Origin: Bigelowiella natans CCMP2755
Taxonomy: Eukaryota; Protista; Cercozoa
Length of the DNA stretch: 64,000 bases
Assembly: GCA_000320545.1 (NCBI GenBank)
Contig: ADNK01001313.1
Span: 27,457 to 91,456, forward strand
Direction: 5' to 3'
The notes below the pieces were generated by a model. That model was given only the letters and a program-made list of their open reading frames with translations, searched no databases and was not told the DNA's origin. Shown in pieces: positions 1-64,000 of the stretch; within the stretch, counting starts at the first letter, position 1; every line of letters begins with the position of its first letter. The position numbers and the translations under genes are program-made.

Positions 1-901
1 CAGCGTCAGCAGACACATATACACCTTGATATCGGATGACGAGAAGAACGACGATAAACGCATAAAATTGTCAAAATTAATTACAGCTACAGTAGAAGAG
101 TAATCTTTGAGAAAATCCTCTAATTCATCCTCCCGTCCCCTTCTCCTTCTCGTTGCCACCTGCCACTTTCCGGTGTTCATTGGCGGGCAAATCCGTTGTT
201 CTCTGAAGAAAATATAAATATAATCTGCGTGTGTGGTGATGGTCATTCTCTGCTCGTTTACTATGCACAATTCTCTTGTGACAAACTAGCACCACAAGTA
301 ATGTTGTTGTGACGGCCCCTTCTGAATCTTTGCTAAGTTGCAGTGAATTCGATGGATGGATACCTGTGGTAGATATCTCTGCTGTCGCCCCCCGCCCCCC
401 CCCCTTCCTCCTCCTCCTTCTTCGTCTGTTCGCAGTTGCAGTGAACATATCTTAAACCGTGCTTGATGGCGTACTCCTTCCGGTTATCAACCAGGACCTT
501 TTCCATGATATTCAGCAGAAGATAGAACGGGGGGGAGGGGATATCACAGTGAAGTAAAAGGCTCGTCGCTTGATCGAAGCAATTTATTTTCTTACCGATT
601 CTTCGTCTCCTACACTGACGATTGTGAGTAAATGGTCCTTACGCGCGTCATCAAGCTCGTGACTATCCAGACTATTGTCCTTGCTGATCGAATCTGTCGC
701 CACCTCGCTTGTGCCGGCCGCTACAAGTTCGTGCACACGAACCCGCCCCCATGCCAACGCATCTAAGCTTTGTTCTCCCTGCTCCTCATCCGTGACTACC
801 ACTCCGCGGGTGGACGAGGCCGTGGCAATAGTAATTGTCAAATACGCCAATGCAGCGATCGTAAGGCCAACGAGCAACCGCCGAAGGGTTGGAGCGGCCA
901 T
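1..901 (-). CDS. Probable type II membrane protein, possibly a GT34 (GMA12/MNN10-like) glycosyltransferase; multi-exon, 3' end probably beyond the window edge
   Basis: ATG at 901 gives MAAPTLRRLLVGLTIAALAYLTITIATA (signal anchor). GTAAG donor at 595. The next exon reads VLVDNRKEYAIKHG, resembling the N-x-x-x-YA-x-x-HG motif of GT34. Downstream exons are not resolved. Confidence 0.4.
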
Positions 902-1499
902 GGCCCCGATCAGGGCGACGAAGTTAACAAAATAACCTCTATTTTTATATAACGACAACGTAAAATGCCCGCTTATTATTAGAATTATGCCCACCCGTCG
1001 CGCCGCACGCCGTTCAGCGATCCAAAAAGGCGACAATTTTGCAGGACCCACGATGCGCACACCTTGACCAGCTTCCACTTGTTCGTTTGGCAAGCGAAAC
1101 ATTGCGTGGTTTGCCACCATGGAATTCAAAGCAGGAAAATTGACAAAGTGAACAAAGCAGATCGAAGCGGCAATGCTGTGAAGTGCGTGTTTGTGCGCGC
1201 GCGCGTCTAGGCGTGTGTGTGTGTGTGTGTGTGTGTGTTGCGCGTAAGGTGTTCACAGGCCGAGGCGCTACGTGCACAAGTAGGCAGGGGGGGGGAAAGG
1301 CACGTTTGCTTCCTTTTGAAGAGTTGTGTTTATTTTTATTAAAGATTATATTTTTATTAAATCGTGCACTGCGTAATCATTCGCGAAGCTTTCGCGAATG
1401 CCGCCGCACGTGGGGCAGCACACTTCCGGTGTGCTGCCATGAGTCCCGCCGGAACCCACGTGCCTATGCTGTATTAATATCTACGTTATCTATATTCTA

Positions 1500-1910
1500 T
1501 ATCCGCGACAACCCCTTTGTTGTCGCACGTGACTTGTGCCCGCGTAGTGGTACGCGCTACATGTGCACGTGTGGCCGTGCTTCGCCGCGTTGCTCCATCG
1601 TCTAGTCATTGTTGCCATTCGAGTTCATGCAGTCACTCATCATCGCCAGATTGGATGTGGAACACTTCGCCTCGCAATTCTTGCCGGAACTGCTGGAAAA
1701 CACCCACACTTTGCCACTGTTGGGTCAGGAACACTGCTAGACTGGAACAACACAACGCTTCGACGTGTTGCATGTTATGCCAAGCGTTGTGTGCCACCAG
1801 TGTGGTGATTGATCGCACGAGCTAAATCGCGCGGGAGCATGATGGAAGCATCAGTCACATCTAGACATCTACATTTGCCTCCTACATTCTTGCTTTGTGC
1901 GTGCTTTCCA
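1500..1910. other. CATG/CTAG/TGCA-rich island downstream of the helicase stop codon
   Basis: Alternating purine-pyrimidine, palindromic-tetramer-rich stretches (e.g. ctacatgtgcacgtg, gcatctagc). Similar to, but weaker than, the islands at convergent junctions. Confidence 0.45.
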
Positions 1911-2050
1911 TTGCATCTAGCGGGAGCATCGACACGCGAGCACTAATAAAGACCGATGAAATTGAAGCAAATAGCACAAATCTTGTTCACAATGTTTTTT
2001 GGGAAAGGTCACAACATCAGAAAATGGATATTTCATCTCAGCTGCTTTCA

Positions 2051-4186
2051 CTATCTTCGTCGCCGATCTCTGCTGTCTCGTCGTCGATCCCGCTCTCTAT
2101 CTCTGCTGTCCCTCTTCCGGCGATGATCGCGTCTACTATCACCGTCGTCGTCCCTGCGCCGTCCACCGCCCCCGCTTCTCCTCGTCATGCTCCGGAGCCA
2201 CTCCGGAACTCGCTTATTGGCTTTTCTCAAATAGGATGCTATTTTTGACGCCAGGTGGCCACCGTTTCCTCTCGGGTGAAAATATGTTGTTGCAGTTCCC
2301 TTCTTCCCAGCGCGCCCCGTGCGTCCGATCTTATGTGTGTACTCGTCCATGTCACGGGCCATGTCATACTGCACGACGTGGGTTATCCCATTGATGTCGA
2401 GCCCTCTTGCAGCTACTCCCGTCGCCACTAGTACCCTGACCTTTTTCTTCTTGAACATCCGCATCGCCTCCTCGCGCTCATACTGCTCGTGGTGCCCATG
2501 AAGAGAAACGGCCGTCTCACCGCTGGCGATCAAAAAGTCGCGAATCTTATCCGCGGATTGCCGACGCTGCACGAACACAATGGTCATCCCGTCGATTGTC
2601 TTCAAGTCTTTGAGCAGCTCCGCCTCCTTCTGATGCTCTTCGAGCAGTTTCACTACCTGGTCTATGTTTTCCACGGTGGAACCGACATGGCCTACAACAA
2701 GTCGGTTGAACCGCCGCAGGTAGTCGTCTGCCATCCTCCGAATCTGTGGGGGGCGGGGGGACGATGAGGGAGGTATTTGATTCGGATTGTTCTCTTGATC
2801 ACCAACTCTAATGCCGAGACTTACTACCTTTACTGCTACTGCTACTGCTACTATTACAACAACAGTAATAATGATAATAATTATGATGATAATCAATTAT
2901 AATAGCACCTAATATGAAAAGTAGAAATAGTACCTTTGCAGGGTAGGTGGCGCTGAACATGGAGGTCTGCCGTGATGTTTTGTCAGGAAGGTCCAGTTGA
3001 GTCACGATCTGTTTCACCGCCTTCTCAAATCCCATATCCATCATCTTATCTGCCTCGTCGAAGACGAAGAAGCGAACGAACTCGAGGGTCACAACGCCAT
3101 CCTTAAAAAGGTCCAGGAGACGGCCTGGGGTGGATGCGAGAATGTCAGTCTGCCTATCTTGCAAGGCGCCCTTCTGCTCGGAGTAGTTATTCCCACCGAA
3201 CGCCGCGAAAGAATTCAACTCGGTATTGGGGAGAAGCTTCCCGCACTCCTTCTCGATTTGGATTACAAGTTCTCTGGTGGGGCCAAGGATGAGGGCAAGC
3301 GGGCCGGCTTTCGCAAACTTGCCTTTGAAGAAAGGGCGGTAGAAGCTACCATCTTTCACTAGCCGTCCAACAATAGGGATGAGAAACGCCAACGTTTTTC
3401 CGGAGCCAGTTTGTGCGGATGCCATGATGTCCTCTCCTCCAAATACTATAGGTATCGCGTAGGATTGCACTGGAGTGGGGCGGGAGAGATTGTTCTTTTT
3501 CAAATTCTCGATAACTTTGGCCGGGATTTTACCGCCCTCCCAGTCCTTCACGGGAGCAAGCTTCCTATTCGGTCCAGAGACCCTAACAGGCATTTTTTCA
3601 TATTCTTCAAAGTTGAATCCTTGGTTACCTCCTTCTTCTTCTTCCCCGCTGCTTTCTCTGGCTTTCTGTGCATCGCCTTCATTGCCTGGACCCTGGGAAC
3701 TGCTGGTGGCTTCCGAATTCTTTTTCTTCTTTTCGTCTCCTTCTTCGTCCGAGCTAACAATTCCTCCTAATAGTTGTGCGTGTATTCTCCTAGCCTCTGC
3801 GCTGTCAGGTGAGCCACTAGGTGACCTCCTCCTTCTTTTAAAAGACCGAGATCGGCTCCTGCTGCGGCTTCTACTTCCGCTTCTACTTCGAGCAAAGGAT
3901 GACTTGAAGCCTCTATTCTTGCTATCTTGTCTGTTCGAGTTCCTACTTTGTCCCCCCGCCCATCTTTCAGGAGCTGCAGTTGGTTGTCTGCCCGAGTTTC
4001 TACTACTTTGGCCACCCGCCCATCTTTCAGGCGGTGCAATTTGTTGTCTGTAACTTTGTCTCCCCGACCATCTTTCAGGAGCTGCAGTTGGTTGCTGGGA
4101 CTGCTGAACAAATCACAACAGCCCGGACAACCGACGATCAGCACGCACACGTACCACACGCACTCACACGTACCACACGCACACAT

Positions 4187-4228
<42 letters not shown>

Positions 4229-4522
4229 GCACTCAAATTGAATTGTGCTAGACCAGAATTAAAGGGAAGACAGTAGCTATTTATTCGAAATATGCTCTTA
4301 ATTACGCACGAAGGCAGCTGCTTCCATTACACCACCACCAACAACACTCACCCTGTTCCATCCCCGCTGCCGGCCTCTTCCATACGTTGGAGGTCCATTT
4401 CTGTCATACATTGATGGTCCACCTTGTCCGTGTAATGGTGGCCCATTTCTCCCTCCCCTTTCGTGGTTGTGATTATAAGGGGGGCGATGATGTTGAGAGG
4501 GGCGGGGAGCTCCACGACGCAT
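2051..4522 (-). CDS. DEAD-box RNA helicase, DED1/DDX3/Vasa-like; 3 exons (4522-4352, 4103-2934, 2743-2051)
   Basis: Motifs AQTGSGKT, PTREL, TPGRL, DEAD, SAT, ARGLD and HKIGRTGRAG. GT-AG introns at 4351-4104 and 2933-2744 join the frames (..SATYPAK|IRRMADDYL..). RGG/RS-rich N-terminus and RD-rich C-terminus. Confidence 0.93.
3945..4100 (-). repeat. Three imperfect coding repeats (PTAAPERW-x-G-x-QS type) in the helicase N-terminus
   Basis: catctttcaggagctgcagttggttg at ~3961 and ~4071; variant catctttcaggcggtgcaatttgttg at ~4021. Confidence 0.85.
4189..4227. repeat. (AC)n microsatellite in helicase intron 1
   Basis: Seen directly. Confidence 0.95.
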
Positions 4523-5691
4523 TGTCGACCAGTTGGGCGGAATGAATCTTGATGCATATGTGATTGTCGTCTACCGAAATCTCTATTGGTTTTAACTCTT
4601 TGTAAACACCTTTGAAAATGATAGCTTTTGCGATGTCGCTCTATCAGATTCGATGCAAAACATTGCTGAACAAGTTTGAGGCGAAGATGAACTGTGAAGA
4701 ATTTCCCTGTTGCGCATTTCATCTAAATTCCTAAGATTTCAATGGATTTCCAAATGTTTCGTTCCTTCTTGACTACATGTACCTTTAAAAAAAGCTTGTT
4801 CATAAAATCTTTTGATCTTTGCTCGTGTTAACACGCTTAAGGGGCACCTTTAATCGGAGTTGGAGCTTTTCTCTTTTGGGGTAACGGTCGAGATGTGTCA
4901 CCCTGTTTGGGTACTAAATTGTGATTGTTTCATTGCTAAAATTACCTAAATTCAAGGCAAGCGAACAAGAAGTACCGGGTCTAAAATTCTTCTCGTATAC
5001 CAACTCTGTAGAGTACCCATCGCAGACCGAATGCCGACGTGGAAAAATGGAAGACGTACATGCATGTTTTTGTGAAAAATCAGAACATTTGGACGTATTC
5101 AGGGAATTTTCGGTGCTGAAGATGATGAGGATTTGAAAAAGGAATACACCTATGTGACTGTTGGTAGCCAAATTGGCGCGAAAATAGCCATCTTTTTGAA
5201 GTGTTTCCATGAGATTTTAAGGTCTAGACATCGTTCCAAAGATGGTCCGGAGCTTCGATGCAACTGCGCAGATCCAGAGATTTTGACAAAATGAAGCACA
5301 ATTGAGGGTAAATTTCACTCAAGAATATGTCGTAATTTGATAATGACTACGTTTGCAACGAGCACAAATCCGAATGATTCTGAAATTCTTGGAAACTCTT
5401 GTAATTATCTCTGCACATCCTGAACCGCCTACCTGCTTTTACTTCAAACAAACCTGACCTGGACTTGCCCATTGACTTTTGAGAGATAAATTGAATCTAT
5501 CCCTTTGTAGATTAATCTGTCAATGACCTTGCTCGGTAATCCAGTTAGTATTTGAGAGTGGGCAGTTGAGAGGGGGGGCATAGCTCCATCCTTGGGCACG
5601 ATCTTAAACCTAGCTTGATCTGTGAGGATCTGTAATCTGTGTAAATTCCACATTGGTTATGATAATTGGATGTACGATTGACATAGGCACA

Positions 5692-7595
5692 ATGGCCACG
5701 TCGGAAAATGGGCCAAGTTTGTTCATGAATCAACCCAAATTCTCGGGGGCTATTGAATGCATTGTGAAAGCGGCGCACCACGAGTAAGCAACTAGAATTT
5801 ACATTTCCGAATGATTTTCAGTCTTTTTCAGTCAATTTTTAGTCATTTTTTAATTTCTTACAGATGCTTAATGGCGAAGTTGGGGTTTTCCACCGCACGC
5901 ATAGATTATAAAATGGATCCAAAGGCCTCAATCGTCGGCCATGTCTGCATGGCGATTGTCGATCCGCATCATTCCGGATGTCGGGACAGCCTTGCGGTCC
6001 TAGCTTTCTTCGGAAACAACACTTCAGGCGAAATTATGATGGCTGATGGATCTGAATTTCCATATTCGTGTCTTGGCAAAGCGGATCTGACTGTAGTCAG
6101 GATTTTGCGGAAGGCTCTTCCAAAACTGGGTGAGAATCTACGAATTATGCGCATGCGGGTTGTGGAGGATATTCAAGCAGCTAGTGGACGACGATCGTCG
6201 AAATCAAGTTCTCGGAGTACATCTACAAACAATTCCCCAATTAGGGACTCCAAAGATTCGGAGAAAAAAAGCTTCGCCAACACCTCGAAATCTTTGTTTC
6301 ACAATTCCATGTCTATCGCGCATGCGACTCCCGCTCCGTCCAACTCTTTCCCGCCTCCATCAAAGGATGTTCAATTTAGAATAAGTCGAACCCGACCTAT
6401 AATCAGCCCTATTGTCATCAACACGGGTGACTCGACTTTGCCCAGCTCAACTTTACCCGGGTGTGCTGGGCTACAGCCCGAAATGCCGCGTTCCGGAAGG
6501 GAGAAACAGCTGAGACGCACCAGCCCGCAACCCAAATCGAAAGCCGCCCCCTTCCCCTCGACAATTGCAAATGGAAAGTCCGTTAATGCATCCCATCGGA
6601 GACAACCGCCGCCTAATCAGTTTAAGTGCTCAGTGTTTGTCAGCCACATCGCCTCCGGTGCATCCTGGCACGATATCCAGTCAGCCTTCTCCGCGCAGGT
6701 TGCCCCTACTCTGCGAGTGTACATGAAGCCCGGCTGCAGTTGGGCCCATGTTTATTTCTATGATCTGGATGGAGTCGAGAAGGCCATCGAGGCCGCTGCA
6801 GCAGGTATGATCAAGATTTGCGGTCGCCCTGCACGCGTTCGCCGCCGCACCCGGAAGAAGAAAGTGAAACGCAATCAAGGGGAGCACCCAATGCGTGAAG
6901 AATCTCCCCCTACTCTCTCTCGCAGCACAGGAATCCCTGGGACAAATAGTAGGGGCGGTTATCAATTAAACAGTCAAGAGTGTGCACCAAATGACAACTT
7001 CTACTCTCGTGGCGGGCTGTCGAAACCCCATATTTCTTCTCCTCCCAGCAGCTTCCAGCGTGGCCAATCAACTTCCCCTCCATGCCGTGAAAGAAGGCTC
7101 AAGCAAGACCGAATACGCCAACCTCTATCTTGCCACGGTAATAATACTAGTGAGTACCGAAGCGACGGAAGACGGCAGCATTATTGTACTAACGAGTCCC
7201 GTATTGGATCCTCATCTTTGTTCATGAGGAATCCAGCCGCATTACAATCACCACCGCTGTTCTCAACATCTGGATATTTTCCAAACGATCAGCAGCAGCA
7301 GCTGCTGCTGCATAGAAACAAGAAGAACGACAACCATACCCACCCGCTGCTGCAGCAGAAACCGCAGCGGCAAACGCAGCATATTGAGCTCTTACCCGCT
7401 TCGTCCAGAAGGAATTATTCGTCAATGGACCGTCTGACTTCTGGACTCGAGAGCATCCGACTCATGCAACCAGGAGTTGAAAACTCCTCTTCCATGACAA
7501 GCAGCCTTCGCTGTAATATTGCAGATTTTCTCCCTCCCAACGACCTACATCATAAATCAGACATGTTGAATACAAACCGAGATGGGAGAAGGTAG
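5692..7595 (+). CDS. Single-RRM RNA-binding protein with long disordered Ser/Pro/Gln-rich regions; 2 exons (5692-5783, 5864-7595)
   Basis: Exon 1 MATSENGPSLF..AAHH(E) joins the 5811..7595 ORF in frame across an 80-nt GTAAG..TTACAG intron. RRM-like segment SVFVSHI..WAHVYFYD..ICGRPARV. Confidence 0.8.
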
Positions 7596-8379
7596 ATGCT
7601 TGGAGAGAACCTCATATTTCTCTTCTATCTTTTCAACGCACAGCAGTTGACAAGACGGTTCATGGACCGCCCCTATGATACATTAAAACACCAAAAAACT
7701 AAGCCAACTTGTCTTTATTTAAACGCTGATAATCCTATCCGTTTGGTTATGGTTTTCTCTTCTATCTAATCTAATGGCGATTGCTAAAGAACATTATCGC
7801 TCCCTCTTTGCATTTCTATCCCGAGGAGTTATCGCAATCACTTTATTATTAATAAAAATACACAGCTTCCCTTACTCTTCCACCCCCCCCTTCGTTCTGT
7901 CGTCGTGGAATGTCAACCAGGAACTCGAAAACCATTCCGATTAACTGAGATTATGAACCGGGGATTTTTCCGTTTCGATTTATCTTTCAGATGTTCGTGA
8001 CTACCGCATCCCAGTTATTTCAACAAATCATTAATCCATTTAAAATACGTCTATGGGCACCAGTAGATAGAGAAGAAGCCTTCTGGTGGCGATATTCTAA
8101 ATACACACCACTTCAAAATTCGTCACAGCTCCAAGCAAAGTAAGAAAATTGTTGAGAGTTTTCCACCTCAAGAGTTCTCAAATTTTATACTTGTAAATAT
8201 TTATCGATTTCAATTTCTTTATCTGTTTCATTTGGAGGTGACATGTTGCAGCAAGTTGCAGTCTATCGTAGTGATTCCGTAATACTTTACGATTACCCTT
8301 AGTATTATCATCAGCTGTTAATCATATTTCTACGCCCGTATGCGTGTATGTGGCGATTGTCAAATAAATCATCTTAAAA

Positions 8380-9600
8380 TAGTGTAATGCATGTTCTAGA
8401 TTAATGTTAAATTTTGCATTAGTTGTATGTTCAACTATGTGTGTTCTTTAATGGAACGTAAAATTTCAAGAATAAGTCTTTCTCTATATGTCTTGAAGAA
8501 TGTTAGCCTTCACTGTGTAAAATGTAGCAATGCAGTATTTGCCATATGTCACTCTTCATTATGCACATATCTAGATGATTATCGTGTGTGTGCAACAGCA
8601 CTCCGATGCGTTCTAGGGTTGCTACATCTGCGCCTGACAACGTGTGTGTAGCGCTAGCCGCCAGCAGACAACGGTGTGAAATGCATCGCATCGATCGCGA
8701 TGTGCACATACATGACTAGATCTTGTAGAGATGAATGTGCATGTTGCGATCTGCATCGCATGCCATACGATGTAGTACGATGGCTATCTACACATGCTAC
8801 CTATGTGTACGCATGACAGTGCGTACTGCGATCGATTAAATCGACATCGATGTATGCTGCCGACCGGTCTGCTGCTATAGCGGTGCATTGCCATCGATCC
8901 TCACGCCACAATGCGACATGTGTGCATGTGTTGTGCGATGCAACAATAGTTGCATGATGAATTAACAAAACTCATGTGATTGATCCTTGTTCATTGTGGT
9001 CTGTCGTCACACGACTGCTAGACTGTGCATCGTAGTCACATGAACTTTGCTGTGTAGTTTGTTGTTTGTGTGGCATCCATACTAGCATAGCAAGTAGTAG
9101 CTATTCGATTCTGCGTACGTGCTATGCATGTGTGTAGACCTAGCTAGCTAGTTAGCAGCAGCATGCGCGCAATTGTAATTTTCTAGGTTAGCACGTTACG
9201 CACATGCGTGTGTTGCTGCACGCATGTGTATGAATAGCGTGCGTCCAGACGCAACGACACCGCCATCTAGCCATGTCTAGCTATAAAGCTATTTAGAAGA
9301 TCGACGGCGGAGGTGGCACATGAGTGTTATGAACAATTATTCTCATTCCCATGTATGTTCCCTTGTACCACCACCGACGTGCAGAGCAGTAGATTGCACA
9401 AGTGTACGAGGGCACACAGCACAACCATGAATGTGCAACCTGCATGCTGACCGTAGCTAGGTAACGACACTGATCATCATGTGTGTATGTACGCATCAGT
9501 GGTACAAGAAAACAACCTGCGTACATCATGCGTGGTCATTGTCACAGTCTAGGCTGAGAGCATGTGCTTTACGTGGCTTGCCATTGTATTGCCAACTAGG
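8380..9600. other. Convergent-junction island (RRM -> <- TMEM138)
   Basis: Dense in CATG, CTAG, AGCT and TGCA, e.g. gctatgcatg..cctagctagctagttagcagcagcatgcgcgc at 9121-9170. Few CC/GG or long A/T runs. Confidence 0.75.
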
Positions 9601-9658
9601 TAGATGGAAAAGCGAGTATCTCGAGTTCCCTGCTATCTTTTGTTCGCAGAGGCCTTAC

Positions 9659-10409
9659 CTATCCAATCCCCAGCCTGATAGTACTTCACCTACAAATTTG
9701 ACGATTTGTGATCCTAGAGACGCAAAGAGATATGATTGTTAAAATACCTTCGAGAGCTTGAACACGGTGAAAAAAGTTATCAAGTAGAACAAAATGCAAC
9801 CTAATTCCAGGATAATACTGATGCGTGTCTAATGATAAAACGTCACACTAAGTTTTACCAAGATAATCAAAGTAAAATAGAGTCTGGAATCCTCCATAAT
9901 CCCAAAGGCTGGCTTGTTTGTATCCTTCCGAGAGCAATGACTGGTAATTGTAACCGTGTAAAACATATGTAAATACTCAAGATTTATTTATTTATGAGTT
10001 ACCCCTCTGGCTAGTGCCATGGCAAAGGAGAGTAAGGTTGACACAGGAAAGGTGAATGCTAGAGGAGTCATCTTTTTACAAAGAATCCCCACGAGTCCAA
10101 ATCGGAAGGGAACGGTATCCCAAACCAGGACAAAGATTGATATCAGTATTAATATTCGAATGATTGCCAATACCCTAACGACGTAATAAATAGATGAAAT
10201 TATAATTAAGAACAATTTGGAGCATACTACACAGAAATCATATCACAGTTGAATTAAGGCATACAGTGCACTGCTTTTAATATCGATAAGTACCCAAGGT
10301 ATGTGTAAGCTTCAGCTGAAGTCTTCGCGTGGTTTAGCATAGCATGGAACGCGACGTCGAGAAAAATTAGACCCAATATTGCAGTCGTTTTTTTGCCATA
10401 CTCAATCAT
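9659..10409 (-). CDS. TMEM138: TMEM138-like ciliary multi-pass membrane protein; 5 exons
   Basis: Spliced translation MIEYGKKTTAILGLIFLDVAFHAML..LG|VLAIIRILILISIFVLVWDTVPFRFGLVGILCKK..|..LWDYGGFQTLFYFDYL|GCILFYLITFFTVFKLSK|VKYYQAGIG*. It matches the TMEM138 pattern (D-x-F/A-N/H, T-x-x-F-x-x-GL-x-x-x-L, W-x-x-G-x-Q-x-LF, terminal RLG-x-x-x-FY-like segment). Confidence 0.75.
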
Positions 10410-11226
10410 AGACTACGATTGAGTTGCACCTTGAGTCAGGAATGGAACCTTGACTCCGCAACTAATATCCTCTTCAAAAGAGCGTTTGTTTCACCGACGT
10501 GGGGTCTTTCTGCAAAGAGTGAAGTACTTTCCTGGCAGTTTCGGTCCAATTATAGACAGATAGACAGATAATTTGGAATAAAGGAGGAGTGGGTCAAGTA
10601 GGGGAGAGGAACCCGATCTAAGGATCCATTCGGCAAGCAAATGATGGAGGGCGAAACCGAATCATCCACTCCTGTGAAAACGCAGAAGTAATCAGTATCA
10701 AGATAGCTGGGTCAAGATATCTGCGGGCGGAGGATCGAATGGAATAAGCTGTTAGTTGTATGTGAGTCGCATTGACGATAGAATTTCTATAGAAAGAGCG
10801 TATCCTTGGGGGGACGGAACCTCTTTGAGAGAGTTGCTTGGCTTTCTTCTTCCAATAACTATTCAGCCACACACGAAATCGGGAAAAACCAGCGTATAGG
10901 AGGAACACAGGGGATTATTATTGTTTTTTGGATGTATTCTTGTCGCAACATTGTAATTGCGATAGGGAGATTTTTTTTACGGGTAAACAGATCAGCGAAA
11001 GACGATCATCGCGATAGAGGTGAGGCAAGGCTGCCCGACGCACAAACTAATTCTCCGACCCGCATTCCTTTTTAGGAACGCCCATTTCAAAATTTTCCTT
11101 CCTTTGCCTCTCGCACTGGAAGAACCTAACCACTTTCTGATAGAAGGAAACTGCTTGGAGAAGTATTTGCTTCCTTTCTATTTTCCGGGTAACTCAAAGT
11201 TTCATTGACCCCCCCCTTCACCAGCC

Positions 11227-13666
11227 ATGTCCGAAAGTAAATCGCCCGGATACAAGCATGTGGCGTACTCGGAGATAGCAGCGGAGGATGGACGAGTGGA
11301 ACTCGAGAAGGTTTGCAAGAGTGAAGTAGAAGTAAATCGATACTCCTGTTTTGGTGTATCCGTCGTGTATGTTAAAATTCTGAAGTAAGTATCTTCCCTG
11401 GCTGACCGTGTCTGTGTTTGGTTTTACAGCGAAATATTCTAAACCTTCTCTGCGTTCCAAATTTTACAGGAAAATATAGTGAGACCGGCCCTCTACTCGA
11501 TATTAGCCGGATTAGGGGCATTTATGTTTGGGTATACGCTTGGATTTACAAGCCCTGCTCTCCCTGCGATGTACGGTAATAATGCGGATTGAGGAGGAAT
11601 TGGAGAATAAATGAACGGCCAGATTTTTTTGCCAAATGCCGCGTGAAAGAACGGGAAAAAATGGAATTCGGAATAAAAAGTTCCGCGTTTATTCCTCCCT
11701 CCCTAATTGCCTATTCATCGATTATCTATGCTGTAATTGAAATAGCATGCATATTATCATCAGGCCAAAACTCTGCACAAGTATTCACTGTGACAGACTG
11801 CAACGATAGCAATATCAGCTCCCAAACGGGCTCTCTTTTCAGGTAGCAGCAAGTAGTGAGTGGGGAGGTAGCATCACAACCAAGCACTTTCAGCCTCTTA
11901 GACCCATCTCATCTCTGGCGGATCCGATCGTGATGATGCTCACAAACTTTACCAATTCTTCTTTCTCTATTATTGACTTTGCCTATTGATTTGTACGCTT
12001 ATTAGTTCCATTGTCAACATCGGGGCTGTTTTTGGAGCCATGGTAATATGAGCGTCGGTCGGTCAGTTAAACCGCCGCCCCTATCAAACATCCTTCACTG
12101 TACATAGTATCATCAGCTTGAAGTCGCATGCCATGGAAAAATACATCTATTTAGATCTTCTTCCTTCGTGTCTTCCTTCCTGAAACCAATACAATATACA
12201 CAGGTTGCAGGTCGGCTTGCTGATTATATTGGGAGAAAATTTGCGTTGGCTTCAGCTGCAATACCGCTAGTCGCAGGGTATCCCAACAACAACAACAGCA
12301 ACAACCAACTTTCCCAAGTTGTCGAATATTTGCAAATACAATGCATCATTCACACGAACAGTATATTTTCCTACCACTTTTATCGTCGTCGTTGTCATCA
12401 TTGCCATCCATCTTAAGGTGGGTGTGGCTTGCGATGGTACGGGATCCAACACAGGCGATCTTATCGAGAGCCATGGCAGGTTAGCGTACATTCACGACCG
12501 TGCATATCAGTATCACCCCAAATCATTGGCTACAACATAAATGTAGGCGTTGGCGTTGGCATGTGCAGCTCCTTGACCCCGATGTACATTTCGGAGGTAG
12601 TAGCAATACGGAATCATCGTCGTCGTCGCCGTCACTATTTTCATTGCTATCATCTATCCTGTGCGGACAAAAGGGGGGGGGGGGGGGGATAAATAATCGA
12701 TGACGTAGTCGTTCATATGGAAGAAAAAGGATTGTTTAGCTCAGCACCTCCCTCCATCCCCCCCCCCCCGTATTCTTCATTTTCCCATCATTTTGTGTAT
12801 CGGTGAGTAGATCGCGCCCACAGCTTACAGAGGCGCGTTGGGAGCTCTCAATCAGCTACTAATTACGGTTGGTGATTGTTGTCCGGAAGAGAAGAAAGAG
12901 GGAGGGGGGGGGATGGATAAAAAATCGAAAATAAAGGAACTTCAAGAAGCAAAGAGTCAGATAAGAGAGCAGAATGGTGGAGTGGAAGGGGAGGAATTCT
13001 GTTCATGCAAGATATATATAACACATAAACCTGCGTTTGATGAGACGAGAATTCATCGTCATCACTGAATGAGCATGCTTACTCGTAGATCGGAATCTTT
13101 GGCGTGTATTTTATCGGCTACTTACTGCCACACGAAGATACGACATACAACAGCTGCCCAAATGCAACCACCAGCACGATCAGGTACTATTCTTCTCCTT
13201 CTCCGCCTCCGCCCCCTTCATAGCTTTGTTTTCTTATTCATAAGATCAAGTTCTACCATCTATAATTCTCGATGAATCCTCTCCGTCCACACCCTCTTTC
13301 TCACCTCCATATGTGTTTGTGTGTTTTGTTTCTTTTCTTCCCTCTCCTATCTGTCATTCAATAGCACACATTGGCCAACTTTGGCTTGGATCGGAGCAGC
13401 GCTGTCGTCCCTTCTCTTCTTTGTACGTAATCAACAGGAGATTAATGATGATGGCGATGATGATGATAATCTCTGTGCGTCGGTGCCTTCTCCCACAGCT
13501 TCCTTCCCATTATAACGTCCTTATCTATTCATTGATTTATTATTATTTTTATTTTTATCATCATCATTATTCTCTATCTGTCCGTCAGGTGGCTAACCTC
13601 CTTCCTGAGACACCGGTGTATCTCCTCAAGATCGGCCAAACCCAGCGTGCTTGCACAGTCATGAAG

Positions 13667-13708
<42 letters not shown>

Positions 13709-15147
13709 ATGGAATAGACTGCAGAGCGCGTGTGGGTGTGTGCGTGCGTGTGTGTGTGTGTGTGCGTGTGTGTGTGTTGCGTGGGTGCCTGTTGGTTGGT
13801 AAATAGGTAATATTGACAAAATTATTACTGCTTTGTTTGGTTATGATGGTGGGTAATGCTCGGCTGGCGTGAGCAGACTTTGGGGACGGGATTTCGACAC
13901 TGACGACTACATCAGGTAGAAAACAACGACAAGATGATGAAGAAGATGATGAAGAAGAAGAAGAAGAAGAAGAAGAAGAGCCACACATAACAGTAGAACA
14001 ACAAAATATGTTTTCCCCCTTCTCAGCGCCCCTTCTCCTCCTCCTCCTCCTCCTCCTCCTCCTCCTCCTCCTCCTCCCCTCGTCTCCGTTTCTGTCTGAA
14101 TAGAATGTCCATTGCTGGGCGGCATCCAGACAGTAATCGCCTCTCCGTGAACGACGATATTGGTGGTGCAAATGGTAGTTTAAGATGGAGATGACGATGG
14201 TGATAATGGCGATGATGTTGATGATGACAAACAACAACGATTATGTGGTGAGGAGCTCCCGCATCAGCAATAAGCAGCCCGCATCCGCGTATAGCGTAGT
14301 TTTTCATTCATTGCTCCCTCCGTGAGAGAGAGAGAGGGGGGAGGGGCGAGGGTACTTTCTTTCCAAAACATCGTTATCCCTGCTCTATATATCTATGTTT
14401 CTGTGTGCAAATTGCTTCGATGATTCTTGATAACATATCTTGTGTTATTGTCGTCGGGGATGGATCGATGGCATAAGCAGATGGAGGGGAGCCAGTTGGC
14501 CGATTTGTTAGTTCTGGCAGTGGAGCGGGAGGACTCGAACACGGTGACAATCATGCCTACGACGACGACGACGATCAAGACGGATCTAGCTCTGTCTCCT
14601 TCGGCGAGCTGTGCTCTGAGGAATCCAGAATGCCGATGGTGAGAGCTGCCCTATATACACACATATACATAGAGTATCCTAACTACTGTGTGGTAATGTG
14701 ACGACTGAGAAAGACGTGAAGGATGCAATGCGACAGCTAATTGCTGACTTGTTGTTCTTATTATCTACCTATAAATGCTGCTGCTCTACAGATCATAGGT
14801 TGCGGGTTGATGCTCCTGCAGCAGTGGAGCGGCAACAATGCGGTACTACTACTGCTGCTGCTGCTGCTACTACTGCTACCACTTCTATTACTAATACCGC
14901 TGCCGCCGCTGCTGTTAGCAAAGTACAAGAATTAATATTTTGGTATTGGCAGTTGGAACTATTAGGGAAAGTCTGCTACTGTTTGATTTCCAATGAGCTC
15001 GTAAAGAGACTGACACATCATCATTATCGTCATTGTCATCATCCCCATCATCATCATCATCATCATCATCCTCTGTGATCGTGGGGGGGTGGGGGGGTTG
15101 GATCCATAATAATCTTTGTTTCGTCCTTATGCGTTTTCCTCTTCCTC

Positions 15148-15179
<32 letters not shown>

Positions 15180-15705
15180 CTTCTTCTCTCCAGGTGATAT
15201 TCTTCTGCAGCTCGATCTTCAAGACGGCAGGATTGGATAATACCGACCAAGCGTCTCTGTACGTAATGGCTACTCAGGTAGCAGCAACAGTTGTATCAGT
15301 AGTAGGAGCGGTAGTAGGAGGAGGCTTCATACAGCAGAGAGCTGCTGTCGTTTGATCACTTGCACGTTCCTCCTGAGAGTGTTACCGGACAGAGCAGCGT
15401 GAGTGACATGTCTTGTTTCCTCCTCGCCCATCCTTCCTCCTCTTTACCGTCCCCCTCCCCCCCTTCTCTCCTGTACTGCTCAAGGTCATCGCCACTGGAC
15501 TGTCAGTTTATCTTATGGATAAGGTAGGCGTAGTAGTATGTTAGGGGTAGGTGAGAAGGAAGCGATTGGCAAGGGAGATGCTGGTAATTCTGACTGGTCT
15601 GCTGTCGTATTTGATCGCTTCGCTGCTTTCTGCTTTTGATTAGGCGGGGAGGCGCCTGCTCATGCTCATGGCTTCCGTAGGTCGTCATTTCGTAGAATTA
15701 TCAGT

Positions 15706-15743
<38 letters not shown>

Positions 15744-15910
15744 GGCAAAGCAGCTAACACAGCACATCTTGCATGACATGGCATCATGCACAGGAATGGC
15801 TGCCGCGTCGGGGACTCTTGGCTTCCTGTTCCTGTTGCAGCACGGTAGTAGTAGTAGTAGTAGTTTTTGGTTGGGAACAAGGAGATAGCTGCATGTGTGT
15901 GTGCGTGTGT

Positions 15911-15972
<62 letters not shown>

Positions 15973-16451
15973 AGATGGATGGGCAGGGATAGAGCTTGTG
16001 ATGGGGGTTAGGGAGTAGAATAGGACATGCTGTTCACACACGCACACACACACACACACACACAACACATGATGGATAGTTTCATTTGAAAAGCATAATT
16101 CTCCTGCTGCTTTATCCTCACGTGCATCACGTAGTGTGTTCTATTCTTTTCCTTCAATAATCGCATACAATGTGCTGCCTCATAACTCACACACTCACTC
16201 ATTACTCGCTCTTCCTCGTCTACTCTCCGCTACAAACAAGCAACTGATATGGCTGTTGGTTTCGAATTCAGGATCCCAAAAACCGCCTGGATGGATCACC
16301 ATCATCGCCCTTATCACGTACGATGCGACAACGTCGAATAATGGATGATCCTTGCTGCTGTACCTTATCGTCGTCCCCCCTCCCCTCCCTCCCCCGTTCG
16401 CCGTTGACCATTATAAAATCATAAAAAAAAAACAATAATGCTTGTCTCTGT

Positions 16452-16495
<44 letters not shown>

Positions 16496-17091
16496 CTCTC
16501 TCTCTCTCTCTATTCCTCTGCGGTGTATGATGTTTGGGCATTCACATCATAATTTTAGATACATCATATTCTTCTCTATTGGCATGGGTCCAATTCCATG
16601 GTTGATCACCGGCGAGGTACATGTAGTTGCGTCAATCAATGCAGCACGCATATATCATCACTGCTAGTATGCGAGGTAGTAGCTAGCAGCGCTAATCAAC
16701 GCTGCACACATCATCGCTACAATGCCAAGCGAGGAGAAGCCTCAAGTTCTTTCGAGATTAATGTTCTGAATATCTTACGCCTTATCTCTTCTTCTCCTTC
16801 TCAACCCCCTTTCTCTTACCGCGCCATCTAGATCTTCCCTAACCGCACACGTGCTCTTGGATCGTATGTCAATTAATACATATTATTTTCATAACCAACA
16901 AACCACACACCTCTACCCCTCCTCCTCCTGATGTCGCAGTCGTTGTTCTCAATCCATATTGCAACAAGCGCATCTCCCTTTCTCATCCTTCAATAGCAGC
17001 CTAAACACGTTACGACACTGCATCATCATCGTGCAGTGTGTTTCCTTGATGCCTCCTAATATACGTGCATGATATCAACAGGATCTGTTCC

Positions 17092-17127
<36 letters not shown>

Positions 17128-18199
17128 TGACGCCTTCCAGGTCGGTCGCGACAATGGTGAACTGGTTCTCAGCTTTCGGGGTGACGTTCCTCTTCGCTGA
17201 TATGGAGGTAGGTGGGTGGGTAGGTAGGTAGGTAGGTAGGTAGATAGGCAGGTATTTAGGCGGGTAGGCAGTAACGGTATTAGGAATGGAGATTGTGGCG
17301 GTGATGGAGATTAGTTTTGACGATTACTGCGACGCAATTGGTGTTGATGGTGCTCCTTCGTCCTTGTTCATGTTAATATATTCTCCGAACTGCTGCCCCT
17401 CCTCCTCCATTCGGTTTCGTGCGAGGGGGAGGCTGCGTGTCTGCAAGTCGTAGCACTATGTAAACTGTTTTGTTCTTGCCTGGTACTGCCTTCCATCTCT
17501 ACCATTCCAACCACACGTGACGACATTAGCGTTGACTGTGCAATCGATATTATCAGGAGTCGCTTCAAGACTACGGCACCTTTTGGTCACTCATAGTAGC
17601 TCAGAACGTTCAAAAATATAATGATTCGAAACCAACAGTAAAAAATGTATTCCAGCATCTCGTTCTGAATTTCATTGTTAAACTGTCCAAAAATACCGTT
17701 TTTTTGGGTAATGTACATAAAGGCGTTTTATAACTACTTTCATACAATATGGACGTCCATCAATCCTACATTGCAGATATCGTCATTATATAGCCAAAGT
17801 GTGTGGGGGGGGAGGGAACAGGGAGATTTGTGTTGCGTCGTTTCAAGTGGTATCATGCTATAACTGCAACTTCTGGCACCGCTTCAGGTTTTACACTAGC
17901 ATCCTCGGGTTTGCCTTTATATTCGTATTCATTCTGGTGCCAGAAACCAAAGGTTATTAGGGTGTATATGAATGAATGAATGAATGAATGAAACAATAAA
18001 ATACCGATGATGTGCGCTGCTCTAATGACGTGGAGCATGTATGGCCGAGTGCACCTTTTAAGAGTCCTCTTGGTGAAGTACCCTCTGTGATCATCATTCT
18101 CCTCCTCCTCCTGCTTCTCCTGCTGATGTTAATGCTACAGGATTGTCTAATTGGGAAATTCAGTTGGCGCTAAAGAGGAAAAATCCTTTCGGTTGTTAA
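11227..18199 (+). CDS. MFS sugar porter (GLUT8/ERD6-like/TRET1-like), about 20 or more short exons
   Basis: Exons read GAFMFGYTLGFTSPA, GRLADYIGRK, PMYISE|IAPTAYRGALGALNQL, PETP, QQWSGNNA|VIFF, MDK..GRR, GMGPIPWLITGE|IFPNRTR, NW-x-x-AF, VPETK|GLSNWEI..FGC* (stop 18197-18199). Confidence 0.92.
15912..15966. repeat. (AG)n microsatellite, one of many SSRs in sugar-porter introns (also (GT)n ~13669-13706, (GAA)/(CTC)n ~13930-14078, (CAT)n ~15706-15741, (TC)n ~16454-16511)
   Basis: Seen directly; boundaries approximate. Confidence 0.9.
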
Positions 18200-18539
18200 A
18201 GGCGAGGAGAGAGAGGGGGGAGGGAGGGGGGGGGAGGGATCAGCAGGCATGAAAGGTGGAGCTACCACATCTAGATGAAACTTGCGAGATTTTTGAGAGA
18301 GAAACTCAGTCGGATTGATTTTTTTTCATTTTCCATTATGATCCGATACATCAACTGCGCATCATAGGCGAACGAGAGACGAGCGAGTTTAAAAGCAACG
18401 GGAATTTCAAATGATAAATAAGAAGTTGAAAGTCTCAAGAGTTCTGACTTGATCCAAGATCCTTCTCTTGTAAGGAGAGACTTATATAAAGTTCCGCGCA
18501 AGCGTGTCATAACTACTCCTTTCTGTGATCAATAGTATT

Positions 18540-19260
18540 ACATGCAATGCTTGATGCATATTTTAAGCCTAAACCAATCCACGTTGAGTTTAGACGTGTG
18601 TTCATCACTCGCTGTGTGGTTACTACCGCTCACATGAATACTAAGTGGTCGTGGACAATACTGAATACGTCACGATTGCTGGAGTGGAGTTTCACCCTTT
18701 TCAAAATTACTGCACTCAATTATGCTGACAACAATGCACATCATTGTCAACATGAGTTTTCATGTGATGATTTTCATGTCCGGCATTTTGCTCTAGAGCT
18801 AGTAGAATGTGCATGCTAGCATGAGATGCAAGATCAAGTGCAAGCCAAGTTCTCTGCTGCTTGCGCATCTAGACATGCATGCACGCATCCGCAAATGTCG
18901 CCTGCGTCATGCAGCAGTTATTGCGTTGTGGTAGCAGCAGACTAGCGCAGTTTAGTAGTACGTTGCGTGTGATGCCTATCGCGGATCGAATGATCAAATG
19001 CGACATCCCTAGATCTAGATAGCTAGTACATGGTCTTTTCTCCAAGAAAATTTTCGCATCGCTTTGTTAGCCTGTCTAGCTGTGCTATGCACTGATTCAT
19101 GATGATGAAGCACACATGCTAGCATGCTAGCACGTCTAGACGTACGTGTGGCACTAATAATCGTTTCAGAAATGCTAATCATTTTGACAAGTAGCGCCGT
19201 TACAAAACTTGGCTTCGTGATCTTCCTCATGCACCACACACGACATCGACACAATTTAGC
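18540..19260. other. Convergent-junction island (sugar porter -> <- 7TM-RGS)
   Basis: CATGCTAGCATG at 18812-18823 and 19115-19126; many CTAG, CATG and TGCA. Confidence 0.8.
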
Positions 19261-19288
19261 CACCGTACAAGAACCTTCTGAAATTTTG

Positions 19289-22200
19289 TCAAGACAGCAT
19301 CAAGATTTCCGTGATGGTACGATGGTGATCCTCAGCAAATCGTCTGAAAGAATCCTGTTCCATAATTTGAAAGATTTTTTGTTTCGCGCTCTTATATACG
19401 AGTTTACTCTCCTGCAGATACCTTATAGCAGTTAACCTCGTTGATTCAAAATCATCAGACGCGCTATCACAAAATCTAGCACTATTGCGGTTTGATTTGT
19501 CAGCCTCGGCTGTCACGCTTTGAAACTCTCTAATGTCGTGATTGCTCGAAGCAGTGGGCCCGCTTGAAGGACGAAGATAATCCGATTGTGCTCTTACCAT
19601 TAATATTGATGATTTTCTTTCAAGAATTTCTTTGTGATCCGCCTTCTCATTTTGTGGCTTCTCTTGCGCAATGATCTAGAGTATAAATTTCTTAATTAGA
19701 ATGCATGGAACCAAAGGCATGAATAAACAAAAATAACCTCGCAAAATGTCCGAGAGGCGGACATACTCCTCTCTGTGGGTGTGTTGGAGCGATCATTCGT
19801 CGGTAAGATGGCCAATGGAGAAACTGATTGCATAGGGTTTGGTTTAAGTAGTGGAGAAACTGCTTGCGAGCTTTGCCCTGTTAATATTTGAAACACATAG
19901 ATGTGAAAAGAATTATCATGTTGTTTGACAAAAGCTTTGAGCGCATTTAATCCAATTTCGAACACGAAATACTTCGGTCAAGTCTCAACATTTCTCTTAC
20001 TAATACAATTGTGAGGTGCTGACCACTGGCAGACACTTTTGTGGGACTATTCGGTATATTCCTCTTTTGAGAAAGATTTCGTGGCGACCCCCCACGACTT
20101 AATGCTAATGAGAAAGGGTTTATCATCATGACAAAATGAAACCATTTAAATCAGGAACCTATAGGTGAGATGCCGGATCGCTGGCCAATTGTTGCTGACT
20201 TCGAGTTGAGAGGACTCGCTGGTTTTAAGTTACCAATTCCCACCGTTGCAGTACTCATAATACCAAATTTCGTATCATCGCAAATATTTGAGTCATGGCG
20301 ATCAAAAGAGGGACTGTTAAAGATAAAATTAAGATAAGAAACCAAGCAGGCGTTATTCACTGGGTTTATTTACCTGATACCCCGAGGATTATGGATGTCA
20401 ACTGCTTCATATCTGTTTGCCATCCTACAAAATAAGGATCCATGTGTTAGATCACCAATACTGCAGTATTACAGTAACACTGCTCAGCGATACTACGTGA
20501 TACAGTAATGCTGCATACACTGAGTATTATGAAAAAGTATTCGCGCAGTATCGCCAACAGTATTGCTGAGTATCGCGCTATACTCATGATTTTGGAACAC
20601 GGCGGGTAATACTGTAACACTGTGGACAGTATTGGCGATCTAAGATCCATGTGTTCTGTCGTTCTATATTTGATGAAACATATGTAAGGGGCACCGTTTT
20701 GAATAAGTATTCATTATTGATAGGGAGCTTTTCCCTAAGCCTGCACCGGTGAAGTTGTCGAAATATTTGGAGATAAAGTCGTGTACAGCTGTTTCGATTC
20801 TATGCCCAATATTGATCTGGGACAGACATTCATACTCAGATGATCTTAGGAAAACAAACACCGAATTGAAATTATTTTTCAGGAACGGATACCTGACTTT
20901 CAGCCCTGCTTCCAATAAACTTCTTGTAAATAACAAAAATTGATTGATTTGTGGAATTTAGGATACTATGAATGTAGTCCTTTGTTTTGCTCGTAGATAT
21001 AAATCGTGGAGAAAACTTTCTACTGTTTCTTTTTATGTTTGCTAGAAGATCAATGTTGCTCTGGGTTTCTTTTTCAAAATGTATGATGGCTTTATAGAAA
21101 CGTAGATTCTCTGGCGCCTGTAACAAATAAGGTTTACACTTACAATTGACTATCAACGTACCTTCATCCTATTACCCATTCTTTAACAAGATGGCTTTCA
21201 AATAGCCTCAGTAGCTTCGGGTTTGCCAATATATGGACAAAGCTATAGCCCATCTCTGAACAAAAACACATATCATAATTTCGTGCGACTGTGATAAGTG
21301 ATAACATTCACGCAACCTTTTTGGAAATTTATATCAAAAGATTTTCGGGATCTTATGGATTCCTTTGTTAGTTTATATGGTAGCCTGTATGTGACGGAAT
21401 AATTCAATTGAAGTAGTCTCTGATTGAAGATGCTAGAACCATGATTCTGTCGCCCATACGGTCATCATTGCAAAAAACCAGTAGATATGGTATTCAATGA
21501 ACCGAGTATGTACAGATTCGATACTCTGTATTAATGAACATTGTTCATCAATATCTCCGGCGACATAATAGGATTAATACCGTTGCGAAAAGGTTGATGA
21601 TGAAGAATACCACTATTCCTGCATGAAAATTGTAATGGCAATTGATGATTTCATACTTCCAGTTGTCATCATATTTACCAGATGAAAACAATGCCATTTG
21701 AGTTTTTATTTTTAGCTTGATTTTGAAGGGATCTGTCTCTGCAGAGCTCGTGAAAATGTACCCGAAAAAGATAACCCTGCATCCAAAAAATTAAGTGCAA
21801 TAGAGTTTCGCTTTTAATTCTTTAAATCTCGCATTCAATAATTTTAAGTGTAATAGAGTTTCGCCTTCAAATCTTTAAATCTCAGGTATCAATAATTACC
21901 ATAGTGCCCATAGGACAAAGATAATTTCCAATAAACCAGTGTCACACGTAGCTTCATTGCCTTCAAATTCGTCATTATATCATGTTCATATTCGTTAGCA
22001 AAATCGTTGTGTAGATGGGAAGATGTTATCTCACGTTGGAAATCAGCTGATATGCGAATTTCTATGAGTACCGACAATGATGCTAGTACAAAAGTTCCTT
22101 GGATAATTATTGAATAACTTTGTATTGGATTACAAACTAATGATTATTTCGTGTTGAAATATTACCTACAGAAAGTGCAATAACTCTATTTCCCTTCAGC

Positions 22201-23033
22201 GACACTAAACATTTCTTTAAGAGCCAATCACTTTTCTATGATAATGCAGATTGGATGTCATCAGCTGCCCCAACTATAATTAGTTACATTTTTTTAAAGG
22301 AAACCTTTCTAATGTGGCTTCTTACAGGATCAGGATGCATAAATTCTTGTGCTTGCTTTGGAAAGTTACACCATTCGTGAGCGCAAGTGTGCGGGAAGGA
22401 GGAGAAAAGTACCTTTATTTGTGCAAGCCGATATAGGTGTCGGAGATCGCGGAAAACATGTAACCCTAGAATTTCGAAAGACAATTAATCTACATTCACA
22501 AGGTGAGTGAAAGACTACCCAACGCAGCTGCTCCAATGGTTTGTTGAAGAAGCAGAAAACTATATGTGATATTAAATATAGCGTATCATATGAGAAAACA
22601 TTGAATTATTTAGTTTACGAACATGAAACATGGCATCCGGATTCCAAGAATCCAATGTAGAAATCCAGGGACTTGCCACAGGAACATAACCATAAGCTTC
22701 AGTGAGACCTAAAGTGAATAAAAATTTTCATAGTTCATTCGTAGAATTTGAATTGCAATACATGAAGTGGGCGGTCCACAATACGCAATGTTGTCCTGTT
22801 TATAGCAACAAGAGCAGCTTATTAACCATTATGTTTGATACACGATGTATCAGCGAGATTTATAACTCCCCCAAAAGAAAACAATCAACAAGTACGTACC
22901 CCTTTGCCTCCAACCTGTGAAGTTCATACTGTGTCCATATCGATAGAGAGATGTAAACAATATTCTCGACAGCAAAATGAGCAAATTGTAGAATTAGGAC
23001 AGGATCCTTCGAGACGGCCGTGCTGTCCACCAT
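19289..23033 (-). CDS. 7TM-RGS protein (seven TM helices fused to a split RGS GTPase-accelerating domain), about 21 exons
   Basis: Manual splicing from ATG 23033 (an upstream ATG exists at 23176) gives 7 hydrophobic segments: VLILQFAHFAVENIVYISLSIW; VSLKLMVMFLWQVPGFLHWIL; PCFIFLLLQQTIGAAALGLHVFR; RVIALSVGTFVLASLSVLI; LLEIIFVLWALWVIFFGYIF; DPFKIK..MALFSSGIVVFFIINLF; HIYWFFAMMTVWATESWLP. RGS motifs follow: FVHILANPKLLRLFESHLVKEW|APENLRFYKAI, IYKKFI..ESQ|INI and, after a long insert, VYKSAKQKIFQIMEQDSFRRF. All junctions are GT-AG and in frame. Confidence 0.85.
20447..20643. mobile_element. 197-bp MITE (Mutator-like TSD length) inside a 7TM-RGS intron
   Basis: 17-bp TIRs TTAGATCACCAATACTG / CAGTATTGGCGATCTAA (1 mismatch). 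Perfect 10-bp flanking direct repeat GATCCATGTG at 20437-20446 and 20644-20653. Internal CAGTAT/ATACTG sub-repeats. Confidence 0.88.
21791..21897. repeat. Imperfect tandem duplication (2 x ~53 bp) in a 7TM-RGS intron
   Basis: ttaagtg(c/t)aatagagtttcgc..ctttaaatctc..tcaataatt occurs twice, back to back. Confidence 0.85.
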
Positions 23034-23645
23034 GCTCTGGCTGCTGAGTTCAACTCTGAATTAATCTCCACGACAACAGCACACCGATTGTCGAAGGAAT
23101 GAAAACAACTGTATTTCGGAAATCCACCCTGATTTCGCAGCGCAGCAAAAAAGAAAATAGCGTGGATTAACTTCATGGCTGAATCCGGAGCGCTTCTTTC
23201 CGTCCCACCCCAAATGTCATTGGTTGGGCTATAAATGCCATTGTAATTGTCTAAGCGACATCATAGCAAAGATGTCGCAGGTGTTAGTCATATCCAAACC
23301 GCCGACAGTGAACAACCGACTTGAGCGCAATTGGCCGCCATTTTTTTTTCTCTCGAAAGTGAATTATTCGCCTCCCTTCGAGCGAACAATTCAAGGAAAG
23401 TTGCCAAGTTAGTGCTACGAGGACATGTTTCGTAATCCTGATGTAGTTCCCGCTGTGCAAATTAAAGAGTACGTTACGCTCTGTGTCCTCAGCGTGCGAC
23501 AGGGTATATAGCAGCACCAATGGAGATTTCCATAGACTTTTTTTTCCATCCAATTGAGAAAGAGAACAAAGTAGACACAAAGATCTGGCTTTCCAGCGCA
23601 CACACACACAAGCCCAAACATTCCAGCGAGGCACGAAGTGGAACT
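23034..23645. promoter_or_regulatory. Putative bidirectional promoter/5' UTR region shared by 7TM-RGS and G-alpha
   Basis: ~610 bp between divergent start codons. Inferred from position only; no motif identified. Confidence 0.5.
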
Positions 23646-24725
23646 ATGGGGTTATGTGCTTCCGTGACAGATGAAGATATTCACAACAAAAAGATTCAGA
23701 AACTGTTGAAGGCTGAGAAGAAGTCATTCATGGATGTACAAAAGCTGCTGCTGTTAGGAGCTGGTGAATCTGGTAAATCTACTGTGTTTAAACAAATGAT
23801 TAGCATATATGGACAGGGCTTCAGCGAAGCAGAACGTAAATCATATAGGAGCATTATTTTTGGAAATGTCGTGCAATCAATGCAAATGCTCATTTCTCAA
23901 GCCAAGTATCGAGTTGAACTACGAAAACAAGAATTTACGATTAGCCCTAGTCTTGATGAGGACGTCAATACTGTCATGATGGCCAAACCACAACGCGGAG
24001 ATATGGATGAAAAGCTAGCTGAGTGCATAGCATCACTGTGGAAAGATGCTGGAATACAAGCTACCTATAGAGTTCGATCGCAGTTCCAGTTAAACGACTC
24101 TGCTAGTTATTATTTTGAACGGGTCAACGCTTTGGGAGCAAAGGGTTATATTCCTTCTGAACCTGACGTCATGAGATCCCGAGCACGTACCACTGGTGTC
24201 ATTGAGCAGGAATTCCTCGTTAACAATCACAGATTTCGAATGTTTGATGTAGGAGGACAACGAAGCGAAAGAAAAAAATGGATTCATTGCTTTGAGGGTG
24301 TCAATGGGGTTTTGTTCGTTGCGGCTATTAGTACGTACGACCAAGTTTTATTCGAGGATGGTGAGACTAATCGTATGGTTGAAGCTGTTCACCTATTTAA
24401 GGATGTCTGCAACAGTAATTGGTTTGAGAACACTTCGATGATTCTTTTTCTTAACAAAGAAGACTTGTTCCGACAGAAAATTGAAGAAACTCCGATTACG
24501 GTATCACCTGTTTTCCAAGATTACGATGGGGATGGAAGCTATGAGGATACTTCAGCATACATTGGACGAATTTTTGAGGATCAGAACGAGAAGCCCCATA
24601 AACGAATATATACCCATCTTACACACGCCACTGATAAAACAAATGTGCTGCGGGTTTTCGAAAGCGTGAAGGACACAGTGCTTCACAACGGACTAGTTGC
24701 AGCCGGAATCGTGACAACAGCATAG
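23646..24725 (+). CDS. Heterotrimeric G-protein alpha subunit, intronless, 359 aa
   Basis: MGLCAS (myristoylation Gly2, palmitoylation Cys4), GAGESGKST, RSRARTTG, DVGGQRSERKKW, NKED, THATD. One continuous ORF. Confidence 0.97.
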   Translation: MGLCASVTDEDIHNKKIQKLLKAEKKSFMDVQKLLLLGAGESGKSTVFKQMISIYGQGFSEAERKSYRSIIFGNVVQSMQMLISQAKYRVELRKQEFTISPSLDEDVNTVMMAKPQRGDMDEKLAECIASLWKDAGIQATYRVRSQFQLNDSASYYFERVNALGAKGYIPSEPDVMRSRARTTGVIEQEFLVNNHRFRMFDVGGQRSERKKWIHCFEGVNGVLFVAAISTYDQVLFEDGETNRMVEAVHLFKDVCNSNWFENTSMILFLNKEDLFRQKIEETPITVSPVFQDYDGDGSYEDTSAYIGRIFEDQNEKPHKRIYTHLTHATDKTNVLRVFESVKDTVLHNGLVAAGIVTTA

Positions 24726-25079
24726 AATATGTGATGTGCGATGAATTAACTTAATTTCTCAACGCCCGACATTGCAAGTTGCATTTTAATCACTACGATG
24801 ACCAGCATTTTGAAATGAGGAGATCAAAGTTGGGAGGACACAACATTTTGTTCCCGTGATTTAAGTGGGACAACAACTTGAACGTTCTTTGTTCTTTCGT
24901 GAGTTGAAAAAGGATCAACTTGCGAGTTTCCCAAGCATGCTCCAGTACATGTGTGTTTCCTGTTTCCGGTTGAAATCCTGCTCCCTTTCCTCTCTCACAT
25001 CTCTTCAGTGTTTTCTGTATGACAACATCAATGCACATTTTGCGAAATTGTGTGTGATTTTGAATGCACATTTTGTGCA

Positions 25080-25860
25080 ATGTCACGCTGTGTTTGTTTT
25101 TGCGCTTTCGTGTCATTCATAATATTCATGTTGTCATTCTGAAACGCAATGCACGGCACATGCTAGCACACGTTGTTAGCAAATGACTTACGGCATTTTA
25201 ATCTCTAGATGCGTCCAGACGAAAGATTTAGCGCGCACGTACGATGGCGAATTTGAAGCAGCCACATGCTAGCATGGCCATTGCAGGGCTAGCTAGCTAG
25301 AGGGTGCCAAGCAAGCGCAAGCATGCATTTGCACCCGTGATTTTTGCTACGTCATTCTAGCAATCCATTTCTAGAGTTCAGCAGTAGGTCCGCAGTAGGT
25401 GACATTTTGAGGTGTGAATTTTTTGCATTTTTCCTTCCAAGAGCAGTAGGGAAATTTTTTTGGGGTGTGGTGTACGGTCTGCTGCGGGCTATCGGGGGAC
25501 TTGCCGTTTCGTCGCTAGTTCGCTCGCCCACATCCACCAGTGTCTACCAGCAGTTCGTTGCCCGCAGGCTAGTAGGTTGCAACTCAAATGTCCGTTAGCC
25601 ATGGCAAAGCTGCTGAGGATGCGATATGTAGCGCGTACGCCTCCCGCATTTCATTCCTAGCAGACCATCATGTTGAGTATCATCAACGTAAGCGCACACG
25701 TAAAGTTGTTGGGAGTTGCAACAATGCAGATCGCCAAGATGCATCCATGCCATGACGGCAGCATCCGTCATGATTTTCACTATGCCCTTTCCTGCTTCAA
25801 ATGACACGCGCATAGCCCTATTCCCCCCAGCTAGCGAGCTTGACGCCGTAATGTGGTAAT
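25080..25860. other. Convergent-junction island (G-alpha -> <- LamG gene)
   Basis: CATGCTAGCATG at 25265-25276, followed by gggctagctagctagaggg and gcatgcat. Confidence 0.8.
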
Positions 25861-26021
25861 TGTTTTTAATTGTAAATACATGTCAGGTGAGTGACCGGAA
25901 GTATTTCATTCGACACTTTTCTCTTTATGTTTTAAGAATCTCCATTTGTATCTGAGAATGCTTGAAATTGGGCTCTGCAACATCTACCAATTTATCAAGA
26001 CATTATTTTCCTTCGAAACTC

Positions 26022-27992
26022 TTATTGTGCCACCACCATCCCCTTGCAGCATAGCGCGACACCCCTTAGCTCGTTGGTCTTGATCTCGTAGTTAGAGGGC
26101 GGGAGGAGCGAAACACCGTTGGCGTCCTCCTACAATAATGTGTAAGTCAAATCAATAAAAAGTAACATTCAACAGAAACATAAAGGGTTCTATGTTCTAC
26201 ATGCTGCTGATACCCATTTCCATATCTTTGTGTCCATATCAATCCAGCCTAAGTTAAACGCTGCTGCTAGCCTACAGAGAGGAGGATAAACAGAGAGCAC
26301 AGGGAGGAAATACAATAATCAGCTATTATGCCTGACTCAATACACTTTGGGGGCAATATTCAGAATTCCGAGTCAATATAAAAAGTAATGAGGCTGTTCT
26401 TTTCGCCAGGATATCTCTTTCTCCCCGGCGAGGGACTCGATGATGAGTTTTTGAAAGTTTCTCATTGAAAGACAAAGTAAGCGTGTAAAAAGAAGCGGAA
26501 CAGAGAGAGAAATGGCCATGATGAGACAGGGTGAAAATAAAAATCTCTCTCTTAATGAATCCCTCTTCCTCCTCCTCTGAAAACGAATGCAACACATAGT
26601 ACACACGAACGACAACGAGGACAATACCCGCCCGCGAAGAGCTCCGCTTGCTTACAGACATGATAGTGAGTGGGGCCGACGATGTTGGTGCAGCTCTTGT
26701 TCGCATCAGTTACAAGACACTTCGCCTCTAGAGGACATCCCAGTCGCACGTATGATGGCGCCACCTGTTCCACAGCAATCATCCTTCACATATTGAACAC
26801 CGCCGCATTGTATACTTGACACGGCATGATATCGTCTACTAGCAGAATGCACCACACGCAGAAAAATATCATCTCCTTTCTCATTTAGTTAATATTGGCC
26901 GCATCCCATCATCTCTCCTTCAGTACAATCATTTGTGTGGATAATATCTAGGCCAATTGCCATACCGGCCCGAGGGAAGGGAAGCTATCAGCTTCGATCT
27001 CGTGAGTAGGTAGAGAACGCCCATAAAGCGTAACGTCATCTAAGAAACAGCAGCACCAACCCAACACTCAATGAAAAAGGATTTTTGAGATATAAGGGGG
27101 GATTGGATAGACAGAAAGAGGGAGAAAGAAGAGAGAAAGAGAGAGGGAGAGAGATCAGGATGGTGCGGAAAGCGATGCAGGTGGATTATAGGTGGATGAT
27201 AGAGTAGATAGGGGAGGAAAAGCAAGACCTATCAGCAGAGAAAGCGGGTGTGGAACAGTAACGTTGGGAGCCCCTCCAATATATAAGGGACTGCCTTCTC
27301 CCAGTGCTCCGGCCAGGGATACCTTAGCCTATGTTGCGATGGCGCATTATGATCATTATAGATGAACAACGACCCAGCAGCCAAGCAGAACGACAAAGGA
27401 ATGGGGATCTGTACTGTAGTCAAACGGTGGGGGATAGAGGGGGGGGGGGGGGGGGAGTACCTACGAGCCTACTTTGTACATGCACGCTCACATTTCTGCT
27501 CTGGTTTGCTTACTACCTCGAGTCGGGTGTCGAGGACTCCATTCACGTACAGCAACATGGCGGTGGGGCCTACCACACCTGCGACATGGTACCATTGCCT
27601 CCCTCGTAACACTGCGTGCGACCTTACCTGAGAGATCAACAACAACAACAACAACAACAACAACAAGGACAGGCCGCCATCGGTGAACCAGTACCGACAT
27701 TACCAACGATGAGGAAGAGCGATTAGCACTTTTTCGGTGATGGGTGCTGTTGAACCTCTTGGTCTACGGCATTGAAGACCACCTTCCCAGATGCCCCATC
27801 AATGCTGAGAGCGAAGTACCTATGATGATGATGATCGTGATCATTGGGGCAATTCATAGCAACAGTGGGGAGTCATCTTGATGATGATCAAGACCAACAT
27901 GATGATGATGATGATGATGATAATGAACATAACAGGCCTGCGATTCGCATTTTCCCGTTGCCTCATCCTCTCTCTTACCCCCCCCCCCCCCT

Positions 27993-28035
<43 letters not shown>

Positions 28036-28580
28036 ATATCTTGAATGTATTCATTTGCGAACGATGCTAAAATATTTACAGGTTCCTTCTGTCAGCGGGA
28101 GTGCCCTTTGAAACGAGGGGGTGCAACACCGCAGTAGTAGTGGTAGCGGTGCCCCTGCTGTCCACATCTTCGCGCCGTGGTCTCGATTGAGAGATATCAT
28201 CGCGGATATAGACCCACATCGACACAGATAACTCGCTCCTTGGCTGCCAACATCCATAGTGGTGAGAGCATTGGCAAAAAAAAAAACATCAACGTCTAAC
28301 TCACAGGCTGAGACGATATCGGAGAGAGGAGGAGGAGGAGGAGGAGGGGAGGGTCAACGAATGGCAGGCGAACGGTATATCACGCATGGTACCAAGAGTG
28401 TCGGAGAGTGGGGAACGAGCAAGTAATCCGTGGATTCCTGTTATATGTGTGGTGTGACTATTTGTGTTAAACGACAGTAACTCATCGTGATTTCTGGTCT
28501 ATCTTCCTTGGAAAACGGCGAAAGTGAGACTTCTCTTCAACAAGCCCAGAATGATTGCCAATGCTGCTAGCTACTCCTGC

Positions 28581-28612
<32 letters not shown>

Positions 28613-30045
28613 GCTACTGCTACAATCACCTACCAAAGAGATCTGCTTTTACTACAAATGCCCCTCTTCCTCCTACAACTACTACTGCTACTACTACTGC
28701 TGCTACTGTTACAACTACTCCTACTCCTACTTGAAAAGCAGCTGAAGATCCTGTCCCCATTCTTCCCGGTCCAGACGTAGCAATGGGGTGTGGACCGTGG
28801 TTATTATTCCCTGACACGTCGATGAGAAATTTCGCATCAAATGTGTATCGAGCCATCACTCCAGGAGGCATAGCGTCCGGGGCGATTACTTTTCGGCCGT
28901 CTGAGATCACATAAACGGTTTTCCATTAGACGGGACAGAGAACGATGATTTTGGTCATCACTGTTGTCGTAAAAGCCCTTCTTCGGGATAATTATATCGT
29001 CATCGAGAGATTCAAATTACATCTACGCTACCATACGCATTCTCTCGCTCTCTTACATGTCTGCTACCAAAGAGGCAGATCCCTTTCTCAAGCGATATGT
29101 CGCACATTGCATCTTCAATGCGCGTTTGCTGCCCTTCCTCCCTCCTTTCTCTGGCGACGGATTCTCGCATTGACGGCATCATTGACGAATATCTGTTTTT
29201 CTCTTGTCGCTCTTCCTTGATAGTAGATCTGTGTCCGTTGTTGTTATCGTTCTGGGCATGGTGAGAGGGTAGTCTAGGCGATGATGAAGATGTTGTCTTC
29301 AATGGAGAAGAAGAAGAAGATGACGATGACGACGACGACGATGATGATGATGATGATGATGATGGCAAAGGAGCCGGCCACGTGGAGGATGGCGATGATG
29401 GAAACGAGGAAGAGGAATATGGTGTGGTGGTGTTGTTGAGCACATGGCGTGTGCTCCGTCCATGATTTGAATAGCTATGAACATGAGGGTGGGAATTTTT
29501 TGAAGGAGGATGATTTATTTCGTGATAATGGTGATGATGACGTTGACTGTGTCGTTGCTCTGGATGCTGTTCGTGGTTCTTTCGATCGGTAAATAAAACA
29601 ATAGCAGTAGCTCCTATCAGATCGTCGTATTCCATCTGCCACCCCAACCCACCTCAACGTTTCCCTCCTCTCTCTCCTTGTGTAGCGTATATAATCTACA
29701 CATTCCCAAACTCGTCACAACCAACCTTATCATCTTACTCCCCTCATATCCCCCCCCCCCCCCCCCCCTCATCCCGTTCACTCTCTTTATCCAAATAAGG
29801 GTGTGATTTTGTTTTGTTGAACTATTCTTCGTTCGAGACGAAGCATCACCCACCTGTAGGATGACAAGCTTGGAATTGACCTTTGCTCCATGGGCAAGGG
29901 GCTGGTTGCTCATCATTCCAATAGCCATCGCCAGAGCAAGTACCATGCCTGCTCTACCTTTTCGACACAAGATCCACGGCTTGTTCGCGCGATGCCGCCT
30001 CTCTTGCTGGAGCTCCTGCCGCAAGGGAAGGGGGGGCAGCCCCAT
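26022..30045 (-). CDS. Secreted LamG/concanavalin-A-like domain protein with a Cys-rich C-terminal module; multi-exon, 5' exons uncertain (start 30045 or ~29946)
   Basis: Signal-like MVLALAMAIGMM... Exons read ARYTFDAKFLIDVSGNNNHG, SVSMWVY, WYHVAGVVGPTAMLLYVNGVLD, PLYIGG, DDVTLYGRSL..EI, YVRLGCPLEAKC..HVCKQAELFAG|GLAAAFNLGW..W|..GVALCCKGMVVAQ* (stop 26022-26024). Confidence 0.75.
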
Positions 30046-30255
30046 CGTTATTTGAAAAGTTTTTGAATTTTTGTATTTGACCTGATGAGGCTTTGAGGGC
30101 TACGAAGTTCCATTCACAGACGCTGTTATTGGAGATAATTTGGGTGCGACAACGATCACATTACGAAATGTATGAAATTAGGTCCATTTTTCGCGCGATC
30201 TTCAGACCATTTTCCAAATGTTATGCTTACAGGATTGGGTGTGCTCCTGACAACG

Positions 30256-32069
30256 ATGGCTTCCGTCCCTGATGCCTTTACTCCGAATCGGGCAGGTCAT
30301 AACAAGCACCAGGGCTCCTCCATTGACATGGTACCCATTTTATTTTTTGGTGTTGAGAACACCTGTGATAATATTTGCACGGAATATTTACATCTCCCCC
30401 CCCCTTCCCCCCCCCCAAACAAGCAGAGAGCCGAATCGTGGAGCTACGTCAACGACGGGAACGCCAATATAGTATTCTCGAACAGCCGTCGCCCTTCGCA
30501 GGTTTTACGAATACGAAAGTCGCTCCTACATGCCGCTGCTGAGAAGGACATTGAAAGGCTGAGGAAGGAATATATCGCATCTTATGGCTACGCATCTTCG
30601 ATTCTTCGCCCAATCATCGGCAATGAGTACGGCTGTGTAATGGCTAGCTGTAGGACCGTGCAACTCCTGCCTAAAGGCAGTAATTTTTTAAACAGCTTTT
30701 CTGAACTTCATCCTCTCCTCCTTCTGGTCCTCTTCCGTGCTAAATAAGAAGCCACTCAACGAGGAAAGCAACGTGACTGTGTGGCGATATGTACATCAGG
30801 TTTGTACCCAAATCACAGCTCGTATCCATTCCGCGCTCATTCGGCCTTGCGCTTGCTCGTAATGCTCGTCCGCTCCGTCCAAAAAATCGTATTGGAGAGG
30901 AAGGTCTCCCCCCCCCTGAGTCGTCGTCTCCCGAGAGCAACTGGATGCTCCCGGCAACGCTCGGTACACGCTGTAACGTGGGTACTGTCTCGTATATTTT
31001 ACCTTGATGAGGAACAATCTCCTCAAGAACCTTCTCAATAGTTGCTGTGTGTTGTTTTGCTTTGGTTGTTTATCTTATCTTTGGATATGGCGAATGGCGG
31101 GATGAATCAATGCGGCGTCTCACTGCCTTCTCCCCTCTCCATTCTGGATAATCTGTTACGCTGCTGTTCAAATAACGGATGATGATGCTGCTGCCGCTGC
31201 TGGGAACATCCATTATAACCGAATTTATATAATGCCTGTGACACTAGCCACAAATGTGCTGCACTCGACGTTTAACGGCGCTTCCTCGCCATCCCCATCC
31301 TCCTCTTCTCCCCCCCCTTCCCACGCTCTATGCATCGAACTAAAGCCGAAATGGGGGTACGTTCCATCCGTGCGATGCTTCCCGACGCCCAGTAGCAATG
31401 GTGCCAGTGATGATGGTGCGAAGGGTATAGACAAAGACGCTCAAGAAAGATCGTACTCACAATCGGTGGAACAGAAGAACTTGAAGACAAGCATGTGCCG
31501 AAAAACCGCGATTGGAGATGGGGGGAGGGGGAGACGAAGCACAGCCATGGTGGCCAGGAAGCTTGTAAGGGGCACTTGTCAGTTCTGCCTTCTGCAACCC
31601 GAAAAACTTCGTGTGAAAAAGGTGAAGCAGCTGAGCTCCTTCTGCCCTCTCAGCATATACTCGGAAGACGAGGAAAGGGTAGGTGCATTTATGATTAGGC
31701 ATTTAGTTTAAATACTGTATTATACTATGCTAAACATACATGGATAAAATCCAATCCTAACAAGAAAATACCGTGTATACCAAACGATAGATGCTTTGTC
31801 GCTAATTCGGGTGTTTTTGTTCTTCTTGTTCTTCTTCTTGTTGTTGTCCTTCTTGGTCGTTGTGGTTTGTGCGGATGGTATATGCCTCTGCCCCCACTCC
31901 TCGTCCTCCTCCTCCTCCTCCTCCTCATGTTTGTTGTAGATACAACACGCAATCGACTCACTGCTGGATACTCCACAGGTTTCTTTCTTCTTCTTCAACC
32001 TATTTTGTGGTCGTAAACGTTCGGAACTTACTTGTTACCACTCTACAACCACAGACGCTAACACCAATG

Positions 32070-32105
<36 letters not shown>

Positions 32106-33033
32106 CAGATATACACACACACACACACATTCACGTACATTTAACGCATACTAAGCACAATCTCGCTACCATATACAGAACAACCTGCAGCTCTTCGCTA
32201 TTCATTCCCACCCCGGTCATCTCCTCCCCTCCTCCTCATCGTCGGCCTCCTCTCCGCCCTCCGCATTTTCACGAATCGACATCAAAGAGGAGCCGTTGTT
32301 GCGGCAGTGCGTGGCCCGTGTTGCTAGAGGAGCAAAGAGGGAGCGAGCGGGGGAAAGGGGGGCGGATAGCAAAGGGAATAACGGTCAGGATGATAGGAAT
32401 AGTGATGCTTGTGGTGGAAGATGGGGTGATGATGATGATGATGCTTCTACTACCATCATCACGACGAAGAAAAATACAATGTCGTGGTCCCGGCGGTGGC
32501 TAAAAAGAGCGTTAAACGAAGTGCTAGGTAAAGACGACTGACCCCTCTAGATGGAAAATAGCTCTTTATTATAGGTGTAAGTAGTAACGTAGTAGTTGTA
32601 GTAGTAGTAGTAGAAGAAGAAGAAGAAGAAGAAGAAGTGGTAGTGACATTACTCCTTTCTCTCCATGCTTTCTCTGACTCCCCCCTTCCGTCCCTTCGTT
32701 AGCATCATCATCATCATCGTTGTTATTTGTTGCTGGCGATATTGTCCTTATTATCGAAACTGCCAACACCCCATTCTTATCTCGGAATAATAGCACCATC
32801 TCCTCTTTCTAGGGAGCGCCTCTGCCTCCCTCACCGCCCTTCCTTCGCGCCTTACTTGCACTGATTTTTCCTGCAATCGTTTCATTACTAACGGAGTAGT
32901 CTCCCCGGCAATGAGGCGGCTGCTTCAACGGTTGCGTGTCGCGCAGCAAATCTTTGATCACAGGCATGGGGCCAAAGGCATTAGAAGGTGAAAACCAGTA
33001 GTCATTAGAACAGTAGTAGTAGTAGTAGTAGCT

Positions 33034-33064
<31 letters not shown>

Positions 33065-33229
33065 CAGCAGTAGATCACAGTCTTTGATTGGCCCTCCTCT
33101 TTTCCTTCTCATTCTGCTCACAGAGTCTTCGAGGCGGTGCTGCACAAAGACATGAAGGTGCATGTGGCATTTACAAACACAGAAAGCTATCCATAGATGC
33201 GCTTGTAATAAATGCATAAATTAACACTT

Positions 33230-33273
<44 letters not shown>

Positions 33274-33807
33274 CACGAGCGCGTGCATTTGTGTTGTGCG
33301 TATTTAAATGATACTATTTGACGAATTGAGTATTCTTGTGTGTGGCATCCTTTCATCAGGGCAGCATAAGTACCCTAGAAGCTCGCATACGTGATCGCAT
33401 TCAAAGCACGAAGCTAAGGTTAATGCTGCTGCTGCTGCTGATACTGATGTAAAGCAAGAGCACAAGCCTAAAATATACATTGAGCGCGCATATCATTTAT
33501 TTACTTATGGATGTGGATAAATAATGCGGCGCAAGTGCTTAACCTCTTCAGATAATCCGAGTAATTGACTGGGCTCTGTGCCCCCCCTCTCCCTCTCTCT
33601 GGTGTTTCTCTCCTATCCATCAGGGAGGGCATACTAGGCCACTTTGCTGTAGCGCTCAAGGAAGATCGGTCGGTCAGCATAAGTCCCGTATCCAAATCGA
33701 AGGACACACTTATCATTTCTGACCTGCGGCGATGCCAAGTGTAACATAAACTGCCATAAGTCTCCCTCAGAGATAGTTCTTTGTAGACTAAAAGTAACCC
33801 TCCCCCT

Positions 33808-33849
<42 letters not shown>

Positions 33850-33904
33850 ACGCAACTGCAAGGGGCTTCAATATAACCGAGTCGTTCGTGCACTGAATCA
33901 CATG

Positions 33905-33946
<42 letters not shown>

Positions 33947-34874
33947 TTAAATATACATATGTGTGTGTTTGTGTGTTTGTGTGTGTGTGTGTGTGTTGTG
34001 GGCGCGCGTGCGTGTGTGAACACCGGTAACAACTTAGGAAAGAAGTCCCAGTATGTGCAAGAATAACAGAGGATTGGTGGAGAAGAAGTATCAAGGGAGA
34101 GGAAGAAGAAGAAGAAGAGGGACAGCGTGAGGATGAGGAGGAGGAAGAGAAGGGAGAGGGGGGGGAGGAGGGAAATGATGTGGCTACCAAGGACAGCAGC
34201 AGCTATGACACGGCACGTCGGTTGGATATTTTGTGCAAATATCTCCTCTCCCGCACGCTCAGGGTATCTGTTCCTTCCGGTAGCAGTACAATATCTTAGC
34301 TTTCCACACTCCTCCTCTCCCCCCTATCTCCTTTTGTTTTCCCTTGATTTCCCTTAAGAGACAGCTGATTACTTCCAAAATGCCCCCCCCCCTTCCCCCC
34401 CCTCTTTCAATAGGATGTGTCCATTATGCTCACTGTACTACCGGGAGCAGGGCAACGTGATAACATGTCGACTGAAAAGAACGATGATGAGAAAATAGCG
34501 ACTACACCAAGGCAGCATGGAAACTCCCTCCCCCCTCCTACATCCCCTTCATGTCCCGACGACAGTCTGCGTGGAGTGAATATAACGGTGGAGGGAAAGT
34601 GCTATGTCGTCCAGGTACATTATTATTGTGACTCATTGAACGATAGGAATACGCCATCATCATCATCATCATCATCAAGCATCATCCCCACTTCATTACT
34701 CCGACATATTCTCTTTTTTACCCTTTCCTCCTCCTCCCCTCCTCTTCCTCCTCCTTTTCAGATAGCTGTGGTGGATCTGGACAGGAAGGCTGTAGCAAAG
34801 GCAAGTTGGAATTAGCAGCACCGAAGTTATAACATGAATGGGAGTCAATTGTGATCAGAAAATACCTTTTTTTG

Positions 34875-34929
<55 letters not shown>

Positions 34930-35038
34930 AAAGTCCTTAACACGTCCTCCTCCTTTTCAGATCCCAAAATATTGTGTTATTGAAGAAACTGCGATCAAGT
35001 CCTTGCGGTCGTATCTCACCGGCAGTCGCAGCACGTAA
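30256..35038 (+). CDS. IPPK: Inositol-pentakisphosphate 2-kinase (IPK1/IPPK family), multi-exon
   Basis: WSYVNDGNANIVF, IELKPKWGY, CQFCLLQ, FCPLSIYS..ERV, QNNLQLF, YLLSRTLR|DVSIML, IAVVDLDRK..K|IPKY..* (stop 35036-35038). Last intron 34801-34960 is GC-AG. Confidence 0.85.
34878..34931. repeat. (AG)n microsatellite in the GC-AG intron
   Basis: Seen directly. Confidence 0.9.
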
Positions 35039-35149
35039 GAGCAGCTCATATTTGTGATGTAATGAAAATGACAACAGATTCATATTTATGACGACCGATG
35101 ATTCACCTTTAGGTAACAATATAAGATTAGATAATCTAGTGCATATGTA

Positions 35150-35910
35150 AATACATTGTCAAGTCGGCCTAGCGTCGAACATCATGTGCGTAAATCAGGG
35201 CAATATGACACCGAGAATCTGCTGTACAGCACACACGTATAGCGCTGCGCCCCATGTCTATTACTCTACAGCTATACACAGCCGGAAGGAACTGGATACA
35301 GCCGCTGTGTTGATGATGATATACGTTGACACATCGTATCATGCGCATGCTAGCATGACGCTATACCGCCATGTGTCAAGTACATGTGACATTTTCTTGC
35401 ATTGGTGTCCATGTAATATATTTTCACAGCGCATGTGACCGATTGACGCACGTCTATATGCCCTGGATTGTAGCGACAATATTATGCGCCTGAGTGCCTT
35501 CAGTCACAATATTTTGGCCGTATTATCCGTTCGGCACAATAGACACTAGTAATACGGGATATATATTAGTATCATAATATATTAGTATAATAATATATAT
35601 ACCGGATTACGAGTCTATTGTCGCGGCATGCGACGCGGCACCAGATCGACGCACCAATCTAGCAATGAGCTATGTAGTCAGTACCTTAGAAGCAAACGCC
35701 GCGGCGAGGCTTGCTGACTTGATGCGAGCTAGGCACGCAGAGGTGTGCAGTTATACAACTGGCTATAGCTGGGCATGCTCTAGACACTACATAATACGAC
35801 AAAGACACGTAACTCTGACTTTGAGGAAGCGCAGTAAACACGACAGCAAGATTAAATGTAAGCACAAACAAGCAACATGATCGCCATAGCCGCCACGCAT
35901 GAATTGTGAA
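35150..35910. other. Convergent-junction island (IPPK -> <- beta-helix gene)
   Basis: CATGCTAGCATG at 35346-35357; many CATG, CTAG and GCTA. Confidence 0.8.
35536..35621. repeat. 86-bp imperfect palindrome (hairpin)
   Basis: acaatagac (35536-35544) pairs with gtctattgt (35613-35621). The inner arms match 18/21 around an AT-rich loop. Confidence 0.75.
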
Positions 35911-36018
35911 GCCACATGGATCTAGGCTAAGAAACTACTTGAAGAATGTAGAGTACTCTTAATAATGACCGTCTCAGGTATGGTCAAGCTATGCGTGCCG
36001 CATGCGCACATGTATATC

Positions 36019-38310
36019 TCACTCACATCCTTCGACGTTTGCATCGACCACCCCTCTCCACTCATCGGTGATCTGGGTGACGTTAGCACTAATGAATGAT
36101 TCGCACCGACAGTACGAATTGCCAACGATGACGTTGTAAACAGGATAGCCCAATCGTCCATCCACCCCAATATTGGCTAGTTCTGGGTACCTCACCGCCC
36201 AAGGGTTTGTGGTGACAAATGATCCAGGATGCAGCAGGTCATCGTCCGAGCCACCGACCGAATGCCACAGCGTCGGCGCCATCTTCCCAGTCCAGATTGG
36301 GCAGTTCGGATAGCAGTCCTTGTCGAAAGAGCTCACCCCGCGGCTGTCGAAGTGAATTGCGAGGTCGCAGTCCGAGAACGAGTTGAACTTGACGTGGTTG
36401 TGGCGCCCCCCTCCCATGACGATGCCTGTTTGGCAGTCGTGAAAGCTGTTGTTGTAGACTTGGAATCCCGACATCTCGTCATCAAGGTACACCCCTTGCA
36501 CACTAGGGACCCCGAGGAAGACAGGCACGCGCGTTCGGATAGACGAGAACGTGTTGAACCGGATCACGTTCCCTCGATGAGCCCAGTTTCGGCCCGTGTA
36601 GAATGCCCCGGAGTCATCTACCTCAAACCCACAACGTGCTACGAAATTGTGCTCGAAAAGCAGGTCGTTACCACCGCCCTGAACTGCCGAGTGAGGGGCG
36701 TCTGTGATGGTGTTGTTGTGGACCCAGTGACCCACACCCCGCCAACTGATTCCTGGCGTGTACGTGCGCGTCCAACGAGAAAAATTGCTCAGAAAGCTCC
36801 CAGAAATCTCATTCTGAGACCCGGTTAAGGATGGGGTGTCGCCTCCTGCAAGCACGACAGCGGAACAGCCTGTATTGAGTACCCTGCTGTCGATGAGGCG
36901 CACGGAAGAGCCGTCAAGAATGGCACCCTCTTTTGTTGCTCCCATAACCTTTACATCCCGCATTGTCACGTTGAACCCGCCTCTTACATGGATCAACGAG
37001 CGGCGTGAGTAGCGAAAATCGATGCCCTCAAAGCTCACGTGGGAAACAGACTCCAGGCATAGCGCCCCCTCGCAGCACTGCTGACCGGAAGAAGAAGAGG
37101 AGGAAAGCGAGCAGCCGTCTTCAGGAAATGTCGAAATGTAAATTTCGTCCGCGGTCGGATCCAACCTCCCTTCTGGCGGGATGAACGATAGAACTCCCGA
37201 TTCTACGTCAATGTAGTATTCCCCGGGAACATCCAACTCGGAGAGAGCATTGACCGCCATTACCCTAGCTTTTTTTCTGAATCCATAGACTGGCGGCGTT
37301 TCCGGGCTCGCAAACACCGTGAGGCTTGCAGGATCGAACTTTTCCGCGGCTATGTATGAATCAGCCCAGTCATAGGACCAATATCCGTGGAAAAACAGAG
37401 CACTCTCCTTCGCCCAGGCGGTGGCCCTCTTTGCTACCTCCCCCGTGGGATCAGCGAGGGAGAAGGAGGTCGATGAATTTTCGACTGAGGCTATATTCAT
37501 CCAGTTGTTGTACCCGGAGGATGTGTTTATGTTTGGAAACCTCGCAAGAGTGAGTGGGGCGCCGTTCACAAAGACTTCAGCCCGGTCGGTATTGCAACCA
37601 CCGAGCCCGCCAGGGCGCAGCGAACCGAATTCACGCAGCCCGAGGGCCGATGTGAGGTTCACAGTGCAGACTTGGAGCTGCTGGAGCTGCTGCTGAGCAA
37701 ATTGCATCCTGCTGCTACGACAAGCAAACTTACTGGCATCGATCTGCATGCCGAGCGTGACCAGTGGCCGACCTACCAACACACCACAGATTTGTCTCTA
37801 AGCTGGGCGATTGTATGTGTGAATGCAACGTTTATGGGAGTAAGGCTACACATAGAAGCTCCCCCCCCTCCCCCCTCCCCCCTCCCTTTCAATTCAATCT
37901 CCCTCTTGGAGACCTTGATCGTTGTCAGAAGGCGGATGGAAGATGATTGGGGAACCCTCCACTCCGCTGTGCGAGGCATTTAGCTTATGCTGGCCTGTGA
38001 ATGGTCCTGTGGGAAGCAGATACACGTGGATTGCTCCTTCTACGCCTTGGGATTGGGATAATCGAGCTGCGCTTGCTGCCTTATCCGCTGCATTCACGAG
38101 GCTTTGAACCGGTGAAGTCTTGCTACCATCATTTCTGTCGTCTCCGGACACCGGATCCACCCAAAACTCCCGCTGAATCGACGTTCCCATCGAAGCAATT
38201 GCTCCCGTGGAAACAACAGTCGACATTATCGTCACCATTGCGAAGAGGAGCCGGCAGGATAAATGCCGTTTCTCCATCATGATTGGACTGCACAGAGCTT
38301 TGAGAAACAC
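36019..38310 (-). CDS. Secreted right-handed parallel beta-helix protein, GH141-like; 2 exons (intron 37913-37773)
   Basis: Signal-like N-terminus, then FWVDPVSGDDRNDGSKTSPVQSL, LARFPN, HGYWSYDWAD, beta-helix repeats (HNNTITDAPHSA, DDSGAFYTGR, GVYLDDEMSG, MGGGRHNHV). Spliced frame ..DNDQ|GRPLVTLG... Confidence 0.78.
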
Positions 38311-38712
38311 AAATGGAATCTGAGAAGATAGGGGCGAGGGTCAACAAGGGATACTTTCTTGAAGTACTTCCTAGGTCTGTTCATTCCTAGCTCATTGCTA
38401 CTCGTACAAGCATAAATATCGGTGCGATTAGACCTATATCAACTATCACATGGTGTGTCTATACCTCCTATGTCGTTGGATTGTGGGGGTGCACACCCAC
38501 CTAGATCTAGATCTACGTTGATAAAAACCTAGGCCATTTTTTTACCAGGATAACAACCTAGATTTTTATATTTATCACCGTGAAACACATGACGTTGAAA
38601 CAAAATGCTATTCATTTTCACTCAAAATCGTCTAATCCGAGATTAGAAAGGGTCTTTGTCGTAGAAGAGGAATGCTCTGAACTAACCACATAAATACAAT
38701 GCTCCTGACATA

Positions 38713-39738
38713 ATGGCGGCCAGGCGGAGGAGGGACTTCCTGATCGTCGAGCGGTGGGTGGCGATGGTCCCGATAATCCTCGCCTTCCTACCAGTATCCG
38801 AGGGCCACGAATCAGGAAATGAAGGCTACTACGATGGTTATGCTCAGACCGGCATCCATGAGGAAATGCTGAAGGTTGAGCGACAAACGCCTTCGTTTTA
38901 ATGCAAAAATCAGATTTGCCTGATGCGATTCATTAAATCAGGACACGGCACGCACAGGGGCATATCGAGATGCGATAATCCGCAACAGAGATGCTTTTGA
39001 AGGAGCTATAGTTGTAGATATTGGCTGCGGTACTGGCATACTGTCTCTTATAGCAGCCCAGGCAGGAGCCAAAAAGGTAATTACAATTGTTGCAGCCGAT
39101 TGAGCTCCAGGTGGTGGCTAGAATAACTGAGTTATACAATAAGAAATTATTAACTCAGGTGTATTGCGTCGAAGCAAGCTCTCTGGCTGAGACTACAATG
39201 GAAATAGTGGCTGCCAATAATCTATCGCACAAAATTACTGTTCTTAATATGCTGGCAGAAGATGTAGAACTTCCTGAGGGGTGGGTCAAGAACCATTAAC
39301 GAGAATCTGCTTATTTTATGAACTTATATAGTTATTTTATCATTGATTCCTCTGCCAACACAGAGGTTGCGACATCATAGTCTCCGAGTGGATGGGCTAT
39401 TTCCTTCTGTACGAGAACATGCTTTCTCCTGTCCTGGTACTGATTCATTATAAGCGGACGCTAAAAGCCTATTTTTTTCAAATGTAGAAAGTATCTTGAA
39501 ATGATTACCCCGAAAATTGAAAATTGCTGGATAGGAATTTCGGGACAAATGGCTGAGAAACGGAGGACTCATCCTGCCTTCCAGTGTGAAATTAATGTCG
39601 GCGCTTTATTCCGATCCACAGTTCTGGAATTCACGAGTGACGTCCTGGGACGATGTTCACGGCTTCGATTTCTCACCTGTGAAGGTCACTGGGGATTGGT
39701 GATGGCGAGTGGGTTAGGGGGTTGCTCTCTCTCTCTCT

Positions 39739-39782
<44 letters not shown>

Positions 39783-40729
39783 TTTGACAAAATGCCAGAA
39801 GCTCGACACTTTGTATAACCACACAGAGTGTCTTGATTCAAGAACAGTTCTTATGGCCTGAGAGGCAACATCTTGACGCCTCTAATCTAGCTAGCGGTGT
39901 TGCAGAAGTTTTCTCGATAGATGCTTACAATGCAACAAAAGAATCGTTGCTGGAAATAAGGAGCGCTCTTTCGTACAGGTCTACTCTCCTGTTCCGTTTC
40001 TCATCCTCCCTCTTTCTCTCTCTTACGTATTCTTTGCATATGGACACTGACCTAGGCTTTCACGAACGTGTTCATGCCATGGCGCAGCCTTCTGGTTTGA
40101 GGCTCTGTTCGAATTGAGCGATGGCTCTGTTGTGACTCTGGACACTGGCCCGAAAGCAGGCTATAACCATTGGTCGCAAGTCATCTGGTACTTCGAGGAG
40201 CCAATTGATTTGGACACCGCTGAAACTAGCAGTGCAGAGGGCCATTTATCCATGGATGCAGGAACTGGAGGTTCATCCCTATCATCATTGCATCTCTCAC
40301 TCATCTTCCCATCCGCTCTTTCAATTTGAACCAACGTATTCAGGTGCATTTAATGTAGAATTCTACCTGACTAGTCCGACCCCAGTGTACAAGGTCGCAC
40401 AGGAACAGAATCCAGACACTATATATCAAGATATTTTTGAGCGCTTGGAAGGAGAGAAAGCGTTTGCTCTGAAGCAGGCCGCAGAGACGGCCCCCGACTG
40501 GCCACAGGCACCTGGCAAGTGGGGTGGAGAAGTTGATGAGCTTCTCAGGAGCTCTAATGAAAAACGATTCTCAGCACTCCGTCAATATTTGCAGGACCTC
40601 TACTACTCGAAAAGTGCATGGAGAAAGGCGGCGTTTTTGACATCAATGGTTCTATTTGGATTCATTGTGGGTCGTTTTTTTGCTTATAGTAGGGGTAGTC
40701 GTCTGAGTAGACACCGTAAAACACAATAA
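38713..40729 (+). CDS. Protein arginine methyltransferase (type I-like core) with a hydrophobic N-terminus and a C-terminal TM segment; multi-exon
   Basis: YYDGYAQTGIHEEMLK|DTART, VVDIGCGTGILS, VYCVEAS, double-E loop SEWMGYFLLYE, NHW loop. N-terminus WVAMVPIILAFLPVSEG; C-terminus AAFLTSMVLFGFIVGRFFAYS followed by a basic tail. Confidence 0.88.
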
Positions 40730-40769
40730 TACAAATCTTCCTGCACAAAGTAGTGTGCCCTCATCATAG

Positions 40770-41320
40770 ACACGTGTCGTCTATGCTACCAAGTAAAAGG
40801 CAATGAAAAACGAACTGCTACCATGGAAGCTTCCGGCTTGTTTATTTGTTGTATTGTTATGTGTAGCTATGCAGCAAGAGGTTTACAGCTGCCAGATTAC
40901 AAATTCGCGTACGTTATATTGCTTCAGCACATATGAGATTTTGTCATCGTCGCTCTCTAGCAGTATGTCGCCAATAAATGCTCTATTATGCTTACAATTT
41001 ATCAATATACAGCATTTTGGATATAATTGAGGCACGCAAATTTACGCGGCGCCATATTGTTGGCCATCATGCTACTAATCCCACATCATGTTACGTTCTT
41101 GCACTATGCATGTGGCAGCAGCATGTACACGTACAACTCTTGGTGAGCATATGTTTATGCCAGCGTGCATATCGTAGATTTATTTACAACAAAATCAAGC
41201 TATTATTTAGAGAGGTCGTTAGCATTTTTAAATCTTATAATTCTTTCTGCACTACTAGCAGAGCATGCATGTCTTCATGAGCTCCTATGTGCACTGATTG
41301 AAATGCATTTGTCCGCTATT
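40770..41320. other. Convergent-junction island (PRMT -> <- GST)
   Basis: e.g. gcactatgcatgtggcagcagcatgtacacgtac and ctactagcagagcatgcatgtc. Confidence 0.7.
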
Positions 41321-41644
41321 GCTTGAATACAGAAGAGAACACTGTTCGTAAACTTATATACGATCTAGGGACTTGGTAAATGAAATAAAGCAAAAATGAG
41401 ACATAAATTATTTTTCAAGACGTGCACTTCCTGTTTTTGATGATCCTGCTTTAGAATCAGGAACATGAGAGGCCCAAGGAGAGGTCTCCCCTTTAGTGAA
41501 CATCCCAGTTAGATCACTCCAGCCAAACCAGGCACGTCCTGCCTTTTTAGCGTGCTGAAAAATACAAGGAAAGCGAGAGTAAAGTGAAGAAAGCGTCGAG
41601 CGTGTAGCTAATGCTTTTGAAAGTTTTGTTCTTGATACATCACC

Positions 41645-42137
41645 CTATGTTCCTCTGTTTACTACGCTGCTTCGTTTCTGTAAACCAACCTCTTCAATAT
41701 CATTCTGAAGCTTTTTATCAACCCGAAGCCTCTCAAAAGTAGGACCAGAGGGCCCCAAATTCGAAATCCCAGGCACGTTGACGCCAGATTTTACAGCCTG
41801 CATGTGACATTTCAAAGTTGTTTTGGTTAGCTGATGTTCTGTATTGAGCATCTATACAATAAGATATAAATACTAATGTTATTGTCAAACTTAAGATAGG
41901 ACCTCTCGCTTGCTAAGAAGGTTCAACCATCTGATGACATTCGGCATATTTTCAATGGTGATTCCTGTCCACCAATGAGCAGACGCGTAGCCATAGCACG
42001 CAATATCTGCGATTGAGTAAGCTCCACGCCCGCCACCACAGAGATAGTCTCGTCCTGTACAGTTATAGTATCAAGAATTAGCACATTTGGGAGGGAGAGC
42101 GAGCGAGCGAGCGAGCGAGCGAGAGATAGATGGATAG

Positions 42138-42203
<66 letters not shown>

Positions 42204-43178
42204 TCGAGCCGTGTTTCTAGAACGTTATACAGTCGAACAGTTTCTTTCTGGAATCGAGCGATCGAGAACTCTAACCGAGTATCTGCATCTTTTGTCACCG
42301 GGTATGCGATACGCTTGAAGTACATACACTGTCCTGTTATAAACGCACACTGTTAGTGTACGTATACTTTTCCATTTATATTATGTCGATACTAAAACCA
42401 CTTCCTTTTTCAATTTCGACTCCGAAACTTCCATGCCACCACTCCTCCCCGTCTCTGTTTCTACGAGCTGGAATTTTGGCTGTTGCTACTCCTACTACTA
42501 TTTCCACGACTACTGCATTACTACGATAGAAAATTATCTGCCATTATTTTACCCATCATAGGTCCCTGCCCCGACATTTGCCACATTAACCATTGAATGA
42601 CCTCAGACTTCGCTTGCGGATGTGTTGGTAGAAGCGTCGATTTGAACTTCTCAGCAAGATACATGAGAATTGCGCCACTCTCGAAGACAGAGAACGGCGG
42701 GTCCACAGTGTGGTCGACCAGGGTCGGAGTCCGACCATTGGGGTTCTTCTTCATGTATCTGATGCCATTAAAATCAGAAAAACTTGAGAGTAGGACAACA
42801 CCGTCAGCGCTGTATGCACGTATTATTATTTGCGCGGAATGTAATGACACACTTATATCTGAGGCTGAACTATTCAACATCTTTAGCTCCTACGTACCCA
42901 GGTTTTTTCTGAGAGTTTTTCATAAGATCGACCAACACAACGTCGTAGGGCTGTTTGAGCTCCTCCAACAGGATCGAAATCTTCCAGTTGTTCATGGTAT
43001 CGGCGGCGTAAAATACAAGAGTACCCTACAACATGATCACAAAATCTCAAAAAGTTACAAGAAATGATGCAGCTCATTGTCCGCCTTTCTTAAGATGGGA
43101 GACCTTTTCCACATCCTGGTCGGAGGGCACCAACCTCGCATACTTTGAGATCATTTTTGCTTCCGGCGAAGAACTCAT
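41645..43178 (-). CDS. Glutathione S-transferase, YfcG/YghU (Nu)/Ure2-like; multi-exon
   Basis: [27 protein letters not shown]|[65 protein letters not shown]. Confidence 0.88.
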
Positions 43179-44448
43179 GGCGGCATGCAGCAGCTCCCTG
43201 TTCCTCTTGAATACCGACTAATCCCGTTCAAACCGGGACTAGATCTACCACCCAGTTTGATATTCGTTTAAAATGACCCAAACTCATTTTAGGCATTTTT
43301 GTACGAGACTGCTACTTCCCACGTATTAAGCTGCTGTGAGCTCCTAGACCCCAGAATTCTGCTGACGCTGTCTCGATTTAGTTAAAAGCACTTTAATGAA
43401 AGTAAAACTGTTTCTTTTCATGGACTCGACGACATTCTGCTGAGGGAGGACATACTTAGACTATTGGCCATGGATTTTGATGTCGCATGACAAAGAAGGG
43501 AATTTAACATGTTTAAAATGTTGATTGTTGAAAACTTGCCGTCGTAATCCGAGGATATTTTAAGCCATAAACTGATCTTTTCATGACCGCTTGCTAACAG
43601 TTCTTGCTTGTGGTTTATTGGCATTAGCTCTGCGATTTCCAGTCGTTGTATTAGTTCAACTTGTAGTAGTTGAACAGAGAGAGTTCCAACTCAGTACATT
43701 GTATCTCTTAAAGTTCAAAGTTCGGATCCTTGGTGCGAAATAGAGCGGCCTGGACTTGCCCTAGTGCGACTCGCGTTCAGTAGCACATTCTACAAAAACT
43801 ACCCTTTCAGTAAATATCAGTAACTTGCACGGACGAGGTTCAGGAACTGGAGCTTTTGTTAGACCAGTTTGGGCCTTTGGCGATACGGTACAGGAGTGAT
43901 CAAGATTTTTAACCTAACGAGAACTTCAGCAGGATTTTGGTTAAGAAGTTTGCGTCGAGAAGGAAGGAATAAGCCTTTAGTTTTTGTTACAGTCTGTCCG
44001 GAAGAACGGTAGAAATTCACATACTCTGCGACTTTCTAGTGAATGATCAACGACCGACTATTTCATTGGTAGCCGGGAGTCAGGATTACTGATATCGACC
44101 TTTAAAGTAAGTTTTCGTAGGATTTCCTCAAGATTTTCGATTGTTCTCTTTCGCTTTAAGAGCCAACTACACTGAATGTTCATCCAAGTAAATCGTGAGG
44201 AGAGTATTCCCTTAAATCATTATGGTTTTGCTAGTAAATAATGGCAAGATATAGAAAGTCAAACAAATAGAGTCTTAGAGAACTACTAACAGAAGTTGAC
44301 ACGAGTAAGCCAACAAGTGGAACTCGTACGACGAGAAATCTAGGACTTAATTTTTGTCCTCACCGTGACTTTCACAAACTCCGATTCAAAAAAAATAATT
44401 GTGATAATTCTTAGATTTGAACTTGCTGCGGTTAAATTGTCCAGGGAG

Positions 44449-47400
44449 ATGCCAAAACTTTGGAGTTTCTTTTCCTGCTTTATGCTGTGTTTCTTGAAAA
44501 CGGTAGAGCCTTCGTCAAAATCTCCTACTTTATCACCAAGTCTTTCTCCTTCCATTACTCCAACTTCGACTAAATCGCCTGCTTCATACTCAACCTACGG
44601 TCCCAGCCTCTCTCCACTCTCAAGTTCTGCGACGTCTGCTCCAAGTTTCGTCTCCTCCTCACCCTCCCAAACCCCAAGTTTCGTCTCCTCAAAGCCGACT
44701 TTCTCCCCGATAATAACTTCGTTGTGTCCAAGTACTATTCCCTCATATTTGCCTACATTTTCACCACGATCAACCTCATCTTCGCCGTCGCTCAACCCAT
44801 TTACCTTAACTCCCTCGACCAGTCCTAAAGCTGCCAGCAGCGCGCCATCGACGACTCCTACAATAGCGAGCAACGCCCCATCAAAGAGTCCATCAAAGAG
44901 TCCACTGACTTCGTGCCCTACTACAGCACCGAGTCTTCGTGAGCTTTACATTGATACTAATGTTAATGTATCTTCCATCGTTCTTAACCAATTTTTACCC
45001 TACGACATTACATTTAAAAATGACAGCAGTAAGGAAGGCACACTATATGCGGTGTGTGCCGATCATCGAATTCGTAAGATAGACTTAAACAATATGGCAA
45101 TAAGCATTGTCGCGGGAACGGGTTCGTCCAATACCTACTACGATGGAGCAGCAACCTATGCCCAATTCTATTATCCAAGAGGGGTGGACTACGATACCTC
45201 CACAGACACCCTTTATATAGCTGATACTTACTTCCACAGGATCCGTAGATTGACCCTTTCGAATCAGAATGTTTATCTGGTTGCTGGCCTCTCTACTTCT
45301 GGCATCATCGATGGGGTTGCTTCTTCAACTTCGCGCTTCTACTACCCCTGGGATCTAGCAGTTTACAAAAATTCCACTATGAATGACGTAACCATTTATG
45401 TAGCAGATTGCTACAATCATAGACTCCGGAGTATCTTCTGGAAAGTGAGTTCATCACGATACCATACGGATGTTGTCTCAGGGACAGGATCAGCTAGTCA
45501 TCGAGATGGCGCGATGAGTATCGCGTACTTTTATTATCCACGCTCTTTGACTGTGGACCAAACACTTGAAAAACCTGTAATTTATGTTGCTGATTCTAGC
45601 AACCATGTGATCAGAAAGGTAGACGTAGACGCTGGATGGGTGACAACGTTGGCAGGAGTACCTCGAACATCTGGCAGCGTAGACGGAGATGCGACAAGTT
45701 CCAGATTTAACAATCCTCAAGGAATCGCCTTAGATCTTTCAAAAAACCCGCCTTTGATTTTAGTTTCCGATACATCAAACCACAATATCAGAGGTATAGA
45801 TGAAGTTCACCAAACGGTGATGAGGATTGCTGGAATAGGAGTTGCAGGGCAGGAAATTGATGGCTTCGGCTACGATGCTAGACTTTATACACCATATGGT
45901 TTGGCTGTCCCGTCAACTACCTTTCATGTTGGTATGAAGCAATATTTCTATGTTGCAGATTACAATAATCAAGGGGTAACTATAATGAATAACTCTGAGG
46001 ATTGTTAGATTAAGCAATTGACTTAGTATTTGTTATTTTCAGATACGAAAGATCCAGCTATTTCCTAACGCACCCACTTCGTCACCTGCAAGCATCGCGC
46101 CAACATCTACAATGACTCCGACCACTACTCCCTCTGCAAGGGGTTGGGGCGTGCGGTTTGACTCAATAGACGTAACAACTCCGGTCCCGTCTGCCATGGG
46201 TACTGGATCGATACGCGGCGTTTGTGTTAATACCGAAGCCAACATGATATACATGAGTAGCCAATCGTATCACAGGATATACGGATACAACATGAGCTCG
46301 GGTCAGCTTTCTACCATTGCTTCGAGCTCCGGTTCTCCAGGGAGCTACGACGGGTCAGCGACGTATGCACGGTTTTACTCCCCATATGGGATGGAGATGG
46401 ACGCACACAGCGGAGCCATTTTTGTGGCTGACATCAACAACCACAAGATTCGGCGCATTGATCTTGTGACACAGACTGTAGACCGGTGGGCAGGTTCTGG
46501 GAGCTCCGGGTACTTTGATGGATTTGGGACGTTCGCACGGTTCAGCTCTCCGTATGACGTAGCTGTGTATCGGAATAGCACAATGAGTCAACCTGTGGTG
46601 TATGTGGCAGATAGGAATAACCATCGTATCCGGGTGGTACACGCGTACGATCGCGAAGGAATTCCGTCAAGGGCAGCTACGAAGGAGGTGAACTTGGTCG
46701 CAGGGACTAGTATCAGCGGCAGGATAGACGGTGCATGCAGTTTGGCAAGGTTTTACTACCCCGGCGGTCTAGCAGCTGATTCAAGTCCCACGGCGAGTCC
46801 TAAGAGGGCAGTTCTCTATGTTGCAGATACTTACAGTCACGTGATTCGAATGATAGATGTATCCGTGTGCGAAGTCACAACCGTAGCGGGCATTGGGTTT
46901 TCTGCGGGCACTTTCGACGGTTCGCTTGCCAGTGCTCGTTTTTCGTATCCGGAGGGGATAGTTGTCGATAGTACTAGGGACCCGTTGATTCTGTACGTGG
47001 CGGAGTATGGTGGAGACCAGATTCGCAGCGTAGACACATCGATCAGCGGGCGTGTTGAGACCGTTGCTGGATATGGTACAGGTGGTGGTCCGGCTATCGA
47101 TGGCGTTGGGTATTTGTCACGTTTCAACAACCCATATGACCTTGCGCTGGACCCGAGGGGTTCTAGATCTTTGTATGTTGCTGATTACAGCAACTCTGCA
47201 CTTCGCCGGTTGTCGTTTACCACAAAAGCACCAGTCACTTTGTCACCAATTACATCAAACCCAAGCTCCTTTTGTCCAACGGGCTTACCTACGGGGAACC
47301 CAAGTATATCGCCTTCATCCGTATGTCCCTCGACAGCCTGTCCATCTCTCAGTCCTACTACATGTGCTCCAAGCACACGCCAGCCATCTACTGCAGGTCC

Positions 47401-50400
47401 AGTAACATATGCTCCAACAACAGATTCCCCAACAACGATATGCCCTACACAAACTCCTTCGACAGAGTCTCCCGCTACTGGAGTTCCATTGACAGAAGCA
47501 CCAACAACGTGTCATCCGACGGAAATAACTATGAACCCTACGGCAACTAGAAACCCTTCGTCTTGTGCGCCTTCATTGTCGCCTACCCAACCACTAGACC
47601 CCCCACGAGTTGAAAGGCCGGCTCAATTTTCAGATACTCTACGGAGTCTTGAGGTGACGTTCTCGGGAGAGACAAACACCCCATCTGGCTGCATTTCTCT
47701 TTTAGCCACCTCCACATTGAGTACTCTTGGGCTCAATCCTACCTGCTCGTGGACAACTCGCACAACCCTATCAATAGAGTTTGGAATTGATTGGAATACG
47801 AGTTTAGAAGACTATGTGACATTTTTGCCAAATGTCATCCAAAGCTCCGATGGCTTGTCCTCGTTTATGGCATCAATATCTGTTGCTATAATTGCACCAA
47901 ATGATCCATATTCAATCCGTGCAATCCTGACGGCTCCAGCGATAGTTGGAGCTTGTAACAAGTTCAACATTCACACAGGTACAAGATGAACTTACAGGTA
48001 CATTCACTCTTCATACAATCCATTGCATTTGCTCAGGTCTATCCACAGGAAATGCTGGAAGGCCGTTCAGTTATTCTTGGCAGTATATCTCTGGAGGAAC
48101 GTCGCAGCTAGCTTCTTTTGTTGCTACCTCTTTCGGTTCCAGCATTGATTTCGATTCTAGAAACATAACGGTAGGATCTCATGTCTTCAAAGTTAAGATC
48201 AAAAACTGGTTGGGTGTCTCAGCTGAGGCAAACGCTACTGTAGAGAAGGTACTAGATGTTTTTGAATATTGGATATTTCATGTAAGATCCAATACGTTTC
48301 TTCCTGTTAGGTAGCGAATATGGCACCCGTTGTCCAAGCATCAACAGGGACAGTGTCCCAAATACGCAGCACGGAGGAATTTAGGATAGCAGTACAGGTC
48401 ATATCTTCGAATTGTAACGGCTCAAATGTAGGCAACGCCATTAATTTTGGCAAGTGGAGACAAGTATTCAGCAGAGACCCGTACATTTCAACTTCTGTAC
48501 AGTCGGAGATAAACAGTCTCACACTAAGCAAGGCCATCATACATGATCCTACGGGATTTAGTTTGTATTTCGCCCCGAATACATTGCTTGCTGGGCATAC
48601 CTATGGGTTTATGTTTACGGCGAGATCCTACCAAGCTTCCTTATTAACTCTGATGGGAGAAGGGAACTCAACTTTGATTGTTAAAGTAAAAGAACCTGAT
48701 GTGGTAGGTATAATTGAGGGAGGATCCTCACGGCTGATTTCGGTCATCAGTAATGCTCCCACCAACATTGTAGTCAACGCAAGCAAATCACATGACCCAC
48801 TAGAGGCTAGTGCAATTCTATCGTATTCGTGGAACGTAAGTATTTGGCATCCCAACGGAACAATTGGCCCTGTCGTTCAGAATCTCGACGGTTCAACATC
48901 TGAATCTCTCTCTTTCCAGTCCACGTTGCTGATGCCGAACCGCCTCTACCGTTTCTCAGTAGTGGTTTCGGGGGTTCTGTCATATTCTGGGTCCCCGAGA
49001 ACGGCCACAGCAGTCCAAGTCCTTGAGACAGTGAACATCGAGGTCCCACTAGTACAAGTCTCATACCTGGGGAATAAGGTTGATCCAACTTCCAAAGTGG
49101 TTATTAAGGGAATCATTTTAGATACTCGATCGTCGGGAAACATATCTCATCAGGACGCTGGATCATCAACAACGTATCTCTGGACATGCACATCCACCAA
49201 CCTTGATTTTACACAAAAGGGTATCTTGCGCTCTGCTATCAACTCTACAGTTCTTGTCCTCGCTCCAAATGCATTGAATGGCGGTGTGGCTTACACATTT
49301 CAACTGAGTGTCACAAATGGAGCTGGAGTGACCGGAAGGGCCTCGGTCACGATGACAGCAAACCTACCTCCGACGCTTGGGAAATGTGGTGCAAATCCAA
49401 GTGCGGGCGTAGCGCTGGAAGATACTTTCCGTCTTGAATGTTCAGGGTGGGTTGACGAGGATCTTCCGATAATGTTCAAGTTTCAAATTATTACGTTCGC
49501 GAATGGTGGTTTAGTAGACTTAAGTGGCTTTGGGGAAATGGTGTACAGGGACACAACTCTTCCAACACCTGCTGAAGGTACCACCCTCTCTCTGCGCACT
49601 ATAATTCGTGACAGCCTGGGCGCCTCTTCTTCAGCATATTACAATGCTACTGTGACAGAATCTGCCTCGTTTAATATTACAAATTCACGATTGCAAATGG
49701 AATCAAGCCTTGGTAACAAGGATACTCAGAAATATAGTGTTATCCTGATCGGAATCGCAGCTTATCTTAAGAAAAATGGGACTGAGACAAATGGCTCCTC
49801 TGTCACCGTTACAGAGGCACGCAATACACGGAACACTCTGATCAAATCTGTTCAATCACTCTTAGAAAACACGGATGGTTCCAGATCCGAGTCTGTTGTC
49901 ATCCCTGCTGCTCTTGTCCGAGATGCAACAGATTACACAGTTGGTGTTGAGATGACCACAGAAAGCAGAGTCAATGCTCTTAATATCGTCGAGAACATAT
50001 CGAACTCACTAATGAACGACTTCTCTGATGAGGTTGTCGTCTCTTCTGTGGGCGCCCTAGGCAATATTCTTGGATCTACAGTTGACAGCTTAGCCAAGAA
50101 TTCGGAACGCGAGACAATATCACGTCGTGTCGAGACACTTCTGACCCAGATTACAGCAGGCGTGTTGAAAAAAACCGTGGTTGGCGAGGATCCCACGGAA
50201 GTCATCACCGAAAGAATTAACTTAGTTTCACAACTTTTACCGCCGGTGGCTAGAGCAACTATCGTCAAATCTACGTCTGGCGCCGAAATCGACATCCCAC
50301 AGAGCCTTGGCTCTGAGGTGAATGGGAACAGTCCCGTGGAAATTAGCTTAGGATTTATCGCGACAAACCCCTACCCAAGCGACGTCCTTGCGACAGGCAT

Positions 50401-53400
50401 AGTGACGCTTTCTGTAAAAAAGAATGGAGTTTCAATCGGTTCAAATGCGGCATTGATAAGTCCGCTAAGGGTGCTCCTTCCGGTCACAGTAAATTCTCAT
50501 GGAAGTCGGTATTGCCGATATTGGGACACGAAATTAAACTCATGGTCGCTATCTGGAGTGCGCACATTAGGGGAACAACCGAATGGCCAGTGGTGCGAAA
50601 CTGACCACTTGACCGCTTTCAACGTAGCCCAGCTAGTACCAACAGCGTCACCGACACGGGCTCCATCACTATCGCCTGTGTCAAGATCACCAACAATAAA
50701 TGGTGAAACATTCGAGCCCACACTTCAACCAACAGCGGGTCCAGTTACTTCGGCACCAACTGAGACACCACCCGAACCTTTATCAGCACAAATTACATCT
50801 TCATTAGCGGGAATAGAGGTACTCTCTACCTAATTCTAAATACAATTTAATTTCATTCTATCTCAATTTATAGTTGTTTCCCTTACGCTAGGTATTCTTT
50901 AATGCCCCCACATCGACTGTAAATCGTACATGTTCTGGTCTTCTAGACTCCGCAACTGTTGCGAAGCTTGGCACTGGCCCAGAGTGTATATGGAAAAGGG
51001 CCTCAGTTCTCACCATCAACTTTGGTTTGAATCCTACATTGGTACCTGGGGATACGGTGTCTGTGCTTGGAGGCATCATTACAACACCAAGTGGAAACCC
51101 TGCAAAACCAACTCCAACCACCGTGTCTGTATCTGCACCTACATCTCCCGTTCCAATCCAAGTTAGCCTCGTGGGCCCTGATTTTCTCGGGACATGTGGC
51201 CAAGCCGTCTTGACGGCATCCACATCCGGTTCAGGTGGACGAGATGTGACATTTTCCTGGAGCTACACGGCACCCACAGGTGTTTCAGGAAACTTTTCTT
51301 CGCTCGTAAACTTAGTGGGCTCCAGTACATCGGCATCGTTGACACTTCGGCCCAGTCAGTTGTTGGTAGCAAGTCATAACTTCACAGTGATTGCATCCAA
51401 CTGGATTGGATCACAATCAACAGCGTCCTGGGTTATTACACGGCTAGAAAGTATTGTTCCACGCATTGAGTCGTCGTCTCCAGTTCTATCCATGGTGGAT
51501 CGAGACAAGGCTGTCTCCTTACTGGTTCGAGTATCTCTACCCAATTGTAATGATCCGACTCAAACTCTAGGGCTAACAACAAATGGATTCTGGAGTCAGG
51601 CATTTTCTACAAATGAATATGTTTCTCTTGGTGCTCAACAGTATAAATCAACATTCTCTTCAGACATCATTACGATTCCTAAGGCAAATTCCCTGACACT
51701 AAATTTGCCCAAAGATACGCTTAAAATGGGCGAAAGGTATGGTTTTAATTTTAGGGGAATAATCGTCAATGCAAATGGCCAGCTGATTGGAGACAGTAAT
51801 TCTACATTTGTCTTCGACGTAAATGTCGAAAACGTTGTCTCGGAGATAATAGGTGGAGGTGGAGCTGTCCGAATGGTACCTGTAATCCCTACAGCTACTT
51901 ATGTTGTTAGTTTTGACGCCTCTGGCTCAAACGATCCGTCTAATGCGACCTTTAAGTTAGGATACTTGTGGAATGCTGTGGATCCACTAAATAGGGCAGT
52001 TAATTTACCAGCTGATATAGCTACTGCAGCCATTTTGTACATGAACACCTCACTTCTCAAAGCCGACACTCGCTATACGGTATCCGTAATAGTGACTGGC
52101 CAGAATATCAAAGGATCGACACGAACTGCATCCGCATTTCAAATTCTTGAAACCGTGTCCATTGAGATTCCAATTGTGTCGGTCGAGTCTAAAGTGAAGT
52201 CCAGACTAAATTCTGGCTCTCGTTTACCTCTAACAGCGGAAGTGCAGAATTTCAAGTTCAATGAGCTCAGCTACTTATGGTACGACTAGTATATGATAGA
52301 TATGAGAGAGAGAGAGAAATTTTGAAAACATTGGTTTTGTGCATGCTTATATCCCCAAAATTTTGCATGTATGATAGGTCTACTCCAACTGGAAACTTAG
52401 ATTTCTCGGATCCGAGCACCCTCCTGACTTCAAATTCAGAGCCAAATTTGGTCATCGCGCCGGGCATTCTTCGTCAAGGAACATCATACACTGTTAAGAT
52501 TACCGTGACAGCAATTGCAACTGGCTCTTCAGGAAGTGCGACTCTAGATTTTACAATTAACGGTCCTCCAAGTCTAGGTGCTTGCCAAGCATCACCGCCT
52601 ACTGGAGACGCTTTGCTTACTTACTACCGCCTGGAATGCATCAAATGGGCCGACCCTGAGGGAGACCTACCGATTACCTATAAGGTATGCAATTTTAAAG
52701 TGAATATGTATTCCTGCCATTGAAATCGTCTTTGCTCAGTCAACATGTTTATCAACAGTTTCAGGCAGACCCTTCTGGCACAGGATATTATATAGATCTT
52801 TCTACAGAGCAAACGCTCGATTATTTTGAAACCATTCTTCCAGCACCGAACGCAAATGGTGCAGTTGTCAACCTCCGGACCATTGTGAAGGACTCACTCG
52901 GAGCGGCAGCGACCTCTCAGTTCTCAGCTATTGTCAATGCACGGACAATTGATGTCAACGATGCTTCCAATAGCGTGAACGATCTCATTACAAAAGGAGA
53001 CCTTGCAACATCTGGTGTGCTTCTATCCGGCATCGTCGATCAAGTGTCGAAGAATGCGGCGACAGATTCGTCAGAGGACTCCGCTGCACAGGATTCGGAA
53101 CAATCATCAAGAGCAAGAGTAGTCAGTAGTCTAACCAGTTTCGTTTCAACCGTAACAAATTTGAGGGGCTCAGCAGAAAGTTTGGGGACTCCTTCTATTC
53201 TGCTCCAGCAGGCAACGAAAACAGTAAATCCTGGAGGAATATCTCCAGGATCATCTTCTCAAGCCTTAAAGACAGCCAATGCAATCATCAATGTGACTGG
53301 ATTTGCAGGAACTCCAGCTCCAAAGAGTATTGTTGGCGTTCTGGGGAATCTCATTCTCGCAGCCGGGGGACGCAACAACGAGTCTGATGTAATTGACACC

Positions 53401-56400
53401 GTCACTAAAGCTCAGGCTGCTTCCGCAAATATTGGAGCTACATTATTGGATGGAGCACTTACGGGTGAAAAACAACGAGAAGTCATTTCTGGCAATTTTT
53501 CTGTTGTCTCTAGGCGTCTAGGTTCTAGAGAGATAACATCAGGATCCGGGATCAGAAGTTCCTCTGGCACTGCGCTAAACTTGTCCGAATCATTGAAGTT
53601 TAGAAGTTCTGGTGTGGACGTGCTCACGTCCTTCTCCGTATCCCCCACATATCCTAGTAACGATGGTGCAGGAGTGTTCTCGGTAATCCTCCGAACCCCA
53701 GGATCCACTGCGGATGCACAAGTTTCTAACCTGAGCCAGCCAATCACCTTCATTATTCCCGCCAGGGCAGAGATTAACTCTTGTGTGTATTGGAATGAAA
53801 CCATAGAAGAGTTCACCTCAGATGGCTTGGTGTACCTGGGCCGAACTGTGACTACTACGGGACTTCCGGCGATAAAATGTCAGAGTTCGCATTTGACATC
53901 ATTTAGCGGCTCCACAGAAATACAGATTAGCATTAATACTTTCTCTGCGAGTGATATCAATGCAAGATCGTTCAGCATGTCAAATCCAGTAATGATTATT
54001 TGCTTCGTGATTTTTACTTCGTACATCTTCTGCTCATATTTGGCAATCATGAAAGACCGGAAAACCACATCCGCCAATGAATCCGATGCGTACTGGAGGG
54101 AAACCAATATGCAGGATATCATTAGTAAGAGGGGCAACCGTTCCTTGAAGAATTTGAGTGAAAAAATATCTTGGAGCATAAGAAATGAACACATCTGGCT
54201 GAGCCCAGTTTTTCGTCATCCAGGAGACTTCCTCAGTAGCTGGAAGCGAGTCACAATTCTTTTCGTACTGCTGTTTAACCAAATGCTTGTGACTGCTCTG
54301 CTTGTAGGGCGGGAGCAAAAATTGCCGTTTCTGGACGGATTATTAGCAGCAACAATAGTAACGACCATCCTCAGCATACCGATCCCTTTCGTTGTTAGTG
54401 TATTATACAGTCGCAATCCCCCAGAGGCGTTTAAATTGGGAGCTGATGTGAGCATGCTTGTATCTGTTTTCAGCTTCTTATGCACTTTGTGTGCAGCCGC
54501 AATTCCAAAAGAGGAAGAGGAAGTAATCGAGTCTGAGAAAGATGTCGTTGGCGCAGCTAACACAAAAATCATTGCGATGGACGAAGACGACCTGGATTGG
54601 TACATAGACCGTATCGCTGCAGAAAAAGAGGCATACAGAGTTGATGCAGATTTCGAAGTAAAGAAGAAAAGAGTGAAGATGATGATGCAGTCAGAACAAG
54701 CTGCTAACGTGATGTCTGCGGACCATGCTTTAGTTGCGGTGGACAAAAAAGGACACGTGATTACGAAATCGGAAATGGCCCAAAAAAAAGAAAAAGAGAA
54801 AGCTAAAAAAGAAAGAATGAAGAAACGCAATAACCGGGGAAAGAACGGAGAGAATGTATCGAGTAGCAATCTAGAGAGCATTGAGATAAGCGATATTGAC
54901 GTTGGAAAGAAGAGTGCTCCATTCGATGAAATAATTGAAAATGTTGTGACCGGACAGGAAGGTGAAGCTAAAGCTTGTTACGGCGAAATATTCTGGAAAG
55001 CAAAGTTTAATCATCAAATGACAGTTTCGGATATATTTGTAACATCGCTGTTGATTCTGTTCATGGTCGGTGCCTGGTTTATCCTGGCTGCACTCTCTCT
55101 TACTCCTGGTTTTAACTCCATCAAAACTGTCCTAGGCTCTATCCTAGTATTCATCGAAAATTTCTTCGGAAGTTTGATTAGCATGGTTTTACTGCAAATC
55201 ATACTTTTCATCCCGCTTTGTAACTTTATGAATCGGTGGCTTTCGAAAGACGAAGAAACAGTGCAAGAATTGGATGGAGGTTTCTACATCCATTTCGAAT
55301 CCGGAAAAATCGGGTTCAGTTTTCACAAGCTTAAAGTTGTTGAGGTTCGTCAGGGCACCCAAGCAGCTCAGAAGGGAGTGAAAGTCGGTTGGCGAGTTAT
55401 CTCAATCGCTGGTATAAAGATAAAAAATGATCGCCAATTGTTCGCGGTGCTCCAAGAGCAGCATCGCCTGCAATATAAGTTTGAGATGAAATTCCTGCCT
55501 CTTCAAAGCGTTATCCAGAAATCAGACGAAGGTGTAGATGAAGCTCCCGCTCTTGGTCACCAAAAAGATGTGTCTTATAGTAGCCGATTTGGTACACTGC
55601 ATCATGCAGAACATTCTCCTGGTTGCACTCCAAATGCGTCTCCTGTGCAACCAAAGAGAAGAATCAGACCTACTGGACCTATTTTGCATGGGAGGATCTT
55701 AAGAAGTGACGCAAAGGTTGCTTCAGTTGGCAATAGAACGTCCATGGGTAGTGGTCTAATTGCACGCTCTCAAAGAATTTCTCGGGGATTGTTGTCAACG
55801 GCTTTGGTATCAACCAGATCCATTGCTGGAAACTCCAATAATGTAATGACAAAAAGCGTATTTACCGAGAGTGCTTATATTCCTGACGCAAACACAAAAA
55901 CAGACGTATCAAAAGGGCTTCCGCTCGTGGAAAGAAAAAAACGAGGAACTCGCAATAGACGAGGTACCAATTCGAGGCAAGTCACTACTAATAATAAGAA
56001 TCATCAAAGATCACAAGCAGTTACTTCAATAGACGCTTTGAACTTGTTCGATAAAGCTGTGTATGATGATGGAGCTCCAGAGCCTGCGCACATTGGTGGT
56101 GAGGAAAAACTGGCCAAAAGTCGTGCCGAGGGAGAAAGTCTATCTGAGTCTCCTGAATTGATAAGTCGCACTTTAATGTCTACTGGAATGCCGAGCCATG
56201 GTGTCTTTCCTAGCCATTTATCTTCAATGATTAACCCCCTTGCTAACACGGTAGCTCAAAATGAGGACAGTCATTTTGGACTTTCGATCACAAAAAGCAG
56301 AGAAGATGTCCCATCAATCCCATCAATGACACTAGATTCGCTCAGAAGGCCGGCGGGAGAATCCGATCTAAGAAAAGGGAATTCGTCACAGAATCTTGGA

Positions 56401-56661
56401 AAGAAGAGCAATGCGGCAACTCAGTTTGCATCAAACACTTCCCAATCCACTGCTCACGGAACTCGGAGTGCCCAAAAGTTGTTTAAGCGGCAGACTAGGA
56501 CCGCCAGAAACCCCAAAGTAGAAAAAAACGTCACTTCGAATGATGCTCTGGCACTGTTCGGCTCAAATCAATACAGTGACAGTGAGGAGGGCGATTGCAA
56601 AGACGGGAAAGAGAAGGAAGGAGGTATTTTCGGGAAATCCATGAATCAGTTTTCCATATGA
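44449..56661 (+). CDS. Giant polycystin-1/REJ-like receptor, ~3,926 aa, 7 exons (44449-45975, 46043-47978, 48037-48248, 48311-50818, 50892-52279, 52378-52684, 52759-56661)
   Basis: Exon lengths sum to 11,781 nt, in frame. Order: signal peptide MPKLWSFFSCFMLCFL; S/T/P stalks; two NHL-repeat blocks (YVAD-x-x-NH-x-IR); REJ-like module + GPS (YCRYW..WCETDHLTAF); second REJ-like module + GPS (CVYW..CQSSHLTSF); ~6 TM segments with the PKD1-type HIWLS..R-x-P..KRVT motif; PDZ (GKIGFSF..GVKVGWRVISIAG); disordered tail. Confidence 0.88.
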
Positions 56662-56739
56662 GGAATGCTTCATCAAGTTTAGTTTTTTTTGCACATGTTG
56701 TCATTGGATTCAAAGGATGATGATTTGCATTCATTGGCA

Positions 56740-57720
56740 CAACTGGAGCCGCATGCAAAATGGACCGAATCTTTCTGAAACTGGGCTTTCAGGGAGATGC
56801 ACGTCACTGTAGACACAACGCTGTGTAACACTTTGTGTTTCAGACATGCTAGGACAAAATGTGTCTACTTTCACTTCAGCAAACAGCAGTGTTGCTCAGT
56901 GCTTAGTTACGCTAGTACGCTAGCTCGCGCGTTCATGCAATCATGACATGTCATCTAGCTTGAGTCTTGATCTCAAAAGCTGGAAAGACCAGCCGGCGCC
57001 TAGCTAGCTAGCTCATCAAGAAATCAATTGCATGTGCACAACGATGAGATGATGCATGCTAGCTGATGTCTTCTTGGCGTCCATCCCTAGCTTACTAGCT
57101 TAACACTAGCTAGTGCAATGAGTGTCACGTCTTATTCCGGCCACGCTAGCATTTTGGCTTAGCACATTAGTGCTAGAGTGCGGACGCACATTACAAAGCT
57201 AGAAAGCGCTAGAGCGTCTGCTATACACTTACTAGATGGGCTGGTATAGCTAGCAGATGGATGCGAGCTAGCGAGGGCATCGTCGCAAGCACGCGATGCA
57301 AGCAGGGCTAACTAGCTAAGCTGGCTAGCTGCATGCTAGCATGGTAGTAACGTCGCATTGTCTAGTTCTGATGAGCTAATGTCCCCGCACGCTAGCACGT
57401 ACAGCTAGCAACATGCTACATGTCTAGCAGATGAAGAGCAGATGTCATCATTAGATGTGTTGACGTTGTTTACGAATGAAGACGAATGTAATGTTGACGT
57501 CAAAGCCCAGCATCACCGCCATGCTAGCATGCACAGCTAGTTAGCTAGGTAGACAGCATCACCAGGATTCAGATGCAGTCGAGTCTACAGTTTAATTCAT
57601 TTGTCCATGCTGCTTGGACCTACATTTATTTTCACCATGCTTGCATGCGCATGTGCAAATACGCACTTTCCAAAATCATCTCCATGCGACTTACAAGTCT
57701 ATTAACCAAGCAAATGTCTA
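56740..57720. other. Convergent-junction island (receptor -> <- UNG)
   Basis: Strongest example. CATGCTAGCATG at 57332-57343 and 57520-57531; runs such as cctagctagctagctc and actagctaagctggctagctgcatgctagc. Confidence 0.85.
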
Positions 57721-57841
57721 GATGTAGAAAAGATTTCTACATTCCTAAAGTCGAACGTTAATCTTTTACTATTCCTCATGGGAGTTGATTGGTGCAGTTA
57801 TTTTGCACGCCCTGGAAGTGAAACGGTTTGCAGAGATACGA

Positions 57842-58170
57842 TCAAACCTGCCACTTTATTGGCTCCTGCCCTTTGCTGACAAGATACTCATTCACTTGCG
57901 AGAACGGTTTGGATCCGAAGAATCCCCTAAGTTTTGGCAGAAAACCCGTTCGTTTAGAAATGATCGGTGTAATATTGCATAGGTGCTTTATCAGACCTAT
58001 GAGCTGATAGTCCCGATGGATGTACTGATTTAATAATTTTATGCCGGCCTTTTGTTAAGTTAGCCGCCTTCTTCTGTGCGTGCCTAAGTATCAGTTTGTC
58101 ATATTATGTAAATCCTTCTTGCACAAATAACTATAAGTACAGTGCATGCATAAATGCATCTTACAGTATT

Positions 58171-58206
<36 letters not shown>

Positions 58207-59714
58207 CGTTCTAATGAAGCATTACCCTCCCCACAGCACGAATACAAGGCCCTTCCTCTCGTTGAGTTTGCTCACAACTGCAGCAGTGAATTCTTGCCAG
58301 CCAAAGCGTTTGTGGCTGGAAAAACAGGGATGGGATTATGTTAGTATAGATGCGGGGTCGTGATCAACTCTGCGAGTAAATTACCTGTTTGCCTGATGCG
58401 CTCGTACTGTCAGGCCAGTGTTGAGGAGAAACACACCTTGCTCCGCCCACTTGATGAGATTCCCGTGGTAGGGTATCCTAAATTTCTGTGTTGGTTTTTA
58501 TATGATTTAGGGAAGACATTTGGCTTGGGCGAAGAAAGACGAAATCAGAATAGTTTTTTACAGGAATATCCGCTTTCAGCTCCTTGTATATGTTGCGGAG
58601 GGACGATGGTATTTTAATTCCCCTTGGTACAGAAAAGCATAGGCCTTCGGCCTGTCCAACCCCATGATATGGATCCTGTGGTTAGGGCAAAATGTTGACA
58701 TGATGACGGCGTCGACAAATATGATGTGTTGGAATTAAGGTTTCGATTCACTAGCTCAGATTGGCCTACTACTAAAAAACATCGTCGTCGGTGTATTATT
58801 GTCGTCTCCAGTTAGTCACCTGTCCGATAATAACCACTCTGATCTTCTCAATAGGGCACAGCTCAAAGGCGCGGAAAATCTGGTGAGCTGGCGGGAAAAT
58901 TTTTTTGCCGCTCGTATACTCCTACAGAGATAACAGATATATGATGTTAGACGTCGTGCCAGATTTTTTTGCGAACGCATTCCAGCACACCTTCGTGAGA
59001 GAATCGCTCAAGTAGCGAAAATATGGTCTCGAGAATTCGTCTTTCAAGGTCTCTCGCCAGCTTTCTGGAACCATCGAGGCTAGGTCTTTGAACGGGTTCT
59101 TAGCTAGTTTGGAGTATAAGGAGGAAAACAAAAGATTAAAAAAGAGAACAATATTGAATATGAAATTTTATTGTTTCACTGCATTACTACCAGCTAATTT
59201 TCTGGCTTTCAACTTTTTCAATGCCTCCTTCTTCTTCTGATCAATGTTGGATCTCTGCTTTTCGGACAGTGCGATATCAGATTCCGCACGTTTAGCTTTA
59301 GCCGTTTTACCACCGTTTTCCCCCAAGGGCTCGGTCATTGCCCGTTGAAGCGTCTATTTTATTCAGACAGGAATGTATTCAGCAATAATCTGATTAGTTG
59401 ATTTTCTCACTTTCTACCGCCAGCACATCCATTCACAATGAGAAGCACAATAAATATATTACCGGGGCCCTATTTTCATTATTCTGGATGGGCGTCGTCG
59501 AGGATGAAGCTTCTTCTTGCAATTTAGGCAGTGAACTTGGTGCGTCGTCAGCGCCCGCCCTCTTTGCTACACGCGCAGATTTCCTTTGTGAGGGCGTGAC
59601 GAATTCCCCGTCACCCGATTCCGCCTCAGGATTTCGCTTGTGCTTTTTGGATGGGGGTTTGGGTGTGCTTTGATCGCTACCCGTTCTCTTGAAGTAGGAT
59701 GCAATGGATTTCAT
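57842..59714 (-). CDS. UNG: Uracil-DNA glycosylase, family 1; multi-exon
   Basis: N-terminal PIP-box-like MKSIASYF; [14 protein letters not shown]; GQDPYHG; [10 protein letters not shown]; [12 protein letters not shown]; FVLWG; HPSGLS; [16 protein letters not shown] (stop 57842-57844). Confidence 0.93.
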
Positions 59715-60330
59715 GTTTGGGACACAGCAGCTGCTCAAGGCTCCTCTCTGATGTGTGTTGGCCGGAAGATAATTTCCTGCTTTCAGACCGAAATCTCCTA
59801 CAAAATGTGCATGAGAAATTCCGGAAGAGATTAATTTTAAGCTTTTTTACACTTACGGTAAAGTGTTAAGGACAGATCATCTTAGAAATTCCGCGATGGA
59901 GAAGTTGTCCATGAGACTTAGGGTGCTGGATATCCCACCGAAATGCTCTCCCGCGAGTAGATGCCGAAGAAATATTTTTAAAACTTAAACCTCGGTAAGA
60001 TATGATATTCCCATCTATGCGGGAAACTACTCACTAATTCGAAAGGGAATACATGGTATATTTATTTAAAACATAGGATAATGTTTCAATTTAGAGCACA
60101 TACAAGGATATTCTACAATTTATGCAAGTAAAATTTAAATCTTATTTCTAATCCTTGTGCTGGCATAGGAGAGGCTCTATTTAGATTAAGTACATAAAAT
60201 AGAATGTAATTTATATAAGCGACTATGTAAATTCGAACAAAATAAAGTCAAAAATGGCTGAATTTGTATTAATATGTCATCTTTTAGAGATTATTGTAAG
60301 GTATAGTGCCGTCTGGCCCAGATCTACAAA

Positions 60331-60805
60331 ATGTCCGCTTCGTACACGATCCAGACCTTTGCGCCCCTGGGGATTATTTTCTTGGGCATAACTGGAATGG
60401 GCTATTCAATCAAAGGAGTTCAATCCCTTCTTGGATATCATAAGGAACGCGCTGATACGATCAAATACAGGGTATTGTTACTTTGTTATCCTGTCTCATC
60501 TTCTTTTGGGGGGGGGGGTGAAAATGAGAATATGGTAGAATTTTAGCTCAAGATAGAGATTAACGTAAAGAATAAAATGTGTATTCGAAGCTGTGTGATT
60601 CTGTGGGAACCCAAGCATTTTCCTGTTAGATGGGACTCTATGTATCCGTTCTGAATGGACTTTTCTCAGCGAAACGTGATGAATTAATTAAACTTCCTCC
60701 TTCTTTGTTTATCAGTTCCACACCAATAGCAGACATATAAGAGAAATCCCGCCACAGTATAGAGAAAAGTATGCGAAGATGGCTGAAGATATGAAAAAGG
60801 AGTAA
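60331..60805 (+). CDS. Small single-TM protein, possibly complex I subunit NDUFA1 (MWFE)-like; 3' splicing uncertain
   Basis: MSASYTIQTFAPLGIIFLGITGMGYSIKGVQSLLG.. resembles the PLGII-containing NDUFA1 N-terminus. A downstream WD-containing micro-exon follows. Confidence 0.45.
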
Positions 60806-61183
60806 ATTTGCCTTCTCTCCAAGAATTATGCTTCATTGAATTTGAGCATTTTCTCTCAGCAACATGAATTTAATGCGACAAGCAGATGTAAATGCCACCT
60901 AGCTTCCAACAATAGGAAGATTCTTGCATATTAAATAAAATAAGTTCTGAGTGGAAATTTTGCTTCACTCTGCATCGCTGCACAATGAAGTCCGGACATA
61001 CCACTGCTCGTGAGCGCGGATGGGCTCAGTGCAAAATTAGATTATCTTTATCATATTCACACTTTGAGATTGTCCGACCTAGACTGCATATCACAAAAAT
61101 TACTAACAAATGCGTTGATAATTGTGCTGTGAGAGCGAACTTTGTATGTCAGTATTTACACGTATTACTATATATGTATGTGC

Positions 61184-61226
<43 letters not shown>

Positions 61227-61319
61227 AACATGATGTGTAAATGTATTATAAGCATATCTATCTTACTATGCTTCGTCTATAATATTATGTGGACATCTCA
61301 CTTCTAATATTCAGTTGTC

Positions 61320-61900
61320 GCTAAAATAATAGAATTTATAGTTTAGTCGTTACGTCCGCGGCTACATCCTTACTACACACTAAAGCATACTAGCATATAA
61401 GTTCGTACGATGTACGAGATATTCTGCAAGCATTTGTTCTTCAATTCTAAACTTAAATTGCTATGCTATATCTGTACTGTGCGCGCGCACGTATACGCCG
61501 GAAAATTAGTGACAAACGGCTAACCGACGTACGTATACGTGAATGATTTTCCCGTGTGTATAGCTGCGCGCAAAGCGCGCCATGCTAGACCAAATCAGGA
61601 TGCATTTTCATGCATGCGCCATGTGACCAAGGAAACAAACAGACACTATTTAAGCGCTGTAGCCGCTGCATTGCACAGCTACATTAGAATGACCATTGAA
61701 ACAATTTAAACATTTCATTACATCCGTCTCATATGTAGTTTAATGAGAACGTTTATATGTCGTATAGCACGCGCAAGCAACTTCTACAATGCATACTACA
61801 CAGCTAGGAGCATCGTTATTATTTACTCTAATAAGCTATATTGTGCTTATACAACTTGTGCGCTGTAGCCGCTATTATTGATCGCTGCATTGCACAGCTA
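61320..61900. other. Convergent-junction island (NDUFA1-like -> <- unknown gene)
   Basis: e.g. tagctgcgcgcaaagcgcgccatgctagac and ttttcatgcatgcgccatg. Confidence 0.7.
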
Positions 61901-61953
61901 CATTAGGATGACAATTGAAATAATTTAAACATTTCATTACATCTGTCTTATAT
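61654..61953. repeat. Imperfect direct repeat (~80 bp) at 61654-61736 and 61860-61953
   Basis: gcgctgtagccgct..gcattgcacagctacattag(a/g)atgac(c/a)attgaaa(c/t)aatttaaacatttcattacatc. The second copy overlaps the putative stop of the minus-strand gene. Confidence 0.85.
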
Positions 61954-62522
61954 TGTGCTTATTCCAAAAGCAATCCAAGCAAAAGGTGGCATCAGTCACA
62001 AGATATGCATCGATGTGGAGGGCCCATGAGTGCAAAGCACTGTTGGGCACATACCATCCGTGAGAATTCGAAGCTTCTCCCAGATAGCTTTCATGTCGCC
62101 GTTTGTTTCTGTAGTATGCTTGACCTTCTTCGTGTCCGTCTTTTTCTCTCCAATTGGGCCGGTAGTGTAGCAGGCTTCGTTTTCCAATGGAAAATTCACC
62201 GGAAGAAAAGCAACAGCCGTATTCCGGCACCGCGACCGTAGAACTGATAACAATAATAGACGTTGCAGGAACAGCTCATTTTTGCAGGAGTTGAAGAAGA
62301 ATTCTAAAACTACGGAGACTCTTTACCATGCGCCGAGTCTACTCTGCGATAGGATATAAAAATAATGTACTCTGCGATAGGATCTCCTCATCGCAGATAT
62401 AAAAATCGTGTTACAGCAGTTCTGCCTTTACCACCGTTGGCAATGGAAAGGCATGCAAATTGGCTACTGCGAAAAATATTAGTAGAGCGGTGCAACAGGC
62501 AGAGTGAACTAGAAAAGGAAGC

Positions 62523-62582
<60 letters not shown>

Positions 62583-63117
62583 ATTATGTTCAATATTCGC
62601 TACTACTTCTACGACTACTACTACTACTACTACTTACCCATATTAATCCATTCTGGATCATGGATGCTACCGCGTCCTTGCATTAACACATCATCGCCTA
62701 CCGTTGCACTCGAGGAGAGCGTAGCTCCAGGACCGAACATGCAATTTTCATTATTTTCAGCTTGATCCAGCTGGCTCATCACTCTAGCAGCAGGAGATAT
62801 TATGCCTCCCCCTCCCCCTCTTCGTTGCATCGGAGTAGCTTCTTGGCCATCTTCCCCCATCACCATATGAAATGATCCTGCATGGCTAACTGATTCCTGC
62901 AAACAGAGGAGGAAGTTGCATCGCCATCAGCACAGCTCCTCATGTGTTTGGGCAGTGTTTGATGAATATTGATGTCGGTTACTACTCACAGCTCTGGAAG
63001 GAGCCAAGCTCCATAGACCATCCGCGTAGCGAAAATTGCACTTCGGATCGGAAGGGTTCACCTGGGAGATAAGCAAACAGATAAGCGCGTCGGTCCCTGA
63101 AGAAGGATGGCAGTGAT

Positions 63118-63152
<35 letters not shown>

Positions 63153-63633
63153 CTTGATGACTATATATTTTGGTGGGACAGCTCAGGGTATCCAAGTCTT
63201 CGCTATGTGCATCGATATTTTGGAAATAATCCCATAGGTCCGGGCGCAAAACTGCTCCGTATTTTTGTTTGTGAATGTACGGCATTGTGGACAATTTATT
63301 CTTATCCTCCTCCTCCTCCTCTCCGATCTTCCCCATCATCAATATTGTACATAATTGTGATGAAGAAGGCATGCCCCCGCACAGTTTAATATGGCGTGTC
63401 TAGGTCGCTGTCTCGATGCTGTCAAAGCTACTTCTACAATAACAACAACTACTACTGCTGCTACTACTGACTTCATCGATTGGGACGATGTAAATCTCAT
63501 CGCAGGCCACCCGCACTCGTTGTAACAGCAGTTTGATCTCTCTGCATACAACACAGTAACTGTTCAGTAAATACTGGCGACGGGTACAAGATGAGCGGGT
63601 CTTCGTGGAGATTTAATGAACGCACGCAGCGAT

Positions 63634-63676
<43 letters not shown>

Positions 63677-63913
63677 TTTGTGTGTTCTTAGGTGAGAGGA
63701 TAGGACAGATAGCTGACGATGCTTTAGCCATTTACTAGGCGCAATAATACCTCTTCTTCTGTGGGACAGATTCCTTTGTATCTGCAAACGTACAAACTCG
63801 CAGCCTTGCCCCCCGCGCCCACCCACTTTCACCTTTGGGAATTATGGTCAATGACTATCGTCATCAGCATGCTTTGATGGTTTTTCCAACACGTGCATAA
63901 AAGATCTATATTT

Positions 63914-64000
<87 letters not shown>
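61937..64000 (-). CDS. Unidentified multi-exon gene, 5' end probably outside the window
   Basis: Several exon-like blocks bounded by AG/GT between SSR-rich introns (EIKLLLQRVRVACDEIYIVPIDE; CNFRYADGLWSLAPSRA; ..PGATLSSSATVGDD..; terminal ORF 62230-61937). Faint GT8-like hints only. Confidence 0.4.
63918..64000. repeat. Compound (TA)n(AG)n microsatellite
   Basis: Seen directly. Confidence 0.95.

Follow-up and report, generated by a model that had tools for sequence, protein, structure and literature searches.

Two genes of the G-protein system lie head to head within the window, the whole stretch of 64,000 nucleotides (64 kb) that was analysed: a predicted minus-strand gene for a protein with seven transmembrane (TM) helices and an RGS box, and a G-alpha gene on the plus strand (Table 1). 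Both genes look real and intact; we treat their linkage as a lead, not as a finding.

Proteins of the 7TM-RGS type are the proposed ‘receptor’ of GEF-independent G-protein signalling. For protists whose G-alpha and RGS genes number in the dozens, the working pairs are, to our knowledge, not known to anyone. If chromosomal linkage identified true partners, they could be predicted cheaply, and among rhizarians the pair described here would be the obvious one to test first. 7TM-RGS proteins have already been described in plants, Trichomonas, Naegleria, fungi and ‘many bikonts’. They are widespread in bikonts, and Bigelowiella natans has 39 RGS genes as well as a G-alpha expansion of its own (PMC3971589).

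Table 1. Positions of the two genes and their features in the 64-kb window
Feature	Position	Strand	Description or basis
7TM-RGS gene, CDS span	19289..23033	-	predicted model, 20 exons, 707 aa
7TM-RGS exons 1-7	23033-22900, 22795-22762, 22708-22623, 22559-22519, 22465-22413, 22235-22166, 22097-22035	-	
7TM-RGS exons 8-14	21960-21900, 21776-21679, 21618-21581, 21525-21440, 21384-21317, 21255-21176, 21117-20893	-	
7TM-RGS exons 15-20	20816-20695, 20424-20374, 20313-20159, 20104-19973, 19877-19738, 19675-19289	-	
Seven-transmembrane domain, exons 1-12, aa 1-278	21317..23033	-	hydropathy, K+R loop counts
RGS alpha1-alpha6, aa 279-402; exons 13, 14 and first part of 15	20748..21255	-	Pfam RGS E 0.018
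Ser-rich low-complexity insert between alpha6 and alpha7, 262 aa (aa 403-664)	19421..20747	-	stop-free runs
MITE-like insertion inside intron 15, 195 bp	20448..20642	.	terminal inverted repeats
RGS alpha7-alpha8 (KSAKQKIFQIMEQDSFRRF), short tail and stop; end of exon 20	19289..19420	-	Pfam RGS E 0.0035-0.005
Spacer separating the divergent start codons	23034..23645	.	612 bp ATG to ATG
G-alpha gene	23646..24725	+	intronless, 359 aa; Pfam G-alpha E 6e-114
Switch I RARTTGV	24180..24200	+	catalytic Arg179, Thr182/183, Gly184 (‘RGS-insensitivity’ position)
G5 box THATDK, His replacing the usual Cys	24621..24638	+	1/120 homologues

A predicted seven-transmembrane domain on the minus strand

The minus-strand gene was modelled by hand and by dynamic programming, from the sequence only and independently of the original prediction, which had proposed some 21 exons. 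The rebuilt model has one exon fewer. Its predicted frame runs uninterrupted between the start codon at 23033 and the stop at 19289, and its introns, all GT-AG, measure 53–270 nt; the exact exon borders are those that the model predicts. The exons have a higher GC content than the introns (41.1% versus 33.8%), and codon scores sum to +19 in the model's frame but to −274 and −297 in the two alternative frames.

As had been claimed, TM helices and an RGS domain follow one another in a single frame. Six TM segments are strong by Kyte–Doolittle hydropathy (aa 12–30, 61–79, 84–102, 135–153, 170–188 and 208–226, with peaks of 1.6–2.4), while the seventh, at about aa 238–256, is weaker and rich in aromatic residues (Trp/Tyr). 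TM2 and TM3 are joined at a canonical donor at 22622 (GTTCGT), and each of TM3 to TM6 continues in phase over a splice junction (four junctions). In the predicted layout, a short N-terminus outside the cell leads into TM1–TM7, and a basic juxtamembrane tail follows.

Lysines and arginines number 5 + 8 + 4 + 6 = 23 in the predicted inner loops and 1 + 1 + 1 + 1 = 4 in the outer ones. This count is an independent check because the positive-inside rule played no part in model building. An N-out/C-in topology fits the loop charges and would place the RGS box in the cytosol. The gene is thus predicted to encode one polypeptide in which seven TM helices, beginning from an N-terminus outside the cell, lie N-terminal to a cytosolic RGS box.

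An RGS box with a predicted Ser-rich insert

RGS (PF00615) was the best Pfam family for two separate exons, and the two matches are collinear and complementary: the first covers profile positions 25–70 (E 0.018, 15.9 bits) and the second positions 81–111 (E 0.0035–0.005, 17.7–18.2 bits), each piece, scanned as a single exon, scoring below the gathering score of 23.9 bits. Against the PDB (phmmer), the last exon aligned to alpha7–alpha8 of RGS4 (E 0.009), and RGS proteins made up 12 of its 13 matches. Exon 14 (75 aa) had no match in the PDB and no relative at E ≤ 0.001 among 1.84 billion proteins. It belongs to the alpha1–alpha6 part, in which the motifs APENLRFY and SQINIGHR are found; within the window the ENLxFW signature occurs at the 7TM-RGS gene only. 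The FI-x7-INI spacing read from the translation is presumably equal to the FI-x7-VNL of RGS4.

Candidate G-alpha contact residues in the modelled box are E-N of APENL, N of QINIG and D..RR of EQDSFRRF, the last of these motifs having been aligned to RGS4 by HMMER and the other two placed by eye via the spacing. In RGS4 we take the contact positions to be E87/N88, N128 (in the alpha5–alpha6 loop) and D163/R167 (alpha7–alpha8).

Instead of a contiguous nine-helix bundle of ~120 aa, the model places 262 aa between alpha6 and alpha7, with the contact residues kept on either side. This predicted insert runs from the last part of exon 15 through exons 16–19 into the first part of exon 20, and 15.6% of it is Ser. 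On the minus strand its region contains stop-free runs of 128, 93, 72 and 67 codons, the sum of which was matched in 3 of 2,000 shuffles (p ~0.0015); the opposite strand has no run longer than 65 codons. The chain of insert exons was unchanged in six of the eight parameter settings of the dynamic programming. Exons 16 and 18 were dropped in one further setting, with a high intron penalty, and the last exon was split in two settings. The Ser-rich loop is probably disordered and may be a regulatory region, through phosphorylation. A MITE-like element lies in the adjoining intron; its 16-nt terminal inverted repeat, TAGATCRCCAATACTG, has exactly two copies in the window where 0.06 would be expected, and the direct repeat ATCCATGTGT flanks the element.

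The TM part and the RGS/Ser-rich part might instead be separate genes, or the RGS box might have decayed, leaving no functional 7TM-RGS protein. Such a reading would account for the failure of any single RGS piece to reach the Pfam cut-off, for the empty searches with exon 14, for 262 aa interposed between alpha6 and alpha7 with a MITE in the neighbouring intron, and for the weakness of TM7; in addition, dynamic programming on codon usage alone picked different frames for several TM exons. We nevertheless consider it improbable, as the frame is continuous from ATG to stop with canonical splice sites, the helices stay in phase over four junctions and obey the positive-inside rule, the insert region is freer of stops than chance would give, all GAP-contact residues are retained to either side of it, and the MITE sits inside an intron, not an exon. 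Partial skipping of the Ser-rich exons (16–19 and the first part of 20), which would restore a compact RGS box and make the insert an alternative or regulated isoform, would suit the normally contiguous box, a candidate acceptor (ctgcag/GAG) at ~19401 directly upstream of the alpha7 codons and the loss of exons 16 and 18 under the high intron penalty, but is very improbable given the stop-free insert region, the retention of all Ser-rich exons in six of eight settings and the lack of a strong in-phase exon-15 donor that fits this acceptor without losing ~7 residues from the alpha6–alpha7 link.

The G-alpha gene and known 7TM-RGS systems

The plus-strand open reading frame matched PF00503 over its full length (381 bits, E 6e-114, profile positions 3–333 of 333), exceeding the Pfam gathering score of 48.8 bits; it is the only G-alpha copy within the window, and its best homologues are 57% identical. 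The product begins with MGLCAS, a lipidation motif of the MGxC form. Its GTPase motifs are GAGESGKST (G1), RARTTGV (switch I), DVGGQRSERKKW (G3, of the DVGGQ type) and NKED (G4), and their positions are invariant in alignment A1, including R179, T182 and G184 of switch I. The G5 box is the exception: 113 of 120 homologues have the TCATD form, and the His of THAT is unique among the 120. This is a variant residue rather than loss of the motif, because the next residues, Ala, Thr and Asp, are conserved.

All RGS-contact residues of the G-alpha are present (T183, G184 and the switch-II QRSERKKW, presumably the same sequence as in Gi1). The protein resembles Gi/o-type subunits in its full-length PF00503 domain, MGxC start, P-loop, switches I and II and NKxD, but differs from them in having THATDK instead of TCATD and in lacking a C-terminal CGLF-type tail. 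The gene is without introns, whereas an Amorphochlora homologue spans 7.7 kb. We predict a Gi-like G-alpha that is lipid-anchored, RGS-competent and ordinary apart from a single odd residue in its G5 box.

Among known 7TM-RGS proteins, Arabidopsis AtRGS1 works with a self-activating G-alpha, AtGPA1 (PMC3386157, PMC3718340). The predicted protein is like AtRGS1 in its seven N-terminal TM helices, short N-terminus and cytosolic RGS box, in a Ser-rich region possibly for phospho-regulation, and in presumably acting on a G-alpha as receptor-type GAP; the two were compared by architecture. They differ in that the RGS box of AtRGS1 is contiguous, with a Ser cluster after the box, whereas here the 262 aa lie inside it, and plants have a single 7TM-RGS gene, the present genome several RGS genes. 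As far as we know, the genes for AtRGS1 and GPA1 do not adjoin each other.

The 7TM-RGS proteins of the protists Naegleria fowleri and Trichomonas vaginalis likewise carry a C-terminal RGS domain; several G-alpha subunits are substrates of their GAP activity, which needs the switch-I Gly (PMC9283941, PMC3865004). Many of those in Naegleria expose large domains (EGF, lectin, GPS) outside the cell, in contrast to the ~11 residues predicted there for the present protein. The 7TM-RGS genes of Naegleria number 28; their G-alpha specificities overlap instead of being one-to-one, and G-alpha/RGS coupling is promiscuous (PMC9283941); a term search of that paper found no mention of genomic linkage. Fungal class VI GPCRs (GprK/AoGprK) belong to the opisthokont lineage and are alike in domain order (7TM followed by RGS); GTPase-activating activity has been demonstrated for them (PMC10794492). 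By analogy with AtRGS1 and the Naegleria and Trichomonas proteins, the 7TM-RGS protein would act as a membrane-anchored GAP, its RGS box binding GTP-bound G-alpha at the switch regions and accelerating GTP hydrolysis.

Arrangement of the pair and its interpretation

The two genes diverge across a spacer shorter than 1 kb, and the ~610 bp originally given between the start codons at 23033 and 23646 was measured as 612 bp. Some co-expression through this shared spacer would be possible. Divergent pairing is the rule in the window, a caution that had already been raised. The label ‘operon-like’, also proposed, is a misnomer since two diverging genes would be transcribed separately. With B. natans-like numbers, the chance of an RGS gene adjoining any one G-alpha is ~2 × 39 / 21,700 = 0.4%, where 21,700 is the gene count that we assume. 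For such an adjacency somewhere in the genome the chance is a few per cent up to ~15%, which leaves room for selection on the linkage.

Synteny in relatives, the absence of which had been named beforehand as grounds for rejecting a linked module, was lacking at all related G-alpha loci examined, and linkage was neither conserved nor repeated among them. Five distinct related loci had no RGS Pfam match within 10 kb on either side. The pair of RGS signature motifs was absent from 89 G-alpha loci, 20 of which extend over at least 4 kb (~18 distinct places), in a crude screen that divergent or intron-split RGS genes could escape. The relatives compared are distant (40–57% G-alpha identity), their orthology is uncertain and most were gene-called as if prokaryotic.

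We regard the locus as two intact genes of the heterotrimeric G-protein system whose adjacency is probably mere neighbourhood of members of expanded families in a compact, divergently organised genome.

The original prediction had read the locus as a cognate, co-regulated pair. The identities of the genes, the RGS competence of the G-alpha, the divergence and the spacing all held; the cognate reading found no support. It would make the 7TM-RGS protein the dedicated receptor-GAP of a possibly self-activating G-alpha, under selection, with the spacer as a bidirectional promoter giving stoichiometric co-expression. Speaking for it are the matching functions, the short head-to-head spacer, the presence of contact residues in both partners and the a priori chance below 1% that a given G-alpha has an RGS neighbour; moreover, the pair looks like an isolated two-gene unit because clusters of one palindromic motif and non-coding DNA bracket it on both sides. 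However, none of the related G-alpha loci examined shares the linkage, the contact residues are generic, divergent pairing is the default in the window and coupling in Naegleria, the best-studied protist, is promiscuous (PMC9283941). The switch-I Gly, offered originally as a sign of pairing, is kept in 119 of 120 homologues and so does not single out this G-alpha. In addition, many windows were screened for ‘matching’ neighbours, so that one chance pair is expected. On balance, a selected cognate module is possible but unlikely.

A more specific version, in which a selected head-to-head unit is driven by one divergent promoter and the Ser-rich loop is a phospho-switch gating GAP activity, is doubtful. 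If a selected unit were true, it would be the first case of a cognate 7TM-RGS/G-alpha module with physical linkage, and partners in the large G-alpha and RGS families of protists could be assigned from genome position. With mere neighbourhood, the reading that we prefer, the locus adds a well-formed predicted 7TM-RGS gene with an unusual insert in its RGS box to a known expanded family, and a G-alpha with a rare G5 residue to a family known as expanded in such organisms.

A predicted 20-exon gene with membrane helices and RGS segments

The minus-strand gene was modelled from the DNA sequence alone because no homologue was found to guide it; the 75-aa RGS exon gave no match at E ≤ 0.001 in a phmmer search of 1.84 billion representative proteins. 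Dynamic programming on codon usage, trained on the long (soluble) open reading frames (ORFs) of the window, was stable over the RGS and C-terminal exons, and this 3′ half was re-run with a MITE-like element masked. For the membrane part, the codon-usage-only programme was rejected because it placed several transmembrane (TM) exons in the wrong frame; canonical GT–AG paths were enumerated and the joined frame was then checked. All 19 introns of the resulting model are GT–AG, 18 of them 53–177 nt long and the MITE-bearing one 270 nt. Exons are 41.1% GC versus 33.8% for introns, and codon scores add up to +19 in frame versus −274 and −297 in the other frames. The original prediction, with about 21 exons, describes essentially the same gene.

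Coordinates of features in and around the 7TM-RGS and Gα genes
Feature	Position	Strand	Description
7TM-RGS CDS model	ATG 23033 to stop 19289	−	20 exons, 2124 nt, 707 aa, single open frame, predicted
MITE-like element	20448–20642		195 bp, in intron 15 of 7TM-RGS gene, non-coding
Gα gene	23646–24725	+	intronless, 359 aa
Switch I RARTTGV	24180–24200	+	Gα
Palindrome ATGCTAGCAT	18813–18822, 19116–19132, 25160–25275, 35347–35356, 57333–57530		

Exons 1 and 3 each end in tandem donors 4 nt apart (GTAC/GTAC, 22896–22899; GTTC/GTAA, 22619–22622), and the membrane helices stay in frame with just one donor of each pair. Intron 9 (21619–21678, 60 nt) is in frame and lacks a stop; its retention would add 20 residues ahead of TM6. 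Intron 8 holds a tandem duplication (21782–21883; 49-nt copies at 53-nt spacing, 84% identical).

Kyte–Doolittle hydropathy (19-residue window) revealed six clear TM helices (aa 12–30, 61–79, 84–102, 135–153, 170–188 and 208–226; peaks 1.6–2.4) and a seventh segment, HIYWFFAMMTVWATESWL, that is weaker and rich in Trp and Tyr. TM3, TM4, TM5 and TM6 are each in phase across a splice junction, as in ...FVLWAL / W / VIFFGYIFT, where a TGG codon is split. The predicted cytosolic loops hold 5, 8, 4 and 6 Lys and Arg residues, and the N-terminus and outer loops 1 each. As this charge rule was unused in model building, it speaks for the chosen exons as well as for an N-out/C-in topology, which would put the RGS box on the cytosolic side. 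Outer loops 1 and 2 contain Cys83 and Cys166, at positions where many 7TM receptors have a disulphide. With the RGS pieces following in the same frame, the succession of seven TM helices and an RGS domain first noticed on this strand was borne out.

Exons 13–15 read ...FVHILANPKLLRLFESHLVKEW / APENLRFYKAIIHF ... IFVIYKKFIGSRAESQ / INIGHRIETAV..., which matches the RGS α1–α6 helix pattern; the Glu-Asn pair and the Asn of the loop, predicted to contact Gα, are present. RGS was the best Pfam family both for the exon 14 ORF (E = 0.018, profile positions 25–70; no PDB match) and for the end of the last exon, ...LVYKSAKQKIFQIMEQDSFRRFAED (E = 0.0035–0.005, profile 81–111). HMMER also aligned the last exon with RGS4 (E = 0.009), and 12 of its 13 PDB matches were RGS proteins. 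The pieces run collinearly along the profile and complement each other, each alone falling below the 23.9-bit Pfam cut-off when scanned as a single exon; exons 13, 15, 17 and 19, too short for such a scan, gave no Pfam match singly.

Between α6 and α7 the model carries a low-complexity insert of 262 residues (15.6% Ser), encoded from the end of exon 15 to the start of exon 20. Stop-free runs of 128, 93, 72 and 67 codons occur in this region, a sum reached in 3 of 2,000 shuffles, and the opposite strand has a maximum of 65; the exon chain was identical in six of eight dynamic-programming parameter settings. Judged on these features the stretch is very likely coding, and part of it might conceivably be skipped by splicing. 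An alternative frame after exon 15 (WQTDMKQLTSIILGVS / PLLIAMTQIFAMI) would interrupt the RGS box midway with an eighth hydrophobic helix, and the Ser-rich frame was preferred because it is longer and continuous through the subsequent exons. As a local α7, YEAVDIHNPRGISPSFDRH in exons 16/17 was rejected, having a helix-breaking NPRG and lacking the hydrophobic pattern; the true α7–α8 is assigned to the last exon. In the Ser-rich model, the RGS box is split between α6 and α7 by a long, probably disordered loop. Yeast Sst2 has a shorter insert inside its RGS box.

The 7TM-RGS architecture as such is already known, with examples reported from plants (AtRGS1; PMC3386157), Trichomonas (PMC3865004), Naegleria (PMC9283941), fungi (class VI GPCRs; PMC10794492) and ‘many bikonts’, the last in a survey that had B. 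natans among its taxa (PMC3971589). Neither a head-to-head (bidirectional) Gα/7TM-RGS pair nor so long an insert inside an RGS box was found described in the literature searched. The present gene adds a member to this architecture; a functional role for the pairing or for the insert is putative.

The divergent Gα gene

The Gα protein matches the PF00503 profile along its full length (381 bits, E = 6e-114); it begins with the MGLCAS lipidation motif and carries the P-loop GAGESGKST, switch II DVGGQRSERKKW and NKED. Its closest homologues, one from a marine transcriptome and one from an ENA metagenome assembly, are just 57% identical, and the chlorarachniophytes Lotharella and Amorphochlora are among the named homologues. 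We set the start at 23646 because homologues begin at MGLC and the database form has 359 aa. An in-frame ATG at 23520, which would add 42 codons without a stop, was rejected as the start on the same grounds; the stretch 23520–23645 is probably 5′ UTR.

The switch-I Gly on which RGS sensitivity depends is present, as originally predicted, but it does not serve as a mark of pairing: it occurs in 119 of 120 Gα homologues and is therefore generic. The G5 box (24621–24638) reads THATDK, with a His that is unique among the 120 homologues, 113 of which have Cys. Since the Cys position adjoins the guanine ring, the His could affect nucleotide exchange.

Linkage of the two genes in B. natans and at related loci

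On opposite strands, the two ATGs are separated by 612 bp (the first estimate was about 610 bp), and the 64-kb window holds no second Gα or RGS gene. The original prediction saw here a cognate, co-transcribed receptor-GAP/Gα pair under a bidirectional promoter. It is partly supported: its gene identities and divergent arrangement stand, but the cognate relationship drew no support from the Gly or from the related loci.

We compared five distinct loci, those of the closest Gα homologues for which a long contig was available. A single uncultured, intron-poor protist in the KOPF15 metagenome (ENA samples ERZ23491473 and ERZ23491500), which carries at least three Gα paralogues, accounts for three of them (57, 54 and 50% identity), the nearest relatives with genomic context; the other two come from another metagenome and from Amorphochlora amoebiformis. 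No RGS Pfam match was detected within 10 kb on either side at any of the five. The genes lying divergently upstream at these loci are either unrelated or unassigned, and include an HbpS-like protein, a tRNA synthetase, and proteins of 419 and 280 aa, each without a Pfam match. At one locus two short ORFs without a Pfam match occupy this place, with a ubiquitin hydrolase there on the same gene's second contig.

JGI metagenome contigs yielded a further 80 Gα loci (11 with a length of at least 4 kb), and the fetched loci were screened for the RGS signatures ENLxFWxxVxxF and LxxDSYxRF. This crude screen recovered both motifs at the expected positions in the window, and found them together at none of the fetched loci, which are from distant relatives. 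As far as these loci allow it to be judged, the synteny that a conserved pair would show in relatives was absent, an outcome that the original prediction had named as counting against it.

If a B. natans-like genome holds some 21,700 genes, as we take it to, and 39 of them are RGS genes, a given Gα gene has an RGS gene as immediate neighbour by chance in about 0.4% of cases. Genome-wide, chance alone would then produce such a pair with a probability between a few per cent and about 15%, according to how many Gα genes there are, figures to be read against the many windows searched for matching neighbours. The adjacency is suggestive but not significant. The RGS count comes from a survey that also reports a lineage-specific Gα expansion in B. 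natans (PMC3971589). Naegleria is the sole protist in which several 7TM-RGS boxes and Gαs were cross-tested, and their specificities overlap (PMC9283941), which weighs against cognate one-to-one pairing being the rule.

That the two genes lie side by side is most likely incidental. Short divergent spacers often give some co-expression, and the 612-bp spacer may do so here; a selected, co-regulated receptor-GAP/Gα unit seems improbable to us. We propose that the minus-strand gene encodes a 7TM protein of the plasma membrane; its RGS box, on the cytosolic side, would speed GTP hydrolysis on at least one Gα, possibly including the neighbouring one. The Ser-rich loop would be a candidate regulatory region, a possible counterpart of the Ser cluster that is phosphorylated in AtRGS1 (PMC5575782). 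Taken whole, with the adjacency as incidental, this is the account that we lean towards.

Repeats and flanking sequence

The 16-nt terminal inverted repeat of the MITE-like element, TAGATCRCCAATACTG, occurs exactly twice in the window versus 0.06 expected, and the flanks of the element (20438–20447 and 20643–20652) form a direct repeat, ATCCATGTGT, that looks like a target-site duplication. The 3′ flanks of both the 7TM-RGS and Gα genes are non-coding and microsatellite-rich. The palindrome ATGCTAGCAT is 18-fold over-represented in the window (14 on both strands versus 0.78 expected), with clusters some hundreds of bases 3′ of the stop codons of the 7TM-RGS, Gα and polycystin-like genes; it may be a 3′-end/termination-region motif or a small repeat. 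The last of these genes, pointed out at the first reading, encodes a very large polycystin-1-like receptor (44449–56661) and lies about 20 kb from the Gα gene; for animal polycystin-1, G-protein coupling and binding of an RGS protein have been reported.
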